A DNA stretch of 64,000 nt. It comes from a virus (taxonomy: Duplodnaviria; Heunggongvirae; Uroviricota; Caudoviricetes). The stretch lies in IMG/VR virus record IMGVR_UViG_2645727948_000011, one strand, 5' to 3'. Below are positions 1-64,000 of this stretch, piece by piece. The notes under the pieces were generated by a model. It saw only the letters and a list, made by a program, of their open reading frames with translations, had not been told where the DNA came from and ran no database searches. Within the stretch, counting starts at the first letter, position 1; each line of letters starts with the position of its first letter. The position numbers were made by a program, and so were the translations under genes.

Positions 1-242
1 AAGTTTGTAGCCTCTTGGCTGCTTAATAATGCTCGCCCATTGTCCACACCTCGTCCATCATCCCAACCTCGAATAAATTCGCCCCGTAGATCCGGCAATT
101 TATTAGTGGGGTAAACCTTTGCCAGATTTGGGTACTTTTCAGAAGAAAATGCTGCACCATTGCATTTCAGCCACCCCGTTGGTGGTGTGGCTGAGGGCCA
201 TGGAACAGGTACACCAACGGGCAGCGCCGAGCCTTCCCCTAA
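1..242 (-). CDS. tail-fibre variable C-terminal cassette, truncated by window edge
   Basis: Minus-strand frame open from ~263 to the window edge; first ~45 codons near-identical to the start of the 253..756 cassette, downstream part diverged but still tail-fibre-like (KLPDLRGEFIRGWDD motif). Confidence 0.55.
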
Positions 243-253
243 ACCAACGTTTT
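109..253. repeat. conserved ~145-bp block, copy 1 of 2 (5' end of tail-fibre cassette)
   Basis: Near-identical to 623..767 with a handful of substitutions; same orientation. Confidence 0.9.
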
Positions 254-259
254 CATGCT
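234..259. other. candidate cix-like invertase crossover site
   Basis: TTCCCCTAAACC-AA-CGTTTTCATGCT; left half-site resembles Gin/Hin half-sites (TTCCTGTAAACC) as I remember them; sits at the end of the conserved block. Confidence 0.4.
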
Positions 260-756
260 GCCCTTACGATGTAATTAAAAGCAACGTTGCGGGGGCGCAT
301 TGATATCCATGCCCCGGTAAAATTATCCTCTGCCGTCCTTTGAGTGCCTGTTATGGAGTTATCTGATGATGCTGGAACATAATCGCTATTATCTCCTGCT
401 TTAGGATTAGCAGGGTTTCCAACAGTTATAACAGAATCAGCAGTAGCATAAGCGATACCTACTTTGACATTAGTAGTCAGATCGACACCGTAATAATCCT
501 GCAAAGCTGTACGAATAAATGTTGCAGTCTGACCACTTAGCAATGAACGCCCTGTATCAATCCCTCTCGAATCATCCCAACCACGGATAAACTCACCGCG
601 TAAATCAGGTAATTTTAACGTTGGGTAAACCTTTGCCAGATTTGGGTACTTTTCAGAAGAAAATGCTGCTCCGTTACATTTCAGCCACCCCGTTGGCGGT
701 GTGGCTGAGGGCCATGGAACAGGTACACCAACAGGCAGTGCAGAGCCTTCCCCCAA
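253..756 (-). CDS. tail-fibre variable C-terminal cassette (Sv-like); frame opens with TTG inside the crossover site, not an independent gene
   Basis: 167-aa translation with GWLKCNGAAFS...YPNLAKVYP...LPDLRGEFIRGWDDSRGID, the pattern of Mu S / P1 S / P2 H fibre C-termini; in-frame stop only 4 codons upstream of the TTG. Confidence 0.75.
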   Translation of the reverse strand: MGEGSALPVGVPVPWPSATPPTGWLKCNGAAFSSEKYPNLAKVYPTLKLPDLRGEFIRGWDDSRGIDTGRSLLSGQTATFIRTALQDYYGVDLTTNVKVGIAYATADSVITVGNPANPKAGDNSDYVPASSDNSITGTQRTAEDNFTGAWISMRPRNVAFNYIVRAA

Positions 757-767
757 ACCAACGTTTT
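623..767. repeat. conserved ~145-bp block, copy 2 of 2
   Basis: Near-identical to 109..253. Confidence 0.9.
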
Positions 768-773
768 AGTCTT
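748..773. other. candidate cix-like crossover site next to the invertase gene
   Basis: TTCCCCCAAACC-AA-CGTTTTAGTCTT, 55 bp upstream of the invertase start; imperfect dyad around a central AA. Confidence 0.45.
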
Positions 774-827
774 AATCCCTACCTATACCAACGATGTATT
801 TTTAACTAAACAAAGAGGTTGTTTTTC

Positions 828-1400
828 ATGCAAATTGGCTACATTCGTGTGTCAACAAATGACCAAAACACAGATTTACAAAGAAATGCACTGAACTGCG
901 CAGGATGTGAACTGATTTTTGAAGATAAAATAAGCGGAACAAAGTCAGCCAGACCAGGCTTGAAAAAGCTGCTCAGAACGTTATCAGAAGGAGATACGCT
1001 GGTTGTCTGGAAGCTGGATAGGCTTGGCAGAAGTATGAAACACCTTATCACGCTTATAGAGGAGTTGCGGGAAAAAGGTGTTAATTTCCGTAGTCTGACA
1101 GACAGTATTGACACATCAACACCCATGGGGCGTTTCTTTTTTCACGTCATGGGGGCTTTAGCAGAAATGGAACGTGAATTAATTGTTGAGAGAACACTGG
1201 CCGGACTGGCAGCTGCACGCGAACAGGGACGCATTGGCGGACGTCGCCCGAAGTTGACAAAAGAACAACATGAGCAAATAGCGAGGTTGATCGAAAATGG
1301 CTACAGCAGGAAACAGTTGGCAATTATTTACGATATCGGTGTATCGACGATTTATCGTTATCATCCTGTAGAGAAGCGCCAAACTCAATCTGAGCTGTAA
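828..1400 (+). CDS. cin: Cin-family serine DNA invertase
   Basis: MQIGYIRVSTNDQNTDLQRNAL...LVVWKLDRLGRS...MGRFFFHVMGALAEMERELIVERT...GGRRPKLT: resolvase/invertase catalytic domain (Ser in RVSTND) plus C-terminal HTH; ATG at 828 with AAAGAGG RBS (the ORF track's TTG at 819 rejected). Confidence 0.95.
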   Translation: MQIGYIRVSTNDQNTDLQRNALNCAGCELIFEDKISGTKSARPGLKKLLRTLSEGDTLVVWKLDRLGRSMKHLITLIEELREKGVNFRSLTDSIDTSTPMGRFFFHVMGALAEMERELIVERTLAGLAAAREQGRIGGRRPKLTKEQHEQIARLIENGYSRKQLAIIYDIGVSTIYRYHPVEKRQTQSEL

Positions 1401-1835
1401 TTCTAATGCCGCGTCGGTGTAATTTATCTTGATAGAATAGGTACATTTATCGCGCGGCACATCAATTCGATGTATCTAGCGCCTGCTGACCGCTAATGAA
1501 AACTGTCCTCGAAATGTTGTCCCTAGCCCGAGACTAGGGTATCACCTCTGGAAAGCATACGCAGAACCTTTTTTAACCCAGGGTGCCCAGCCTTTTTGCT
1601 GCTCGCCTTATTCGCAAAAATTAGCTCACATCCTGCGCTTTCAAGTGCTTTTCACTGCATAGCTGTGTTTTGTTCATTTGTCTATATGCGTACATAGCCT
1701 ATTAGCATATTTTCTGCCCACTATCGTTATTTATTGCAAGCTACAGGTTTTAATTAACAAAACCAGTGTGTGTGGAAATCACAAAGTGCATACCGTTCTC
1801 AGATGTTGTTCAACTTACTGTTGTATAGGTAAAAA

Positions 1836-2099
1836 ATGACATTTTATGTACATATCGTGATGTTATCCCTTCTTGGTGGGGTGTATTCGTATTTGAGTGG
1901 GCTATGTGAAAACCGTTACGAGTCTTCATGCAAGAAATTGCTGGCCGAATGTATTTCCGCCGTACTTGCTGGCTTTATTGGCATGTATCTCGCGGAATAT
2001 AAGGATATGAATGAAAGCCTTCAGAGCTGCATGGTTCTTATTTTCAGCGCCAATAGCAGGCTTATTATTGAAGGTTCCAAAAGTCGGTTGAATAGGTAA
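1836..2099 (+). CDS. small hydrophobic membrane protein (possibly LydC-like)
   Basis: 87-aa ORF with a hydrophobic N-terminal segment; position upstream of the holin gene; weak RBS. Confidence 0.45.
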   Translation: MTFYVHIVMLSLLGGVYSYLSGLCENRYESSCKKLLAECISAVLAGFIGMYLAEYKDMNESLQSCMVLIFSANSRLIIEGSKSRLNR

Positions 2100-2173
2100 G
2101 TCTCTTATGCAACATAACCGGTTGAGAAGTTACTTTGCATACCATTACCTCCTGACAACGTAGGAGGGAACTT

Positions 2174-2503
2174 GTGCTTGACACACAGGAATTAGCTCCA
2201 GTTGCTATTGCGCTCCTGCTTTCAGTAATTGGTGGGATAGGCACGTTCCTGATGGATGTCCGAGACGGTCGCCAGTCTGGCAATTTGTTGGGATTGGTTA
2301 CGGAGATCTTTGTTGCAGTGACAGCTGGCGCGGTGGCGTACCTATTGGGGCAACACGAGGGCTGGGAGTTATCAATTACGTACTTAATGGTAACGATAGC
2401 CAGCAATAACGGTCATGAGGTGATTTCAGGGATGAAACGAGTGAATATCGATAGCATTCTGAATGTTCTTACAAGTTTGGTGAAAAAGGGAGGCGGGAAA
2501 TGA
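2174..2503 (+). CDS. lydA: holin LydA-like
   Basis: 109-aa membrane protein, GTG start preceded by AGGAGGG; length and position match P1 LydA. Confidence 0.7.
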   Translation: MLDTQELAPVAIALLLSVIGGIGTFLMDVRDGRQSGNLLGLVTEIFVAVTAGAVAYLLGQHEGWELSITYLMVTIASNNGHEVISGMKRVNIDSILNVLTSLVKKGGGK

Positions 2504-2943
2504 TTGGCTGGGGTGTATGCGTTCTTGCGTTAGCCTTAGCCGATCGCTATTTGCTAAAACGCAAGGACATCACGCATTTAGAACTTGGTGATGTGGAAAT
2601 TAAACCGGGTTTCATCCGGGTGCCGTTCAAATACCGGTCTAAATTCCCGTTTTTGCGCGGCGCAACGGTCAGATATTGGATCCGCGATGTTCAGAAGCCG
2701 ACGACAGTGATTGAAGGCGAACAACGTTGTTTGACGTCGGCTGAACAGGGCGAAAACAGTGAATGGTTGTACATACCCACTGAATATATGGGTAAAGGAG
2801 AGCGACTGTGGCATTTCAACGTCATGGTTACGCATGGCGACTCGTTCATTAACCCGTTGTATCGGATTTTCCCTGTTACTCAGCAAATCCGCAGAAGTTA
2901 CGTAATAAATCTCGCACAGGATGTGTCAGATGACGAAAAATAA
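2500..2943 (+). CDS. lydB: antiholin LydB-like
   Basis: 147 aa, 4-nt overlap with lydA; N-terminal hydrophobic segment. Confidence 0.65.
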   Translation: MIGWGVCVLALALADRYLLKRKDITHLELGDVEIKPGFIRVPFKYRSKFPFLRGATVRYWIRDVQKPTTVIEGEQRCLTSAEQGENSEWLYIPTEYMGKGERLWHFNVMVTHGDSFINPLYRIFPVTQQIRRSYVINLAQDVSDDEK

Positions 2944-3532
2944 GTATGCAACGGTCGATTTTGACCAGGTTAATGAAAAGGGGCTGAAATCCCTTATCGC
3001 GGCGATCAATAAAACCGGTGTTACGGTAATTGAGGTTGACTCCAGCAACCGCGCAACAACGAAAGATGGCGTTAAAGTTAAAACCGCAAAGCTGGTTCTT
3101 AACGACGGACAAATTCTTGCCATACAGGTAAACGATACTGGCGATATATCGTCTGTGAGGCTGAATGGAAAAGCTATTCCTAACGCTCAATCGCCGGATA
3201 TCAAGACGCTTGGTACCGTCATGGGGCAAGCGGCCCGCAAAAACTCCGCAAAATTCCAGAAATCACTGATCGCCAAAGCGAAACGTGTTGCCAATCCGGT
3301 AGACAAGAAACCGGCAGTAAAATCCAACTTTCAGCGCCTGCAAGAGGCAAAACAGCGGAATGCTCAGGTGGTTGCCGCTTATAAATCAGCGCAGAACTCG
3401 GTGTCTTTCAATCAACAGCAGATCACTGATTTGCGGGCGAAGCTGGATAAGGAGACAGGCCGACTCAATAACGAAAAGGCCCGAAATGGCGAACTCAAAC
3501 GCCGTCTTAAGCAACTGAAAGCAGGAAATTAA
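2921..3532 (+). CDS. hdf: Hdf-like Dar-system protein
   Basis: 203-aa ORF immediately upstream of darA; coiled-coil C-terminus; assignment positional. Confidence 0.55.
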   Translation: MCQMTKNKYATVDFDQVNEKGLKSLIAAINKTGVTVIEVDSSNRATTKDGVKVKTAKLVLNDGQILAIQVNDTGDISSVRLNGKAIPNAQSPDIKTLGTVMGQAARKNSAKFQKSLIAKAKRVANPVDKKPAVKSNFQRLQEAKQRNAQVVAAYKSAQNSVSFNQQQITDLRAKLDKETGRLNNEKARNGELKRRLKQLKAGN

Positions 3533-3533
3533 C

Positions 3534-5453
3534 ATGGAACAGTTCAATATCAATAAAGGGGTGACGATCAAGCCTGGGCTTGACGTGCTTCCCCCGCCAG
3601 TGACTGATGATGAATATCGCGCATTAATGGCCGGTGAGGACCGCTATCTGATGACGGAATCCAACACCCTGGAGGAAATCGAGGCTACGTTCTTCTATGA
3701 CACGCCGATCCACTGGTGTGCTACGGATTTACTGGAGGCGATTAGTTCTACTCGTTTGCAGTTACACCGGACCATGCAGGCATTTGTCCGGGCATTGAAC
3801 CAGAAGCTGAATGGTACCGGAATCTCTGCGGGGAGTGATAAAACGGGGGATGTGGCCCAGAGCGGCGCGCGCGCGATCGGCGGCGCTGAAATTGGCCGGG
3901 CACGTAACGTTAACGGGCTGCCGGTCTTGCCAGCCATTATTCCGCTCAGTGATGGTCAGACTATCAGCATTCTGTTTCATAGCCCGACAGCGGAAAACCG
4001 GATCACCAATAGCGATACGCTGGTTGCTTTCCAGTTCTTACTGAATAAAAAAGACGTTACTCACACCGTTGCTCCGATGAGTGGACGTGATATGACGCTG
4101 GCGCAGGTCACCATGAAACTTGCCAACCTTGCAGAGAAAAACTCGGCAAAATTCCAGCGTGCGCAGAAGAAGAAAAAAGCCCTTGTTGATGAAATAACCC
4201 AACTACAGGCTGACAGTGACCAGAAAGAGGATGCCATGAGCGACCTCGCGGATCAGGTGGCAGCGGTAGAAGGGCAGAAGGCAGATCTGGAGCAGAAAAT
4301 TAACGCTGTTGCATCGGAAGCGGATTCTCTTTATGAAGAGAATGAGCGTTTGCAGACGGAGATTGATCAGCTCAATCGCACAGGTGGGCGCGATACCATT
4401 GATCCAGCGGGGATGACTGGTGGGCACTCGCGCGCGCTGACGGATCGCCTTGCCAGTATCAAAAATCGTATGCATATGAACGGGGAAGTGACGCTCAGTA
4501 ATGGAGCATCAATGAAGCAATTCATTGAGGACGGCGAAGGGTATATCCAGTTAACCGATCCGGATGGCAGCGTATACATGATCAAGGCTAAATCCATACA
4601 GGGTGTGGACATGGCAGATGCGATCGGCAAGCTGTTTAAAGCCTATAAAGCGGGTAATGTATCGGAATACCTGGTCCAACCAGAAGAACATAAACCGGAA
4701 AACGTCGAACCTGAACCAGCGGAGGATACCGGTAGCTCTTCGCCTGAACCAGAAGTCTCTGTAGGTGCATATCGATATGCCCTGCAAATGCGTCCGGCGG
4801 CCCCTGGCGCAATACCTGAAGGTAACAAAGCAATTCTGCCGCGCCCTGATGAAGGTGACCCGTATTATGAATATGCACGCTACGGCATTGCTACTTACGA
4901 TACCCCGCTTTCTGATCAGCAAATGAGTGAGTACGACCTGAAGTTATTGCCTCGCGAGGATTCTTTCGACTTCCTGGCGAAGACACTTACTAATGGTCCG
5001 TTTGGCAAATATGCACAAAAAGCTCTGGAGCTGGCCACCAGCTCACCAGACGAGTTCCGCGTAATGCTGAAAACTCAGTTTCAAAAAACTTTCCCCAATA
5101 TTGCGTTTCCTGGGGGCGCTGGCACCGAGAAAATGGTGCAGAGCATGATCAATGCATTGCAGGCCGAAGTCGGTGAGATTACTCAGCCAGAACCGGCCCC
5201 GGCACAGCCTGATGAAACGGTTAGCGAAGCAGATGCAGAGGCTAATAAAGCCATTGAATATCTCAATAACGTGATGGATATACAAAGCACTGACATGGCG
5301 GAGATCCGTAACGCCCGGGGCAATGTCCGGGAAGCGATTGCAGCCCTTCAGGCTGCCGGACGTTTTGAGGAAAACGAAGAGCTGGTTAACGGCGCAGCTC
5401 GCCACCTGGCTGATCTGTTGGTAGCAATCCAGAAAGCGGGGGTAGCGGCATGA
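3534..5453 (+). CDS. darA: DarA-like internal head / antirestriction protein
   Basis: 639-aa ORF; length and operon position match P1 DarA. Confidence 0.75.
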   Translation: MEQFNINKGVTIKPGLDVLPPPVTDDEYRALMAGEDRYLMTESNTLEEIEATFFYDTPIHWCATDLLEAISSTRLQLHRTMQAFVRALNQKLNGTGISAGSDKTGDVAQSGARAIGGAEIGRARNVNGLPVLPAIIPLSDGQTISILFHSPTAENRITNSDTLVAFQFLLNKKDVTHTVAPMSGRDMTLAQVTMKLANLAEKNSAKFQRAQKKKKALVDEITQLQADSDQKEDAMSDLADQVAAVEGQKADLEQKINAVASEADSLYEENERLQTEIDQLNRTGGRDTIDPAGMTGGHSRALTDRLASIKNRMHMNGEVTLSNGASMKQFIEDGEGYIQLTDPDGSVYMIKAKSIQGVDMADAIGKLFKAYKAGNVSEYLVQPEEHKPENVEPEPAEDTGSSSPEPEVSVGAYRYALQMRPAAPGAIPEGNKAILPRPDEGDPYYEYARYGIATYDTPLSDQQMSEYDLKLLPREDSFDFLAKTLTNGPFGKYAQKALELATSSPDEFRVMLKTQFQKTFPNIAFPGGAGTEKMVQSMINALQAEVGEITQPEPAPAQPDETVSEADAEANKAIEYLNNVMDIQSTDMAEIRNARGNVREAIAALQAAGRFEENEELVNGAARHLADLLVAIQKAGVAA

Positions 5454-5815
5454 CACTATCAGCTATTGAGTTAATGGATCTCAGCGATAAGTTGGATGCT
5501 CTGATGTCCAAAGCGGCGACCGCGAGTGGCATGGAGTTGCTGGATATCAGCGATGAAATTGACCAGATCATGCAACAGATGGGGTACGGCGCGTCCGGCG
5601 GTGGTAGTGGCGAGGAAAAACAACCTTCGGAACATGATGGTGTGCCAAAACTGGTTGCTGATTTCCTGGCTGATAAATTCGTCGATCAGAGCACCGATGC
5701 ATTTATCGGTACCTTGCAGGATTTGAGTCAATATGTTGGCACATACATCGACCTGGACCAGGTTAAACAGCACACGGCGGCATGGATAGCCGCCAACATT
5801 AAAGAGGCAGCATAA
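5450..5815 (+). CDS. ddrA: DdrA-like protein
   Basis: 121 aa, 4-nt overlap with darA; positional. Confidence 0.55.
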   Translation: MTLSAIELMDLSDKLDALMSKAATASGMELLDISDEIDQIMQQMGYGASGGGSGEEKQPSEHDGVPKLVADFLADKFVDQSTDAFIGTLQDLSQYVGTYIDLDQVKQHTAAWIAANIKEAA

Positions 5816-5827
5816 GGCGTAACAGGG

Positions 5828-8815
5828 ATGAGCTTAAGCGATCAGGTGGTAATGGCCACCAGCATAGAAACGCTGATCGAGCTGCTAAAGAACCTGCCCG
5901 ATTATGGGCGGGTTTCGTATGTGGTGACAGCGAAGGGAGACGAGGTAAAAACAGCGTTTGATATCGTCGATGCCTCAGTTCTTTTGGTATCCAATACTCT
6001 GGATGGGAAAATTAATCCAGACTATCCCCAGGAACTTCAGCCGCGCGACCGGACCCGCGCATCCAGCCTTCTTCAGGTTAACCAGATATCCAAAGATTTG
6101 CGGCCTGCTCAGCTTACTGATTCCGGTTTATCCAGCCATGGTGCGCCGATAATTGGTGAGGACAATGCCGTTGAGTCAGGTAATGGACGGACCATGGGGA
6201 TCATCAAAGCCTATCAGGACGGCAATGCGGATCGGTATCGTGAGTACCTGATTGAACATGCGACCGAATTCGGCATACGACCTGAAAAGGTTGAATCAAT
6301 GACGGCTCCGGTACTGGTGCGCCGCCGGTTAACTAAGGTTGATCGCGTTCAGTTTGCCAAGGACTCAAATATTTCTGATCTTCAGGAAATGGCAGCCAGT
6401 GAAAAGGCTTTTGTTGATGCCGACAGCATAACACCGGCGATGATGGCGTTGTTTAACCCGTCAGAAAGCGGAGATCTGCTTAGCCGCAGTAATGACGCGT
6501 TTATTCGCGGATTTATGACGCAAGTTGGTGCCACACAGGCGGCTGGCCTTGTAACTGAAGATGGGCGACCAACACGGCAACTTGTAGACCGTATACAAAA
6601 CGCGATCTTTGCCAAGGCATATAAGGATGCGCGCCTGGTAAGGATGGTTGCAGAAGAACCTGATCCGGACATGCGTAATGTTCTGACGGCGCTTAATGCG
6701 GCAGCCAATGATTTTGTCCAGATGCAGGCTTTATCAGGAGAAGCGCACAAGCAGGCTGTGACAACTATTGTTGATGGCATTGAGACAGCGGATAGCCTCG
6801 ATAAAAAGGCGCTGGCGGCATTGAAAGATGCGGTAGACCTGGTAAGGCAATCGAAGGAGTCAGGCCAACATATTACCGATGTTATTGCTCAGGGGGATAT
6901 GTTCAGCGAAACAGCCCCGGAAGTGAAAGCTCTCGCGTTGTTCATCGTCGCGAATAACCGTAGCGCGAAGCGTATGGCCACCGCCTTTAAATTGATGGCT
7001 CAACGTATCAATGATGAGTTACAGCACCAGGGCCAGGCGCTCGGGGATATGTTTGGCGGCGGCGATGTGTCGTTACAGGATATCCTTCGCCAGGTATCTC
7101 AGGAACTGGAAAACGAAGGTATGCAAGGGATATCCGGCGGTCTTTTCGAGTCAGCTTCCGGCGGTAGTTACAACGGTGTTGCTCCATATACCAGCTTGCT
7201 ATTACATCGGGCATCCGGCATCAAAGACATTATTCATCTGATCAGGCTGCTATCCCGCACCGATCCCCAGGATGAGCAGCTTGTACAAGTGCTTGCGCAT
7301 TTTGTCCGAATGCCTGTTGCCGACGTAAAAAAATGGTGCCGATTATTCGGTATCAGCAATTCGTTACTTCGCGGATTGTTAAATTACGCATCCTCCCTTG
7401 GGCGCGACGGCTTTGATGAGATAGCGCAGGCGATAAAAAACGGAGATATGCCACCAGCTATTGACTGGTTTTCCATTCGCCCAACCAGGGTGAAAGCATT
7501 CCTTAGCGCGGCGCAATCAGCATCACCATTGGCAGAAATGGTTCAGAGGTTGTCGCTCATATTCACAGACCATACCGCGTTGGGTGATCTGACTCTGGAC
7601 GAGATGAAAGAAGCCTCCATTCAGTGGGCCGATCAACAAAATGAGGTTAACTCTGACTTCTTGCCAGCATTCAGGAAGGCCGTTAGTAAAGCTGATGATG
7701 CCCGTGGAATTCTGAGGGCATTTAAGGCATTGCAAAGTCAGGTTAATAAACATGTCGGTGATATCGATGGGGTAACGGCGGAAGGCAGGGATATCCTTAA
7801 AGAGCACGGCATAACGCCAGAGTTTATTGATGAGATCAGGACTGATATGCAGCGTGAGGTCGTATCGTCCCTGCAAATCGTAGCCAGAGCGTTGGCGGAT
7901 GCTAATCCGAAGAGTGCGGCCATTGTTAACCGGGTTATTGGTGATATTGAAGCATCGGAGGGCATGGGGGCGCTGAAACTCTTCCTTTCGCGAGCGTTTA
8001 ATCCTAACGGCAATATTCTCCCTGGCATTATTGGTGAGGCTAAAAAGTATGTCAGTGAAGAAGAACTTTCGCAGCTTGACCAACTACTTAAGCGATTCTC
8101 ATATAACCCGCAGACACGCTGGCAAATGAATCAGCGAAGTATGGGTTCGGTCCACGAGAAAGTGTTATCTGCCATGAACAGTGCGATCGCCAACTCATCC
8201 GTATCTGAAGAAAAAGCTCTTGAGTGGGCCGACTCTTTTATCACGGAAGAAGTGGAAGAAGCCCGCGCTGGACAGAATGGTGGGATAGACCTGCGCAAGG
8301 AACTTGCTGATATTTATCGCCTGACCGGCGGTAAAATTTCGACCTTATCAAAGGTGGTTCACCACCAGGGAAGGGCATATGCAAATCTTAATGGTGTTGT
8401 TGCTGTCAATTTGAACGATGAAAATGCAAGTGCACTGTGGCACGAGCTGGGTCATCATCTTGAGTACAGTAACCCTGGTTTGTTAGAGAAAGCCCGGTCA
8501 TTCCTGAAGGCCAATGTTGAAGGGGATAAGCCATCTTTCGTCAATATCGGTGGGCGTGGCAAGCCTGAATGGTGCTTCAGATCTCGATTGAGTAATATTT
8601 ATATGGCGAAGGTATACCCGCCAGCCTCAGTAAGTAACACCGGGAAAATTCGGCAGAAATCACCGACTATTTCCAAAACGTCAGCAACGGAAGTATTCTC
8701 TATGGCTCTTCAGTTGTATCATGACAAAGAGGCCGCTGCCGCATCACTGATGAATGGTGACGGATTGCTGGAACTGTTATTAGGTGTGGCAAAGGAGCTA
8801 AATAATGCAGATTAA
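5828..8815 (+). CDS. ddrB: DdrB-like large Dar-system protein with C-terminal HExxH motif
   Basis: 995-aa ORF; WHELGHHLE (zincin-like HExxH) near the C-terminus. Confidence 0.65.
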   Translation: MSLSDQVVMATSIETLIELLKNLPDYGRVSYVVTAKGDEVKTAFDIVDASVLLVSNTLDGKINPDYPQELQPRDRTRASSLLQVNQISKDLRPAQLTDSGLSSHGAPIIGEDNAVESGNGRTMGIIKAYQDGNADRYREYLIEHATEFGIRPEKVESMTAPVLVRRRLTKVDRVQFAKDSNISDLQEMAASEKAFVDADSITPAMMALFNPSESGDLLSRSNDAFIRGFMTQVGATQAAGLVTEDGRPTRQLVDRIQNAIFAKAYKDARLVRMVAEEPDPDMRNVLTALNAAANDFVQMQALSGEAHKQAVTTIVDGIETADSLDKKALAALKDAVDLVRQSKESGQHITDVIAQGDMFSETAPEVKALALFIVANNRSAKRMATAFKLMAQRINDELQHQGQALGDMFGGGDVSLQDILRQVSQELENEGMQGISGGLFESASGGSYNGVAPYTSLLLHRASGIKDIIHLIRLLSRTDPQDEQLVQVLAHFVRMPVADVKKWCRLFGISNSLLRGLLNYASSLGRDGFDEIAQAIKNGDMPPAIDWFSIRPTRVKAFLSAAQSASPLAEMVQRLSLIFTDHTALGDLTLDEMKEASIQWADQQNEVNSDFLPAFRKAVSKADDARGILRAFKALQSQVNKHVGDIDGVTAEGRDILKEHGITPEFIDEIRTDMQREVVSSLQIVARALADANPKSAAIVNRVIGDIEASEGMGALKLFLSRAFNPNGNILPGIIGEAKKYVSEEELSQLDQLLKRFSYNPQTRWQMNQRSMGSVHEKVLSAMNSAIANSSVSEEKALEWADSFITEEVEEARAGQNGGIDLRKELADIYRLTGGKISTLSKVVHHQGRAYANLNGVVAVNLNDENASALWHELGHHLEYSNPGLLEKARSFLKANVEGDKPSFVNIGGRGKPEWCFRSRLSNIYMAKVYPPASVSNTGKIRQKSPTISKTSATEVFSMALQLYHDKEAAAASLMNGDGLLELLLGVAKELNNAD

Positions 8816-9113
8816 AATCGCAGCGCCATTAGGCGGAGATGCCATTATCGAATTTGATGATAATGAAGAAGTTTCCGGGCGTTTAAGCATTATCTCCGGT
8901 GACATTACCGAGGACATGATCGCTGAAGCCATAGCTGGGGCAAATCCCAATAGCTATATGGGATTCGTTAACACCCTTGATGCTCCCGCAAGTGATGTTC
9001 TCCGAACGCTGCATCTTTACGCTGGCTGGTTTGTTGATTGGCCAGCAGTAGATGGTGGCGATGAGGACGACGACGATGATTTTGGTGATCATGTAGACCA
9101 GATCGTATATTGA
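8805..9113 (+). CDS. small acidic protein, last gene of the darA operon
   Basis: 102 aa ending in an Asp/Glu-rich tail (GGDEDDDDDFGD); overlaps ddrB by 11 nt. Confidence 0.5.
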   Translation: MQIKIAAPLGGDAIIEFDDNEEVSGRLSIISGDITEDMIAEAIAGANPNSYMGFVNTLDAPASDVLRTLHLYAGWFVDWPAVDGGDEDDDDDFGDHVDQIVY

Positions 9114-9116
9114 AGA

Positions 9117-9141
9117 AATCCCGCCAATTGGCGGGATTTTT
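9117..9141. terminator. bidirectional rho-independent terminator
   Basis: AATCCCGCC-AATT-GGCGGGATT followed by TTT; sits between convergent operons. Confidence 0.75.
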
Positions 9142-9144
9142 ACC

Positions 9145-10239
9145 TCACGAGAAACTCTTTTCTGATGTCAGCCAACAGTGCTCGTGCATATCTCTTGGTG
9201 GTTTTTCGACAAATGCCTCTTCAGCCACATCCTGCCAGGGGATTTGTTTAGCCCATTCAGCTATAGCGTTATGGTTTGCCGAGAATAACGGTATTGTATA
9301 GGCCTTCAGCCAGTCTAATGTGCTGGAGTTGTGTTTTTTAGCGTGATGTTTCGCATGGTGTTTGGCGATCACGATCGTAGGCACTACCCATTTACTACCG
9401 TCAGTCATTGTGAAGTGCATATTACGGGGAACAGATGACTTTTCCATCAACTCCCGAATCCCGGGGAATTTCCCCAAGATCAATCGGCGATATTCATCGC
9501 TATTGCGCCCACCAAACTCTTTGGCTTTGAATTCAAGATATGCTTCAGAAACGAGAGGTGAATCCTCTGTGTTTAGAGTTATCGCCGTGAAAAAACCAGC
9601 AGGATTGTTTTTACTATGGGCCAACCGGTGATGCGAATCATAAAAGTACCCTTTCTCGCGTTCCGATGGTTTCGACAGCAACAGCAGGCGCGAGTCATAA
9701 TTGGTTAAATTGCCAGTTATCACTGCATGAGCGCGATCGCTGATTTCCGCCGAGTTAATAACGATGAAAAGATCGTGCGGTCCAGTAAAACCAGCCAGAG
9801 ACTCTTCGTTATTCAGACAATAGGTTATATAGACGCATCCCCATGTTTCACTGATATGCACCAACCCTTTGTCAGGGTGTATTCTGAAATAATTGCCAAG
9901 AAAAGGGTGTTTTTGGGTAACTCGCTCCCAATAACGGAACATATAGTCAATTATTGTTTTTCGACTATCGTTAATCGCAGGAGAAACAACCACTGTACGG
10001 GAGCACGAATACAGTATTGTTTGCAGGATGCTAATCACTGCCACAATAGAGGTTTCCCCAATACCATGTGGTGTGGTGGCAGTGACTTTGGCTCCGGTGT
10101 TCTTTATCGAGTTAATAATTTTTGCTTGATGAGGTGTTAACTCAATATCAAGCAACTCTTTTGCTGCCAGTTCCCAATTGTCTTTATACCGTTCTATCAG
10201 TGCTAACCAGGCAGATTCATTCTGTATACGATTAATCAC
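9145..10239 (-). CDS. terminase large-subunit paralogue: ATPase-domain homologue with degenerate Walker motifs, no nuclease domain
   Basis: Aligns by eye to the N-terminal ~300 aa of PacB (29477..30961): shared ITGxLT, RxLLLSxPxxxxGYFYDxHH, TAITLNxExSPLV; Walker A GHGTGKS becomes PHGIGETS, Walker B IIDEAS becomes VINSAE; His-rich C-terminus HHAKHHAKKH. Confidence 0.7.
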   Translation of the reverse strand: MINRIQNESAWLALIERYKDNWELAAKELLDIELTPHQAKIINSIKNTGAKVTATTPHGIGETSIVAVISILQTILYSCSRTVVVSPAINDSRKTIIDYMFRYWERVTQKHPFLGNYFRIHPDKGLVHISETWGCVYITYCLNNEESLAGFTGPHDLFIVINSAEISDRAHAVITGNLTNYDSRLLLLSKPSEREKGYFYDSHHRLAHSKNNPAGFFTAITLNTEDSPLVSEAYLEFKAKEFGGRNSDEYRRLILGKFPGIRELMEKSSVPRNMHFTMTDGSKWVVPTIVIAKHHAKHHAKKHNSSTLDWLKAYTIPLFSANHNAIAEWAKQIPWQDVAEEAFVEKPPRDMHEHCWLTSEKSFS

Positions 10240-11019
10240 TTTCCACCTCTTCCGTGGTGTTTTCTTGCAGTTCTGTTAATGCAGCACGACATAGGTTCCG
10301 GGCATTGGCTATAGCCACACTTTTGACTTCATCCGTCATCGTGCAGGTAATGTACTGATCGAGTTCTTCAGCGCGGATGATGCTTTTGCCAATCAGAAAC
10401 TGTATTTGCCATAGCAGATCGGCATCCATAATCAGAATTTCTGCCGGGCCTTCAGGGCCAGCCGGGAAGGAAACATAAGACTGTTTGCCCAGGCCGACAA
10501 CTCGACAACTTGCTTCAAGAATTGCGCGCTTGAGGTCTGACTTTATAACGGAAACAGGTTGATTTTCACCAGTGATTACGCCGTTGACATGGAAAGGCAT
10601 GTAGCTTGAAATACGCTCCACTTTCCACACGCCAGCAAGCGATCCTTCATGCAGCACAATGGGGGTAACCGCGAGTTTCATCTCACCATATAACTGCTGG
10701 CAGATAGCTGGATTGCTGAATACATCTAAAGGCTCACATTCAAACAGCGGCGCAATCTGCATGAGGTCCATCATGGTCATCCCTGGGGTACGAGCAGTAA
10801 TGAATTTGCGCATACCAGTATCCATTGCGCTCCAGATTGCTACACCATGCTTTTTGCTCACTTCTTCAGTAAAGCCAAGGTGGCACATGATGGTTTTTTC
10901 GATAGCCAGATCGGAGATAGAAACCTTTTCGCCAGGTACACCATCATTATTGATGGTCACTTCGACACTCTGGCCATTACGCAGGCGGTATTGAATTGTT
11001 TTAGTATTTTGTGCTGCCA
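10232..11019 (-). CDS. hypothetical protein (partner of the terminase paralogue)
   Basis: 262 aa from ATG at 11017-11019 (MAAQNTK...); 8-nt overlap with the downstream gene; no recognisable motif. Confidence 0.55.
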
Positions 11020-11034
11020 TAGTCTTTTCTCTGC

Positions 11035-11217
11035 TTAAAAACTGATGTATTGCGCCTTCAGGTGGGTCAGGAATGTTTTCCCACCAGCGAAAGCAATATC
11101 TCGGGGTGTTCTGTTCGTTAAAAACGCGTTCCATTGCCAACTTTGGCGTTTTTTAGCGAGTTCGTGCTTTTGTTGGCGTTTGGACCACCGCTTTTCTTTC
11201 AGTCGTTTTTTACTCAT
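11035..11217 (-). CDS. small basic protein
   Basis: 60-aa Lys/Arg-rich ORF between ssb and the 262-aa gene. Confidence 0.35.
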   Translation of the reverse strand: MSKKRLKEKRWSKRQQKHELAKKRQSWQWNAFLTNRTPRDIAFAGGKTFLTHLKAQYISF

Positions 11218-11222
11218 AAACT

Positions 11223-11711
11223 CTAAAACGGAATATCGTCTTCAAAGTCCATTGGAGGTTCGTTATTGGCGCTGCTCTGAGGTTTGCCACCACCGCTGTA
11301 TTGCTGGTGGTTTTGAGGTTGGTTTGACTGCCCCCAGCCATTTGAGGACTGTGAATCGTCGCGGCGAGCGCCGATCATTTGCATGGTGCCGCCCTGGCTG
11401 ACGATAATTTCCGTCGTGTAACGTTCTACACCGGCGTCATCTGTCCACTTACGGGTTTTAAGTTTCCCTTCGATGTAGACCTGAGAACCTTTTTGTAAAT
11501 ACTCACTCGCAATTTCAGCAAGTTTTCCGAACAAAACGACTTTATGCCATTCTGTTTGCTCTTTCTGTTGGCCCGTTTGCTTATCGCGCCATGATTCATT
11601 CGTTGCGATGCTGAGTCTTCCGACTGCGCCGCCATTTGGTATATACCTGATCTCCGGGTCTTGCCCCAGGGTACCAATCAGGATGACTTTGTTTACACCG
11701 CGTTGTGCCAC
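11223..11711 (-). CDS. ssb: single-stranded DNA-binding protein
   Basis: [23 protein letters not shown]...[12 protein letters not shown]...acidic tail DDIPF: canonical SSB OB-fold and C-terminal tip; GTG start. Confidence 0.95.
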
Positions 11712-11730
11712 TTTTCTTACCTAATAAAAT

Positions 11731-11747
11731 AAATTAATTAGAGCAAT
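11731..11747 (-). promoter_or_regulatory. C1 operator-like site upstream of ssb
   Basis: Reverse complement ATTGCTCTAATTAATTT against remembered consensus ATTGCTCTAATAAATTT. Confidence 0.6.
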
Positions 11748-11880
11748 AATGTATATCTTTGAAACGTGGCTAACAAGTGATTTGCATTATCCTGTACCTT
11801 CTAAAGGGATCGAGTCAGTCGGTATTGGCTGTGAATGAGTGTTTGTCCTGGAGCGTAAAAAATTCGCTTATGAGGTCTTT

Positions 11881-12438
11881 ATGAAGGGAAAAACAGCCGC
11901 AGGAGGCGGTGCAATTTGCGCTATCGCGGTGATGATTACCATCGTGATGGGTAATGGCAATGTGCGAACCAACCAGGCGGGGCTTGAGCTGATTGGTAAC
12001 GCTGAAGGTTGCCGACGTGATCCATACATGTGCCCGGCGGGGGTATGGACTGACGGGATCGGTAATACACACGGGGTAACGCCGGGTGTGCGAAAAACCG
12101 ACCAGCAAATCGCCGCTGATTGGGAAAAGAATATCCTGATCGCTGAACGCTGTATTAATCAGCACTTCCGGGGCAAAGACATGCCCGATAATGCCTTCAG
12201 TGCAATGACAAGCGCGGCATTCAATATGGGATGCAATAGCTTACGGACCTACTACAGCAAAGCGCGAGGCATGCGAGTAGAAACGTCCATCCACAAGTGG
12301 GCGCAGAAAGGGGAATGGGTGAATATGTGTAATCATCTCCCTGATTTCGTGAACAGTAACGGCGTGCCCCTGCGAGGTTTAAAGATTCGCCGTGAAAAAG
12401 AACGCCAGCTTTGCCTGACGGGGCTTGTCAATGAATAA
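11881..12438 (+). CDS. lyz: SAR-type endolysin (lysozyme)
   Basis: MKGKTAAGGGAICAIAVMITIVMG (Gly/Ala-rich signal-anchor-release segment) then lysozyme-like core; 185 aa; GAGGT RBS. Confidence 0.9.
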   Translation: MKGKTAAGGGAICAIAVMITIVMGNGNVRTNQAGLELIGNAEGCRRDPYMCPAGVWTDGIGNTHGVTPGVRKTDQQIAADWEKNILIAERCINQHFRGKDMPDNAFSAMTSAAFNMGCNSLRTYYSKARGMRVETSIHKWAQKGEWVNMCNHLPDFVNSNGVPLRGLKIRREKERQLCLTGLVNE

Positions 12439-12729
12439 ACTCCGGCAGCTCCGCCGACTTTCGACAATGAAGTTATCGCTGGCGGCGATAGTTTTTGACT
12501 CGATTTTCATGGCGGTATATGTGCTCAATGAGACGTGGCCACTGGAACCGCTATTGTATGCCGGGCTTCGGCTGTGCCTGACATTTTTGAGCATGGCTGC
12601 GAGATTGATGCAGCAGAAAGAAACCGCTTCAGATTGTCCACGCCGCGCGGTGCGCAAATATATGGCACGAAGGCGAAGGCGATAATAGTTAACGAGAACC
12701 CCGGCAGCTGCCGGGGTTATTTTTGGTGG

Positions 12730-15460
<2,731 letters not shown>

Positions 15461-15527
15461 TTAATTAGAATAATTCGCATCGTGTTTGAACGGAAATTTA
15501 ACACTAGTCACTTGTTAAGGATTACCA

Positions 15528-18500
15528 ATGAACAAGCTATCTATGGGGGTGTTTCGCTGTTCAAGTGTCAGCGAAATATTGAAATACATTAGGGCAATAA
15601 CATCTCACCGAGCGCCGATTAAATACGGCGTGGAAAAGGTGGAAGGCAAAAGCTATGACCGACTGCGCCGTGAGGCGAATCAGAAGGCGATAGATTTGCT
15701 TAATTCGCTGGTGGACGGCGCGACACTGACAGATGAACAGCGCCAGATCCTGGCTGGGTACACCGGTGAAGGCGGCATTGGCGGGTCCGTCTCCGAATAT
15801 TACACACCAAAGCCGATCGCTGAAGGTGTCTGGGAGATCATGAAGCTCTACGGCGCGGACGTAGGTAACACTCTGGAACCATCGGCGGGAACCGGCGTTT
15901 TTAATGAGACAAAACCGGTTGGTACGGTGATGACCGCGACTGAGATCAGCAGTGTTTCCGGTCGTATAAACCAGCTGTTGCACCCGGAAGACAGCGTACA
16001 GATTTCTCCGTTCGAACAACTGGCTGTAAGCACGCCTAACGATTCATTCGACCATGTTGTGGGTAACGTTCCGTTCGGTGGTCGTGATAACACACGCAAC
16101 ATCGATAAGCCTTACGCAGAAGAAACGGACATGGGTTCTTACTTCATGCTCCGCATGCTGGACAAGATAAAGCCAGGCGGATTCATGTGCGTGATTGTGC
16201 CGCCGTCCATTGTTTCAGGTTCAAACATGAAGCGGTTACGCCTGCGCCTATCACGGAAAGCTGAATTTCTTGGTGCCCACCGCTTGCCTACCGGTACTTT
16301 TGACGCAAACGGGACCAGTACAGTTGTTGATGTGGTGCTGATGCGCAAACATCCGGCAGAGATGGCTGAGAAAATCCCCCTGGTGGATGAAAGCACTCTC
16401 GAATCGGCAAATGTGCTTTGGCCAACGTTTATTTCTGGCAAGTGGTTTGAAAAGGACGGCCGCCGGTTTGTTCATGGCACCCAGGAAAAGGGCTTCCAGG
16501 GGCGTATTGAGGTTCGTGCCGACGGTCAGATTGATAACCAGGCTCTTAAAGCGAAGCTGATTCATCGTTTCGAAAGCCGTATCGACTGGTCTTTGCTCGA
16601 TATGGCTGAACCGTCACCGACCGCAGACGTTGTTGGTGAAGGGGAAATGCGCCTGATTAATGGCGTATGGCAAAAATATGCTGGTGGTCGCTGGATTGAA
16701 GCTGATGCCGGGAAGGAACTTAAGATCGATGCTGCCAGTTATGGCGCGGATAGCTGGGAGGCTCTTCAGCGTAACCTGACTACAACAGAAGGCCGTCTCG
16801 GCATGACATTTACCCAGATGGCAAATGTCCGCGATAAGTACACCACATCAATCAGCGACGATATGGTGCAGCTGGTGGACTGGATTAACAGCCAGCCTGA
16901 AAAATACCGTGAACGCTTGTATCGCGGGGCGATGATTGGCCGGATGTTAATTGAATATCAGGACATGAAGGCCGCCGGGCATAGTGCTGAACAAATCGAA
17001 CAGCAGCGCCTTTCTCTGGTATCCCGTTTGCAGGCAGAGATTGACCGTTTTGGTAACCCTGGTCGCGGTCCGATAGCTAAATTATCGGGAAGCGGTGCGC
17101 GCGCCTGGTTTGCTTTCCGTGGTGCAATTAAGCTGGATGGCACTATTTCTGACGAGCTGACAGGAAAGCTGGTTACGCATGATTCCAGCGCCAGTTATGA
17201 CTCCACCAGCTATCAGGACACCCTGCGTTATCTCTATAGCGATCTTACCCGCGATCCAATCCAGCTCGATGATTTCCGCCTTGCGTTTACCGGCGAATTG
17301 CCAGCCAGTGATGAAGAGTTGCTTAATTTATTGGCCAGCACTCCTGGTATTGCGGTTTCACCGTATGGCGGGATTGTTCCGTTCGCCCGCGCCACCAGCG
17401 GCGACATTAACGAGATAGTGGCTCCAAAACAGGAATTCCTCGCCACGCTCCCCGACGGTCCAGTAAAGAACAACGTCCTTAATCAGCTGGCAGCGATCGA
17501 AGAGAAGCGCATCAAGACGCCAGCAGAGAATATCCGCTTTAAGCTCAATAGCCGTTGGTTCGACCGTTCCGTCATTCTGGAGTTTTTGCAGGAAAACGGC
17601 TATCCGGATCTGCGCTATGTGCAGTCAGTGCAGCTGGAAGGCGACGAAATGGTTTCTGACACCTATCACGGTGGTGATGGCCTGTTCGTCGGGCACCGAT
17701 ACGGTGTCGTCCAGCGCAAGGATAAAGAAACAGGCGAGATCCGCTACGAGTGGGACCGTAAATCAGGTGAAAACGCGACCGGGTTCCCGGCACAGCTGGA
17801 AAAGTATCTCAATGGTGCGCGTATCGGTGGCAAAGATAGCGCGACGGCGAACGGCTACCGCGAGCAGATGGCACTGCTTGAGGACCAGTTCAATAAGTGG
17901 ATCAAGACGCACGATCGCTACGATGAGCTGGTTGCCAAATACAACGATGTGTTCAATAGCAATATCCCGTATGAACACTCTGGCGATCCGCTTGGGTTGA
18001 AGGGATTAAGCGGTAAGCGACAGCCATTTGATTACCAGAATAGCGAGGTGCGCCGACTGTCCGAAGATGGGCGCGGCATCCTGGGCTTCGGTACCGGGCT
18101 GGGTAAAACCACGACCGCGCTGGCGCTTGAGGCGTTCAACTATGAGAACGGTCGTTCCACCCGTACTGCGTATGTAGTGCCTAAATCAGTGCTGGAAAAC
18201 TGGTATTACGAAGCAAAAGAGTTCCTGAGTGAAGAGGCATTCAGTAACTACCTGTTCGTCGGTCTTGATGTGCTGATGGATGGCGATCAGATTCGCCAGG
18301 TGCCGGTGCTCAATGAGAACGGTAAACCTGTTCTTGGTACTGATGGCACTCCAGTTATGCGCGATGCTCTTAAGCTGGCAGATGAAGCCACTATCACGGC
18401 GCGGATGAACGCGATCCCGCACTCAAATTACCGTGCAGTCGTGTTTACCAAAGAACAATACGCCCGCATTCCGCTACGTGATGACACCGTAGATGAGCAT

Positions 18501-21500
18501 GCACAGGATATGCTTTATGACTTCGTTGCTGCCGGGCGCGTAGCCAGCGCAATGGACTCCGACTCCCACCGCAAAGAGGCCGCGCGTCGCCGGGTATTGT
18601 CGGAGTATTCAGATACCGGCACCGAAAAAGCAGAGAAGTATCCGTACTTTGAGGATATGGGCTTCGATAGTGTGATCGCCGACGAAGGTCACAACTACCG
18701 CAATAGCTATAAAAATGGTCGCGAAGCGTCACAACTGGCCTATCTGCCCACCAGCGCGGTGGCGCAATCGGCGCGGGATATGGCAATCAAAAACGCGTAC
18801 TTGATGAAAAAGAATGGCGGGCGCGGGCCGGTTCTCCTGACTGCAACGCCAGTCGTTAACACCCCGATCGATGCATACAACATGCTTTCTCATGTTCTGC
18901 CGAAGGAATACTGGCAGAAGATGGGGATCTACGGTCCTGATGACTTCGTTAAATTCTTCGGCAAGACCAGGCTGGAAACGGTACAGAAAATCAGCGGTGA
19001 AGTTGAAGAAAAAATGGCGCTGGTGGGCTTTGAAAACCTTGATGCGCTGCGCGGCATATTCCATCGCTGGACAACGCTTAAAACGGCGGAAGACGTTAAG
19101 GATACCGTGGAGATCCCGGAACTGGACGAACACCAGCAGGATGCACCACTTACGGAAGAACAACTGGCGGCGTATGAAGAATTGCGTCAGCAGGCGGAAG
19201 CGGCAGCCAAAGCCAACAATGGCGTAACGACCTCGGTCAATGAAGACGGCGTGATTGAGCACGAGAAAGCCCGTCCGATCTTCTCAATAATCAGGGATAT
19301 GGACCGCGTATGTACTGACATGGACCTGTACTATCGCAGGATCACCTATCGTTTCCTGCCGGAGTACGCCGATGCGGTGCAGCAGCTGGCGGACAGTTTG
19401 CCTAAACAAGCCACCAGCGAAGACGACGACAGTGATGATTCGATCACGCAGCAATCGCAATACTCCCTGATAGATAAGGGCGAGTTTATTCAGTTGCAGG
19501 TACCGGAAGCATTTGAGCAGGAAGTGAATAAGCGCCTGGCCAAGTTTGGCATTGACGAACAGACCGTAACTCACCCCGTTACGCCCAAATACGCGAAGCT
19601 GATTGCCACGCTGAAGGAGTTTTTCCCGGAAGGTAAGCAAATCATCTTCACCGATGAAAAAACGCAACACCAGAAGCTCAAGCGCATTATCTGCAATGCT
19701 CTTAACCTTGAACCTTCAAAGGTGGGGATCCTGAATGCTCAGACGGTTGCCGAGGCAGGTAAAACCGGTAAGAAACTGAAAGCGGTTAAACCGCCGAAAG
19801 AGCTACCGGATGAACCAACAGATGCACAGATAGCGAAATACAACGAGCAAATGGCTCTGTATGACGCCTATATCGCGCAGCAAAATGAAATGTCGCTGGG
19901 TGGGCTGGAAAAGATTGCTGCCGACTTCCAGGAGGGCCGGACTCCGATCATCATCTGCAACAAAAAGGCAGAGGTGGGTATCAACCTGCATCGAGGAACG
20001 ACTGACATCCATCATCTGACGTTGCCATGGACACCAGCCAGTATCGCACAGCGTAACGGTCGCGGTGCCCGAGTTGGCTCCAACCGTGCAAGCGTTCGCG
20101 TTCACTACTACTGCGGCAAGGGTTCTTTCGATGAATACCGACTGAAGACGCTGAAGCGTAAAGCAGGCTGGATCTCCGATATCCTCCGTTCAGATAAGTC
20201 AGAAATGGAGAACGCCGACGCCAACGATATGATCGAAATGCAGATGTATACCGCTAAGGATGATGGCGAACGTCTGGCAATGATGCAGGTTCAAATGGAT
20301 AAGGCGAAAGCCGCGCAACGCGCTCGCCAGAAAGAACAGGCTACTATCGACCTTCAGAACTACATCAAGGCGCAGCACGCAGCTGGCGAGGATGTGGAGG
20401 TACTTACCGCTGAATTAGAGCGAAGCAAAGCGGAACTTGAAAAGACCACCGCCGACGTCGCCAAATTCAAACAGGCGGTAATGGCCAAAGCAGCTGATAA
20501 CGCAGACTGGAAAGCCCGCTGGGGTAGCGTCCATCACACAGACCGTACGTTGTTAGCACAGTATCGCGCGTCGTTGAAAAGCGCCATTCAGCGCAAGGCT
20601 AATATCTCTCAAGCCATCTCCCGCTATGAGAAATTATTGAACCGTACTCAGAAGGCCGCGACGGATATCAAACGCCTGCGCCCGCTGGTGGAGGATGCAA
20701 TAAATAAAGGCATTCTGGATGTTGATCCTGATCTGGTTAACCATGCGAATGAGTTCCTTGTTATCGGCGATCGCTCATGGCGTGTAGGCCAATACTACGA
20801 TTGTGCCGGTGATATCGTTCGCATTAAGTCGCTGGGCTTCGACAGCCAGCGCGCAGACGTGGAGATCATCTTTACCTTCAAAGGCACCAAATCGGGTAAC
20901 TGGGATGTGAAGACGCTGGATAAACAGGTTGATGTAACTCCCGATGAAGATGCTGTTATGCAGAAAATCAGTGGTGGCGTCTCCATCGCCGGGATTAACG
21001 ACATCATTTCCTGTGACGATTTCTACCGTTTCCAGCAGCGCGGCATGATCAAAATCACTGACTCATACGGCGTTCAGACTACAGAGTCAGGCTATAGCAT
21101 TGATTTTGTTGGTACCTATACGGACCCACTGAAGCATGCGGTTTACCCGGATCGCCGTGACGGCGCGCTGAAGTCGTCAATTGCAAAATGGGTGCTTGGT
21201 ATGATGTCGGAAGGGAATAACCGCCAGATCCGTTCGGCAGAAACATTCCTGGTTGAACTGTTTGGCTCCAATTATGGCGATGTAATCGCGTCATACGGAG
21301 ATACGCTATCCCCTGAAGCAATTCAGGAGAAAATAGCGGATGCGATCGCCAGAATGCCGGAAAAAACAAGCCAGGGGGCTACTCGTAACGGGGATTCTGA
21401 ACTTGAAGTCACCAATGCCATTTTCGGTACCAATGAGTTCCGGGCGTCAGATTATGAGATCACCACAGCACAGTTTGGCACCATTGGCATTTACAGCAAT

Positions 21501-22295
21501 AAAGACGAGATCAAACAGTCAATGGACGCTGCAAGCGCGCGCATTGCAGCAGAACGCAAAGCCAATCTGAATCATGCAGTTTCCGCGCTGACTCAATCGT
21601 GGGTAACAGCAATCAGGGAGGCCGCCACCACAGGAAAAATCACACCGGCAATTGCGGATGTCGTAAACGACGGCTCTAAATTTATGGATGCCTATAAAAT
21701 GGATGCGGTGCAGTTGCCATCAGCCTATGGTCAACTCAGCTATCGCATGACCTACAACCTGGTATCAATGTTTTCCGACCTTGCCATCCTTGGGCTGGTG
21801 GATCTTAACGAGGTTACGCCGGAATTGCTCAGCATGCGCAAGAATCATGTGGAGATATTGCAGAGAATTAACACGGTTCTTGCCGGGCGCACCGATGAAG
21901 AGAAACAGGCCGACGCTGATCGGATAAACCTGGCCCTTGGCAACATCACGGAGGAAGAGATTGCCGCCAGAAACGAGAAACAAGAAGAGTTATCATCAAT
22001 ACAGGGTGATGCCACCAGCATAGCTCAGTCTCTTGGTCTGAATTATCGCGTATCCACCGCCGACCTGAAGATGATGTACGCACCAAAATTCGCCGCTGGC
22101 GAGGTATTTGGGCTTCAGGAAGCCTCAGGCATGAAAGGCGTTCTTTTCCGTGCGAAAGACGCAATCAAGGCGAAATTCGGCGCTCGCTGGCTGCCAGCGA
22201 AGGCGAAGAACAGCGATTTCCCGGGTAACTGGTGGATTATCGAGACAAAACACAACGTGGCGGACGTTCTGGCCGTCATCCAACAATACGCATAA
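15528..22295 (+). CDS. darB: DarB antirestriction protein: N6-adenine methyltransferase fused to SF2 helicase
   Basis: 2255 aa; amino-MTase motif VVGNVPFGG near aa 180; helicase Walker A GFGTGLGKTTTALA and DEAH-like VIADEGHNY; length matches my recollection of P1 DarB. Confidence 0.9.
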   Translation: MNKLSMGVFRCSSVSEILKYIRAITSHRAPIKYGVEKVEGKSYDRLRREANQKAIDLLNSLVDGATLTDEQRQILAGYTGEGGIGGSVSEYYTPKPIAEGVWEIMKLYGADVGNTLEPSAGTGVFNETKPVGTVMTATEISSVSGRINQLLHPEDSVQISPFEQLAVSTPNDSFDHVVGNVPFGGRDNTRNIDKPYAEETDMGSYFMLRMLDKIKPGGFMCVIVPPSIVSGSNMKRLRLRLSRKAEFLGAHRLPTGTFDANGTSTVVDVVLMRKHPAEMAEKIPLVDESTLESANVLWPTFISGKWFEKDGRRFVHGTQEKGFQGRIEVRADGQIDNQALKAKLIHRFESRIDWSLLDMAEPSPTADVVGEGEMRLINGVWQKYAGGRWIEADAGKELKIDAASYGADSWEALQRNLTTTEGRLGMTFTQMANVRDKYTTSISDDMVQLVDWINSQPEKYRERLYRGAMIGRMLIEYQDMKAAGHSAEQIEQQRLSLVSRLQAEIDRFGNPGRGPIAKLSGSGARAWFAFRGAIKLDGTISDELTGKLVTHDSSASYDSTSYQDTLRYLYSDLTRDPIQLDDFRLAFTGELPASDEELLNLLASTPGIAVSPYGGIVPFARATSGDINEIVAPKQEFLATLPDGPVKNNVLNQLAAIEEKRIKTPAENIRFKLNSRWFDRSVILEFLQENGYPDLRYVQSVQLEGDEMVSDTYHGGDGLFVGHRYGVVQRKDKETGEIRYEWDRKSGENATGFPAQLEKYLNGARIGGKDSATANGYREQMALLEDQFNKWIKTHDRYDELVAKYNDVFNSNIPYEHSGDPLGLKGLSGKRQPFDYQNSEVRRLSEDGRGILGFGTGLGKTTTALALEAFNYENGRSTRTAYVVPKSVLENWYYEAKEFLSEEAFSNYLFVGLDVLMDGDQIRQVPVLNENGKPVLGTDGTPVMRDALKLADEATITARMNAIPHSNYRAVVFTKEQYARIPLRDDTVDEHAQDMLYDFVAAGRVASAMDSDSHRKEAARRRVLSEYSDTGTEKAEKYPYFEDMGFDSVIADEGHNYRNSYKNGREASQLAYLPTSAVAQSARDMAIKNAYLMKKNGGRGPVLLTATPVVNTPIDAYNMLSHVLPKEYWQKMGIYGPDDFVKFFGKTRLETVQKISGEVEEKMALVGFENLDALRGIFHRWTTLKTAEDVKDTVEIPELDEHQQDAPLTEEQLAAYEELRQQAEAAAKANNGVTTSVNEDGVIEHEKARPIFSIIRDMDRVCTDMDLYYRRITYRFLPEYADAVQQLADSLPKQATSEDDDSDDSITQQSQYSLIDKGEFIQLQVPEAFEQEVNKRLAKFGIDEQTVTHPVTPKYAKLIATLKEFFPEGKQIIFTDEKTQHQKLKRIICNALNLEPSKVGILNAQTVAEAGKTGKKLKAVKPPKELPDEPTDAQIAKYNEQMALYDAYIAQQNEMSLGGLEKIAADFQEGRTPIIICNKKAEVGINLHRGTTDIHHLTLPWTPASIAQRNGRGARVGSNRASVRVHYYCGKGSFDEYRLKTLKRKAGWISDILRSDKSEMENADANDMIEMQMYTAKDDGERLAMMQVQMDKAKAAQRARQKEQATIDLQNYIKAQHAAGEDVEVLTAELERSKAELEKTTADVAKFKQAVMAKAADNADWKARWGSVHHTDRTLLAQYRASLKSAIQRKANISQAISRYEKLLNRTQKAATDIKRLRPLVEDAINKGILDVDPDLVNHANEFLVIGDRSWRVGQYYDCAGDIVRIKSLGFDSQRADVEIIFTFKGTKSGNWDVKTLDKQVDVTPDEDAVMQKISGGVSIAGINDIISCDDFYRFQQRGMIKITDSYGVQTTESGYSIDFVGTYTDPLKHAVYPDRRDGALKSSIAKWVLGMMSEGNNRQIRSAETFLVELFGSNYGDVIASYGDTLSPEAIQEKIADAIARMPEKTSQGATRNGDSELEVTNAIFGTNEFRASDYEITTAQFGTIGIYSNKDEIKQSMDAASARIAAERKANLNHAVSALTQSWVTAIREAATTGKITPAIADVVNDGSKFMDAYKMDAVQLPSAYGQLSYRMTYNLVSMFSDLAILGLVDLNEVTPELLSMRKNHVEILQRINTVLAGRTDEEKQADADRINLALGNITEEEIAARNEKQEELSSIQGDATSIAQSLGLNYRVSTADLKMMYAPKFAAGEVFGLQEASGMKGVLFRAKDAIKAKFGARWLPAKAKNSDFPGNWWIIETKHNVADVLAVIQQYA

Positions 22296-22328
22296 CAGGA
22301 GCGCCCGGTTCGCCGGGCGTCGCATAAT

Positions 22329-22769
22329 ATGGCCACACTATCTGATACAATAAAACCGAATAAAACATATCTTGAGGCGGTACTCCGTACAGCGTTGTTA
22401 GGAAAGACAGAAGACGAATACGTTGATTTCTTCCTGTCAGGGCTACGCGGGCGATTACTGAAAAATCCCCGCCTGTACCGCAGCTATGGTCCATACTGGC
22501 CGGAAATTAAAAAATTATTACTGGAGCGCGGTTATGGTAATTTCGGTCGTCTCGTTGACCGTGACGTTCGCAAAATTTACCGTTATGACCGCCCGGCGCT
22601 AACACTCATAGCCGCGACGCTCTACAGCCAGGAGCGTTTTGATAATGGTCAGATATACTCAGCCTGGCATTTACTGCCAGTGCCTGAAGAGGTTGACGAC
22701 CAGGACTATGAGTTTGAGTCTTACGATTTGGAAGTTGAAGCCTTGGCACAGGCTGGAGAGAAAACTTGA
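22329..22769 (+). CDS. ulx: Ulx-like Dar-system protein
   Basis: 146-aa ORF directly after darB, 4-nt overlap with lxc; positional. Confidence 0.5.
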   Translation: MATLSDTIKPNKTYLEAVLRTALLGKTEDEYVDFFLSGLRGRLLKNPRLYRSYGPYWPEIKKLLLERGYGNFGRLVDRDVRKIYRYDRPALTLIAATLYSQERFDNGQIYSAWHLLPVPEEVDDQDYEFESYDLEVEALAQAGEKT

Positions 22770-23014
22770 AAAAGCGATACTACACAGTAAAGCATGGGAC
22801 GCTACGAGCATTACAAGAGTTTGCTGACAAGCATAACGTTGAGGTGCGCAGGGAAGGGGGAAGTAAAGCTCTGCGCATGTACCGTCCGGACGGAAAATGG
22901 CGGACGGTCGTCGATTTCAAAACTAACAGCGTTCCCCAGGGCGTCCGCGACCGGGCATTCGAGGAATGGGAGCAGATCATCATAGATAACGCATTGCTCC
23001 TGAATGCTGATTAA
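22766..23014 (+). CDS. lxc: Lxc/Bof C1 co-repressor-like protein
   Basis: 82 aa, basic; size and position match P1 Lxc (Bof). Confidence 0.6.
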   Translation: MKKRYYTVKHGTLRALQEFADKHNVEVRREGGSKALRMYRPDGKWRTVVDFKTNSVPQGVRDRAFEEWEQIIIDNALLLNAD

Positions 23015-23019
23015 GAACT

Positions 23020-23046
23020 CTCCGGCCTAGGGAGATTAGGCCGGAG
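23020..23046. terminator. intergenic hairpin between convergent lxc and the SIR2 gene
   Basis: CTCCGGCCTA-GGGAGAT-TAGGCCGGAG perfect 10-bp stem; no strong T-run. Confidence 0.5.
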
Positions 23047-23055
23047 ATAAATATA

Positions 23056-24360
23056 CTATATAAACTTAGATATAATATCGTGAATCTGTTGTAGCGGGAT
23101 TTCTTCCATCTTACTCTTAATAAGAGAGCGGTTAGATGCTGTCAGTGAAGGCCATTTTGTTTTCCAGGCTAGATATGCTCGCCATGAGTAGCCTGTTTCG
23201 TAAGGTTTATTCATATAAGTCATTGAGTGTTCAACCGCATGTATGTATTTTTTCTCAAAGTTGGTTCCTTTTACTTCAAATAAACTACCGAAATAAATAA
23301 GCCATTTTGCCAGGTGTTCATACTGCTCCCATGCGCCAGACTCTTTAGTAAGATCTATTTTTTTATCTATTATATCACAAAAAACATTTAATACCTTTTC
23401 ATCATTCCAGCTATATCCAGATGATGAAATGGAGGAAATGATATGATAAAAAGAATCCTCTAACTTCAAGAACTCTATTTTATACTCTCTTCCGTTTTTT
23501 ATTACCGATTTGATTGAGTGCCTCAATTTGTCTTTTATTTTTTTTGCTTCTGGAATTTTCTTGTTAAGTTTTCTAAAGAAATCAGACACCTCTGTTTTAT
23601 CTATAACCCTAATCCCAAAGCAGGAAAAATAGTAATCTTTAATAGGTTGCAATAGTTTCCCTCGGGAAATAAGGAAAATATTGGAGGACATTACGTTGTC
23701 CCGTGAAAATACCTTATATTCATTTATAATCGCCTTGAGGTTCGCGTCACTTAGAGAATAGCCAAGAATAACAATAGTGTTTTCATGTAGAACTGTGCTT
23801 AGTTTATTTGAAAAGTAAGAATTACCATTTATAAATCTGAAATAATCCTCGCTAGTAACAACCATATCTGATGGGGAGTCTATAGAGCCGTGAACATGGT
23901 AGACTTTAACCTCACAATTATATTTTGGAATTGGCAGGCCGGGGGTGATTGTACACGTTCGATTCTCTCCAGCCAGTTTTTCTGCTAACTTGTCATAATT
24001 TGTCGTAATTACTTTAAATGTGTTTTCTTTGAAAAAGTCTTGAATATATTCAATTGATGGATCAAGTTCGATTGAGGCTATGATTTTCTCAATCTCCTGG
24101 TAAATATTTTTCCCCGAAAGTATAAATTTTAGTGCAATAACCTGAGCAGCCTCTTCAAGGCTAAGGTCTTTTGCTTTTCCATCAGGAAATAATTCCTCTT
24201 TGAGTGAGTCACCATCCTTCAATAAACCGCACAGTTGCTCCAATAAAGATTGCCAACTTGGGGCTTTATCATCAGAAACAGCCTTTGAAAATCCAGTGCC
24301 TGTAAGAAAGCACAGCCTATGTGTAGCTGCTGCATAGGCAATTTCTATATACTCGCTCAT
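23056..24360 (-). CDS. SIR2-family (SIR2_2-like) protein with an uncharacterised helical C-terminal domain; candidate NAD+-depleting defence effector
   Basis: 434 aa; CFLTGTGFS, ITTNYDKL, VYHVHGSID, ILGYSLSDANL in the N-terminal ~230 aa; markedly AT-rich versus flanks; own GGAG RBS. Confidence 0.8.
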   Translation of the reverse strand: MSEYIEIAYAAATHRLCFLTGTGFSKAVSDDKAPSWQSLLEQLCGLLKDGDSLKEELFPDGKAKDLSLEEAAQVIALKFILSGKNIYQEIEKIIASIELDPSIEYIQDFFKENTFKVITTNYDKLAEKLAGENRTCTITPGLPIPKYNCEVKVYHVHGSIDSPSDMVVTSEDYFRFINGNSYFSNKLSTVLHENTIVILGYSLSDANLKAIINEYKVFSRDNVMSSNIFLISRGKLLQPIKDYYFSCFGIRVIDKTEVSDFFRKLNKKIPEAKKIKDKLRHSIKSVIKNGREYKIEFLKLEDSFYHIISSISSSGYSWNDEKVLNVFCDIIDKKIDLTKESGAWEQYEHLAKWLIYFGSLFEVKGTNFEKKYIHAVEHSMTYMNKPYETGYSWRAYLAWKTKWPSLTASNRSLIKSKMEEIPLQQIHDIISKFI

Positions 24361-24416
24361 TACTTACTCCATTTACTTATAGTTCTACGGAGAAGTATAC
24401 CCTAATGCATTGACGT

Positions 24417-25070
24417 TTATAGATAATTTCCTTTTCCTGTTAATACTCCCTTAGGCACCTGTTTTTGTGCCAGCGTTTGGGTTCCGCGAATTATGTTAAT
24501 CAGAGGGCTTAGTAACGATGGTTCCTGGCGTGCCTCAACTTCTCCAGCCATTGCCCTGATGTAGTCTGCGCTGGCAACGTTGTTGTATTCCGTCGCAAAG
24601 CAACATAGTAACGTCAGAACATGCTCTGTCGTTATTTCGCTCCAGTTGATGTTGAAAAATTCATCGCCTTTTTTGTCGTGTTCGGAATCGAAGATGCTTT
24701 GGTGGAGGATGTATTTGCCGGATTCTTTGCGCGGTAACTTGATCGCTTTCTGGCGTTCCAATTCCTTGTAAATCTGCATTGCTTCAATCAGTACCGGCCT
24801 GCCGTTCATAAAGGGATCTCGCAACCTTACACGCTGGCCAACTCGACCAGTAATAAAGCTGTTTTCCTCTTCCACCAGCACGATAAAACCCTTTTCCTCT
24901 TTTTCTCGCAATTCGCGCAGCAGCTGGAGTTCCATGTCGCGGCGGCGTTCAGGGTAGCTGGTCCGCTCAGCCATTATCAGCTCATTGTTGATCCATGCAG
25001 CAGTCATTGACGCCGGTTTGCCGACGCTCATTGAAACAACGCATATTTTCTTATCCATAGCGCCCCACAA
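24417..25070 (-). CDS. Mat-like protein (positional)
   Basis: 217-aa ORF between ref and the SIR2 gene; backbone-like GC content. Confidence 0.5.
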   Translation of the reverse strand: MWGAMDKKICVVSMSVGKPASMTAAWINNELIMAERTSYPERRRDMELQLLRELREKEEKGFIVLVEEENSFITGRVGQRVRLRDPFMNGRPVLIEAMQIYKELERQKAIKLPRKESGKYILHQSIFDSEHDKKGDEFFNINWSEITTEHVLTLLCCFATEYNNVASADYIRAMAGEVEARQEPSLLSPLINIIRGTQTLAQKQVPKGVLTGKGNYL

Positions 25071-25245
25071 AAAAGAAAAGCCACCAGCGGCGGCTTAGCA
25101 ATACAACTGAAGGTAGCGCCCGGTACTCAGACTGTGCCGTCCATGGAATATTTGAAAAGGGATCCATCCGTACCGGGCGTGTGATGATTCTGACTGAAGT
25201 CACTTGTCAGTTGTCAATTATTTCAGATTAAAAATAATATATTTA

Positions 25246-25806
25246 TTAGTGCATGATGTTTGCCATCTCATAGGCGTCAGCCAGCAACTCCATCTCTGAC
25301 TTGTTCAGCAAGGTGAATTCTTTCTTGCCTCCAACCACACCATCGGCATGAACAGGGACCAGCCAAGGGTATTTTTCTCTTACTTCAGCCGGTGCTGCAT
25401 GCTGGTGGTGCCATCTGCAAAGGGGCAATTGCTTTTTGTGACAACCCGGCGCGGTACGACCGGAGATATGGTGCAGAGACACCTCTTCAGATATTACTCC
25501 ATGCATGTAGCAGGCAATGCAGGGGAGAGCGCCAAGAGCATTGGCGATGCGCCGTTCCTCCGCCGTTGGTGTTCTCCCCTTCAAGCCACGAGATTTTATT
25601 TTTACCGCGCTTTTCCGCGTTTTGCTGGCTGGTGGGCGCTCTTTCTGTTTAGCGATACGGCGGTCGATAGTATCCCGCATTTTCTGATATTGCGATTCTC
25701 GCCAGGCGGGGTCAGCCAACTTTTCCCGTTGCCGAGCGATCGCTCGTTCTCTGGCTGCCTTCTGCCACTCGCGGCGCTGTTCAATTTTTTGTTCGATTGT
25801 TTTCAT
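25246..25806 (-). CDS. ref: Ref recombination enhancement function (HNH endonuclease)
   Basis: 186 aa from ATG at 25804-25806 (MKTIEQKIEQ...); basic N-terminus and HNH-like LHHISGRTAPGCHKKQLPLCRWHHQ. Confidence 0.85.
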   Translation of the reverse strand: MKTIEQKIEQRREWQKAARERAIARQREKLADPAWRESQYQKMRDTIDRRIAKQKERPPASKTRKSAVKIKSRGLKGRTPTAEERRIANALGALPCIACYMHGVISEEVSLHHISGRTAPGCHKKQLPLCRWHHQHAAPAEVREKYPWLVPVHADGVVGGKKEFTLLNKSEMELLADAYEMANIMH

Positions 25807-25819
25807 ATGGCAAAAAAAA

Positions 25820-25837
25820 GGCGGCCTAATGGCCGCC
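25820..25837 (-). terminator. hairpin plus T-run immediately upstream of ref
   Basis: Minus strand reads GGCGGCC-ATTA-GGCCGCC then TTTTTTTT then GCC ATATG (ref start). Confidence 0.6.
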
Positions 25838-25904
25838 AATGATGTCAAGGAGTGAAGTAATGGCAACGTCTTCGTAGTTGACAAAAACTGCGGCTCAATT
25901 ATAA

Positions 25905-25921
25905 CAATCAATTAGAGCAAT
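25905..25921 (-). promoter_or_regulatory. C1 operator-like site upstream of ref (weaker match)
   Basis: Reverse complement ATTGCTCTAATTGATTG; first 11 positions match consensus. Confidence 0.45.
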
Positions 25922-26053
25922 GGTAGATATTTTGTTTATCGCGAATCACATTTTTTCACTTCAGTACCTGTGTGCTATACTCCTTCTTGATTGATTGGAT
26001 GCGGAATACAACCCCGCTCTTTTGTGCAGCCTGGCTCCTTGCCAGGCTTTTTT

Positions 26054-26365
26054 TTATTTCATCATGGAAGCTGTTAACGCTTTGGACCTTGCTGAACTGA
26101 TTGAAAGGACATTGTTAACCTTACCCAAGAGTTCGCCAAACTCAGACATCACTTTAGCAAAACCGCGCCGTGCTTCTTCCTCGGTGGCATTCATCACGAA
26201 ATGTTCAGCACTACGCATACTTTTGACAGGAAACGCAACGGATATTGAGTCAATATCAGGCATTCTATCGTTCAGCTTTACAGTGACAATGACGGCTGGC
26301 GACTGAATATTGGTGCTTACAGACAGCACTACATATTTTCCGTCGATGTTGAAATCCTTCCTCAT
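26054..26365 (-). CDS. Cra-like protein (positional)
   Basis: 103-aa ORF directly downstream of cre. Confidence 0.5.
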   Translation of the reverse strand: MRKDFNIDGKYVVLSVSTNIQSPAVIVTVKLNDRMPDIDSISVAFPVKSMRSAEHFVMNATEEEARRGFAKVMSEFGELLGKVNNVLSISSARSKALTASMMK

Positions 26366-26381
26366 ATGTCACCATAAATAT

Positions 26382-26398
26382 CAAAGAATTAGAGCAAT
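26382..26398 (-). promoter_or_regulatory. C1 operator-like site between cre and the cra-like gene
   Basis: Reverse complement ATTGCTCTAATTCTTTG. Confidence 0.45.
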
Positions 26399-26415
26399 CA
26401 TTTACGCATTAATGG

Positions 26416-27447
26416 CTAATCGCCATCTTCCAGCAGGCGCACCATTGCCCCTGTTTCACTATCCAGGTTACGGATATAGTTCATGACAATATTTACATTG
26501 GTCCAGCCACCAGCTTGCATGATCTCCGGTATTGAAACTCCAGCGCGGGCCATATCTCGCGCGGCTCCGACACGGGCACTGTGTCCAGACCAGGCCAGGT
26601 ATCTCTGACCAGAGTCATCCTTAGCGCCGTAAATCAATCGATGAGTTGCTTCAAAAATCCCTTCCAGGGCGCGAGTTGATAGCTGGCTGGTGGCAGATGG
26701 CGCGGCAACACCATTTTTTCTGACCCGGCAAAACAGGTAGTTATTCGGATCATCAGCTACACCAGAGACGGAAATCCATCGCTCGACCAGTTTAGTTACC
26801 CCCAGGCTAAGTGCCTTCTCTACACCTGCGGTGCTAACCAGCGTTTTCGTTCTGCCAATATGGATTAACATTCTCCCACCGTCAGTACGTGAGATATCTT
26901 TAACCCTGATCCTGGCAATTTCGGCTATACGTAACAGGGTGTTATAAGCAATCCCCAGAAATGCCAGATTACGTATATCCTGGCAGCGCTCACTATTTTC
27001 CATGAGTGAACGAACCAGGTCGAAATCAGTGCGTTCGAACGCCAGCGCCTGTTTTGCACGCTCACCGGCATCAACGTTTTCTTTTCGGATCCGTCGCATG
27101 ACCAGTGAAACAGCATTGCTGTCACTTGGTCGTGGCAGCCCGGACCGACGATGAAGCATGTTTAGCTGGCCCAAATGTTGCTGGATAGTTTTTACTGCCA
27201 GACCGCGCGCCTGAAGATATAGAAGATAATCGCGAACATCTTCAGGTTCTGCGGGAAACCATTTCCGGTTATTCAACTTGCACCATGCCGCCCACGACCG
27301 GCAAACGGACAGAAGCATTTTCCAGGTATGCTCAGAAAACGCCTGGCGATCCCTGAACATGTCCATCAGGTTCTTGCGAACCTCATCACTCGTTGCATCG
27401 ACCGGTAATGCAGGCAAATTTTGGTGTACGGTCAGTAAATTGGACAT
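26416..27447 (-). CDS. cre: Cre tyrosine recombinase
   Basis: 343 aa, MSNLLTVHQNLPALPVDATSDEVRKNLMDMFRDRQAFSEHTWKMLLSVCRSWAAWC...MVRLLEDGD; recognised along its whole length. Confidence 0.98.
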   Translation of the reverse strand: MSNLLTVHQNLPALPVDATSDEVRKNLMDMFRDRQAFSEHTWKMLLSVCRSWAAWCKLNNRKWFPAEPEDVRDYLLYLQARGLAVKTIQQHLGQLNMLHRRSGLPRPSDSNAVSLVMRRIRKENVDAGERAKQALAFERTDFDLVRSLMENSERCQDIRNLAFLGIAYNTLLRIAEIARIRVKDISRTDGGRMLIHIGRTKTLVSTAGVEKALSLGVTKLVERWISVSGVADDPNNYLFCRVRKNGVAAPSATSQLSTRALEGIFEATHRLIYGAKDDSGQRYLAWSGHSARVGAARDMARAGVSIPEIMQAGGWTNVNIVMNYIRNLDSETGAMVRLLEDGD

Positions 27448-27865
27448 TTAACACTCAGATAATGGTTTTAAGTAAAGTGTACAGGATCGGCTCTGCCTTT
27501 ACCTGTTTATGGTTCTCGTCATAGAAACGCCAGCGACCACGCGTGCGTTCTATTTTCTCTTCACCGCGCGATAATGACAGTTGACAACTATCACGATCAA
27601 ACCCTTTTGCCCGCCAGTAACCACGGTTTTTCTCAAGCTCAATATGAGTGGACACTTTAGCAGCTGAATATCCCATTTTTCACCTCTGATTGATTGGTGG
27701 TGCTAAGTGCGCTACGCGAAATCTGGAGCACTAACACTGCCAACATTTCGCAGATTTTACGTAGCGCAACCTTGATCAAATGATCAAGTGATCACTATTT
27801 GACCTGATAAGGTATTGAACTGTATGGATTTACAGGTAAATTGATCATGTTCAATAACCCTTAAG

Positions 27866-27899
27866 ATAACTTCGTATAATGTATGCTATACGAAGTTAT
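27866..27899 (+). other. loxP: loxP recombination site
   Basis: Exact ATAACTTCGTATA-ATGTATGC-TATACGAAGTTAT, 419 bp upstream of the cre start. Confidence 0.98.
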
Positions 27900-27942
27900 T
27901 AGGTCTGAAGAGGAGTTTACGTCCAGCTGCGCATAAAAATCA

Positions 27943-27959
27943 AGAATTATTAGAGCAAT
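27943..27959 (-). promoter_or_regulatory. C1 operator-like site in the immC control region
   Basis: Reverse complement ATTGCTCTAATAATTCT. Confidence 0.6.
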
Positions 27960-28025
27960 AAATTTTGAGAGAAAAATCCCACTCCACCAGCCAAAAACTG
28001 GATTGTTTTTCATAGTTGTTTGACA

Positions 28026-28042
28026 ATTGCTCTAATAAATTA
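28026..28042 (+). promoter_or_regulatory. C1 operator-like site in the immC control region
   Basis: ATTGCTCTAATAAATTA, 16/17 to consensus. Confidence 0.7.
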
Positions 28043-28280
28043 TAGTTTTGCCGCCGTTTCGTAATACGACTTTGGATTCACTATTTAATGTGTCTTCAGC
28101 GTTGTAGAGCGGCTCAGAAGGAAATGAGCAAACAGGGAAACCTTATACAACGGCATTACAGCTATGCATTGCTCATCTTACACACAGCGCAATGTTGTTA
28201 GATTACCCCAGCATGGATCATGGGTGAAACAGTAGGTCAGAGCTTCAGGCTCTGTGTTGTCAATACAGTGAGGCATAATT

Positions 28281-28490
28281 ATGGCTTTCATTCCACCAAC
28301 CATCGACGACGTTAGACATTGCTCTAACGCTTTATCTGTAGACCCCGCCGAAACCGACGCTGCCCGCGCCATTGCTGAACACTACTCAAAGATATCCAAT
28401 CAGGAGTACCGCATCACCCAAGACGACCTGGATGATCTCACTGACACAATCGAATATCTCATGGCCACTAACCAGCCAGACTCACAATAA
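28281..28490 (+). CDS. coi: Coi, C1 inactivator
   Basis: 69 aa immediately upstream of c1; MAFIPPTIDDVRHCSNALS...; size and position match. Confidence 0.8.
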   Translation: MAFIPPTIDDVRHCSNALSVDPAETDAARAIAEHYSKISNQEYRITQDDLDDLTDTIEYLMATNQPDSQ

Positions 28491-28600
28491 ATGCACTAAT
28501 AAATCTATTATTTTCGTTGGATCCTTCTATAATGGTGGCCAACAACTCCCAGTGTAATCCGCTGTGAGTTGTTGGCCATGTCAATTCTGGAGGAGGATCA

Positions 28601-29452
28601 ATGATAAATTATGTCTACGGCGAACAACTGTACCAGGAGTTCGTCAGCTTCAGGGATCTCTTTCTAAAAAAAGCTGTTGCACGCGCCCAACACGTTGATG
28701 CCGCCAGCGACGGTCGTCCTGTACGCCCGGTTGTCGTTCTGCCGTTCAAAGAAACGGACAGCATTCAGGCTGAAATTGATAAATGGACTTTAATGGCGCG
28801 GGAACTGGAACAGTACCCAGACCTCAATATCCCAAAGACTATTTTATATCCAGTGCCTAACATCCTTCGCGGTGTGCGTAAGGTTACAACTTATCAGACA
28901 GAAGCAGTGAACAGCGTCAATATGACCGCTGGCCGCATTATTCATCTGATTGATAAGGACATTCGCATCCAAAAAAGCGCGGGGATCAATGAGCACAGTG
29001 CGAAATACATAGAGAACCTGGAAGCAACAAAAGAGCTAATGAAGCAGTACCCGGAGGATGAAAAATTCCGTATGCGCGTACACGGCTTTAGCGAAACAAT
29101 GCTGCGCGTCCATTACATTTCCAGTAGCCCTAACTACAATGATGGTAAATCAGTTAGTTACCATGTGCCGCTGTGTGGTGTGTTTATCTGCGATGAAACT
29201 CTCCGTGATGGAATCATCATCAACGGTGAATTCGAGAAAGCAAAATTTAGCCTTTATGACTCTATAGAACCGATCATCTGCGACCGCTGGCCGCAGGCAA
29301 AAATATATCGCCTGGCAGATATTGAAAATGTAAAAAAACAAATTGCCATCACTCGCGAAGAGAAAAAGGTCAAATCAGCCGCATCAGTTACGCGCAGCCG
29401 TAAAACTAAGAAGGGGCAGCCAGTAAACGACAACCCCGAAAGCGCGCAATAG
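28601..29452 (+). CDS. c1: C1 immunity repressor
   Basis: 283 aa, MINYVYGEQLYQEFVSFRDLFLKKAVARAQ...; GGAGGAGG RBS. Confidence 0.95.
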   Translation: MINYVYGEQLYQEFVSFRDLFLKKAVARAQHVDAASDGRPVRPVVVLPFKETDSIQAEIDKWTLMARELEQYPDLNIPKTILYPVPNILRGVRKVTTYQTEAVNSVNMTAGRIIHLIDKDIRIQKSAGINEHSAKYIENLEATKELMKQYPEDEKFRMRVHGFSETMLRVHYISSSPNYNDGKSVSYHVPLCGVFICDETLRDGIIINGEFEKAKFSLYDSIEPIICDRWPQAKIYRLADIENVKKQIAITREEKKVKSAASVTRSRKTKKGQPVNDNPESAQ

Positions 29453-29476
29453 TTTCTATCCGGCATGGTCAATGAG

Positions 29477-30961
29477 TTATTCATTAAGCCATGCCAGAGC
29501 TTCATCAACCTGCGCTTCGTCTTCGACGCTAAGCACTTCATCCTGGGGAACATAATCCGCCAGCATAGCGAAACAATATGTATCCCAATGGTCTGGTGAG
29601 TGCAGGTTGAGTTTTTTCTTCATATCCTCCTTACTCATCACCTTCCATTGACCTGCGGAGTTAATCCCTACAGGGATTTTCGACGCTTCCTCAATAGTTT
29701 CATTACCCTTATCCAGTCTCATACGACCTGATTTTACGGCCTCTGCGGCTTGAACGTTGGCATAAGCACGCTTATCAAAGTACAGGCTCTTATCTTCACG
29801 GCTATGCATCTTTTTACCCCAGCGTATACGCTGTACGGTAATACCATAATACTCGTACATCAGATCCGCCGTTGCTTTACCCAGGCCATCGCCGTCTATC
29901 GCTATGGTGATATTTGGGAATCGCTCAGGATTACATTCTGCGAAAATTTTGGCGGCAAGCTGCGTTTCTGTAACGTCTGTGTATTCCAGCATTCGATAGT
30001 TGATTACACGGCGTTTATTTCTCTGGCCGGACACCATCATGATATTGATAACGGACTTATCCCGTCCCGTACCACCAGCAACGTCCACACATGCAAGCCA
30101 GCCCCATCCTTTGGCAATCTTGACTTTCCGCCGCGTCGCACGTTCAACCTCATCACGTCCAAGAAGGAAGCCATCCTGTGATTTAGGGAATAGTCCGCGT
30201 ACTTTAATCATGTACATAGGGTTATCACGCCCGCCGTACTCCGCCAGCTTCATTTTGATAAATGCTGGCGTTACCAGCGGTGATTCCTCACTGTTAAGCG
30301 TGATCGCCGTATAAACGCCATCAGGGTTACCAGGACGCTTGGCCAGTTTATGGTGAGTATCGTAGAAATAGCCGCTTGGGCGTGTAGGCTGTGACAGTAA
30401 TAAGATGCGGTTATCCTGTCCGGTAAGAGCACCAGTGATGATACCGAAAGCTCTATCACTGACACCGGAGGCTTCATCGATAATATACAGAAGATGATCT
30501 GCGTGTTCACCGGCGAGAGCTTCTTCACTTCCCAGACGAAAGCCCTTCGGTACTACAGTCCATACACCTTTACCAGTAACCTCATAGAAAGCGGTTTCTG
30601 TCAGAACAAAATAATCAGCAAGCCATGGAAAACGGCTGGTGGCAGTAGCCCAGTTTATCTTGATGTACTTGAATATACCGGTCATTACCTGCTGAATTTT
30701 GTTCGCAACGATAATGGCGCGGGCACCGGGATACATGATTATGAACAACATGATCATGATAGAAGTCATGTCTGATTTCCCGGTACCGTGACCAGACGAA
30801 ACAGATGTCTTGCTACCCTGTTCCTGCACAGACTCAATAATCAGATCCTGCTGCCAGGTAGGTGTTTTGCCGAACAAAACATCAGCGGCCGCAATCCAGT
30901 CATAACGATATAGCGCCACCAGCTCGCGCCAACGTGGATCCGTTACGCAACTTCTGGCCAT
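29477..30961 (-). CDS. pacB: PacB terminase large subunit
   Basis: 494 aa; Walker A SGHGTGKS, Walker [13 protein letters not shown]-terminal nuclease region; stop/start overlap with pacA. Confidence 0.9.
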
Positions 30962-32154
30962 TAATCATCATCCCCGTATAGCTTGCGGGTAACTTCTTCG
31001 TCTTCCTCCTCGTCTTCGTCCAGGTCTTGTTCCAGCCATGGGTCGTTTGATACACCTTCAGTATCAACATCTCCATAACCGCCTGTATCAACAATATCGG
31101 CGATTTCTTCCCTACGCTGCTCAATCCACAATGCGGCATCGGCGCGGCGGTTGGCGGCCCGTTCTCGCGCAACTTTGTCCAGATCTTCAAGAGAAGGGCC
31201 ACCGACGGCTGTTTGCCTTTCCTCATCATCGGTATTGGTCTTAGGAGCACGCAGATCGGCTTTGATTTGCTCCAGCATCAGGGGCGGTACTTTCCCTCCA
31301 TGCGCCTCGATGAATTCAGCTGCCTCCAGCACTGACCAGTTGTTTTCACGCTTTCGTTCGTATGCCAGCTTAACAATGCCAGCTTGCCCCATAGACAAAG
31401 CGTGCTTTTCCGCCTCCCGGCTTTCTTTTCGATAGTTATTCCGGATGCTGTAAATGGTGTTGATCAGGCTGCTTATCTGCGCGGAACAGCTGTTTAGCAT
31501 GCTCGCGATACGGTATTCAGGCGGAGTTCCTTCATCATCGTCTTTTTGCTGATCGCGCATTTCCTGAACCAAGCGAATACACGTATCCCTGGCGTTCTCC
31601 AGCATAAGGAGATGAGAGAGAGACTTTTCCAGAAGAGTGGTTTCCAGAACATCAGCCCCGGACCGACGCAACATAGCGCGCGCGGCCTTCCGCGCTTCAA
31701 CGTTATCTATCAGGTAATCGCCAGCTTCGAATTCAAAGCGTTCACCATCATCATCCAGGGTGTCGCGTTCCAGGCGATCACGTAAGGTCCGGTGGGCGCG
31801 GGTGATCACGTCATGATCATCAGAACGATCATTTATGCGCTTATTCTGGCGCTTCGCGTTCTCGACTGCGGCACTGACAACAGCATTAACTCTTTGTTTT
31901 TCAGCCGTTTCAGCCACAATGTGATCACCTGCACGTTGATCATTAGCGTGATCAATGATCATGCTTTTTAGTGGTTTTCTGACAGGCTTATTTGGCTTAC
32001 GGCTGTCCGCTGTTCCGGTGTCTTCTTTGAATGCACGGAGATAACGACGTGCGGTGTTTGGGTTGAGATTAAACTCGGCGGCATATTGTGCGATGGTGTA
32101 ACCACCATCTCGCGCCAGGCGAGCAAAATTCTTCTTGTGATCGTCCCAGGTCAC
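30961..32154 (-). CDS. pacA: PacA terminase small/pac-recognition subunit
   Basis: 397 aa, [42 protein letters not shown] (HTH); contains the pac hexamer cluster in its 5' part. Confidence 0.9.
31803..31961. other. pac: pac packaging site (TGATCA hexamer clusters)
   Basis: Hexamers at 31803, 31814 and 31826 (GATCAT variant), then four TGATCA at 31922, 31937, 31949, 31956, about 100 bp apart, inside pacA. Confidence 0.8.
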
Positions 32155-32240
32155 TTATGCTTCCTTTCGTATAAAACTCTTTTTGACGCGAGGGTAACGA
32201 AAGTCACATGTCAAAAGGCCCGGAACGGGCAAGCAATCAA

Positions 32241-32693
32241 TCAGATACGTGCGGATGTGGCATTACCGTAATGACGGTGCTGACGGACCACCTTATTGAA
32301 AAGTTGACGCGCCATCACCCAAGGCTGGTGCTCCCGGCGTTCCTTTTCGTCCTGCGTCATATAGAGTTCGTTCTGGAGTTTTTCATCAAACCGGCGCGGA
32401 GCGCGGCTGCGGCGAAAGAATTCAGGATTCAGAGAGTGGATCTGAAATCTACGTGGGCGTGTACTGTCATCAATCAAAACAGACGAATACTTAGACACAG
32501 CGATAGCCTTTAAGCGCAGATAAACATCGCGCTTATCGACATCCAGATGCGGGTATTCCTTTTCAAGAATTGCTGCGAGTTCTTTCGCTGATAGAAGAGA
32601 TTTAGTGCGGATCATGTAATCCGCAATCTCGTACGATGTTATTCGTGAGTGATTTATTTCCATGAAGTGGCGTCCCTGCCAGTTAAGTAACAT
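32241..32693 (-). CDS. lpa: Lpa-like late promoter activator (positional)
   Basis: 150 aa directly upstream of pacA with a C1 operator in its promoter region. Confidence 0.6.
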   Translation of the reverse strand: MLLNWQGRHFMEINHSRITSYEIADYMIRTKSLLSAKELAAILEKEYPHLDVDKRDVYLRLKAIAVSKYSSVLIDDSTRPRRFQIHSLNPEFFRRSRAPRRFDEKLQNELYMTQDEKERREHQPWVMARQLFNKVVRQHRHYGNATSARI

Positions 32694-32763
32694 CCTGTCA
32701 CCTACTGATTAGCCCATGTCAACTAATCAACGTGGAATATAATACCCTCGATTAAAGAAATAG

Positions 32764-32780
32764 CAATACATTAGAGCAAT
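32764..32780 (-). promoter_or_regulatory. C1 operator-like site upstream of lpa
   Basis: Reverse complement ATTGCTCTAATGTATTG. Confidence 0.5.
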
Positions 32781-32781
32781 T

Positions 32782-33825
32782 TTATCTAACGCTCGACGAG
32801 TGACTTGTGATAGCGCCGACTCCAAGCGCGTAATCAAAGAACAATCGTTGATGCATCGCCAGCCTACCGTGCGTCTTCTCCCAATTATCGCGGTCACGCT
32901 CAATATCACGCTGGCATGACTGGCACAGAGGAATAGCATAAATGTCATGCGCGCATAATCGACTATGACGAACGATATAAGGCGTAATGTGAGCGCCAGC
33001 TCCCGCAGCTCCACAGCCACAGCATGGACGGGAAGCCACAAAGTCCATGTACTCGGGCAATTTTAGCGATTGAAGTTTTGGTATTTTGAAATGCGCCATA
33101 CCTGGGTCGGAGTCAACATCCACAGGGCATACTTTTGCACGCATCGGCGCGGCGCGTTCTTCCATCATCTGAACATATGCTGTAGCGCGATCGTCATACG
33201 GGCGAATATCCGCCTCTTTCAGAGGTCCGCTATCCTGCGGAGTAGCCTTCATCTTATTTATTGATATGCGGCAGACTTCTTCCGGCATCAGGTGCATCAT
33301 GTTGCGCATGAAAGCCCACCAGCACAGCTCCTGAATACTTAAATCATGGCTATTTGAAAGGCCCATTTCCTGACGGGCGACATCCAGTATCCAGTTAACG
33401 CGATTATTGTGCAGCGTTTCTTTCAGCTCATTAAAACCACGCATCCGGTAATGGTTATCGTGATGCCAGCACAACAACACCGCGCTATTGTCTCGTTCAG
33501 CGTGGACAATATGGTTGTCACACCAACTACGATCTGCGGCCTGGCATTGACCCTCTTTCCTACGCAACCACGCCACCAGCGCGTCAATTCCACCAATACG
33601 GCGAAACAGTTCATCGCTGTTAAAAAACGGCTGCAACGCCTCATTTGTTGCCATGGTTTGCTCGGTAACAACGAGGCCGTCTTCCATGTGCTCGATTAAC
33701 TCACGCGGCACCGGCTCCATGATAAATTTACGGCCAGCCTCCACCAGTTTTCTGACCTCCTGATCCACTTTGAACGTGGCGAGGCCAAGCTCTTTCTGTA
33801 CAAAGGGAGTAATTACGGCTTTCAC
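32782..33825 (-). CDS. PdcB-like protein (post-doc, positional)
   Basis: 347-aa Cys/His-rich ORF downstream of doc. Confidence 0.5.
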
Positions 33826-33852
33826 ATCACACCTTTAATCACTGATTGGGCT

Positions 33853-34053
33853 TTATCTGCTGCCCGGCATTCTCTGTTTAAGCACAACCATTTCCTGACG
33901 GCATAACACAGCAATAGCGGTCCTGACTCCAATTTGCTTACCAACCAGGTATTGCTTTACCTTGCGGCGACTCACGCCATCAAGAAGCATCTTTAACGCT
34001 TCACGGGACAATTTGTTGTATTTGCGTGCCATTAATCTACTCCGCAGAACCAT
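33853..34053 (-). CDS. PdcA-like small protein (positional)
   Basis: 66-aa basic ORF overlapping the doc 3' end. Confidence 0.4.
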
Positions 34054-34417
34054 ACAATCTACGTAACGTGTCGGCGACAGAAGATACAGATATCTCGCCA
34101 GTCGCAGCGCCTACAGTAAGGTCTGCCAGTTCAGGTGAATCAAATACCTGCACCCCGTTACGGCGTAGAAATAGCAGCGCACTGTTTAGCGCGGTACGCT
34201 TATTGGCATCATTGAATATATGCCCTCTCGCTGTAGCCACCAGGTAGGTGGCGGAGACTTCGAAAAGGTCGGTGATCTCTTCGTAGGCAACTCTGGCCTG
34301 AACTCTCCCGATAATGGCCTCTGCCCTACCCGGATCTGACATGCCAGGCAGGCCGCCGTAGCGGCTTATATTCGCATCATGAAGCGCAACAAGTTCTTCC
34401 GGTGATATATGTCTCAT
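34037..34417 (-). CDS. doc: Doc toxin (Fic-fold kinase)
   Basis: 126 aa, [47 protein letters not shown]...[11 protein letters not shown] (Fic-like motif). Confidence 0.95.
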
Positions 34418-34638
34418 TATCGGTTAACCAGTTCCTTGTTGGTGGAGTCCAGGGTGTCAAACAGGGATGCAAATTCAGCATCCAGCGCCGCTTTTTTGTA
34501 GGCTTCGAAAGTAGCCTTGCTGACAATTACTGCTGGCTCACGGCCTCTGCGGGTGATTTCAACCTCTTCCCCGGCTTCAACATTGTTGAGCACTTCAGAA
34601 AGGTTGCCGCGCGCGGTACGGAAGTTAATGGATTGCAT
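34417..34638 (-). CDS. phd: Phd antitoxin
   Basis: 73 aa from ATG at 34636-34638, [32 protein letters not shown]...; 1-nt overlap with doc. Confidence 0.95.
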
Positions 34639-34710
34639 AAACACCTCGTGTACTCGTTATGTGTACGCAATTATAAACTTCACAGGCATAAAGCACCAGC
34701 ACTTTGCAGC

Positions 34711-35100
34711 TTAAATAACCGGACAATCATCAAATTCCCCACTTCGGGCATCATTGATGACATGAGTGATCACACCAAAAACAGCATTACTGCCCGTGTA
34801 TCCATCGTCATCTACTGGTAACGCCTCTTTCTTCCCGGTGCTTAAGTCCTCCAGGTGCTGGCGCGGATACTTCCTGTATCTCTTTATGCGATATTCACCC
34901 TCCATAGCGCACACAAGCAGAGAACCATCAACCGGAGTAAGCGAGGAATCAACCACCAGCAAAGCACCCTGCAATATTCCCTCACGGTGATGGCTATCAG
35001 CTGCCCGCATGAAGTAGGTCGCTGAAGGATGTCTAATTATCTGCTGATCAAGAGAAATTCGGCTTTCAACATAATCCGCCGCAGGAGAAGGGAAGCCCAT
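34711..35100 (-). CDS. humD: HumD, UmuD'-like S24 peptidase-fold protein
   Basis: 129 aa with LexA/UmuD-like C-terminal domain; LexA box in its promoter. Confidence 0.8.
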   Translation of the reverse strand: MGFPSPAADYVESRISLDQQIIRHPSATYFMRAADSHHREGILQGALLVVDSSLTPVDGSLLVCAMEGEYRIKRYRKYPRQHLEDLSTGKKEALPVDDDGYTGSNAVFGVITHVINDARSGEFDDCPVI

Positions 35101-35120
35101 AGCGTTTTACCTCAATGATA

Positions 35121-35136
35121 CTGTTTATTCATACAG
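35121..35136. promoter_or_regulatory. LexA (SOS) box upstream of humD
   Basis: CTGTTTATTCATACAG = CTG-N10-CAG, 21 bp upstream of the humD start. Confidence 0.75.
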
Positions 35137-35223
35137 TATACATTGAAAAGGCATAGTTTGTGAAAGCGGGGTTTGTAGGCGCGCCACGCTGGGGGCTAAT
35201 CACATTTCTCCCCCATCTTGCCG

Positions 35224-35475
35224 TTATTTTTTTGGTGCATCCTCGTTCTGATACACCGGATCGCTCCCTTTTGGCAACTGGAGGCTTAACTGCCGGTAGT
35301 GCCGTAGCCGTTCCATGAAATAGGCGCGCAGGTTTTCCGGTTGCTCACGGGCCACCTGCTCTGCAATCACAGGTATATTCAGCCGTTCTTTGTAAGCAAC
35401 GCCGCTGGCGGCAAGGTCTACGTTCACCTTGTCTCGCTCTTCCTGGCTTTTAGCTGCTATATTTCGATCTGACAC
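35224..35475 (-). CDS. hot: Hot, homologue of DNA polymerase III theta subunit
   Basis: 83 aa, [46 protein letters not shown] matches HolE-like pattern. Confidence 0.8.
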
Positions 35476-35507
35476 AAGAAACCTCCAGGAGTTAGTGGAT
35501 CAGGCAC

Positions 35508-35858
35508 ATGCACAATAACGTTCTCAATGTTAGCCGTTCAATTCAGACAATCAGAGACTGCACCAGTGTGGTGGCATCAATCCCATTGCGGAACAGCATA
35601 GACGAACTGCAAATTCGTGTATTGAATCCGAATCAGGCTAATAAGCAATTGCGCTTTATTTTGACGCTGAAAAGTGAAACAGAGGGGATAAAGCACAGCG
35701 TAAAAGTGTTTTCTGAGGCCATTCTGCTTAATGGGAAGCTCCGGCATCTGGTAAGGCCAGAACGTCAATATCCTGACGTCCTGGCGCGTGAAAAAGACCT
35801 TCTTTCTGAAGTTCAGGATAGGGTGATCGATTTCGTCAAATGCTATCCCCTGCATTGA
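35508..35858 (+). CDS. hypothetical protein, only plus-strand ORF in this minus-strand block
   Basis: 116-aa ORF with balanced composition; competing minus-strand ORF 35577..35855 looks less protein-like. Confidence 0.4.
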   Translation: MHNNVLNVSRSIQTIRDCTSVVASIPLRNSIDELQIRVLNPNQANKQLRFILTLKSETEGIKHSVKVFSEAILLNGKLRHLVRPERQYPDVLAREKDLLSEVQDRVIDFVKCYPLH

Positions 35859-36127
35859 GGGCAGGTGTTCCCTTCCGCAAAGTAGGGAAAATTGCTATCA
35901 AGTTCATCACACCATCTGCGATGGTCGTAGCACCAAAACGCCTCCCACGGTGCACGGAAATACTTCATCCACCAGGACACTCGATCAGGTATATCTGCTG
36001 GTGGCAGTTCTTCTGGCAATAATTTGCCTGATAATTCCCTTTCCGCCCGCGCCAGCATTCCTTTTAGACTCGCATTCTCTTTTTCAAGAATCTCTATGCG
36101 CGCCTGTAACTCAGCTTTCGTTGGCAT
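35843..36127 (-). CDS. hypothetical protein with C-terminal CxxC motif
   Basis: 94 aa from ATG at 36125-36127 (MPTKAELQARIEILEKENASLK, coiled coil); ends ...TCPQCRG. Confidence 0.5.
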   Translation of the reverse strand: MPTKAELQARIEILEKENASLKGMLARAERELSGKLLPEELPPADIPDRVSWWMKYFRAPWEAFWCYDHRRWCDELDSNFPYFAEGNTCPQCRG

Positions 36128-36761
36128 GGCCCGCCTCATGCTTATCAGCCACCAGCGGCAATAAAGCCCTGGCCATCTTATGAACCAATAGTGCATCAAT
36201 AATGCCAAGCGTATGCCCCGGCTTAATGTTTAATGCCGCCTCAAGGTGACACCTTTCCAGGCCACTTTTCTCGGCTTGTTTATGATGATCTGGCGTAATA
36301 ACGTCGCCCAAAACACGGCTAATTTTTTCTCGTAATTGCTGGGTGCCAGCACACTTGATCGCTGTATCGTGGATGCGGTTAACCAGTTCGCGATAAACAT
36401 GCGGCTTAATTCGGATACGTTCACCGGTGACGCCCTTTCCTGGCGCTGGCACCGAACTATCCGGAATATCCGGATAGTTGCCAGCCTCGTAAGCTACCCG
36501 CAGCCAGTGCATGAATGTTTCAGTGGACACACAACCACAGTCCACATCGATTTTCCCGCGTTGCTGTTCCAGCCAATGCTCAAAATTCAATCTACACGTA
36601 TTACTTTCATGTTGCTCTTTTTGTCTCAAGGCCAGCATCTGCTGGGCTATTTCCAATACTTCATCTGCCGTATATCCAGCACCGTGACCATACATTTCGA
36701 TACGGGAAATAATCTCTGATATACGCTCTTCAGTGATTCTGGTCATTTCTTTTTGCGCCAT
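36111..36761 (-). CDS. hypothetical protein
   Basis: 216-aa ORF in the operon. Confidence 0.55.
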   Translation of the reverse strand: MAQKEMTRITEERISEIISRIEMYGHGAGYTADEVLEIAQQMLALRQKEQHESNTCRLNFEHWLEQQRGKIDVDCGCVSTETFMHWLRVAYEAGNYPDIPDSSVPAPGKGVTGERIRIKPHVYRELVNRIHDTAIKCAGTQQLREKISRVLGDVITPDHHKQAEKSGLERCHLEAALNIKPGHTLGIIDALLVHKMARALLPLVADKHEAGHANES

Positions 36762-37117
36762 TTCTTTTCACATTCCTTAGTCCATTTTTCAATGTTCATT
36801 TTGGCAATATCAGTCATTCCATCACCTAAGAAATACTTTTTCCGGTATGTCTTGCACTTAAACCACACTACAACAGCCACCAGCCAGAAAATAAAAGGCC
36901 ATACAGCAATACCAACGACAGCCGCGATAAAGCCCAATAGCCATAAATGAAGCTCTCCAACTTCTGTTTCCGGCAATATTCTTAAAGAATTAAACAGCAG
37001 GCTGAACGAATGGTCGTATGCATTGGCAGTATAAGACATGCAATCCATATAATTAAAGTCATAGCCTGCGGCTGCCGCCCATAATGGGCGGTCAAGAAAA
37101 TGTTTTAGTGTCATCAT
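36743..37117 (-). CDS. small membrane protein (two TM segments, Lys-rich tail)
   Basis: 124 aa, LHLWLLGFIAAVVGIAVWPFIFWLVAVVVWF then KKWRKKK; AT-rich. Confidence 0.5.
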   Translation of the reverse strand: MMTLKHFLDRPLWAAAAGYDFNYMDCMSYTANAYDHSFSLLFNSLRILPETEVGELHLWLLGFIAAVVGIAVWPFIFWLVAVVVWFKCKTYRKKYFLGDGMTDIAKMNIEKWTKECEKKWRKKK

Positions 37118-37123
37118 ATAAAT

Positions 37124-37504
37124 TTAAGGTTCAGACCAGTTATCTTCAATAGCAATGCTTAATCTTTGTAGCCATTCTGCTAATTTCAGCATTGCTTCTC
37201 TTTCGCTTAAACCACGAGGAAAATCATCAAGCGAAATTGTTGGCTTGAAGCCCCCGTAATTATCCATTTCAACAGTCAGATTTTGCTCCAGCACGGTATT
37301 CCTTACGCGGCTATTGTGCCGAAGCAAATATACTGAACGTGATTTATTGGTTTTATGGTCAAACTGATATTCGGTAAGTATCATCTGGCTTTTGCCATGA
37401 CTATTACCTCTCCACATACTTACCTCACTTAATAAAACAACTCCATACGTAGTTGATGATTCTCCCCCACGTAATATAAATATGCACTCCAGCAGAAAAA
37501 CCAA
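37124..37504 (-). CDS. hypothetical protein; probable true start at ATG 37417 (97 aa)
   Basis: ORF-track 126 aa; GAGG RBS precedes internal MWRGNSHGK; the N-terminal 28 codons overlap a 39-aa hydrophobic ORF in another frame. Confidence 0.45.
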   Translation of the reverse strand: MVFLLECIFILRGGESSTTYGVVLLSEVSMWRGNSHGKSQMILTEYQFDHKTNKSRSVYLLRHNSRVRNTVLEQNLTVEMDNYGGFKPTISLDDFPRGLSEREAMLKLAEWLQRLSIAIEDNWSEP

Positions 37505-37595
37505 AACCTACAATTACTGAAAAAATCAAAACATTTACTTTTGACATTATAAATTTTCTCTCGGTGTCGTAGGTGATAGCACCATAATTGATAAT

Positions 37596-37847
37596 TTAGT
37601 GAGTTAGCAGTTCCATTTTTTGGATGATTTCCGCATGAGCATCATCGTTATCAACACTTAACTCGTTTAATGCCTCTCGCACCACATCAACTTCTTCTGG
37701 TTGGAAGAAATCATCTCGGTAGTCACCAAATAGAACCGAAACAAGCCTGCCACCAGCAACATCAAGATTGGCGCTAACAGGTGGCTCTTTGCCATCCTCA
37801 AATTCGACTACAAAAGTTATTTTTCCCATCGTTACCACCAGCGACAA
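37596..37847 (-). CDS. hypothetical acidic protein
   Basis: 83-aa ORF. Confidence 0.45.
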   Translation of the reverse strand: MSLVVTMGKITFVVEFEDGKEPPVSANLDVAGGRLVSVLFGDYRDDFFQPEEVDVVREALNELSVDNDDAHAEIIQKMELLTH

Positions 37848-37914
37848 ATTGAATACAAACCCAGTGCTGCCGCCATCACAATTCCTACCGTTGCGAATGC
37901 TTCAGGCCAGCTCA

Positions 37915-38247
37915 TTATCTCACCTCCAGTCTCCATACCGCCTGACCAATCCGGCTGGCATGGGTATCTTTGGATACTGTTCCGTCTTTAGCCATCTCCA
38001 TAAGAATTTTGCGCAAATCTGCCGAACGCCATTCTTCATCAGGAAATTCCTTCTCCATTGCCAACCGCAGATTCCAGGTTGCCATCCTGAATGGATATTC
38101 CCCGCCGAGAGCTTTATCTTGCAGGGCAGCCCGGGAACGCATCACCTGCAAAACCTTCTCTTTTACATTCATCATTTCGCCTCCTGCGGCGGTTCTGGTA
38201 GCGGCATCCAGTGTGACGGTTTCCACGACGCACCAGGAATTATCCAA
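37915..38247 (-). CDS. hypothetical protein
   Basis: 110-aa ORF. Confidence 0.45.
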   Translation of the reverse strand: MDNSWCVVETVTLDAATRTAAGGEMMNVKEKVLQVMRSRAALQDKALGGEYPFRMATWNLRLAMEKEFPDEEWRSADLRKILMEMAKDGTVSKDTHASRIGQAVWRLEVR

Positions 38248-39068
38248 CCATCATTAGCGTCAGGATACCCCGGTATGTAAGTCGCCCATTTCATTCGCCA
38301 GTCACCTTTCCTATCAAACTCCCTGGCAACAAGAACGGCTGTTTTGCTATCCGGCATTCGCTCACTACAGCTTATCCAACCATCCGGAGTTACCGGAACT
38401 TGCGGAATGGCTGTCTGCTCTCGAACGTCATTAGGCGCTATAGGTTCTGCTGCCAACTGACTGGCATATTTGTTAATGGTAACGATAAGCTCTTGCTCAG
38501 CCTCATCCAGACAATCACCGATACCTCGCCTGTCACCGTCAAAATCATCGAAATCGGCACGAATCTTGGCAACCTTCAAGATTGCGGACAACACCTCACT
38601 AGGAATTACCGGATAGTTGGTTGACGTTTCCGCGATTTCCCGAAAATTATTGGTTGACGAATTCTTGCTTTCCCGAAAGTTTCCGGACTGAAGCATGGCG
38701 GTGCGGCAGGCGTTCCATATTTCGGCAGCAATATCGCGCTCGCTATCGGTTAATTTGTACGTGGAAACATAGCCAGAGAGCATTTCTACGTTTTCCGGAG
38801 TTGCTTCTTCCGGCACTACCGGCGCTGGCGGGGCGATGCGTCCAAGCAACTTATTTACCTCTTTCGCCATCGCGTCATATTTATCTAAATGGCGATTAGC
38901 TTCTAAGCAGACTCGGCGCATCTGATCTGAGTTAACTCGTTTAACTGGATCTGCTTCCAGCGATGCCAGCGCAATCCGTGCCAGTTCCATTTGTTCACCA
39001 CGGGTAAGCCCGTTTTCAAGCGGATTTTTAATGAACAATTCAATACGTTCTTTGGTAATAGTGGTCAT
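38172..39068 (-). CDS. hypothetical protein with DUF551-like C-terminus
   Basis: 298 aa; shares PPxPVVPEE and IWNACRTAMLQSG with the 39781..40176 protein; C-terminal W-rich PDGWISCSERMPD...W block. Confidence 0.55.
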   Translation of the reverse strand: MTTITKERIELFIKNPLENGLTRGEQMELARIALASLEADPVKRVNSDQMRRVCLEANRHLDKYDAMAKEVNKLLGRIAPPAPVVPEEATPENVEMLSGYVSTYKLTDSERDIAAEIWNACRTAMLQSGNFRESKNSSTNNFREIAETSTNYPVIPSEVLSAILKVAKIRADFDDFDGDRRGIGDCLDEAEQELIVTINKYASQLAAEPIAPNDVREQTAIPQVPVTPDGWISCSERMPDSKTAVLVAREFDRKGDWRMKWATYIPGYPDANDGWIIPGASWKPSHWMPLPEPPQEAK

Positions 39069-39078
39069 GTGTTACTCC

Positions 39079-39342
39079 TTAACCCGCAGTGCTTTCAACT
39101 GATGAGGGGAACAAAATCTTTTCATCAAACCCTGCATTCATATCATGAACAGCAACACACCAATCCATCGACGAACGATTATCAAGAGCCTCCATGATTT
39201 CATCCATGCGGCGTAGGTCATACAGGTAAATGCTTTTATCGCCAATGGTGTAAAAGCCAATTTTTTTCGGTGATGGACAGCGATCAAGAACTTCCTGTAA
39301 TTCGTTCAACCATGCCCGTTCTTTTTTTGTCAAAGTTGCCAT
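39079..39342 (-). CDS. hypothetical protein
   Basis: 87 aa from ATG at 39340-39342 (MATLTKKERAWLNE); abuts the upstream gene. Confidence 0.45.
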   Translation of the reverse strand: MATLTKKERAWLNELQEVLDRCPSPKKIGFYTIGDKSIYLYDLRRMDEIMEALDNRSSMDWCVAVHDMNAGFDEKILFPSSVESTAG

Positions 39343-39343
39343 A

Positions 39344-39562
39344 TCAGTTTTCCTTATACGGATTAATTTTATTGTGCAGTGTGTTGAACGACGCCCATAC
39401 CACGTCGTTATACAATTCAATAACTGGTTCAATTATTTTCCCGATTGCCCAGACAAAAATTAGCGGGGATATCGGTATCATCAACACGATAAACAGAATG
39501 AGAAACAAAAGTTCTGTCGCTCTACTTTTTCGCGGATATTCTTTTCTGAATAATGTAGGCAC
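39344..39562 (-). CDS. small membrane protein
   Basis: 72 aa, LLFLILFIVLMIPISPLIFVWAIG. Confidence 0.45.
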   Translation of the reverse strand: MPTLFRKEYPRKSRATELLFLILFIVLMIPISPLIFVWAIGKIIEPVIELYNDVVWASFNTLHNKINPYKEN

Positions 39563-39563
39563 A

Positions 39564-39821
39564 TCACTCTCCTTTGTTGCTTCTCAAAATTTTATGCCCT
39601 GGCGCAAAAGCACGCGTTTTGTCGACGCTTATTCGCCACCCATCTTTACGTGCCTCTTTTGCACAGCCAGCCCATGACGTACCGATATACTCACCGAAGT
39701 CTGGCACTGGATATACACCTTCCGTACACTGGCGGCAGTCACAATAGAGATGCATGGTGTAACTTGCGGCAATAGCCATATCACTCTCCTTTACCCTGAA
39801 GCATGGCGGCGCGGCAGGCAT
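39564..39821 (-). CDS. small Cys-rich protein
   Basis: 85 aa with CDCRQC...C pattern. Confidence 0.45.
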   Translation of the reverse strand: MPAAPPCFRVKESDMAIAASYTMHLYCDCRQCTEGVYPVPDFGEYIGTSWAGCAKEARKDGWRISVDKTRAFAPGHKILRSNKGE

Positions 39822-40176
39822 TCCAGCCTCTCACCTCTGCAATAGCGGCAACAGCATCGACCGCGTACATTTTAAGAGGGTTAGGCATTGGTTTTTCTTC
39901 AGGTACTACTGGCACTGGAGGGGCGGCATAAACAGGAATAACGTCCGCTTGCTCTTTATTACTTTCATCCGTTAAAGCCCAGAATAATTTCCCGGCCGGA
40001 TGTTTGAAAATATAAGCAACTGGTTCTGCGCTATCAGCTTCGCGCCGCTTCTGTAGCTCTGCTGCCATTGCTCTCACGACTTCAACTGGTGCCCTTGCAG
40101 CAAACTCTATGTTGGTGATCAGCTCATTAAGATATTGCTCGCTGGGATACTGTTTCTTATTGGTAATAGTGATCAT
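39781..40176 (-). CDS. hypothetical protein (paralogous module with 38172..39068)
   Basis: 131 aa; shared PPVPVVPEE and WNACRAAMLQG. Confidence 0.5.
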   Translation of the reverse strand: MITITNKKQYPSEQYLNELITNIEFAARAPVEVVRAMAAELQKRREADSAEPVAYIFKHPAGKLFWALTDESNKEQADVIPVYAAPPVPVVPEEKPMPNPLKMYAVDAVAAIAEVRGWNACRAAMLQGKGE

Positions 40177-40730
40177 GCCGCGTTTCCTTCTTTCTTATTA
40201 ACAATTACACCGTCATATATTTCATTAAGGTGCCCTCTCAACTCCATGCGCCTTAATGCAGATAACATGTAATCGCATTCAACCTGCTTATTTCCAGTAA
40301 ATGGCTTATCGTCAGGATTACCCCAACAGCAATTACCCTTGGGCCACCCATGTACTTTCCGTACTCTTCCGTTAACAACGTGAAGTAATCCCCAGCCAGG
40401 TGGTAAATCCTCAATTGAAATAATTCCAGGCTCACTAATAAAGAATCGCCAGTCGCCCATGCCAAGTGAGGGATTTTTACGGAAACGCTTTTTTCTATCT
40501 GCCAACAAGTCAGCACGAGAACACTTCGCCTCTATCAGGCATGATGCTGAATTTCTGAATCCCATAGCATCTGGCTGTTCTCCGGTACTGGTTACAGCTA
40601 TAAAGCGGTCATGAAAACAAACCTTGAACCCGTTGCGCTTAAGGAACTTGTACGCAATTTGACAGAGTTCGCGGTGTGTTAACGCCATATCACTCTCCTT
40701 TGATGCGAATGCCAGCGGCGCGGGAATCAT
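40173..40730 (-). CDS. hypothetical protein
   Basis: 185-aa ORF, 4-nt overlap downstream. Confidence 0.5.
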   Translation of the reverse strand: MIPAPLAFASKESDMALTHRELCQIAYKFLKRNGFKVCFHDRFIAVTSTGEQPDAMGFRNSASCLIEAKCSRADLLADRKKRFRKNPSLGMGDWRFFISEPGIISIEDLPPGWGLLHVVNGRVRKVHGWPKGNCCWGNPDDKPFTGNKQVECDYMLSALRRMELRGHLNEIYDGVIVNKKEGNAA

Positions 40731-41205
40731 TCCATCGCTTTACTTCTTCACGAATTACGTCAATGCATTCTTTCGAATCCATTAGGTAATCTTCATCAAA
40801 AAGACGTTCCTGTTCGTTTTCTATCGCAACAATGATTGCTTCAACTAACTTTTGTTCCTGAGAATCACTTTCTAACTCTGCTATGCGCTTACTCCCATCC
40901 GAGATAACACCTTCGTAATATTCACGCTGTTCGTTGAGTTTTGATTTTGTCTCCTCAAGCTCAACGCGCAGCTTCCCTACCGTTAGCGCAATATCCTCGT
41001 TCTCCTGATCGCGGCGTTTTATGTATTGCTGGTTTCTTTCCCGTTCATCCAGCAGTTCCAGCACAATCGATGGTGTTACCAGCTCATGGAAAAGGTCCGC
41101 GTCAAATCCCCAGTCGTCATGCATTGCCTGCTCTGCCGCCTCACGCAGTGCCTGATGGTCAATTTTGCTCACTGGTTGCCTCCTTTGCGAATCTGTTCCG
41201 CCCAT
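40690..41205 (-). CDS. hypothetical coiled-coil protein (N-terminal module shared with next gene)
   Basis: 171 aa; N-terminus QRRQPVSKIDHQALREAAEQA parallels QRRQPVSEINYRALREIAKQA of 41169..41906. Confidence 0.5.
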   Translation of the reverse strand: MGGTDSQRRQPVSKIDHQALREAAEQAMHDDWGFDADLFHELVTPSIVLELLDERERNQQYIKRRDQENEDIALTVGKLRVELEETKSKLNEQREYYEGVISDGSKRIAELESDSQEQKLVEAIIVAIENEQERLFDEDYLMDSKECIDVIREEVKRWNDSRAAGIRIKGE

Positions 41206-41906
41206 TCTTCAAGGGATTTCTCCGCATATTCACCGGACAGGCCATCAATCGGGTACGGTTCATTAGCCAACTCTTCTTTCGCTGACAGAATCATGCGCGT
41301 AACGTCGAAAACTTCACGCAAAGACTTATTGATAAATCCGTGATTGAACGCAGCAGCAAGACGGCTGGCGGTATAGTTAATCCCCTCGTTGCGTGCTTCC
41401 GCACGAATTTCAGCCAGAAAAGCATCGGTAGCTGGAGTTTCGCTGTGGTGTAGGGCATCGTTGATAATCATTGCAGCAACTCCGGCCTGCCCTGCATCCG
41501 TGACCGACACATGATCAAGAGTTACAGCCATTGCGTGTTTCAGCCCAGCGTTCTCTGCCACCAGAGCCGCGAGCTTAGTCTCAAGCGGTGCTATTCGGCA
41601 CATAGCATCAATATTTGTGTCCTCCAGGCGCTTAATTTCACCAAGTAGCTCCAGTGCAACCTTTGGGTTGAATGCGGCAATATAACGAGCGTTGTTCTCT
41701 GCGTTTTTCAGTCCATCAAAGCCGGTCCATTTGATAACGTCTTCACATCGTTTATCACCGGGCGTATGCACCGCATACGTACCAGTACCCGGCGAAATAA
41801 ATGCGACCCATTCGCCCTGTGTTGCCTGTTTTGCTATCTCACGCAGTGCCCGGTAATTAATTTCGCTCACTGGCTGCCTCCTTTGCGGAGTTGCGCTTCG
41901 ATGCAC
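41169..41906 (-). CDS. hypothetical protein
   Basis: 245-aa ORF; C-terminus ...IRKGGNQ echoed by ...LRKGGSQ of the next ORF. Confidence 0.5.
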   Translation of the reverse strand: MHRSATPQRRQPVSEINYRALREIAKQATQGEWVAFISPGTGTYAVHTPGDKRCEDVIKWTGFDGLKNAENNARYIAAFNPKVALELLGEIKRLEDTNIDAMCRIAPLETKLAALVAENAGLKHAMAVTLDHVSVTDAGQAGVAAMIINDALHHSETPATDAFLAEIRAEARNEGINYTASRLAAAFNHGFINKSLREVFDVTRMILSAKEELANEPYPIDGLSGEYAEKSLEEWAEQIRKGGNQ

Positions 41907-42106
41907 GAAAAAAAAGACTCCCGAGTATGACTGTTAAGAGCTGGTGCGAACGCCGCGTTAAGAACGGCAGCATCACAGCCGTCATCAATATAGAGCGCAA
42001 TTTTTTTCTCCAGGCGCGCTTTGGCTTGCTGCAACTGCATACCCCGGCACGCACGCGGGATATAATCAGCAATTTGAGCGATAGCTTTTTCGTTCTGTTT
42101 AAACAT
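41867..42106 (-). CDS. hypothetical small protein
   Basis: 79-aa ORF. Confidence 0.4.
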   Translation of the reverse strand: MFKQNEKAIAQIADYIPRACRGMQLQQAKARLEKKIALYIDDGCDAAVLNAAFAPALNSHTRESFFSCIEAQLRKGGSQ

Positions 42107-42302
42107 GCTTCACCTCGATAGGCTTGATGGTGTCTAACAGCAGTCGACGGCGCGTATTTTCTGCAAAGTGGCGGCGTCCGGTATCTTTGTGGTAAAACTC
42201 ATTTTTGCCGACGACCCACATCCGCTCTGTTTGGTGCAGTTTTTTTACCTGCGGCCCGTCTTTGGTGATCACGGTGCCGGTATGGGTTTTTACGATTGTC
42301 AT
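42099..42302 (-). CDS. hypothetical small basic protein
   Basis: 67-aa ORF. Confidence 0.4.
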   Translation of the reverse strand: MTIVKTHTGTVITKDGPQVKKLHQTERMWVVGKNEFYHKDTGRRHFAENTRRRLLLDTIKPIEVKHV

Positions 42303-42385
42303 GCCACTACCTCTTCGAACAGATGAACGAGACAGGCCGATGTTCGTCCACCTGAAAAACTGACGATTTGATGCATACTCACGGT

Positions 42386-56312: not shown

Positions 56313-56592
56313 TCCACCCAGGCGTGCTGAATGTCAGATATAATCGGCATACTCAAATCACTCCTAACGATATGAGTCATCACCAGAAAATCAGGATTAA
56401 TGCGCCGGACTCTTCCCGGCTGTCACACCGAATCGCCAGGATGGTGAATCCCTTTACCCGAGAAACAACAAACGGTGGCTTGCACATTCCGGCTACCTGG
56501 TTCGTTGCCTGAGTTAGGGGCAAGGTTCCCCCCTTTTAACGTCACCAGACCGCTAACGACGCATGTGCCAGACGCCGTGTTACAACCAAATA

Positions 56593-56668
56593 TGGTGGCC
56601 CCTACCGGACTTGAACCGGTGACCGTGCGATTATGAGTCGCCAGCTCTAACCACTGAGCTAAAGGGCC
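56593..56668 (-). tRNA. tRNA-Ile (CAU anticodon, ileX-like; formally could be Met)
   Basis: 76 nt with encoded CCA; GGCCCTTTAGCTCAGTGGTTAGAGC...CTCATAA...GGTTCAAGTCC...GGGGCCACCA. Confidence 0.8.
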
Positions 56669-56695
56669 GGATTACTGCCAATTTTGCTTACGCTT

Positions 56696-57523
56696 TTATT
56701 TCACCGGAACAAACGGAACAGCGGTATTACTGGTCATATACTGCGGTAATGTACCGTTCCATTTGTTGATCGCTTCCAACTCCATAACACCGGGGTTCTG
56801 GCGCAGAGCTTCACCACGTAAACGAATGGCATCAGCTTCGGCCTGGGCTTTTGTGCGAATAGCATCAGCCTGTCCGGCAGCTTCCGCGCGCAGCATGTTG
56901 GCCTCTGCTTCACGTTGTTTGACCTCTTGCTCGCGTTGCAGGGTTTTTTGGTTTGCCGTGACTTTGGCGTTAATACTGTCAATAACTGTTGGCGGGTATT
57001 CTGGCTTACCTACATAAGAGAGGCTCATCACCTGAATGCCGATTGGCGTCATTTCTTCCTGAATGTCTTTAAGGGCTGCATCAAGCAATTCAGATTTGCC
57101 ACCGTCGATAAATTTGTCGGTGGTCATTTTGCTGGCTAACCGGTTCAGAGCATCTGCAACCTTCTGGCGTAGATCGGTATCAGTAATATCATCTACACCT
57201 TTGCGATAGGTCTGAAATACCGTTGTGACTTTTGCTGGATCAACCTTGTAGGCTACGCCGATGTGGTAACCAATGGTTGTTCCGTCGCTCATCTGGAAGC
57301 TGAACGGCTCATCGTATGTCTTCATTTGCTTAAAGGTCGGGAAGATATAAACTTCAGTATTCAAGCCTGTCCAGTAGCGACCAACGCCAACTACTTCACC
57401 GATACCTTTATCATCCCCCAGCTTATTTACTTTGATCCCTACGTTACCTGGCTCTACCCGATCGCATCCGGTCAGACATAAAGAACCCAAAATAATCGCT
57501 GCACTAATCAACGTTTTTTTCAT
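56696..57523 (-). CDS. SPFH/Band-7 family lipoprotein (possibly Plp)
   Basis: 275 aa; signal peptide plus lipobox LTGC; coiled-coil C-terminus typical of SPFH proteins. Confidence 0.6.
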   Translation of the reverse strand: MKKTLISAAIILGSLCLTGCDRVEPGNVGIKVNKLGDDKGIGEVVGVGRYWTGLNTEVYIFPTFKQMKTYDEPFSFQMSDGTTIGYHIGVAYKVDPAKVTTVFQTYRKGVDDITDTDLRQKVADALNRLASKMTTDKFIDGGKSELLDAALKDIQEEMTPIGIQVMSLSYVGKPEYPPTVIDSINAKVTANQKTLQREQEVKQREAEANMLRAEAAGQADAIRTKAQAEADAIRLRGEALRQNPGVMELEAINKWNGTLPQYMTSNTAVPFVPVK

Positions 57524-57740
57524 TAATTAATTTCCTGGTTTTTTCACGAAAAAAGACTACTGCGAAAGCCGGGTAAATGAGCGCGAGAAGGACTCCCAAC
57601 AATACAAGTATTGTGCTGTTAGATGAGATCATATTTGGCAAAAGCCAAACATACAGAACCAGTGACACAATCAAACAGAGGACGGCATAAATATATAACC
57701 GCACCCATAGCGTTCGACATTTGTTCGGATTGTTCTGCAT
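57504..57740 (-). CDS. small membrane protein (possibly Upl)
   Basis: 78 aa with two hydrophobic segments; overlaps the lipoprotein gene start. Confidence 0.45.
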   Translation of the reverse strand: MQNNPNKCRTLWVRLYIYAVLCLIVSLVLYVWLLPNMISSNSTILVLLGVLLALIYPAFAVVFFREKTRKLINEKNVD

Positions 57741-57887
57741 CCTCTCACTCCATTATTTAACGAATAAAAAAGCTGCGGTGCCGGGTGCCTCCCGGTGTCC
57801 TTTGGCTGGTTATCCACCGTGGACGGGGAAACAAGGAGAAATGAATGGACTGATATAACCATTTCCCCGCGTGCGCTTAGCCGCATT

Positions 57888-58668
57888 CACCGCAACGGAA
57901 AGAGCATTCTTGGTGGACCTGTAGATTGGGATATGAACCCGTTACAGGAGAATGCTCTTACCTGTTACGTGCTCCGTTTCGTGGAGCTAACGGCGGGTGA
58001 TCGGGCCGCACCAGGCTGGACTTATTTCAGCGTTATGCTCATGCCAGAGAATCAAACTGTGATGGTCGGTGCTGAACTCCGACACAGGGTTGTAGCAAGC
58101 CCCGCAAAGCGCGCACTACTGTAGTTGCGGCACATCAGCCTGTGCATTCACCACAATGTTGAGAACACTGGTTGTCACGCTGCAACGCAACATTTATTCG
58201 TAGATTGGGATATGACCCCGTTACGCCAGTGTTCTCAACGTTGTAGTGCCGGTTACGGTTCCGGCCAGGCCTCTTCCTCAACGGGGTGTTCTCCATACGG
58301 ACTACCGTTTATTGGTCGTTCCTGCGGTTTATGTTGTGAAGCCAGATGCTTATCTTCTGGTTGCTTCAAAGAGCTGCACTTCATCACAACGGTAAGAGCA
58401 CTCGATGCATTTAAGCCAAGCCCCATAAGGGAGAATGCCCTTACCTGTTGTGTTGTGATGACCGGTGCTGATCTCCGGCTTGCGGTTATTTCAGACTCTC
58501 ACGGGCGTTTAATTGCCCCGCCGAACAGCTCTTTTCCGCAATAGCTGCAATGTCTTTCGCGCATCAGCCTGCGCATTCATCACAACGGTAAGGGTACTTC
58601 GTAGGGATTCGAACCCTCTGCCAAGCTCGGCGATCTCCGACGTCGCAAAATACCCTTACCTGTTGTGC
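57888..58668. repeat. four imperfect inverted-repeat (hairpin) elements with a shared terminal motif, one with a tRNA T-arm-like core
   Basis: Elements ~57888..57972, 58150..58247, 58383..58459, 58577..58668; arms ATCACAACGGTAAG(A/G)G... / ...C(C/T)CTTACCTGTTGTG; the last contains GGGATTCGAACCC. Confidence 0.6.
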
Positions 58669-58744
58669 TGGTGCCGATTAACGGACTCGAACCGCTGACA
58701 TCCTGCTTACAAGGCAGGCGCTCTACCAACTGAGCTAAACCGGC
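58669..58744 (-). tRNA. tRNA-Thr (UGU)
   Basis: 76 nt with encoded CCA; GCCGGTTTAGCTCAGTTGGTAGAGC...anticodon loop CTTGTAA...GGTTCGAGTCC...GGCACCA. Confidence 0.85.
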
Positions 58745-58746
58745 AT

Positions 58747-58822
58747 TGGCGATGGTGGATGGATTTGAACCATCGACCCGTTGATTAACAGTCAACCGCT
58801 CTAACCGCTGAGCTACACCATC
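58747..58822 (-). tRNA. tRNA-Asn (GUU)
   Basis: 76 nt with encoded CCA; GATGGTGTAGCTCAGCGGTTAGAGC...CTGTTAA...GGTTCAAATCC...ATCGCCA. Confidence 0.85.
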
Positions 58823-59479
58823 ACTTGCCGGGTACGTCTCCGGCGAGGGCTTCCACCTCCGTATGCTTTTCGGCGCACCGCGCCCTGGCTGCAATTCGGT
58901 AACAGGGGATGCATAACCCTGGCTTCCAGCGTGATTAGCGCTTTCAGCATGACGGGATATACCCGTAAATTCGTGGAACTGTACCCAAAGTGCTGTTAAG
59001 CACCGCTGTTACGCTGAAAAGAAGACGCAACAGGAAAGGACGCTGACCAACAGATGGCCCCTTCTCGTTCATCTGGTTAATCACACCAGCGCCCTTACCT
59101 GTTGTGCCTCCCCGTTCCCTAATACACAGACGGGGACACTCTGCGGTCGATTTTTTGACGGGGGACGACTCATACCCCGTGGCGTCTGGCTTCTTAGGCC
59201 GCTACCATCATCAGATCATCGTTTGCATTTACTTTAATGGTCAGTTTCTAAACCGCCGCAAAGTCGCTAACCATGACGAAAACCCTGAAAAAAACGCCCA
59301 CCCGAAGATGGGCAAACTGGAAGCTCGTAACGCACTTCGGTGTTGCCACTTAGGCGTATGGTCAACCTGGCAACTCGGCGTCATGAGGGGGAAGGAGTCA
59401 CTACCCCGCCATACTTGCCGCCGCGCCTGTCGCGGCTAACAGCTAAATCGCTCTATAAATCACGATTCATTGAGGCGAT

Positions 59480-59507
59480 ATTACACTAATAAATTTATTA
59501 GAGCAAT
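59480..59507. promoter_or_regulatory. overlapping divergent C1 operator dyad
   Basis: ATTACACTAATAAATTT on plus overlapping a perfect ATTGCTCTAATAAATTT on minus; upstream, in minus-strand sense, of the tRNA/hairpin cluster. Confidence 0.7.
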
Positions 59508-61516
59508 ATTGCTATAACGTCATGAGCAACACCTCGAGTGTCCCCCTTACAAGACACAGAACGTCTGGCAAAAAGAGGTTCCACTCTGAAGCCACTGTCC
59601 TGATAAAGTTCTCTGATGTTTGGCGCGCCACTGTTAGTAATGAGAACCTTTGCACCTCGGCGATGAGCATCCGTCAACAGAGACGCCAGGCGTTTTTGCT
59701 CTTCAAACTTAAAGTCATGACCGGAATAGTTCGTGAATCCCTCTGTATTTGGGAGCGGTTCATACGGCGGATCGCAAAAGATGACATCTCCTTCTCCGGC
59801 AGCTTCAATCACCGCAGCAAAATCACCACATACAAACTCAGAACGCCCTTCCGCACCAAGGAAGGCTTCCATCTCCTGCAATGGGAAATACGGAGTTTTA
59901 TACTTCCCATAACCGACATTGAACTCACCGGCTTGGTTGTAACGCGTCAATCCGTTAAAACAATGTCGGTTCAGGAACAAAAACGCCGCTGCGCGATGTA
60001 AATCATCATAGACTTGTTTGTTAAACGCATTCCGTACTGCCAGGTATCCTTCCTGCGTGTTGTAGTCCTGGAAGAAACGATGTGCCAGAGTGATAAGTGA
60101 ATGCGCCTCGCGTTGCAGAGTCTTGTAAAAGTTAATCAGGTCAGCATTCACATCATTTAGCAGATTTTCCTGGTATCCGGCATTCATGAAGACAGCTCCG
60201 CCACCAACGAAAGGCTCAATCAGGCGCTTCCCTTCTGGCAAATAGCGAAAGATTTGTTCCAGAACACCAAATTTTCCACCAGCCCATTTGAATATGGACC
60301 GTTCGAATTCTGCCGCTGGTTTAACTTTTCGCTCTTTTGTTTCACTCCCTTCCTTCTGCCGACATGCAGCCTTGGCAATCCGATCGCCAATCCAGCGCAT
60401 TACTGGTATCGCCATACTATTGCCGATCGCTTTGTAACGCGGTCCGTCAGCTGCAAGCATCGCGGCCTCTTCTTCGCTCAAATCAGGATAGTTTTTGCGA
60501 AGGTATGCCAGTTCATCTGAAGAAACTTTTTTACGCTTTTCCGTAGGGATCAATGTATGTCCATCAGGAAAACCTTGCAGCCTTTCACATTCGACAGGGA
60601 TAAGACGGCGCATTCTACCGTCGACGAGCAATACAATTGGTGCTTCATGGTTACATGTCAAAGTTGGTGCCGAATTATCGGTTTTTATCTCAGCCCCTCC
60701 TTGCCCATGTGCCATGGCAACTATGTTTGTATCATCGCAAGATCTGATAGCGATGTTTGAAGTATATCTGGTAGTTTCCTTCCCCTCGCCTCTGCTCGGC
60801 GCAATATTCCGGCGCACGCCTTCGAACTCAAAAAGTACCGTTGCGGGATCGAGGTCTGTTCGAGCACTTGCGACAACAAACACGCGTCGGCGTCGTTGTG
60901 CCACTCCGAAGTATTGGGCATCAAGGATTCTCCAGGCCACCTTTCGCTGCGGTCCATAAATACAACCACACTGCGGCCACTTTGGAGCATGGCAACCGGT
61001 TTTGCCATCCCACCGCCAGAACGCGTTACTTTTTCCTGATTCAGGTCGATCACCTGGTTCAAATGGCGCATCTTCTCCAGCCAATCCGGCAAGGAAACAT
61101 CCGAAGGCGTTATCTGCCGATGACAGGACTCCTGGGACATTTTCCCAGACGATAACTGTCGGTTTGAGGAAGGACTCAGACCGTTTGTCGTCAATTGCAT
61201 TTGCAAGCTCCACATACTTCAAAGTTAGCGCGCCGCGTTCATCATCAAGCCCACCACGTAAGCCCGCGATACTGAATGCCTGACAAGGCGTACCCCCGAC
61301 GAGCACATCAGGGGATTCGATTTCCCCAGCCAGGACTTTTTTGGCAAGTTTTGTCATGTCGCCAAGGTTGGCGACATGGGGCCAGCGGTGCGCAAGAACG
61401 GCAGATGGAAAAGGCTCGATTTCAGCAAACCACGCCGGACGCATACCCAACGGTTCCCAGGCAATACTCGCGGCTTCAATTCCACTGCAAACAGATCCAT
61501 AGCACAGCTCTTTCAC
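59498..61516 (-). CDS. dmt: Dmt-like bifunctional DNA methyltransferase (N-terminal C5-cytosine, C-terminal Dam-like N6-adenine)
   Basis: 672 aa; [12 protein letters not shown] (PCQ) in the N-terminal half; FCDPPYEP (DPPY) in the C-terminal half. Confidence 0.8.
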
Positions 61517-62418
61517 TGCTTAGCCTCTCCACCAAGGGCATTTACCAGAGCATCAACCAGGCACGAAATTTCACTGGTCAACAGGAAGAAATCTGCGTCC
61601 AGTCGCTGCGCAACATCTTCACTATCAATATCAGAGTTCTGCTCAAGCAATTCATCCGCAAATTTGACGCTGGTAAGGCTGAAGTTATGGTCCAGTGTAA
61701 ATTTAATGCGGTTCTGCCAGTCGAGTGCCAACTTAGTAACGAGCTTGCCAGCTTCCAGGTGTGTGGAAATTTCATCGCTTCCCAAATCCTGCTTTTTCAC
61801 TCGGGCAATACCGCCATCCTCAAGCACTGCCTTAAGTTCTGCCGCATCCCCCATTTGAAATCCCTGTGGAGCACTACCATCACGTACCCAGTCGGTCAGC
61901 GTTAATTCAATGGGATTTTCAACACTTAGGGGAACAACAGGAAGAGAACCCAGAGATTTACGCATAAGCGCGAGCATATCCTCTGCCTGCCGCGCGCTGG
62001 CATTGATATAGATACGTTTAGTTGAACCGTCGTAGATCGCCTGGATAACAGAAAACTTTGAAAAAGCCCGTGGCAGAAGAGAATGCAGAACTTCGTCTTT
62101 CAGGGAGTCCTTCTCTGTTTTCTTCAGTTTACGCGCTTGTTCTTGCTCGAGTTTTTCAATTTTTTCTTGAATAGCTCGCTGGATAACCGGCGGGGGAAGA
62201 ATTTTTGTTTCGCGCTTTGCTTCAACAAGGATAAAACCATTTCCATGCATAGCGATAACTTCGGAATTATCACCAAATGGAGATACAAAACCGAACTTGG
62301 CCATATCCTGACTACCGCATGGTGTGAAAAGGATCATTTTCTTTTTATCTTCTAAGTCGGTCAGATCCGCCTCACGAGAAAGTTTATAAATAGTAATGTT
62401 TTTCCAGTGCTTAAACAT
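61513..62418 (-). CDS. hrdC: HrdC, RdgC homologue
   Basis: 301 aa from ATG at 62416-62418 ([16 protein letters not shown]...); [25 protein letters not shown] and [10 protein letters not shown] match the RdgC pattern. Confidence 0.85.
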
Positions 62419-62767
62419 GTTGTAACCCTTGAATATCAACCACAGAAAGCTCGTCTTTGTAGAAAAAGGCCAGGTTGTGGCACCCCCTCGTTTGAGCGTA
62501 TGAGCTGGGACCAATTTCGTTCTTCCAGACAAATGGCTTCAAATCCGTACGGCGAAGCATAAAAACGCGATTTGTTCCGCTCTGATTCCCAATGAGGCAA
62601 AAGCCTTCTTTCACCTTGATAGCCTGCAAGTTGTCGAGTTCACCGCTGGTTACACGGCTATCGAACTCTTTGCGGCTTATTAGCTCCATCTGCATCTGAC
62701 GACTCCAAACAAATGCCCATTGAAGGGCGATGGCTGAATGGTACCGAAAATACGACATAAAAAACAA
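62411..62767 (-). CDS. hypothetical protein
   Basis: 118-aa ORF overlapping the hrdC start by 8 nt; C1 operator just upstream. Confidence 0.4.
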
Positions 62768-62783
62768 TATTTATTAGAGCAAT
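62767..62783 (-). promoter_or_regulatory. C1 operator-like site
   Basis: Reverse complement ATTGCTCTAATAAATAT. Confidence 0.6.
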
Positions 62784-62864
62784 TTTGCAATAGTTGAACT
62801 CCATGTAGACCACAAACAACCTGAGTTAAAATAACGAAAATCAGAGCAAATAATTGGTGATAAC

Positions 62865-63149
62865 GTGGCAAGTATTGCAACAAAAGACAGCATTTGTTCG
62901 GGGCACGGAGGATTCCCATCCAGGCCTCCTGTAGAGAGTGAACCACTACTTAAAGTCAACGGAGTCGAAGTGTTAGTTGATGGTAAGCAATATGCACAGC
63001 ATACCGATGGAAACAGTACGCACGGTGGGCAAGCTATATCAACCAGGGCATGGTTTACCGTCAATGGTAAAGGGATCGTATGCGTTGGTGACCCTGTTTC
63101 ATGCGGATCTACCGTAGCGTCCGGAGACGGCCTGGTTCAGGTAAGTTAG
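62865..63149 (+). CDS. PAAR-like repeat protein
   Basis: 94 aa, CSGHGGFP...THGGQAIST...CVGDPVSCGSTVASGDG: Gly/Cys-rich repeats as in PAAR spike-tip proteins. Confidence 0.55.
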   Translation: MASIATKDSICSGHGGFPSRPPVESEPLLKVNGVEVLVDGKQYAQHTDGNSTHGGQAISTRAWFTVNGKGIVCVGDPVSCGSTVASGDGLVQVS

Positions 63150-63157
63150 GAGATATC

Positions 63158-63943
63158 ATGCTGGAAAAAGACTACCAGTTATCCGCATATAAAAAATTGG
63201 CCGCCGCCGGTGGGATGAAAACACCTGGTGCCATAACATCGGCACGAAACAGTGCTAACACAGCAAAACTGCTTGCAGAAGAATTGACCGGATTAATTCT
63301 GGATACAATTGTCTATCCCGACACTATTACCAGCTATGTTTCAACGATCAGAACAACCACAACCGGCTTAACGAACATTGGAGAACTGGCAACTAAGCAC
63401 GCGGACCTGTTGGCTGGTTATGCAGATCTGTCAATGCTGCTTCAACTCGATATTGGTTGGGATGTTTACTGCCGTGCTAATGAGCGAGAAGTATCAGAAC
63501 TGCCGATCTCTATTGCCATTGGTGATGTGACTATTACTAAATCGCTTGAGGACGCTGTAAACGCGCTTAATACATCAAGTTTAGTCGCTGCTATGGGGGA
63601 GATTAACCAGACCCTTAACACTGGCTCAGGAAGCTCGTCAGGCTCTGGTTCAGGCGGCGGCACTGCCACTCCCCCACCAGCACTAACAGAAGAGCAAATT
63701 GAATCTCTGAAAGTAGCAACTGAACAGTTTGGGGTTGTATTCAACCAGACAACAGCGCCCACAACTGCGTTACAACAGCAGTATGAACGAGCGAATGAAA
63801 GCGCCAATGTAGCCATAACTGCTTATAACCATGCTATCGGTACTGCGCTTGCGGAAGCATCAGCAAATAAGGCCAGCACAGCCAGCGCAGTTGCTGCTTT
63901 GGTGATGCGCCGCGCGATAAATGCACTCTATCTTGTGCGATAA
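63158..63943 (+). CDS. hypothetical protein with Gly/Ser linker
   Basis: 262 aa from ATG at 63158 (GGAGATATC RBS); internal TGSGSSSGSGSGGGTATPPP linker. Confidence 0.5.
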   Translation: MLEKDYQLSAYKKLAAAGGMKTPGAITSARNSANTAKLLAEELTGLILDTIVYPDTITSYVSTIRTTTTGLTNIGELATKHADLLAGYADLSMLLQLDIGWDVYCRANEREVSELPISIAIGDVTITKSLEDAVNALNTSSLVAAMGEINQTLNTGSGSSSGSGSGGGTATPPPALTEEQIESLKVATEQFGVVFNQTTAPTTALQQQYERANESANVAITAYNHAIGTALAEASANKASTASAVAALVMRRAINALYLVR

Positions 63944-64000
63944 ATGGCATCCACGCGGCGTTTCATTATTTGAAAAAGAATTACATTTCAGGTTGCGTTA

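Follow-up and report, generated by a model that had tools for sequence, protein, structure and literature searches.

The closest described relative of the locus analysed here is the Min system of plasmid p15B from E. coli 15T-, which was reportedly characterised by Sandmeier, Iida, Arber and co-workers in 1990-1992 and is said to be deposited as GenBank X62121. Its six crossover sites reportedly belong to four single cassettes and a central segment. The P segment of e14 in E. coli K-12 (stfP-tfaP / tfaE-stfE, with the Pin invertase gene pinE) is a simple two-state switch with two each of sites, cassettes and assembly genes. The Cin system of P1 and the Gin system of Mu are also two-state. Each of their Sv cassettes, about 500 aa long, is accompanied by its own U chaperone. 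In P1, the invertase gene cin is directed into the C segment, and cixL lies across its 3′ end. Like the locus described below, the R64-type shufflon (Rci, pilV) has several short cassettes that provide alternative C-termini for one constant gene and are exchanged by inversion only, although it uses a tyrosine recombinase and 19-bp sfx sites and acts on a conjugative-pilus adhesin, not a phage fibre.

We refer to the whole 64,000-nt stretch of DNA under analysis as the window. It corresponds to bases 3212-67211 of contig JHQV01000037.1 (GCA_001265165.1; 67,211 bp). Public assemblies were searched with the exact 167-aa protein of a complete cassette near the left end of the window, which yielded ten contigs. 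One of these, L009, carries window 1-10000 at positions 10756-757 with 100.000% identity. As the window starts at contig base 3212, the 3,211 bases to its left could also be read (L009 10757-13967).

At its left edge, the window carries two tail-fibre tip cassettes in tandem on one strand, followed by an invertase gene (Table 1). A preceding sequence-only reading of the window had described two near-identical 145-bp blocks, at 109-253 and 623-767, that end in 26-bp sites. A pairwise comparison bore this out, with 137 of 145 positions identical (94.5%). The blocks belong to a wider direct repeat, D1, in which 197 of 232 positions are identical (85%), and the likeness ends exactly past ...TTCCCC[T/C]AAACCAACGTTTT. 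The complete cassette, type A, consists of a conserved Collar head, a variable middle and a conserved C-terminal ...RPRNVAFNYIVRAA. It matches Pfam PF07484 (Collar, E=3.8e-15), and its PDB sequence matches were the receptor-binding tip of T4 gp37 (2XGF) and a short tail fibre. The head and tail of type A are common to StfE of e14. The partial cassette, type Q, is open from about position 247 to the window edge, and the source contig gives the entire cassette as a predicted gene of 136 aa (L009 10533-10943). Both frames had been said to open only at the site, at a TTG with a stop four codons upstream. This holds for type A, the TTG of which lies within the site; for type Q the TTG stands, and the closest upstream stop is eight codons ahead of it.

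The sequences of the p15B sites and of other Din-family crossover sites were taken from Table 3 of PMC3241671. Aligning the window sites with cix, gix, hix and mix had been proposed as a check, and the result was clear: both are p15B mix sites, one of them without a single mismatch (Table 1). Against pix, cix, gix and hix, they matched at just 15-19 of 26 positions (16-17 for cix). The outer half of the site at 234-259 overlaps the TGA stop of the preceding cassette. A search for further mix-like half-sites with up to two mismatches found none in the 64-kb window beyond these two sites.

Table 1. Features at the invertase-proximal end of the array (window coordinates)
Feature	Position	Strand	Remarks
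Type Q silent tail-fibre tip cassette, 5′ part	1..247	-	begins at crossover site, leaves window at left edge
Head block copy 1, conserved	22..253		encodes Collar domain; ends in cassette-side half-site; direct repeat D1
26-bp mix crossover site	234..259	+	TTCCCCTAAACC-AA-CGTTTTCATGCT; 24/26 vs p15B mixMr''N' / mixO''P'
Type A silent cassette, complete, 167 aa	253..756	-	ORF
Head block copy 2, conserved	536..767		direct repeat D1
Invertase-proximal mix site	748..773	+	TTCCCCCAAACC-AA-CGTTTTAGTCTT; 26/26 vs p15B mixMl''L'
Din-family serine DNA invertase (Min), 190 aa	828..1400	+	Pfam Resolvase E=2e-51 plus HTH_7
Putative Fis-dependent recombinational enhancer	846..917	+	matches position of enhancer annotated in P1 cin nt 19-90
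P1-type cin 5′ remnant, degenerate, outside active switch	1532..1710	-	no intact frame

The array continues to the left of the window. Leftwards from min, the order is A, Q, O, H, M, C, a tail-fibre assembly gene, B and the contig end. The first six are cassettes of six types in the same orientation, 136-167 aa long and each preceded by a site, and four of them (O, H, M and C) were added by the leftward 3.2 kb. The assembly gene (203 aa, PF02413) is found on the source contig about 2.1-2.7 kb to the left of the window's first base, on the strand opposite to the six cassettes. The absence of an adjacent assembly gene in the sequence-only reading was therefore an artefact of the window edge, since the gene sits in the middle of the array. 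Its protein is listed as 'Tail fiber assembly protein homolog, TFAB_ECOLX' and is 75% identical to TfaE, and about 22% identical to U and U' of P1. Cassette B, upstream of the assembly gene and convergent with the other cassettes, is cut by the contig end. In sum, six sites, every one of them direct, and at least seven cassettes were counted on the source contig, which stops inside the array and bears neither the S constant part nor an inverted partner site. Leftward extension, another check that had been proposed, thus uncovered a multi-cassette array, and the ordinary two-cassette C segment, named beforehand as the contrary outcome, is not what lies there. The point where the contig stops coincides almost exactly with the conserved head of B, and the draft contigs L006, L008 and L010-L012 likewise stop within the array. 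Such breaks are typical of the assembly problems caused by repeated heads or mixed isomers.

The protein collection lists the exact invertase sequence as Q05517_ECOLX (UniRef name). We take both this name and TFAB_ECOLX to be p15B entries. The catalytic serine sits in the motif YIRVSTNDQ, and the protein is 78% identical to PinE of e14 and 73% identical to P1 Cin. The ATG lies 54 nt past the invertase-proximal site, in good agreement with the distance of 55 bp given previously. The gene points away from the array, with the site upstream (5′) of it, as in e14. Its first 90 nt are 80% identical to P1 cin at the nucleotide level vs 67% for the whole gene, and a Fis-dependent recombinational enhancer probably resides within the 5′ end of min.

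Downstream of min, the window is P1-like. The genes are of P1 type (lydC-like, lydA, lydB and a 639-aa DarA), and the P1 late promoter LPdar recurs without a mismatch at window 2127. P1 31289-31836, which takes in lydC, the promoters of cin and the first ~177 nt of that gene, aligns with window 2081-1532 at 82% identity on the opposite strand. The resulting cin remnant adjoins the intact min and includes the stretch corresponding to the enhancer of P1. It is compatible with a Pin/Min-type module having replaced a Cin-type one. A truncated second invertase gene has reportedly been noted in p15B too.

To define the general plan of such arrays, cassettes were typed across 16 related loci, which gave 18 types at 93% protein identity. 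All arrays follow a common plan: the S constant part is succeeded by cassettes directed away from S, then by the central segment, then by cassettes directed towards S, and lastly by min. The central segment is double-headed (B → assembly gene ← C) and is central in all arrays. On the coding strand, a cassette module consists of the half-site GGTTTRGGGGAA, a Collar head of ~200 nt, a variable body, a conserved C-terminus with the stop, and an outer half-site that serves the next cassette. Junctions in the 16 loci all follow one pattern: an outer half-site that depends on position, then the core TT, then GGTTTRGGGGAA, the constant half-site on the cassette side. The outer half-site comes in three forms: TTCTTGATTACC ends the S constant part, GGCATRAAAACG overlaps the stop codon of the cassette before it, and AAGACTAAAACG stands beside min. 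The first of these, seen in relatives at the site carried by S, is complementary to the mixQ''R' half-site GGTAATCAAGAA. The site is translated in frame as ...NVGLGEG.... Array size varies among relatives from 4 sites (L001) to 11 (L019), and inverted partner sites, the S-borne one included, are present in every complete relative.

Some further features of these arrays were observed. A 52-nt inverted repeat (85% complementary), made up of the conserved 3′ termini of B and C, flanks the assembly gene, e.g. at L001 8030-8081 / 8696-8747. Only about 5 bp separate the assembly gene stop from the end of C, so that neither a terminator nor another assembly gene would fit in between. In L019 (NZ_LR882977.1), min-lydC-lydA-lydB occurs in a second copy with three more cassettes before it (12314-14754 and 16117-18232). 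This is due either to genuine duplication or to misassembly of the invertible region.

On these grounds, we consider it very probable that the locus is the invertase end of a multiple DNA-inversion system of Min type, carried by a P1-like phage-plasmid. With p15B it shares the 26-bp mix sites (one at 26/26), the names Q05517_ECOLX and TFAB_ECOLX, the P1-like backbone and the layout of S constant part, double-headed central segment, single cassettes and a min gene that points away. Unlike the six sites of p15B, six direct sites lie on one side here, with at least seven cassettes. The differences from the prototype are quantitative only; the mechanism is already known, the identification of Min adds no new one, and the array is larger than that of p15B. 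For another P1/P7-like plasmid, pMCR_SCKP-LL83, the equivalent region was reported to match the min region of p15B with 99% identity over 92% coverage (PMC5786510). The sequence-only reading had favoured a multiple-inversion array of the p15B Min kind over the two-state switch of P1, and both the mix sites and the four further direct cassettes agree with this. Its wording, that the element resembles a multi-site system, was right as to the multiple sites and understated the rest, as the element is very probably the Min system itself.

The other systems resemble the locus in part. That of e14 shares the invertase and TfaE at the identities given above, the StfE cassette head and C-terminal ...RPRNIAFNYIVRAA, and the position and orientation of the invertase beside a silent cassette, and it differs in its two-state design. 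P1 Cin and Mu Gin have in common with the locus a Din-family serine invertase, an enhancer in the invertase gene, an in-frame crossover site in S and host-range switching, and P1 also the phage backbone. Their cassettes are much longer than those found here (136-168 aa), and their assembly proteins are only about 22% identical.

By homology and the published work on p15B, the system would operate as follows. The Min serine invertase, aided by the enhancer in its own 5′ coding region, would recombine only sites in inverted orientation, exchanging strands at the AA/TT core and inverting all DNA between the two sites. A new cassette would thereby be joined in frame, through ...NVGLGEG..., to the S constant part, and the order of silent cassettes would be reshuffled. 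The outcome would be a swap of alternative receptor-binding tips on the phage tail fibre. Each inversion should keep the common plan, with the central segment flipping and single cassettes changing sides. Sites in direct repeat, to which the two of the window belong, should not recombine with one another, so that a tandem array could persist. We derived that n single cassettes allow n+2 fibre tips and n!(n+1)×2 isomers, i.e. 240 isomers for n=4; 240 is reportedly also the published number for p15B with its six sites. On the source contig, the central segment is accompanied by at least five single cassettes, which implies at least seven alternative tips and at least 1,440 isomers.

Rearrangement was observed in relatives, and the source contig itself has six direct sites only. 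Across the 16 related loci, the same cassette types recur in other positions and in both orientations. Type A adjoins min in four of the ten contigs retrieved (L003, L006, L008 and L009), takes second to fourth place in the remaining six, and is found in both orientations relative to min. It also forms the C-terminal ~170 aa of full-length S in L001 (974-aa S) and in L016, while types H, N or L are fused to S in other plasmids. The earlier proposal that the cassettes can be expressed only by fusion to a constant fibre N-terminus is well supported by the two S proteins that end in type A.

Three RefSeq isolates, 2020N21-110, 2020N21-110-15 and 2020N21-110-24, were especially informative. Their flanks are 100% identical over 3 kb on the left and 10.2 kb on the right and, given these flanks and their names, they appear to be clonal. 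Each has six sites, and the five inter-site segments are permuted and inverted among them. For instance, the 1,581-bp central segment lies in reverse at 99.9% identity, and one cassette segment of 487 bp is found inverted on the opposite side at 99.4% identity. The maps of these isomers are valid for order and orientation, not base by base: in a comparison with an exact signed permutation, order and orientation fit, and indels and one segment do not. The indels lie in the arrays of L014 and L015, and the segment, 442 nt in L014, has no good match in the parent. They are probably consensus errors from mixed isomers.

The mismatches between flipped segments concentrate in the conserved heads, which fits either noise in a consensus of mixed isomers or some gene conversion or homologous exchange. 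This pattern bears on another explanation, in which the rearrangements of the relatives were driven mainly by RecA-dependent recombination between the 145-230-bp heads and not by the invertase. The heads are long and 85-95% identical, and the base beside the core (G/A) differs within one cassette type, which suggests exchange or conversion inside the heads. However, cassettes would be lost by recombination across the many direct heads, and hundreds of plasmids nevertheless maintain arrays of 6-11. All junctions retain the succession of outer half, core and cassette half expected of core exchange, and the sites are identical to mix sites. Inversion in p15B, moreover, is said to have been assigned to Min by Sandmeier et al. 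in 1990-92. We therefore regard RecA as a very improbable main agent.

That the array is decayed and inactive, i.e. a set of tandem duplicates of the tail-fibre 3′ end frozen beside an invertase gene, is scarcely credible. The direct orientation of all sites on the source contig, and the frameshifted or truncated cassettes of some relatives, are what such an array would offer. Against it, the invertase ORF is intact, with a full-length Resolvase match that includes the serine motif, both window sites are intact, and a lineage with the identical invertase protein (WP_001165547.1) displays different isomers. The break of the contig inside the array is the expected outcome of short reads on mixed isomers or repeats.

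An ordinary two-cassette C segment of P1 (Sv-U / Sv'-U') with one cassette duplicated has next to no chance of being correct: the P1-like backbone (lydA, lydB, darA, the exact LPdar and the cin remnant) speaks for it, but there are six tandem cassettes of six types with one assembly gene, the invertase has the opposite orientation to P1 cin, with a site 5′ of the gene vs cixL at the 3′ end of cin, and the sites match cix at 16-17/26 vs mix at 24-26/26. The P1 Cin two-state C segment as such was refuted by cassette number, the single assembly gene, invertase orientation and the mismatch to cix. An R64-type Rci shufflon was ruled out, the adjoining recombinase being a serine resolvase/invertase.

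Accepting a Min system, we considered how its single assembly gene is expressed. Every productive inversion must flip the central assembly gene, which places it antisense to the late S operon in about half of the isomers. Among the eight complete arrays examined, it was antisense to the S operon in four (L013, L010, L016 and L014) and co-oriented with S in the other four (L001, L005, L007 and L015). Exact 19-mers of the P1 late promoters were found only at LPdar in the window and at LPs, upstream of gene R, in relatives. No P1 late-promoter motif was found in or beside the array with up to four mismatches, and sigma-70-like matches that might drive an antisense assembly gene were at or below the shuffled expectation. 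In the virion-derived record vB_EcoM-673R5, which is full of frameshifts, the assembly gene is co-oriented with S; in vB_EcoM-813R1, also a record full of frameshifts, the site pattern had no matches with up to four mismatches.

It is conceivable, though in our view rather unlikely, that these arrays hold an under-described layer of host-range control. This would combine the expansion to 9-11 cassettes with one of three arrangements: an unrecognised promoter on the min side, Collar tips that need no chaperone, or isomers of which half are fibre-defective. The expression of the single assembly gene when inverted relative to the fibre operon might be the sole part that is new. In the literature, we found no description of these larger arrays, and the surveys of P1-like plasmids that were consulted call the region just 'variable'. 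Arrays of 9-11 cassettes occur in present-day P1-like plasmids, which often carry resistance.

The system is widespread. About 202 plasmid records matched, and 129 complete E. coli genomes had a near-full-length match. Phage-plasmids of the P1 type occur commonly among E. coli, Salmonella and Klebsiella, and often bear resistance genes, e.g. mcr-1 and blaCTX-M (PMC5786510, PMC9603915). The array sets the host range of these elements. Annotation pipelines call its cassettes 'phage tail protein, partial', and assemblies break or turn chimeric inside it. Recognition of Min can therefore aid both annotation and the quality control of assemblies.

Two regions next to the cassettes are variable as well. 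The S constant part of L001 contains five perfect 300-nt tandem repeats (Phage_fiber_2; L001 5352-6851), and the length of S is 504, 774 and 974 aa in L013, L005 and L001, respectively. As the constant part differs so widely in length, fibre length also varies, independently of the tip cassettes. On the other side, past the darA/ddrB block, the cargo differs among relatives: a Tad2-like gene (PF11195), an anti-phage dGTPase or ompC is found there (L003/L006/L008 148-825; L014-L016 about 19300-20400). This spot near the array looks like a variable defence/counter-defence hotspot.

Follow-up and report, generated by a model that had tools for sequence, protein, structure and literature searches.

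A predicted pseudo-enzyme derived from the P1-type large terminase lies next to isaA in the ssb operon of a P1-like phage genome

Among the hallmark proteins of tailed phages, large terminases are the best conserved, and they are direct targets of several immune sensors of bacteria. The genome of a P1-like phage-plasmid (Caudoviricetes; IMG/VR record IMGVR_UViG_2645727948_000011), of which a stretch of 64,000 nucleotides was analyzed here (henceforth the window), raises the question of what else such a protein might be used for: apart from pacB, which codes for the functional large terminase of the genome, it carries a second terminase-like gene in the neighborhood of ssb. A first-pass annotation, drawn from the letters and their open reading frames alone, had taken the product for a pseudo-enzyme derived from the packaging motor and had proposed, as candidate roles, a regulator or decoy for PacA/pac recognition, the exclusion of superinfecting phages, and a decoy against terminase-sensing immunity. 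We term the gene pTerL, for pseudo-terminase, and ask whether that identification holds, which partners and controls the gene has, and what role it might play. The features of the locus are collected in Table 1.

Table 1. Features of the pTerL locus and the genes used for comparison, in window coordinates
Feature	Position	Strand	Remarks
hxr	8805..9113	+	convergent with pTerL, hairpin between
Bidirectional terminator hairpin	9116..9139	.	AAATCCCGCC-AATT-GGCGGGATTT inverted repeat
pTerL (pseudo-terminase gene)	9145..10239	-	364 aa, GTG start; from the ORF list
C-terminal domain, residues 270-364	9148..9432	-	~95 aa, in the nuclease's place
His-rich helix KHHAKHHAKKH	9331..9363	-	within the C-terminal domain
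Terminase-ATPase-like domain, pTerL residues 1-265	9445..10239	-	aligned to PacB residues 11-274
Altered coupling (C) motif LLLSKPS	9664..9684	-	PacB: LLLSQPT
Degenerate Walker B LFIVINSAE, residues 157-165	9745..9771	-	Ile-Asn aligned to PacB Asp-Glu
Degenerate Walker A (P-loop) TTPHGIGETS, residues 55-64	10048..10077	-	Glu at the invariant-Lys position
isaA homologue	10232..11020	-	262 aa; 8-nt overlap of its stop with the pTerL start
60-aa ORF and leader between ssb and isaA	11035..11217	-	ORF list, P1 annotation, alignment
ssb, first gene of the operon	11223..11711	-	Pfam SSB, E = 8.6e-40; P1 annotation
C1 repressor operator (Ossb/Op21)	11731..11747	-	ATTGCTCTAATTAATTT; upstream of ssb
pacB, functional large terminase (comparison sequence)	29477..30961	-	494 aa
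pacA	30961..32154		adjoins pacB

Relationship of pTerL to the large terminase PacB

The PacB of the window is 90% identical to proteins named terminase by NCBI and has both its Walker A (GHGTGKS) and its Walker B (IIDE) motifs intact; its gene lies 19.2 kb from pTerL, close to the 20 kb first estimated. In a BLASTP comparison the two proteins share 36% identity over 266 aa (E = 3e-55), and the alignment contains the blocks ITGxLT, RxLLLS.P...GYFYD.HH and TAITLN.E.SPLV, on which the first reading by eye had based a correspondence with the ATPase half of PacB. Profile and structure comparisons agree with it: pTerL matches phrog_2, the terminase large subunit family, with E = 3.5e-9, and when its AF2 model (pLDDT 94.8, pTM 0.88) was searched with Foldseek, all top 30 PDB hits were large terminases, those to Sf6 gp2, D6E TerL, the P74-26 TerL ATPase domain and T4 gp17 with a probability of 1.00. 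Given the phrog_2 and Foldseek matches, the similarity to terminases is far beyond chance. Over its entire length (residues 1-364, aligned to positions 1-359 of the 359-position profile) pTerL belongs with phrog_5902, an uncharacterized phage protein family (E = 3.4e-186), and Pfam, NCBIfam and PDB sequence searches with pTerL, IsaA and the small C-terminal domain gave no significant match. No paper or curated family describes the protein, and a survey of the literature turned up nothing specific on pTerL or on a decoy or pseudo-enzyme of the terminase kind.

To appraise the catalytic motifs we used 121 PacB-family terminases as the reference set, in which the Walker A residues G-H-G-T-G-K-S are 95-99% conserved, the Walker B Asp and Glu 100%, and the SQPT motif 99-100%. 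The Walker A of pTerL had been correctly read as PHGIGETS with Glu in place of Lys; relative to PacB the first Gly is also replaced, by Pro, and the loop fails the pattern G-x-x-x-x-G-K-[S/T]. For Walker B (VINSAE), the first-pass annotation was right that both acids are gone but had the register off by one: I-V-I-N aligns with the I-I-D-E of PacB, and the replacements are Asp to Ile and Glu to Asn, not Asp-Glu to Asn-Ser. Across the clades of pseudo-terminases described below, Walker A takes the forms PHGIGETS, PYGIGRPQ, PEGIGQKT and PHGIGHKS, with E, R, Q or H at the position of the P-loop Lys; the Asp-Glu positions are occupied by I-N, V-D, T-E or M-D, and SQPT is changed to SKPS, SIPS or SAPS, the clades differing from each other as well as from PacB. 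Of the 65 positions with 95% or higher conservation in PacB, only 34 are kept. As first noted, there is no nuclease domain: PacB residues ~290-494 have no counterpart in pTerL, and the column of the first catalytic Asp of the nuclease (99% Asp in the PacB family) is filled by Ile or Leu in the clade-1 proteins and by Arg in those of clades 2 and 3.

With the P-loop Lys, both Walker B acids and the Gln of SQPT lost and the nuclease missing, pTerL is, as judged from its sequence, catalytically dead. We conclude that it is almost certainly a genuine paralogue of the PacB ATPase half, derived from a large terminase of the P1 type but no longer catalytic; the pseudo-enzyme first suggested is upheld, the ATPase fold being kept and the catalytic residues and nuclease domain gone. 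That it might still hydrolyze ATP as an enzyme with an aberrant P-loop is very unlikely. Such an activity could draw on the Lys-Ser/Thr pair that clade 3 keeps one residue out of register (GIGQKT or GIGHKS), and on the acidic residue present at the catalytic-Glu position in clades 2 and 3; however, in the clade of the window the Lys is replaced by Glu, the loop offers no basic residue besides, and Walker B is without an acid, and the catalytic positions vary freely between clades while the remaining protein is constrained. pTerL probably acts by binding, not by catalysis.

In the place of the nuclease, pTerL carries a small domain. The first-pass annotation had the protein end in a His-rich tail, HHAKHHAKKH; this stretch (residues 294-303) lies in the first helix of a folded domain of ~95 aa, with 61 residues following it, and is therefore not a tail. 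The C-terminus of phrog_17928 matches pTerL residues 272-361 (E = 3.7e-13), reciprocal PHROG matches were also seen, and 254 representative proteins match a profile of the domain at E <= 1e-3; a word-indexed protein search with it returned fragments only. These matches identify the C-terminus of pTerL as an acquired, independent domain that is widespread as a stand-alone phage protein family of ~100 aa. A first MAFFT alignment had hinted at a shrunken remnant of the nuclease; the large stand-alone family and the lack of any RNase H-like structural neighbor rule this out. A 95-aa gene found 3' of isaA in a plasmid with isaA only (L045) was considered as a further stand-alone copy and proved unrelated.

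The ssb operon and the partner gene isaA

As the first-pass annotation had placed it, pTerL follows ssb and a C1 operator; the latter has one mismatch to the consensus (0.01 chance matches expected) and is identical to the annotated Ossb of P1. On the coding strand no promoter-like or terminator-like site was found inside the ssb operon, and the hairpin that separates pTerL from hxr has a predicted folding energy of -19 to -21 kcal/mol on either strand. Read from these signals, isaA and pTerL are the distal part of a C1-operator-controlled ssb operon that ends at a bidirectional terminator, and expression of pTerL is expected to be early, before that of the late terminase. The signals are not the same elsewhere: in clades 2 and 3 the module lies 3' of dut, and at the clade-2 locus examined it lies 3' of a cre-like gene and no P1-type C1 operator was found. 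By these sites the regulation of the module differs between clades and is not conserved.

The position corresponds, as first surmised, to that of isaA, IS1 and isaB in P1. Reference P1 DNA aligns only to 8700-9111 and, collinearly, to 10231-11900 of the window, flanking the gene on both sides; thus, pTerL exactly replaces IS1 and isaB. Between the same ssb and hxr genes, P1 has IS1 and an unrelated 201-aa IsaB where the window has pTerL. This slot has been described as variable region RD-2 in P1-like phage-plasmids (PMC6906374, PMC9603915), and isaA, insA, insB and isaB of P1 are non-essential by CRISPRi knock-down (PMC10695390). IsaB was considered as a homologue of pTerL and rejected, since similarity is absent both in protein (best BLASTP E 0.088 over 57 residues) and in DNA.

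The gene upstream of pTerL, which had at first been assigned to no recognizable family, codes for a homologue of IsaA: its product is 94% identical to P1 IsaA over 304 aa and is matched by phrog_2326 with E = 8e-149. The region had also been drawn too long. Its far end at 11217 is that of a 60-aa ORF which is out of frame with isaA, and which corresponds to the N-terminal extension of the annotated 320-aa IsaA of P1 but lies here in another frame; the IsaA of clade 2, 47% identical to that of the window, starts at the equivalent Met. The 8-nt overlap of isaA with pTerL stands as described, the junction being GTGATTAA. Overlaps of 8-14 nt recur in all clades, across two different genomic neighborhoods, and an intact isaA lies directly 5' of pTerL in 32 of 34 IMG/VR loci. 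The two genes are translationally coupled and form a conserved pair in three clades. The dependence is not mutual in occurrence: isaA is found without pTerL in about two thirds of its carriers (336 plasmids with isaA, 120 with pTerL).

We also considered whether IsaA could be a paralogue of PacA, the small terminase, which would make the pair a pseudo-TerS/pseudo-TerL module. This was rejected, as IsaA shows no similarity to PacA in BLASTP (E = 37) or in hhalign (probability 0.1%). The constant partner of pTerL is IsaA, not PacA. A contig scan for distant relatives of IsaA returned just two near-identical Escherichia loci.

Distribution, selection and ancestry

The isaA-pTerL pair is present on about 160 P1-like or D6-like plasmids, and among the 120 PLSDB plasmids with pTerL its ORF is intact in 119; of 5,426 complete E. 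coli genomes, 100 have it intact. The proteins form three clades with ~50% identity, between which synonymous divergence is saturated, and dN/dS is 0.19-0.30. pTerL is under purifying selection and is a working protein, not a decaying gene. A functionless leftover of a terminase gene that was once duplicated or captured and is now decaying, to which one might ascribe the loss of the catalytic motifs and of the nuclease domain, as well as the many relatives without the gene, is largely refuted by the data on selection and conservation: to the dN/dS values, the intact ORFs and the three synonymous-saturated clades can be added the conserved overlap with isaA and a fold predicted with high confidence. 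We consider it scarcely credible.

In a neighbor-joining tree the 120 PacB-family terminases sampled all group together, with the pseudo-terminases as their sister clade (100/100 bootstraps), and pTerL has much the same identity, 35-40%, to every PacB lineage. The equal distance and the outside branching rule out a recent duplication of the resident pacB. To summarize the comparison with the P1-family PacB, the N-terminal ATPase domain is homologous, of the same fold and marked by the same motifs (GYFYD.HH, NP.G, ITLN.E.SP, GGR..Y...G.FP); in contrast, the P-loop Lys, the Walker B Asp-Glu and the RNase H-like nuclease are wanting, SQPT is altered and an unrelated domain of ~95 aa is added. Further, pTerL is not beside pacA but in the ssb operon, is expected early rather than late, is dispensable and forms a separate clade.

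These features bear on whether pTerL might regulate the packaging of its own phage, binding PacA or PacB early and thereby delaying or tuning pac cleavage until proheads are ready. A PacB paralogue with retained non-catalytic surface motifs, expected earlier than the late pacAB operon, could be so employed. However, neither reference P1 nor P7 nor most other P1-like elements have pTerL, and their packaging is normal without it; it does not track the resident PacB lineage, and its conserved partner is unrelated to PacA. Such a regulator is decidedly improbable.

Candidate roles in DNA metabolism, packaging conflict and counter-defense

The genomic settings of the stand-alone relatives of the small domain suggest one direction in which the function might be sought. 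Homologues lie between the genes for DNA polymerase B and RecA (L043), directly 3' of a gene for a DnaB-type helicase (L048), and beside DUF2303 and H-NS genes (L044); the siting in replication and recombination modules, next to DnaB, DNA polymerase B or RecA genes, points to DNA metabolism over immunity. The C-terminal domain would then be the functional core and contact a replication, recombination or SSB-associated component, with the dead ATPase as a scaffold, and the protein would aid or protect the replicating phage DNA early in infection. The predicted co-transcription with ssb and the position 3' of dut in clades 2 and 3 are in keeping with such an accessory, as is a permuted fusion (P0136) in which the small domain is N-terminal to a pseudo-terminase with the P-loop GSGTGTTT; thus, the two domains have been joined in both orders. 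On the other side, basic residues invariant in PacB (K98, K130, K138, R141 and K253) are gone from pTerL, which argues against a terminase-like handling of DNA, the C-terminal domain has no detectable similarity to characterized DNA-binding or replication proteins, and many P1-like elements dispense with the gene. We regard a role in DNA metabolism as possible, if rather unlikely.

Packaging itself may be the target of conflict. Some phage and satellite proteins, among them SaPI Ppi and PICI Rpp, bind to subunits of the terminase and thereby disturb packaging. To our knowledge, neither these nor the prophage proteins that obstruct the virion assembly of other phages are derived from a large terminase. 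Such prophage proteins are known (PMC10884400), and the likeness of pTerL to them, and to Ppi and Rpp, is functional and hypothetical, lying in a non-enzymatic binding to packaging or assembly machinery. In pTerL, the dead ATPase could bind the PacA, portal or PacB of a P1-type phage or satellite that co-infects or superinfects the cell, or co-assemble in its pentameric motor, and so poison packaging and keep the competitor out. The ATPase fold and the many non-catalytic PacB positions that are kept (GxFYDSHH, DSP, GGR..Y.....G.FP) would suit this, and the variable hotspots of phage-plasmids carry exclusion and defense genes (PMC9603915). Yet, behind a C1-repressed promoter, as in the window, pTerL would be silent in the lysogen and switched on when its own phage grows lytically, to encounter the PacA and PacB of that phage, and the 35-40% identity to every PacB lineage gives no sign of a specific target. 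Interference of this kind seems to us rather improbable.

The genes that accompany isaA elsewhere bring in the immune systems of the host. In three related loci (L039, L050 and L045) a Tad2-like (PF11195) gene of the anti-Thoeris family is found directly 5' of isaA, which suggests an anti-defense gene cluster; these Thoeris anti-defense proteins bear no sequence or fold relationship to pTerL or IsaA. The window itself is without a Tad2-like gene. Dar anti-restriction genes lie just past hxr, and PADLOC returned no match for pTerL, IsaA, Hxr or one stand-alone small-domain protein.

Our best guess, advanced tentatively and as a minority probability, is that pTerL is a terminase mimic in an accessory conflict module, most likely one of counter-defense. 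Briefly, its mechanism might be as follows. Upon derepression, pTerL would be made together with SSB, ahead of the late terminase. It might then occupy or mask factors that recognize the monomeric ATPase domain of terminases, such as sensors of the Avs1-3 or Upx type, with IsaA as its partner and the C-terminal domain perhaps providing a second contact. The more specific version, in which the isaA-pTerL pair neutralizes Avs1-3/Upx sensors such that the real terminase, arriving later, avoids triggering abortive infection, is unlikely.

Several published observations bear on this proposal. [quoted passage not shown] However, the contact of Avs2 and Avs3 with the terminase is to its active site loaded with ATP (PMC13601566), a site that pTerL should lack, and it may consequently fail to bind these sensors; a pTerL that did engage a sensor could, moreover, activate it instead of blocking it. 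Also speaking against counter-defense are the negative results with PADLOC, NCBIfam and Pfam and the absence of a match to any named anti-defense family, the frequent occurrence of isaA without pTerL, the different regulation in clade 2, and the presence in such hotspots of defense as well as anti-defense genes. The vs.8 protein of T4 resembles pTerL in being a phage-encoded extra copy of a terminase ATPase domain without a nuclease (PMC13601566); compared by description only, it differs in keeping Walker A and Walker B (PMC13601566), which pTerL does not, and no C-terminal small domain or IsaA partner is reported for it.

Whichever role applies, the finding has consequences for annotation. 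The pTerL gene is auto-annotated as "terminase large subunit" in MH422554 and MH445380; with this label, a genome may appear to have two TerL genes, which could distort terminase phylogenies and predictions of packaging strategy. It also offers a handle on three orphans, namely IsaA, phrog_5902 and the ~100-aa domain found in hundreds of phage lineages. In evolutionary terms, pTerL demonstrates that a role outside packaging can be found for the packaging motor, and it does so in P1-like phage-plasmids, whose carriage of resistance genes makes them relevant in the clinic. Should it block either terminase sensing or the packaging of competitors, it would represent a new kind of conflict factor. 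If the mimicry of sensor targets were true, no decoy for a pattern-recognition receptor that senses a hallmark phage protein would have been described before it, and the packaging motor would have been domesticated into a pseudo-enzyme of immune evasion.

A terminase ATPase fold without its catalytic residues

The first-pass annotation had read a 364-aa product of the window (hereafter pTerL) as a paralog of the ATPase half of PacB, the large terminase of the same window, and this kinship is borne out: the two align over 266 residues at 36% identity (E = 3e-55); a terminase large-subunit PHROG matches pTerL (E = 3.5e-9); and the uncharacterized family phrog_5902 takes it in over its full length, with a Pfam search returning zero matches. 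An AlphaFold2 model resting on 145 sequences (mean pLDDT 94.8, pTM 0.88) has as its closest solved structures the large terminases of Sf6, D6E, P74-26 (ATPase domain) and T4.

We aligned the pseudo-terminases with 121 PacB-family terminases, i.e., the window PacB and 120 from Enterobacterales, Vibrionales, Aeromonas and Pseudoalteromonas. The family Walker A, G-H-G-T-G-K-S (95-99% conserved), is P-H-G-I-G-E-T-S in pTerL, as read earlier; the 100% conserved Walker B Asp-Glu is indeed lost, with the replacing pair being Ile-Asn rather than the Asn-Ser first read one residue out of register; and the coupling motif S-Q-P-T (99-100% conserved) is S-K-P-S. pTerL keeps only 34 of the 65 ATPase-domain positions at which family conservation reaches 95% or more, and five conserved basic residues (K98, K130, K138, R141, K253) are gone. 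The nuclease is likewise absent, the C-terminus being a separate small domain. These comparisons show a terminase-ATPase fold lacking the residues needed for Mg-ATP binding and hydrolysis, such that residual enzymatic activity is very improbable. The identity of pTerL as a terminase-derived pseudo-enzyme is solid, and since it lacks the defining catalytic and architectural features it should not carry a large-terminase annotation.

GenBank labels the pseudo-terminases of MH422554 (L002 1846-2940) and MH445380 "terminase large subunit", whereby each record shows two apparent TerL genes; the RefSeq label is hypothetical protein. The window PacB (29477..30961), a bona fide large terminase, has no Pfam match at E <= 0.1, and among the 120 PacB-family proteins listed a precomputed Pfam terminase domain is present in just one; thus, Pfam covers this lineage poorly.

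In the AlphaFold2 model, three strands and four helices pack into a compact domain at residues ~270-364, whose first helix houses the His-rich stretch previously taken for a tail. When 1.84 billion representative proteins were searched exhaustively with a profile of this domain, 254 homologs emerged at E <= 1e-3, most of them stand-alone proteins of about 100 aa (motif MPDGS.W.VP..VIA..RA..YA...TLPLF...EI.DWA.NNMNW.DV); they have no Pfam family and match only the C-terminus of phrog_17928. As a separate domain with mostly stand-alone homologs, it was rejected as a nuclease remnant. In all three neighborhoods examined, from unrelated phages, the stand-alone genes lie in early DNA-metabolism regions, within replication and recombination modules. 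A role for pTerL in DNA metabolism through this domain is an unlikely candidate, albeit one to be kept in view. In P0136, a protein of locus L040, the small domain instead precedes the pseudo-terminase N-terminus (P-loop GSGTGTTT) in a permuted fusion truncated by a Tn3-family transposase gene (6001-6741 and 6738-8384); hence, the two have been joined in both orders. The P0136 gene, on a bacterial genome contig, adjoins AbiH and RecA-dependent nuclease genes and has no isaA upstream.

The isaA-pTerL module

The window is a P1-like phage-plasmid. Across region 8800-11800 its identity is 99.4% with phage vB_EcoM-813R1 and 96.4% with two records that bear the name P1. Coverage of this region by reference P1 is just 63%, the P1 DNA being alignable to 8700-9111 and 10231-11900 only: as suggested in the first-pass annotation, this is the isaA/IS1/isaB position, where P1 has isaB and IS1 in place of pTerL and the terminator interval. 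IsaB was rejected as a pTerL homolog, the proteins being unrelated. P1-like phage-plasmids are documented to vary at this slot (PMC6906374, PMC9603915), and a CRISPRi screen found the P1 genes there to be non-essential (PMC10695390). The upstream 262-aa gene, earlier assigned to no recognizable family, encodes IsaA (94% identical to that of P1). The annotated P1 IsaA (320 aa) starts at the ATG opening the window's 60-aa ORF; since that ORF is out of frame and the clade-2 homolog starts at the internal Met, the real IsaA is probably the 262-aa form, with the 58-aa extension of P1 being over-called.

A consensus scan of the coding strand from ssb to the hairpin found no promoter-like or terminator-like sites, a pattern that would fit a single ssb-isaA-pTerL transcript. 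The window has seven further sites that fit the 17-bp C1 operator consensus with 0-2 mismatches (chance expectation, 0.01); these sites, which include an overlapping divergent pair at 59480-59507, are predicted to mark other C1-controlled promoters.

Features of the window and of related loci (L-numbers)
Feature	Location	Strand	Context
C1 operator	11731..11747	-	same sequence as P1 Ossb
ssb	11223..11711	-	between C1 operator and 60-aa ORF
60-aa ORF	11035..11217	-	between ssb and isaA
isaA, 262 aa	10232..11020	-	upstream of pTerL
pTerL, 364 aa	9145..10239	-	after isaA
Hairpin, 10-bp stem, terminator	9116..9139		common to pTerL and hxr
hxr	8805..9113		convergent to pTerL
Further C1 operator matches (starts)	27943, 28026, 43293, 49058, 59480, 59491, 62767		
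Tad2-like (PF11195) genes	L039 4575-5237; L050 5515-6201; L045 4290-4967		upstream of isaA
Stand-alone small-domain gene	L043 5001-5303		between DNA polymerase B and RecA genes
Stand-alone small-domain gene	L048 4971-5291		directly 3' of DnaB-type helicase gene
Stand-alone small-domain gene	L044 2562-2933		adjoins DUF2303 and H-NS genes

The pTerL relatives sort into three clades. Clade 1, the window type, is found on 120 PLSDB plasmids, and 100 of the 5,426 complete E. coli genomes carry it; clades 2 and 3 (~52% and ~50% identical, respectively) reside on 44 plasmids that are about 90 kb long and have another replicon type. An intact isaA homolog lies directly upstream in 32 of 34 IMG/VR loci; in one, isaA is cut by an IS21-family element, and the 369 bases that one short contig offers contain no isaA. 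In L006 (1-2100), where an IS21-family element (IstA/IstB-like ORFs) truncates isaA, the downstream pseudo-terminase is intact. The isaA stop overlaps the pTerL start by 8, 11 or 14 nt depending on the clade. In clades 2 and 3 the order is pacAB, c1, a cre-like gene, two small genes, dut, a Tad2-like gene, isaA, pTerL, phd/doc and humD, this different neighborhood indicating that the pair moved as a unit. Clade-1-type isaA also occurs alone, being found on 336 plasmids against 120 with pTerL. The clade-2 and clade-3 genes (L039 6001-7095 and L038 5494-6501) share ~88% nucleotide identity in the 3' half (C-terminal domain) only, with far more diverged 5' halves, so recombination has taken place close to the boundary between the domains. 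The annotated L038 start is probably too short, because in-frame homology extends further upstream, without an ATG. In vB_EcoM-813R1 (L003 1869-2939, annotated 356 aa), the pTerL match is split into two segments, and the C-terminus is altered by a one-base indel close to the 3' end.

Selection and origin

Pairwise dN/dS of 0.19-0.30 within and between clades (synonymous sites being saturated between clade 1 and clades 2 or 3) shows purifying selection. The protein is also coupled to IsaA and of accessory distribution; a functionless remnant is hardly credible. The P-loops (GIGETS, GIGRPQ, GIGQKT, GIGHKS) and Walker B pairs (I-N, V-D, T-E, M-D) differ among the clades, and positions outside the catalytic ones are constrained, a pattern that would be expected had catalysis been lost in a common ancestor. 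Degeneration is graded, being most extreme in the window's clade and least in clade 3.

The pseudo-terminases are 35-40% identical to every PacB-family member, the PacB of their own genome being no closer, and in neighbor-joining trees rooted with a distant terminase they form a clade to which none of the sampled PacB-family proteins belongs and which branches outside them. On a 36-sequence subset, monophyly of either group was recovered in 100 of 100 bootstraps; the trees use a single outgroup, to which long-branch attraction is possible. This equal distance and outside branching rule out that pTerL arose by recent duplication of the resident pacB. That pTerL regulates the phage's own packaging is improbable; interference with packaging or exclusion is a somewhat better, albeit still unlikely, candidate.

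A possible role in conflict

We found no description of the pseudo-terminase, IsaA function or the small domain in the literature or curated families. The closest described analog is T4 vs.8, a stand-alone terminase-ATPase paralog with preserved Walker motifs that is toxic together with EcAvs2 (PMC13601566), whereas the motifs of pTerL are degenerate. We infer that pTerL would act through binding. Against counter-defence, the ATP-loaded active site that Avs2 and Avs3 contact should be lacking in pTerL; the regulatory context differs in clade 2; and replication genes are the usual neighbors of the small domain. In its favor, the terminase ATPase domain alone suffices to activate Avs2 and Upx (PMC13601566), and several Avs families appear to recognize target monomers (PMC13581612). 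Further, the gene sits in a variable hotspot bounded by Dar anti-restriction genes, and in the window the C1 operator is predicted to control it together with ssb. A Tad2-like gene (Thoeris anti-defence 2-like) directly 5' of isaA in three related contexts suggests an anti-defence cluster around isaA; the arrangement is seen on D6-like plasmids and on some P1-type plasmids, the latter without the pseudo-terminase. Hence, as a tentative leading hypothesis, pTerL may function in conflict, most likely as a counter-defence protein.

Follow-up and report, generated by a model that had tools for sequence, protein, structure and literature searches.

A number of RNAs that are not tRNAs, among them the thrS operator, tmRNA, YrlA and the viral tRNA-like structures, present a tRNA module to a factor that binds tRNA. 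Among lytic phages, the species 1 and 2 RNAs of T4 are examples of structured non-tRNA RNAs transcribed together with phage tRNA genes, among which they are interspersed. In lambdoid prophages, the small RNAs STnc100 and Pas are found near TerB-like genes (bioRxiv 10.64898/2026.05.13.724894).

The sequence analysed here, a stretch of 64 000 nucleotides referred to throughout as the window, comes from a P1-like phage that shares about 99% identity with RCS47/813R1. It contains an array of five hairpins (E1 to E5) alongside phage tRNA genes. As in the Y RNAs, from what is generally known of them, a long stem bears a tRNA-like module, and the modules of the array, which are hairpins with tRNA parts, are like the T4 species 1 and 2 RNAs by description only. 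From the thrS operator, tmRNA, YrlA and the viral mimics the array is distinguished by the tRNA that it mimics, by its architecture and by its setting in a phage early operon. No covariance-model similarity to YrlA or tmRNA was found. The tmRNA matches were noise, the sole match to the YrlA model (RF02553) in the window lay over two real tRNAs and reached 25.6 bits (gathering score 69), and the L026 elements of the two types described below (type A and type B) did not match it.

When Rfam was searched at permissive E-values in the region and related loci, and at the gathering level in the window, only three tRNAs and a sub-threshold tail related to STnc100/PasD (RF02076) were recovered; matches to miRNA and plastid families were dismissed as noise. 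The tail consists of the 120 nt directly 3′ of E1, which align with RF02076 and end in a terminator made up of a long-range stem, UGCGGUG...CACCGCA, followed by GCUUUUUU. The match (37.8 bits, gathering score 47, E 6e-6) is below the threshold and partial, extending over model positions 31–147 of 206, and it covers none of the hairpins. In P1, the TerB-like gene tciA follows the array. The hairpins are not mentioned in the preprint on Pas and STnc100, and no description of them was found in the literature on P1, its transcriptome, its upl and plp genes and its ban operon, or in that on STnc100, VapC in relation to phages, phage tRNA-like decoys or initiator-tRNA mimics.

The hairpin array in the ban operon

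The hairpins are on the minus strand, as are the tRNAs, within the C1-repressed ban operon (Table 1). The only annotated promoter 5′ of the cluster is Pban. A C1 operator dyad that the initial annotation had placed upstream of the cluster matches the Oban/Op72 site annotated in P1, and comparison of the loci revealed the dyad in every P1-like locus. A strong intrinsic terminator is located between Pban and the array, and expression of the array from Pban therefore depends on read-through. This terminator sits in the region annotated as 'dicF-like' in P1 (about 59282–59383 in the window). However, the DicF covariance model had no match at E≤10 in 56400–59700, where only the terminator was found. 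The genes downstream of the array (56696–57740) encode an SPFH/Band-7 lipoprotein and a 78-aa membrane ORF. ARAGORN and the Rfam tRNA model (RF00005, E≤10) agreed on three tRNAs only, those for Asn, Thr and Met(CAU), and neither called any hairpin as a tRNA.

Table 1. Positions of the hairpins and associated features in the window
Feature	Position	Strand	Basis or remarks
C1 operator Oban (Op72), overlapping promoter Pban	59480..59507	-	P1 annotation match
Strong intrinsic terminator	59295..59314	-	Terminator scan
Hairpin E5	about 59014..59113	-	Fold z -4.6; one compensatory pair, G-U to G-C changes
tRNA-Asn(GUU)	58747..58822	-	ARAGORN and Rfam
tRNA-Thr(UGU)	58669..58744	-	ARAGORN and Rfam; encoded CCA, E4 directly 3′
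Hairpin E4	58577..58668	-	Fold z -4.7; weak type-B model match
Spacer module E4-E3	58460..58576	-	Sequence identity with other phages
Hairpin E3	58381..58461	-	Fold z -4.65; two compensatory pairs among 5 variants
Hairpin E2, type A	58142..58248	-	Model R1 36.9 bits, E 1.5e-8; fold z -6.5
Hairpin E1, type A	57882..57972	-	Model R1 41.4 bits, E 6.6e-10; fold z -4.5
STnc100-like tail ending in terminator	57774..57894	-	Rfam RF02076, sub-threshold, and fold
ORF annotated 'upl' in P1 and RCS47	57933..58124	+	Antisense to E1 and E2-E1 spacer; judged probably spurious
ORF annotated 'plp', TTG start here	58125..58544	+	Antisense to E2, E3 and spacers; judged probably spurious

Four inverted repeats had been described in the initial annotation and all four are present, with arms at 57897–57910/57949–57962, 58149–58171/58226–58248, 58383–58459 and 58587–58599/58648–58660. 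The arm motifs they were said to share are also real, and fall into direct-repeat families (D1 and D3) that include a copy at 59091–59106. A right-arm motif had been reported upstream of tRNA-Asn at 59092–59106 and, while it is indeed found there, it is not an orphan. Rather, read in the minus sense, it makes up the 5′ arm of a further hairpin, E5, which has the same stalk (CACAACAGGUAAGGGCGCUG / CAGCGUCCUUUCCUGUUGCG) as the other elements. All five hairpins have a common design, with a stalk of about 20 bp (CACAAC...GUUGUG) that is interrupted mid-stalk by a bulge or mismatch and carries a variable head.

Folding of the elements gave stable minus-strand structures, with z-scores of -4.5 to -6.5 for E1 to E4, and none of 200 shuffled sequences folded equally well. 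The minus-strand folds were 4–10 kcal/mol better than the plus-strand folds. The z-scores and shuffles, together with the matches of covariance model R1 to two of the hairpins, place the hairpins beyond chance.

The heads differ from one another. The stalk of E4 measures about 22 bp and has a bulged A; its head consists, in this order, of a small hairpin, GAGCUUGGCAG and, 1 nucleotide from the 3′ stalk strand, a canonical T-arm, AGGG-UUCGAAU-CCCU (58603–58617). The near-canonical T-arm reported previously in the element abutting tRNA-Thr corresponds to GGGATTCGAACCC at 58605–58617 in this head. The first head hairpin of E5 has a T-loop-like sequence, UUCGAUU, in the SJ46-type variants. E3 has the same stalk with a bulged A, and its head retains a GCUUGGC-UUAA motif without the T-arm and includes no recognisable tRNA part. 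E2 is a three-way junction with an apical hairpin, ACGGG-GUCAUAU-CCCAAUC (58203–58221), 3′ of which are GGUGAAUGC and a small hairpin, GCACAGGCUGAUGUGC (58130–58145). E1 has a bulged-A stalk, a helix (CCUGUA/UACAGG) and an apical hairpin, ACGGG-UUCAUAU-CCCAAUC (57924–57942). The spacer between E4 and E3 includes two small hairpins, GCGCAGGCUGAUGCGC (58559–58574) and CCGGAGAUCAGCACCGG (58462–58478). A 25-aa minus-strand ORF in the same spacer was considered as a gene and rejected, as the variants are mostly non-synonymous and include a change of Cys to Phe.

Stalk-and-head RNAs with heads resembling tRNA parts

The apical hairpins of E1 and E2 have the form ACGGG-NUCAUAN-CCCAAUC, in which three G-C pairs close a 7 nt loop (N-U-C-A-U-A-N) that includes a CAU anticodon. 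This GGG-NUCAUAN-CCC structure with AC and AAUC flanks is absent from E3, E4 and E5. In the lambdoid type-A elements, the 14 nt core CGGGCUCAUAACCC is identical to positions 28–41 of the E. coli initiator tRNA-fMet, namely the anticodon arm, and every E. coli genome has 4 copies of the tRNA-fMet gene carrying CGGGCUCAUAACCC. The lambdoid elements share with tRNA-fMet (metZWV/metY) the three consecutive G-C pairs, U33, the CAU anticodon and A37, while E1 and E2 retain 11/13 nucleotides of GGGNUCAUANCCC and differ at loop positions 32 (U/G) and 38 (U). Judged by this sequence match, what E1 and E2 display is a mimic of the tRNA-fMet anticodon arm. The type-A head is not a tRNA: the acceptor, D and T arms are all missing. 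A conserved internal loop (AC/AAUC) takes the place of the two further stem pairs that a real anticodon arm would have below the three G-C pairs, and the arm is borne on this loop, two further helices and the 20-bp stalk.

Model R1 is a covariance model built from 9 lambdoid prophage sequences only, with no sequence from the window included. The only significant matches in the 64 kb window were to E1 and E2; E3 gave 13.6 bits, with the match on the wrong strand, and the model did not find E4 or E5. In an alignment of 68 distinct type-A sequences (A4), 95.4% of cells were paired, compared with 39–53% in slid controls. Double-sided changes were seen in 18/33 pairs (5.0 +/- 1.0 in shuffles, with 0/500 reaching the observed number), rising to 24/33 when the P1-type copies were included; across the controls the number was 4–11. 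The G-U pairs, 119 cells in A4, fall on the tRNA strand, and both the P2 and P3 helices covary.

Across these 68 sequences, C34, A35 and U36 are invariant, U33 and A37 are each conserved in 67, and the three G-C pairs in 67–68. The anticodon-arm motif, together with its unpaired AC/AAUC flanks, is the most conserved part across diverged stalks, and it was intact in 81 of the 85 true members, which had been retrieved via a stalk pattern that excludes the motif. The possibility that the elements are decayed tRNA copies had been raised in the initial annotation. This is not borne out, as the intact motif and the covariation of the flanking stems indicate strong purifying selection and not neutral decay.

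Type-B elements have T-arm-like heads and 16/37 pairs were compensatory in 10 sequences. Their model (R2) comprises the stalk, a GAGCAAGGCAUAA linker, a T-arm-like H1, a variable H2 and a T-arm-like H3. E4 matched R2 weakly (26.4 bits, E 4e-5), mostly via the stalk. By eye, it has one T-arm and the linker-like GAGCUUGGCAG, and no H2 or H3. Heads with a T-arm were found in E4, in some E5 variants, in the type-B elements and in the lytic Klebsiella phage Magnus, where they are beside its tRNAs. When the 7-nt loops in 479 long hairpins were compared, only CAU (fMet-type) loops and T-loops recurred, in a set of loci that is biased by the way it was retrieved. The stalk sequence was conserved across the head types.

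Stalk-and-head RNAs were found in P1-like, lambdoid and Ackermannviridae phages. Outside the Enterobacterales, matches to the pattern occurred at the number expected by chance for 596 Gb and were not tRNAs. One lambdoid subtype has never been annotated as an RNA and has no Rfam match. Close to half of complete E. coli genomes carry this RNA, which also occurs in early operons of prophages that encode Stx conversion; it has no Rfam family, and we could find no literature on it. The element is absent from the K-12 prophage CPS-53, the one K-12 locus checked, and this may be part of the reason it has been overlooked.

Module exchange and the upl and plp reading frames

Comparison of the interval with P1 and P7 showed that E4 is missing from both; there E3 adjoins tRNA-Thr. 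In P7 and D6, a tRNA-Ser is found at the position of E1 in the window, and hairpins abut the 3′ ends of tRNAs. The E4-E3 spacer is 98–100% identical to sequences in the PL leaders of lambdoid prophages and in Klebsiella phage IME207. A segment 3′ of E3 recurs in a P22-like phage, in the region directly ahead of an N-like gene. The elements occupy the leaders of early operons, and the first gene that follows them varies. The lambdoid type-A element is in the PL leader, far from int, with a terminator directly upstream.

The chimeric E2/E1 hairpin in SJ46 and the gain and loss of modules among P1, P7, D6 and RCS47 reveal an array that is modular and recombining, and many phages integrate into tRNA anticodon loops. 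Both would be consistent with neutral relics, whether decayed tRNA genes, recombination scars or DNA-level elements such as a MITE-like repeat, a hairpin recombination site or an attP-like tRNA copy. However, we regard this as very unlikely given the covariation with G-U pairs on one strand and a near-invariant type-A head in about 27 Enterobacterales species, with the lambdoid subtype alone present in 46% of complete E. coli genomes. The target-site duplications that would flank a MITE/ERIC-type repeat are absent around the elements. The 3′ flank, GUGAWGAAUGC, is part of the element, and the arms covary instead of keeping one sequence. An attP-like tRNA copy was rejected on three grounds: the match to tRNA-fMet extends over just 14 nt, int is distant from the element, and P1 is not an integrating phage.

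The initial annotation had located the hairpins between the tRNA genes and upl/plp-like genes. This was incorrect, as the upl and plp CDS of RCS47 map directly over the hairpins, on the plus strand of the window. It had also treated the plus-strand ORFs as by-products of the repeats, which is supported by their interruption and reshuffling in relatives. That the region codes for Upl and Plp as annotated in P1, with the inverted repeats incidental, appears extremely improbable. The ORFs are open in P1, RCS47 and the window, and dN/dS values of 0.2–0.7 are compatible with coding, although they are derived from very few substitutions and are indecisive. Against this, Upl and Plp have no Pfam match, the plp ORF begins with TTG in the window, and in relatives both ORFs are truncated at differing points, contain stops and indels and are reshuffled at the hairpin module boundaries. 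In addition, plp of P1 runs antisense through trnT, the annotation of P7 includes neither gene, and substitutions in upl between the window and CMS-2020a are distributed 1/7/9 over codon positions 1/2/3. The conserved RNA structure on the opposite strand accounts for the DNA of both. Hence, the upl and plp genes of P1 are probably spurious, and these 'genes', as well as many small 'hypothetical proteins' of other phages, could be re-read as structured RNAs.

We conclude, with high confidence, that E1 to E5 are minus-strand structured-RNA modules that would be transcribed together with the phage tRNAs as part of the C1-controlled ban operon, and that they belong to an unannotated 'stalk-and-head' superfamily of Enterobacterales phages. 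In this superfamily, the stalk is conserved in sequence, as is its mid-stalk mismatch or bulge, and covaries, the heads are made up of tRNA parts, and hairpins and tRNA genes interchange as cassettes; the upl and plp CDS are artefacts. This is in line with the suggestion in the initial annotation of small structured RNAs with tRNA-like features, on the strand of the tRNAs.

As a separate observation, E5, the identity of the plus-strand ORFs as upl and plp, and the mimic of the initiator anticodon arm in E1 and E2 had not been recorded in that annotation.

Possible roles of the hairpins

Overall, RNA modules made of tRNA parts that operate via a decoy mechanism provide what we consider the best explanation, and we favour it tentatively. 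Upon derepression of C1, the array would be transcribed as one long untranslated precursor and the near-perfect 20-bp stalks would be cut, most plausibly by RNase III. This would free stable head RNAs and separate the tRNAs and the downstream mRNA, and the heads would then serve as decoys or competitive inhibitors of host factors that recognise tRNA parts. The full path from transcription via stalk cleavage to decoy heads is possible, and should be seen as a proposal.

The main rival, also possible, is that the hairpins only process, insulate or stabilise the transcript, with tRNA-like heads that were inherited from tRNA ancestors and have no role in trans. The stalks would be RNase III sites and stable structures that punctuate an untranslated transcript of about 1.8 kb, determine where its tRNAs and mRNA end, stop 3′ exonucleases and protect it from Rho. 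At 20–22 bp with a single central irregularity, they have the length expected of RNase III sites (about two turns of near-perfect dsRNA), for which they are candidates, and they resemble those that phages carry in the lambda N leader and in T7 early RNA. The CCA end of tRNA-Thr is directly followed by E4, the lambdoid element is just 5′ of the first gene in the PL leader whatever the identity of that gene, and the same stalk is kept under different heads. However, a processing site needs no head, yet the head motif is the most conserved part, and the covariation in P2 and P3 indicates that the head architecture is maintained too. Processing signals for the tRNA transcript, one of the roles suggested in the initial annotation, therefore remain live as a rival or a partial role.

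An alternative that relates the array to HK022 put and lambda nut, as structured leader RNA of an N-less early operon, is cis-acting antitermination. Here the hairpins would be put-like or nut/boxA-like sites that permit read-through in an N-less early operon and at the two terminators in the ban leader. Terminators are present within the leaders (59295–59314 and the E1 tail) and directly 5′ of the lambdoid type-A elements, the lambdoid carriers have no N gene in the usual place, and a boxA-like UGCUCUU can be read directly in the 3′ stalk strands. The segment after E3 that is shared with the region 5′ of an N-like gene in a P22-like phage also fits. We nevertheless consider antitermination unlikely. 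The architecture differs from that of put, the boxA-like stretch is base-paired and so buried in the duplex, the lambdoid type-A elements are downstream and not upstream of the adjacent terminator, and the mimic of the initiator-tRNA anticodon would be left unexplained. Identity with HK022 put was rejected, as a search of the HK022 immunity region that allowed 3 mismatches did not find the motif, and putL and putR are unrelated in sequence on direct reading.

The 30S P site, with IF3, and methionyl-tRNA synthetase (MetRS) rely on the three G-C pairs and CAU as determinants, and the conserved features of type A match these exactly. A conserved purine-rich, Shine-Dalgarno-like sequence (GGAGAA or GGUGAA) is found 3′ of the type-A stalk. 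The type-A RNA could accordingly be imagined to bind the ribosome or initiation machinery (30S P site), or MetRS, and to modulate initiation in cis or trans. This is improbable in our view, as no AUG follows GGAGAA or GGUGAA at the proper Shine-Dalgarno spacing and neither E1 nor E2 is followed by an ORF. We also know of no bacterial precedent for an initiator-mimic RNA that binds the initiation machinery.

Returning to the decoy mechanism, to our knowledge VapBC has not been established as an anti-phage system in enterics, and this counts against it. So do the terminator between Pban and the array, the departures of E1 and E2 from tRNA-fMet at loop positions 32 and 38, the internal loop that replaces the lower stem pairs, and the lack of a recognisable tRNA part in E3. 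The conserved sequence of the stalk suggests a factor that recognises the stalk itself, and the decoy model leaves this unexplained. For E1, E2 and their lambdoid relatives, candidate targets would be nucleases that cut the anticodon loop of the initiator tRNA, such as the enteric VapC/MvpT. VapC-LT2/MvpT cleaves tRNA-fMet in the anticodon loop, tRNA-fMet is rarely encoded by phages, and a role against host tRNases has been proposed for phage tRNAs (PMC10264068). An elongator tRNA can be replaced by a resistant copy, whereas the anticodon arm of the initiator is hard to alter, and a decoy would thus be an alternative counter-measure. Our best guess is that processed mimics of tRNA parts are decoys for tRNA-targeting host nucleases such as VapC. 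More specifically, and speculatively, the type-A RNA may be a competitive inhibitor of, or sacrificial substrate for, nucleases that cut the initiator tRNA (VapC-type PIN toxins or new effectors), with tRNA-part decoys carried on a common stalk in unrelated enterobacterial phages.

CRISPRi knock-down of plp, upl and trnT did not affect plaque formation by P1 in a laboratory host (PMC10695390); this lends no positive support and fits an accessory anti-defence role. If the decoy proposal is true, it could explain the near-absence of tRNA-fMet from phage tRNA sets, these would be the first RNA anti-defence elements to guard a host tRNA by mimicry, and VapBC-like or new systems would gain a role in enteric phage defence. 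As the invariant core is the functionally critical part of the initiator tRNA, the proposal is directly testable.

Structured hairpins on the tRNA strand of the ban operon

The window comes from a P1-like phage or plasmid, and its segment 57400–59500 is 99.0% identical to phage vB_EcoM-813R1, 98.8% identical to RCS47 and 97.8% identical to P1, the last across 74% of the length. The P1 annotation places this region within the C1-controlled ban operon, in the minus-strand order Oban/Pban, 'dicF-like region', trnA (Asn), trnT (Thr), tciABC, trnI and ban. In the window, tciA-tciB-tciC are swapped for an ORF encoding a 78-aa two-helix membrane protein and a gene for an SPFH/Band-7 lipoprotein. The latter (275 aa, Pfam E 1e-30, lipoprotein-type signal LTGC) is named 'putative serine protease' in RCS47. 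A scan of 56500–59700 found no promoter-like sites. A strong intrinsic terminator lies in the 'dicF-like region', where a short leader RNA may end; this region gave no match to the DicF covariance model at E<=10. A second terminator belongs to a tail resembling STnc100 (Rfam 37.8 bits, under the gathering score of 47). In P1 this tail is followed by tciA (TerB-like), a pairing that parallels lambdoid prophages, in which STnc100 and Pas sRNAs are associated with TerB genes (bioRxiv 10.64898/2026.05.13.724894), and the U-tract is missing in some P1-like relatives.

The four inverted repeats, their common arm motifs and the T-arm-like GGGATTCGAACCC were all found as described in the initial annotation. 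The additional arm copy at 59092–59106 is real but not isolated, as it is one arm of a fifth hairpin (E5), paired with 59023–59045 and lying upstream of tRNA-Asn. When folded as the minus strand, all five were far more stable than shuffled sequences, with 0/200 shuffles as stable. E1–E4, the four also folded as the plus strand, were 4–10 kcal/mol more stable on the minus strand because the G-U pairs are on the tRNA strand. A stalk, CACAAC(A)GGUAAGRG...CYCUUACC-GUUGUG, is common to all five, and the 3' flank in E1–E4 is GUGRUGAAUGC. An Rfam covariance search, proposed earlier as a check, matched none of these structured hairpins to any Rfam 15 family.

Features of the hairpin region and related loci (window positions unless a locus is named)
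Feature	Position	Strand	Remarks
E1	57882..57972	-	fold z-score -4.5
E2	58142..58248	-	fold z-score -6.5
E3	58381..58461	-	fold z-score -4.65
E4	58577..58668	-	fold z-score -4.7
E5	59014..59113	-	fold z-score -4.6
STnc100-like tail with long-range terminator stem	57774-57894	-	directly 3' of E1; second terminator
'dicF-like region' of P1	about 59282-59383	-	
Strong intrinsic terminator	59295-59314	-	terminator scan; ~190 nt downstream of Pban
Genes in place of tciABC	56696-57740	-	
upl (RCS47)	57933-58124	+	
plp (RCS47)	58125-58544	+	
E4-E3 spacer	58460-58576		117 nt
Small hairpins ahead of stalks	58462-58478, 58065-58083		also mEp460 (L004 about 2515-2535), Magnus (L014 about 2300-2330)
Small hairpins after flank	58130-58145, 58559-58574		after E2 and after E4, respectively
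Segment after E3	58332-58388	-	relative at L013:2501-2557 (SPN9CC)
Type B	L012:3131-3261 (Stx2a_WGPS2); L026:7940-8070; about 20 other lambdoid loci		upstream of type A, same PL leader
Magnus hairpin array	L014:1-3300		
SJ46 chimeric hairpin	L009 about 1600-1700		also L087
CPS-53 locus (E. coli K-12)	L313 9247-9605		

The initiator anticodon arm motif and its distribution

Heads with a T-arm, or with an invariant motif of the initiator anticodon arm, occur among these elements. E1 and E2 share a 19-nt motif, ACGGG-NUCAUAN-CCCAAUC, that an exact-pattern scan located in >120 viral contigs. Most of these lie in lambdoid prophages (mEp460 and Stx2a_WGPS2 are examples), within the PL (early-left) leader that separates the repressor gene from the operon's first gene; there the motif caps a 20-bp stalk plus two more helices (type A). 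A covariance model trained on nine lambdoid sequences, none from the window, recovered E1 (41.4 bits, E 6.6e-10) and E2 (36.9 bits, E 1.5e-8), with no other significant match in the 64-kb window.

The tRNA strand thus encodes an RNA structure that is conserved and covaries, and the covariation support for type A is strong. In an alignment of 68 distinct members of the family, pairing was seen in 95.4% of cells, and shifting the partners by 1–3 columns gave pairing of 39–53%. Double-sided changes were present in 18/33 pairs, compared with 5.0 +/- 1.0 in shuffles, of which 0/500 reached 18; with the P1-type copies added the number was 24/33. One mid-stalk position, unpaired in 67/68, corresponds to the bulged A of E1, E3 and E4. 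That the elements are neutral relics is less likely. The gene following type A differs (YfdP-like, RdgC-like or HD phosphatase), and the RNA is therefore not associated with any single protein.

In lambdoid members the core CGGGCUCAUAACCC exactly reproduces the anticodon arm of a tRNA-Met gene, of which each complete E. coli genome has 4 copies and which is known to be that of initiator tRNA-fMet. Three consecutive G-C pairs (29-31:39-41) together with a CAU anticodon mark out this tRNA. C34, A35 and U36 were invariant in the 68 type-A sequences, U33 and A37 were each present in 67, and the three G-C pairs in 67–68. E1 (loop UUCAUAU) and E2 (loop GUCAUAU) keep the G-C pairs, U33, CAU and A37, and differ at positions 32 and 38. 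This conservation is not a retrieval artefact: when members were found via the 3'-stalk pattern without the motif, it was intact in 81 of the 85 true members, three had a one-base difference and one sequence was truncated. By our order-of-magnitude estimate, a 13-mer hairpin of random sequence would match any one of the ~45 host anticodon arms with a probability of ~1e-5. Ribosome or MetRS binding, as the purpose of such an arm, is less likely.

One lambdoid subtype (>=90% identity) was present in 2492/5426 complete E. coli genomes, in up to 5 copies, either unannotated or as 'hypothetical protein'. Copies confirmed by the model were found in about 27 species (representative genomes), almost all of them Enterobacterales; the leftover exact-pattern matches in other phyla are not tRNAs and equal in number the chance expectation for 596 Gb. 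The commonest gene downstream of type A is yfdP. In the CPS-53 prophage of E. coli K-12, yfdP is kept and the type-A element is absent at the locus, with an iteron-like repeat region (GATTTTGACGGGTCAGA...) in its place.

T-arm elements and the status of upl and plp

The E4 head consists of a small hairpin, GAGCUUGGCAG and a canonical T-arm (AGGG-UUCGAAU-CCCU) 1 nt from the 3' stalk strand, as in the tRNA layout of a T-arm stacked on the acceptor stem. A 131-nt element of lambdoid leaders (type B) has the same stalk, two T-arm-like hairpins, one variable hairpin and the conserved linkers GAGCAAGGCAUAA, GAUGGGCA..GAAAAG and ACCGG. Of its 37 pairs, 16 were compensatory among 10 sequences, and it has no Rfam match. 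E4 matched the type-B model weakly (26.4 bits, the stalk contributing most). The lytic Klebsiella phage Magnus (Ackermannviridae) has about 8 long hairpins arrayed beside tRNA genes and overlain by tiny 'hypothetical protein' calls. One (2524–2649), a type-B relative (35.3 bits), combines the P1-type stalk CACAACAGGUAAGAGCA with a T-arm, and another contains GCGGUUCAUAACCCUAC, a degenerate anticodon-arm motif. E3 and E5 are supported mainly by the common design; among few variants they showed two and one compensatory pairs, respectively, plus several G-U pairs changed to G-C or A-U.

The plus-strand ORFs, which looked like by-products of the repeats in the initial annotation, proved on mapping of the RCS47 coordinates to be upl and plp themselves, lying right over the hairpins. 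The evidence weighs against their being genes. Neither has a Pfam match, plp starts with TTG in the window, and in relatives the ORFs are cut at differing points, with stops and indels, and rearranged along hairpin module borders. In P1, plp extends antisense into trnT, and the P7 annotation includes neither. The dN/dS values of 0.2–0.7, from 3–25 substitutions, are not decisive, and the distribution of upl substitutions by codon position (1/7/9) is unlike that of a coding region. Both were non-essential in a CRISPRi study (PMC10695390). Coding is unsupported, and is less likely than either a decoy or a processing role for the RNA. Two P1 'genes' can be re-read as RNA.

Possible function and cassette exchange

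The hairpins are genuine and of greater interest than first proposed, and point to a very common phage RNA superfamily, so far unannotated, whose best-defined member is a putative mimic of the initiator tRNA anticodon arm. We found no description of the elements or their motif sequences in the literature. Models for YrlA, tmRNA and DicF gave no match, and HK022 put is unrelated; the closest concepts are mimics of tRNA parts (the thrS operator, tmRNA, Y RNA-like YrlA) and non-tRNA stable RNAs in phage tRNA clusters.

The elements sit in early operon leaders, and early-left operons are the usual home of anti-defence functions. Transcription from Pban would pass the leader terminator, RNase III would cut the 20-bp stalks, and the freed heads would act in trans; antitermination is a less likely role. 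We tentatively favour a role of the heads as decoys for, or competitive inhibitors of, host nucleases directed at tRNA, because the initiator anticodon arm owes its identity to the very nucleotides that are conserved here, enteric VapC/MvpT toxins cleave tRNA-fMet in exactly this anticodon loop, and phages, whose tRNA sets are proposed to counter host tRNases, almost never encode tRNA-fMet (PMC10264068). The main rival, held with the same low confidence, limits the hairpins to processing or insulation and sees their heads as inherited.

Comparison of related loci indicates that the hairpin modules act as cassettes, and they exchange with tRNA genes. E4 and the adjoining spacer are missing from P1 and P7, tRNA-Ser(UGA) takes the position of E1 in P7 and D6, and Ro157c2 and CMS-2020a have an extra tRNA-Tyr. 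SJ46 and one other locus contain a chimeric hairpin with mismatched arms, the E2 5' half being joined to the E1 3' half at the anticodon-arm motif, which suggests recombinational deletion between repeated modules. The E4-E3 spacer is 98–100% identical in lambdoid PL leaders (mEp460, Stx phages) and Klebsiella siphophage IME207, suggesting recent exchange of leader modules among unrelated phages; a 25-aa minus-strand ORF within it showed no protein-level conservation.

Small hairpins also flank the elements. One, CCGGAG(A/U)UCAGCACCGG and then CAYCACA, precedes stalks in the window, mEp460 and Magnus. Another comes after the GGUGAAUGC / GUGAUGAAUGC flank, and its copies (GCACA-GGCUGA-UGUGC and GCGCA-GGCUGA-UGCGC) differ by a compensatory change from A-U to G-C; lambdoid type A has a comparable covarying hairpin with a UGCAG loop ahead of the first gene. 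The segment after E3, GAAGUGCAGCUCUUUGAAGCAA-CCAGA-AGAUAAGCA-UCUGG, has 82–88% identical counterparts immediately upstream of an N-like gene in P22-like phage SPN9CC and in other lambdoids. It includes a boxA-like GCUCUUUGAA, with a hairpin after it, and is a possible nut-like site.
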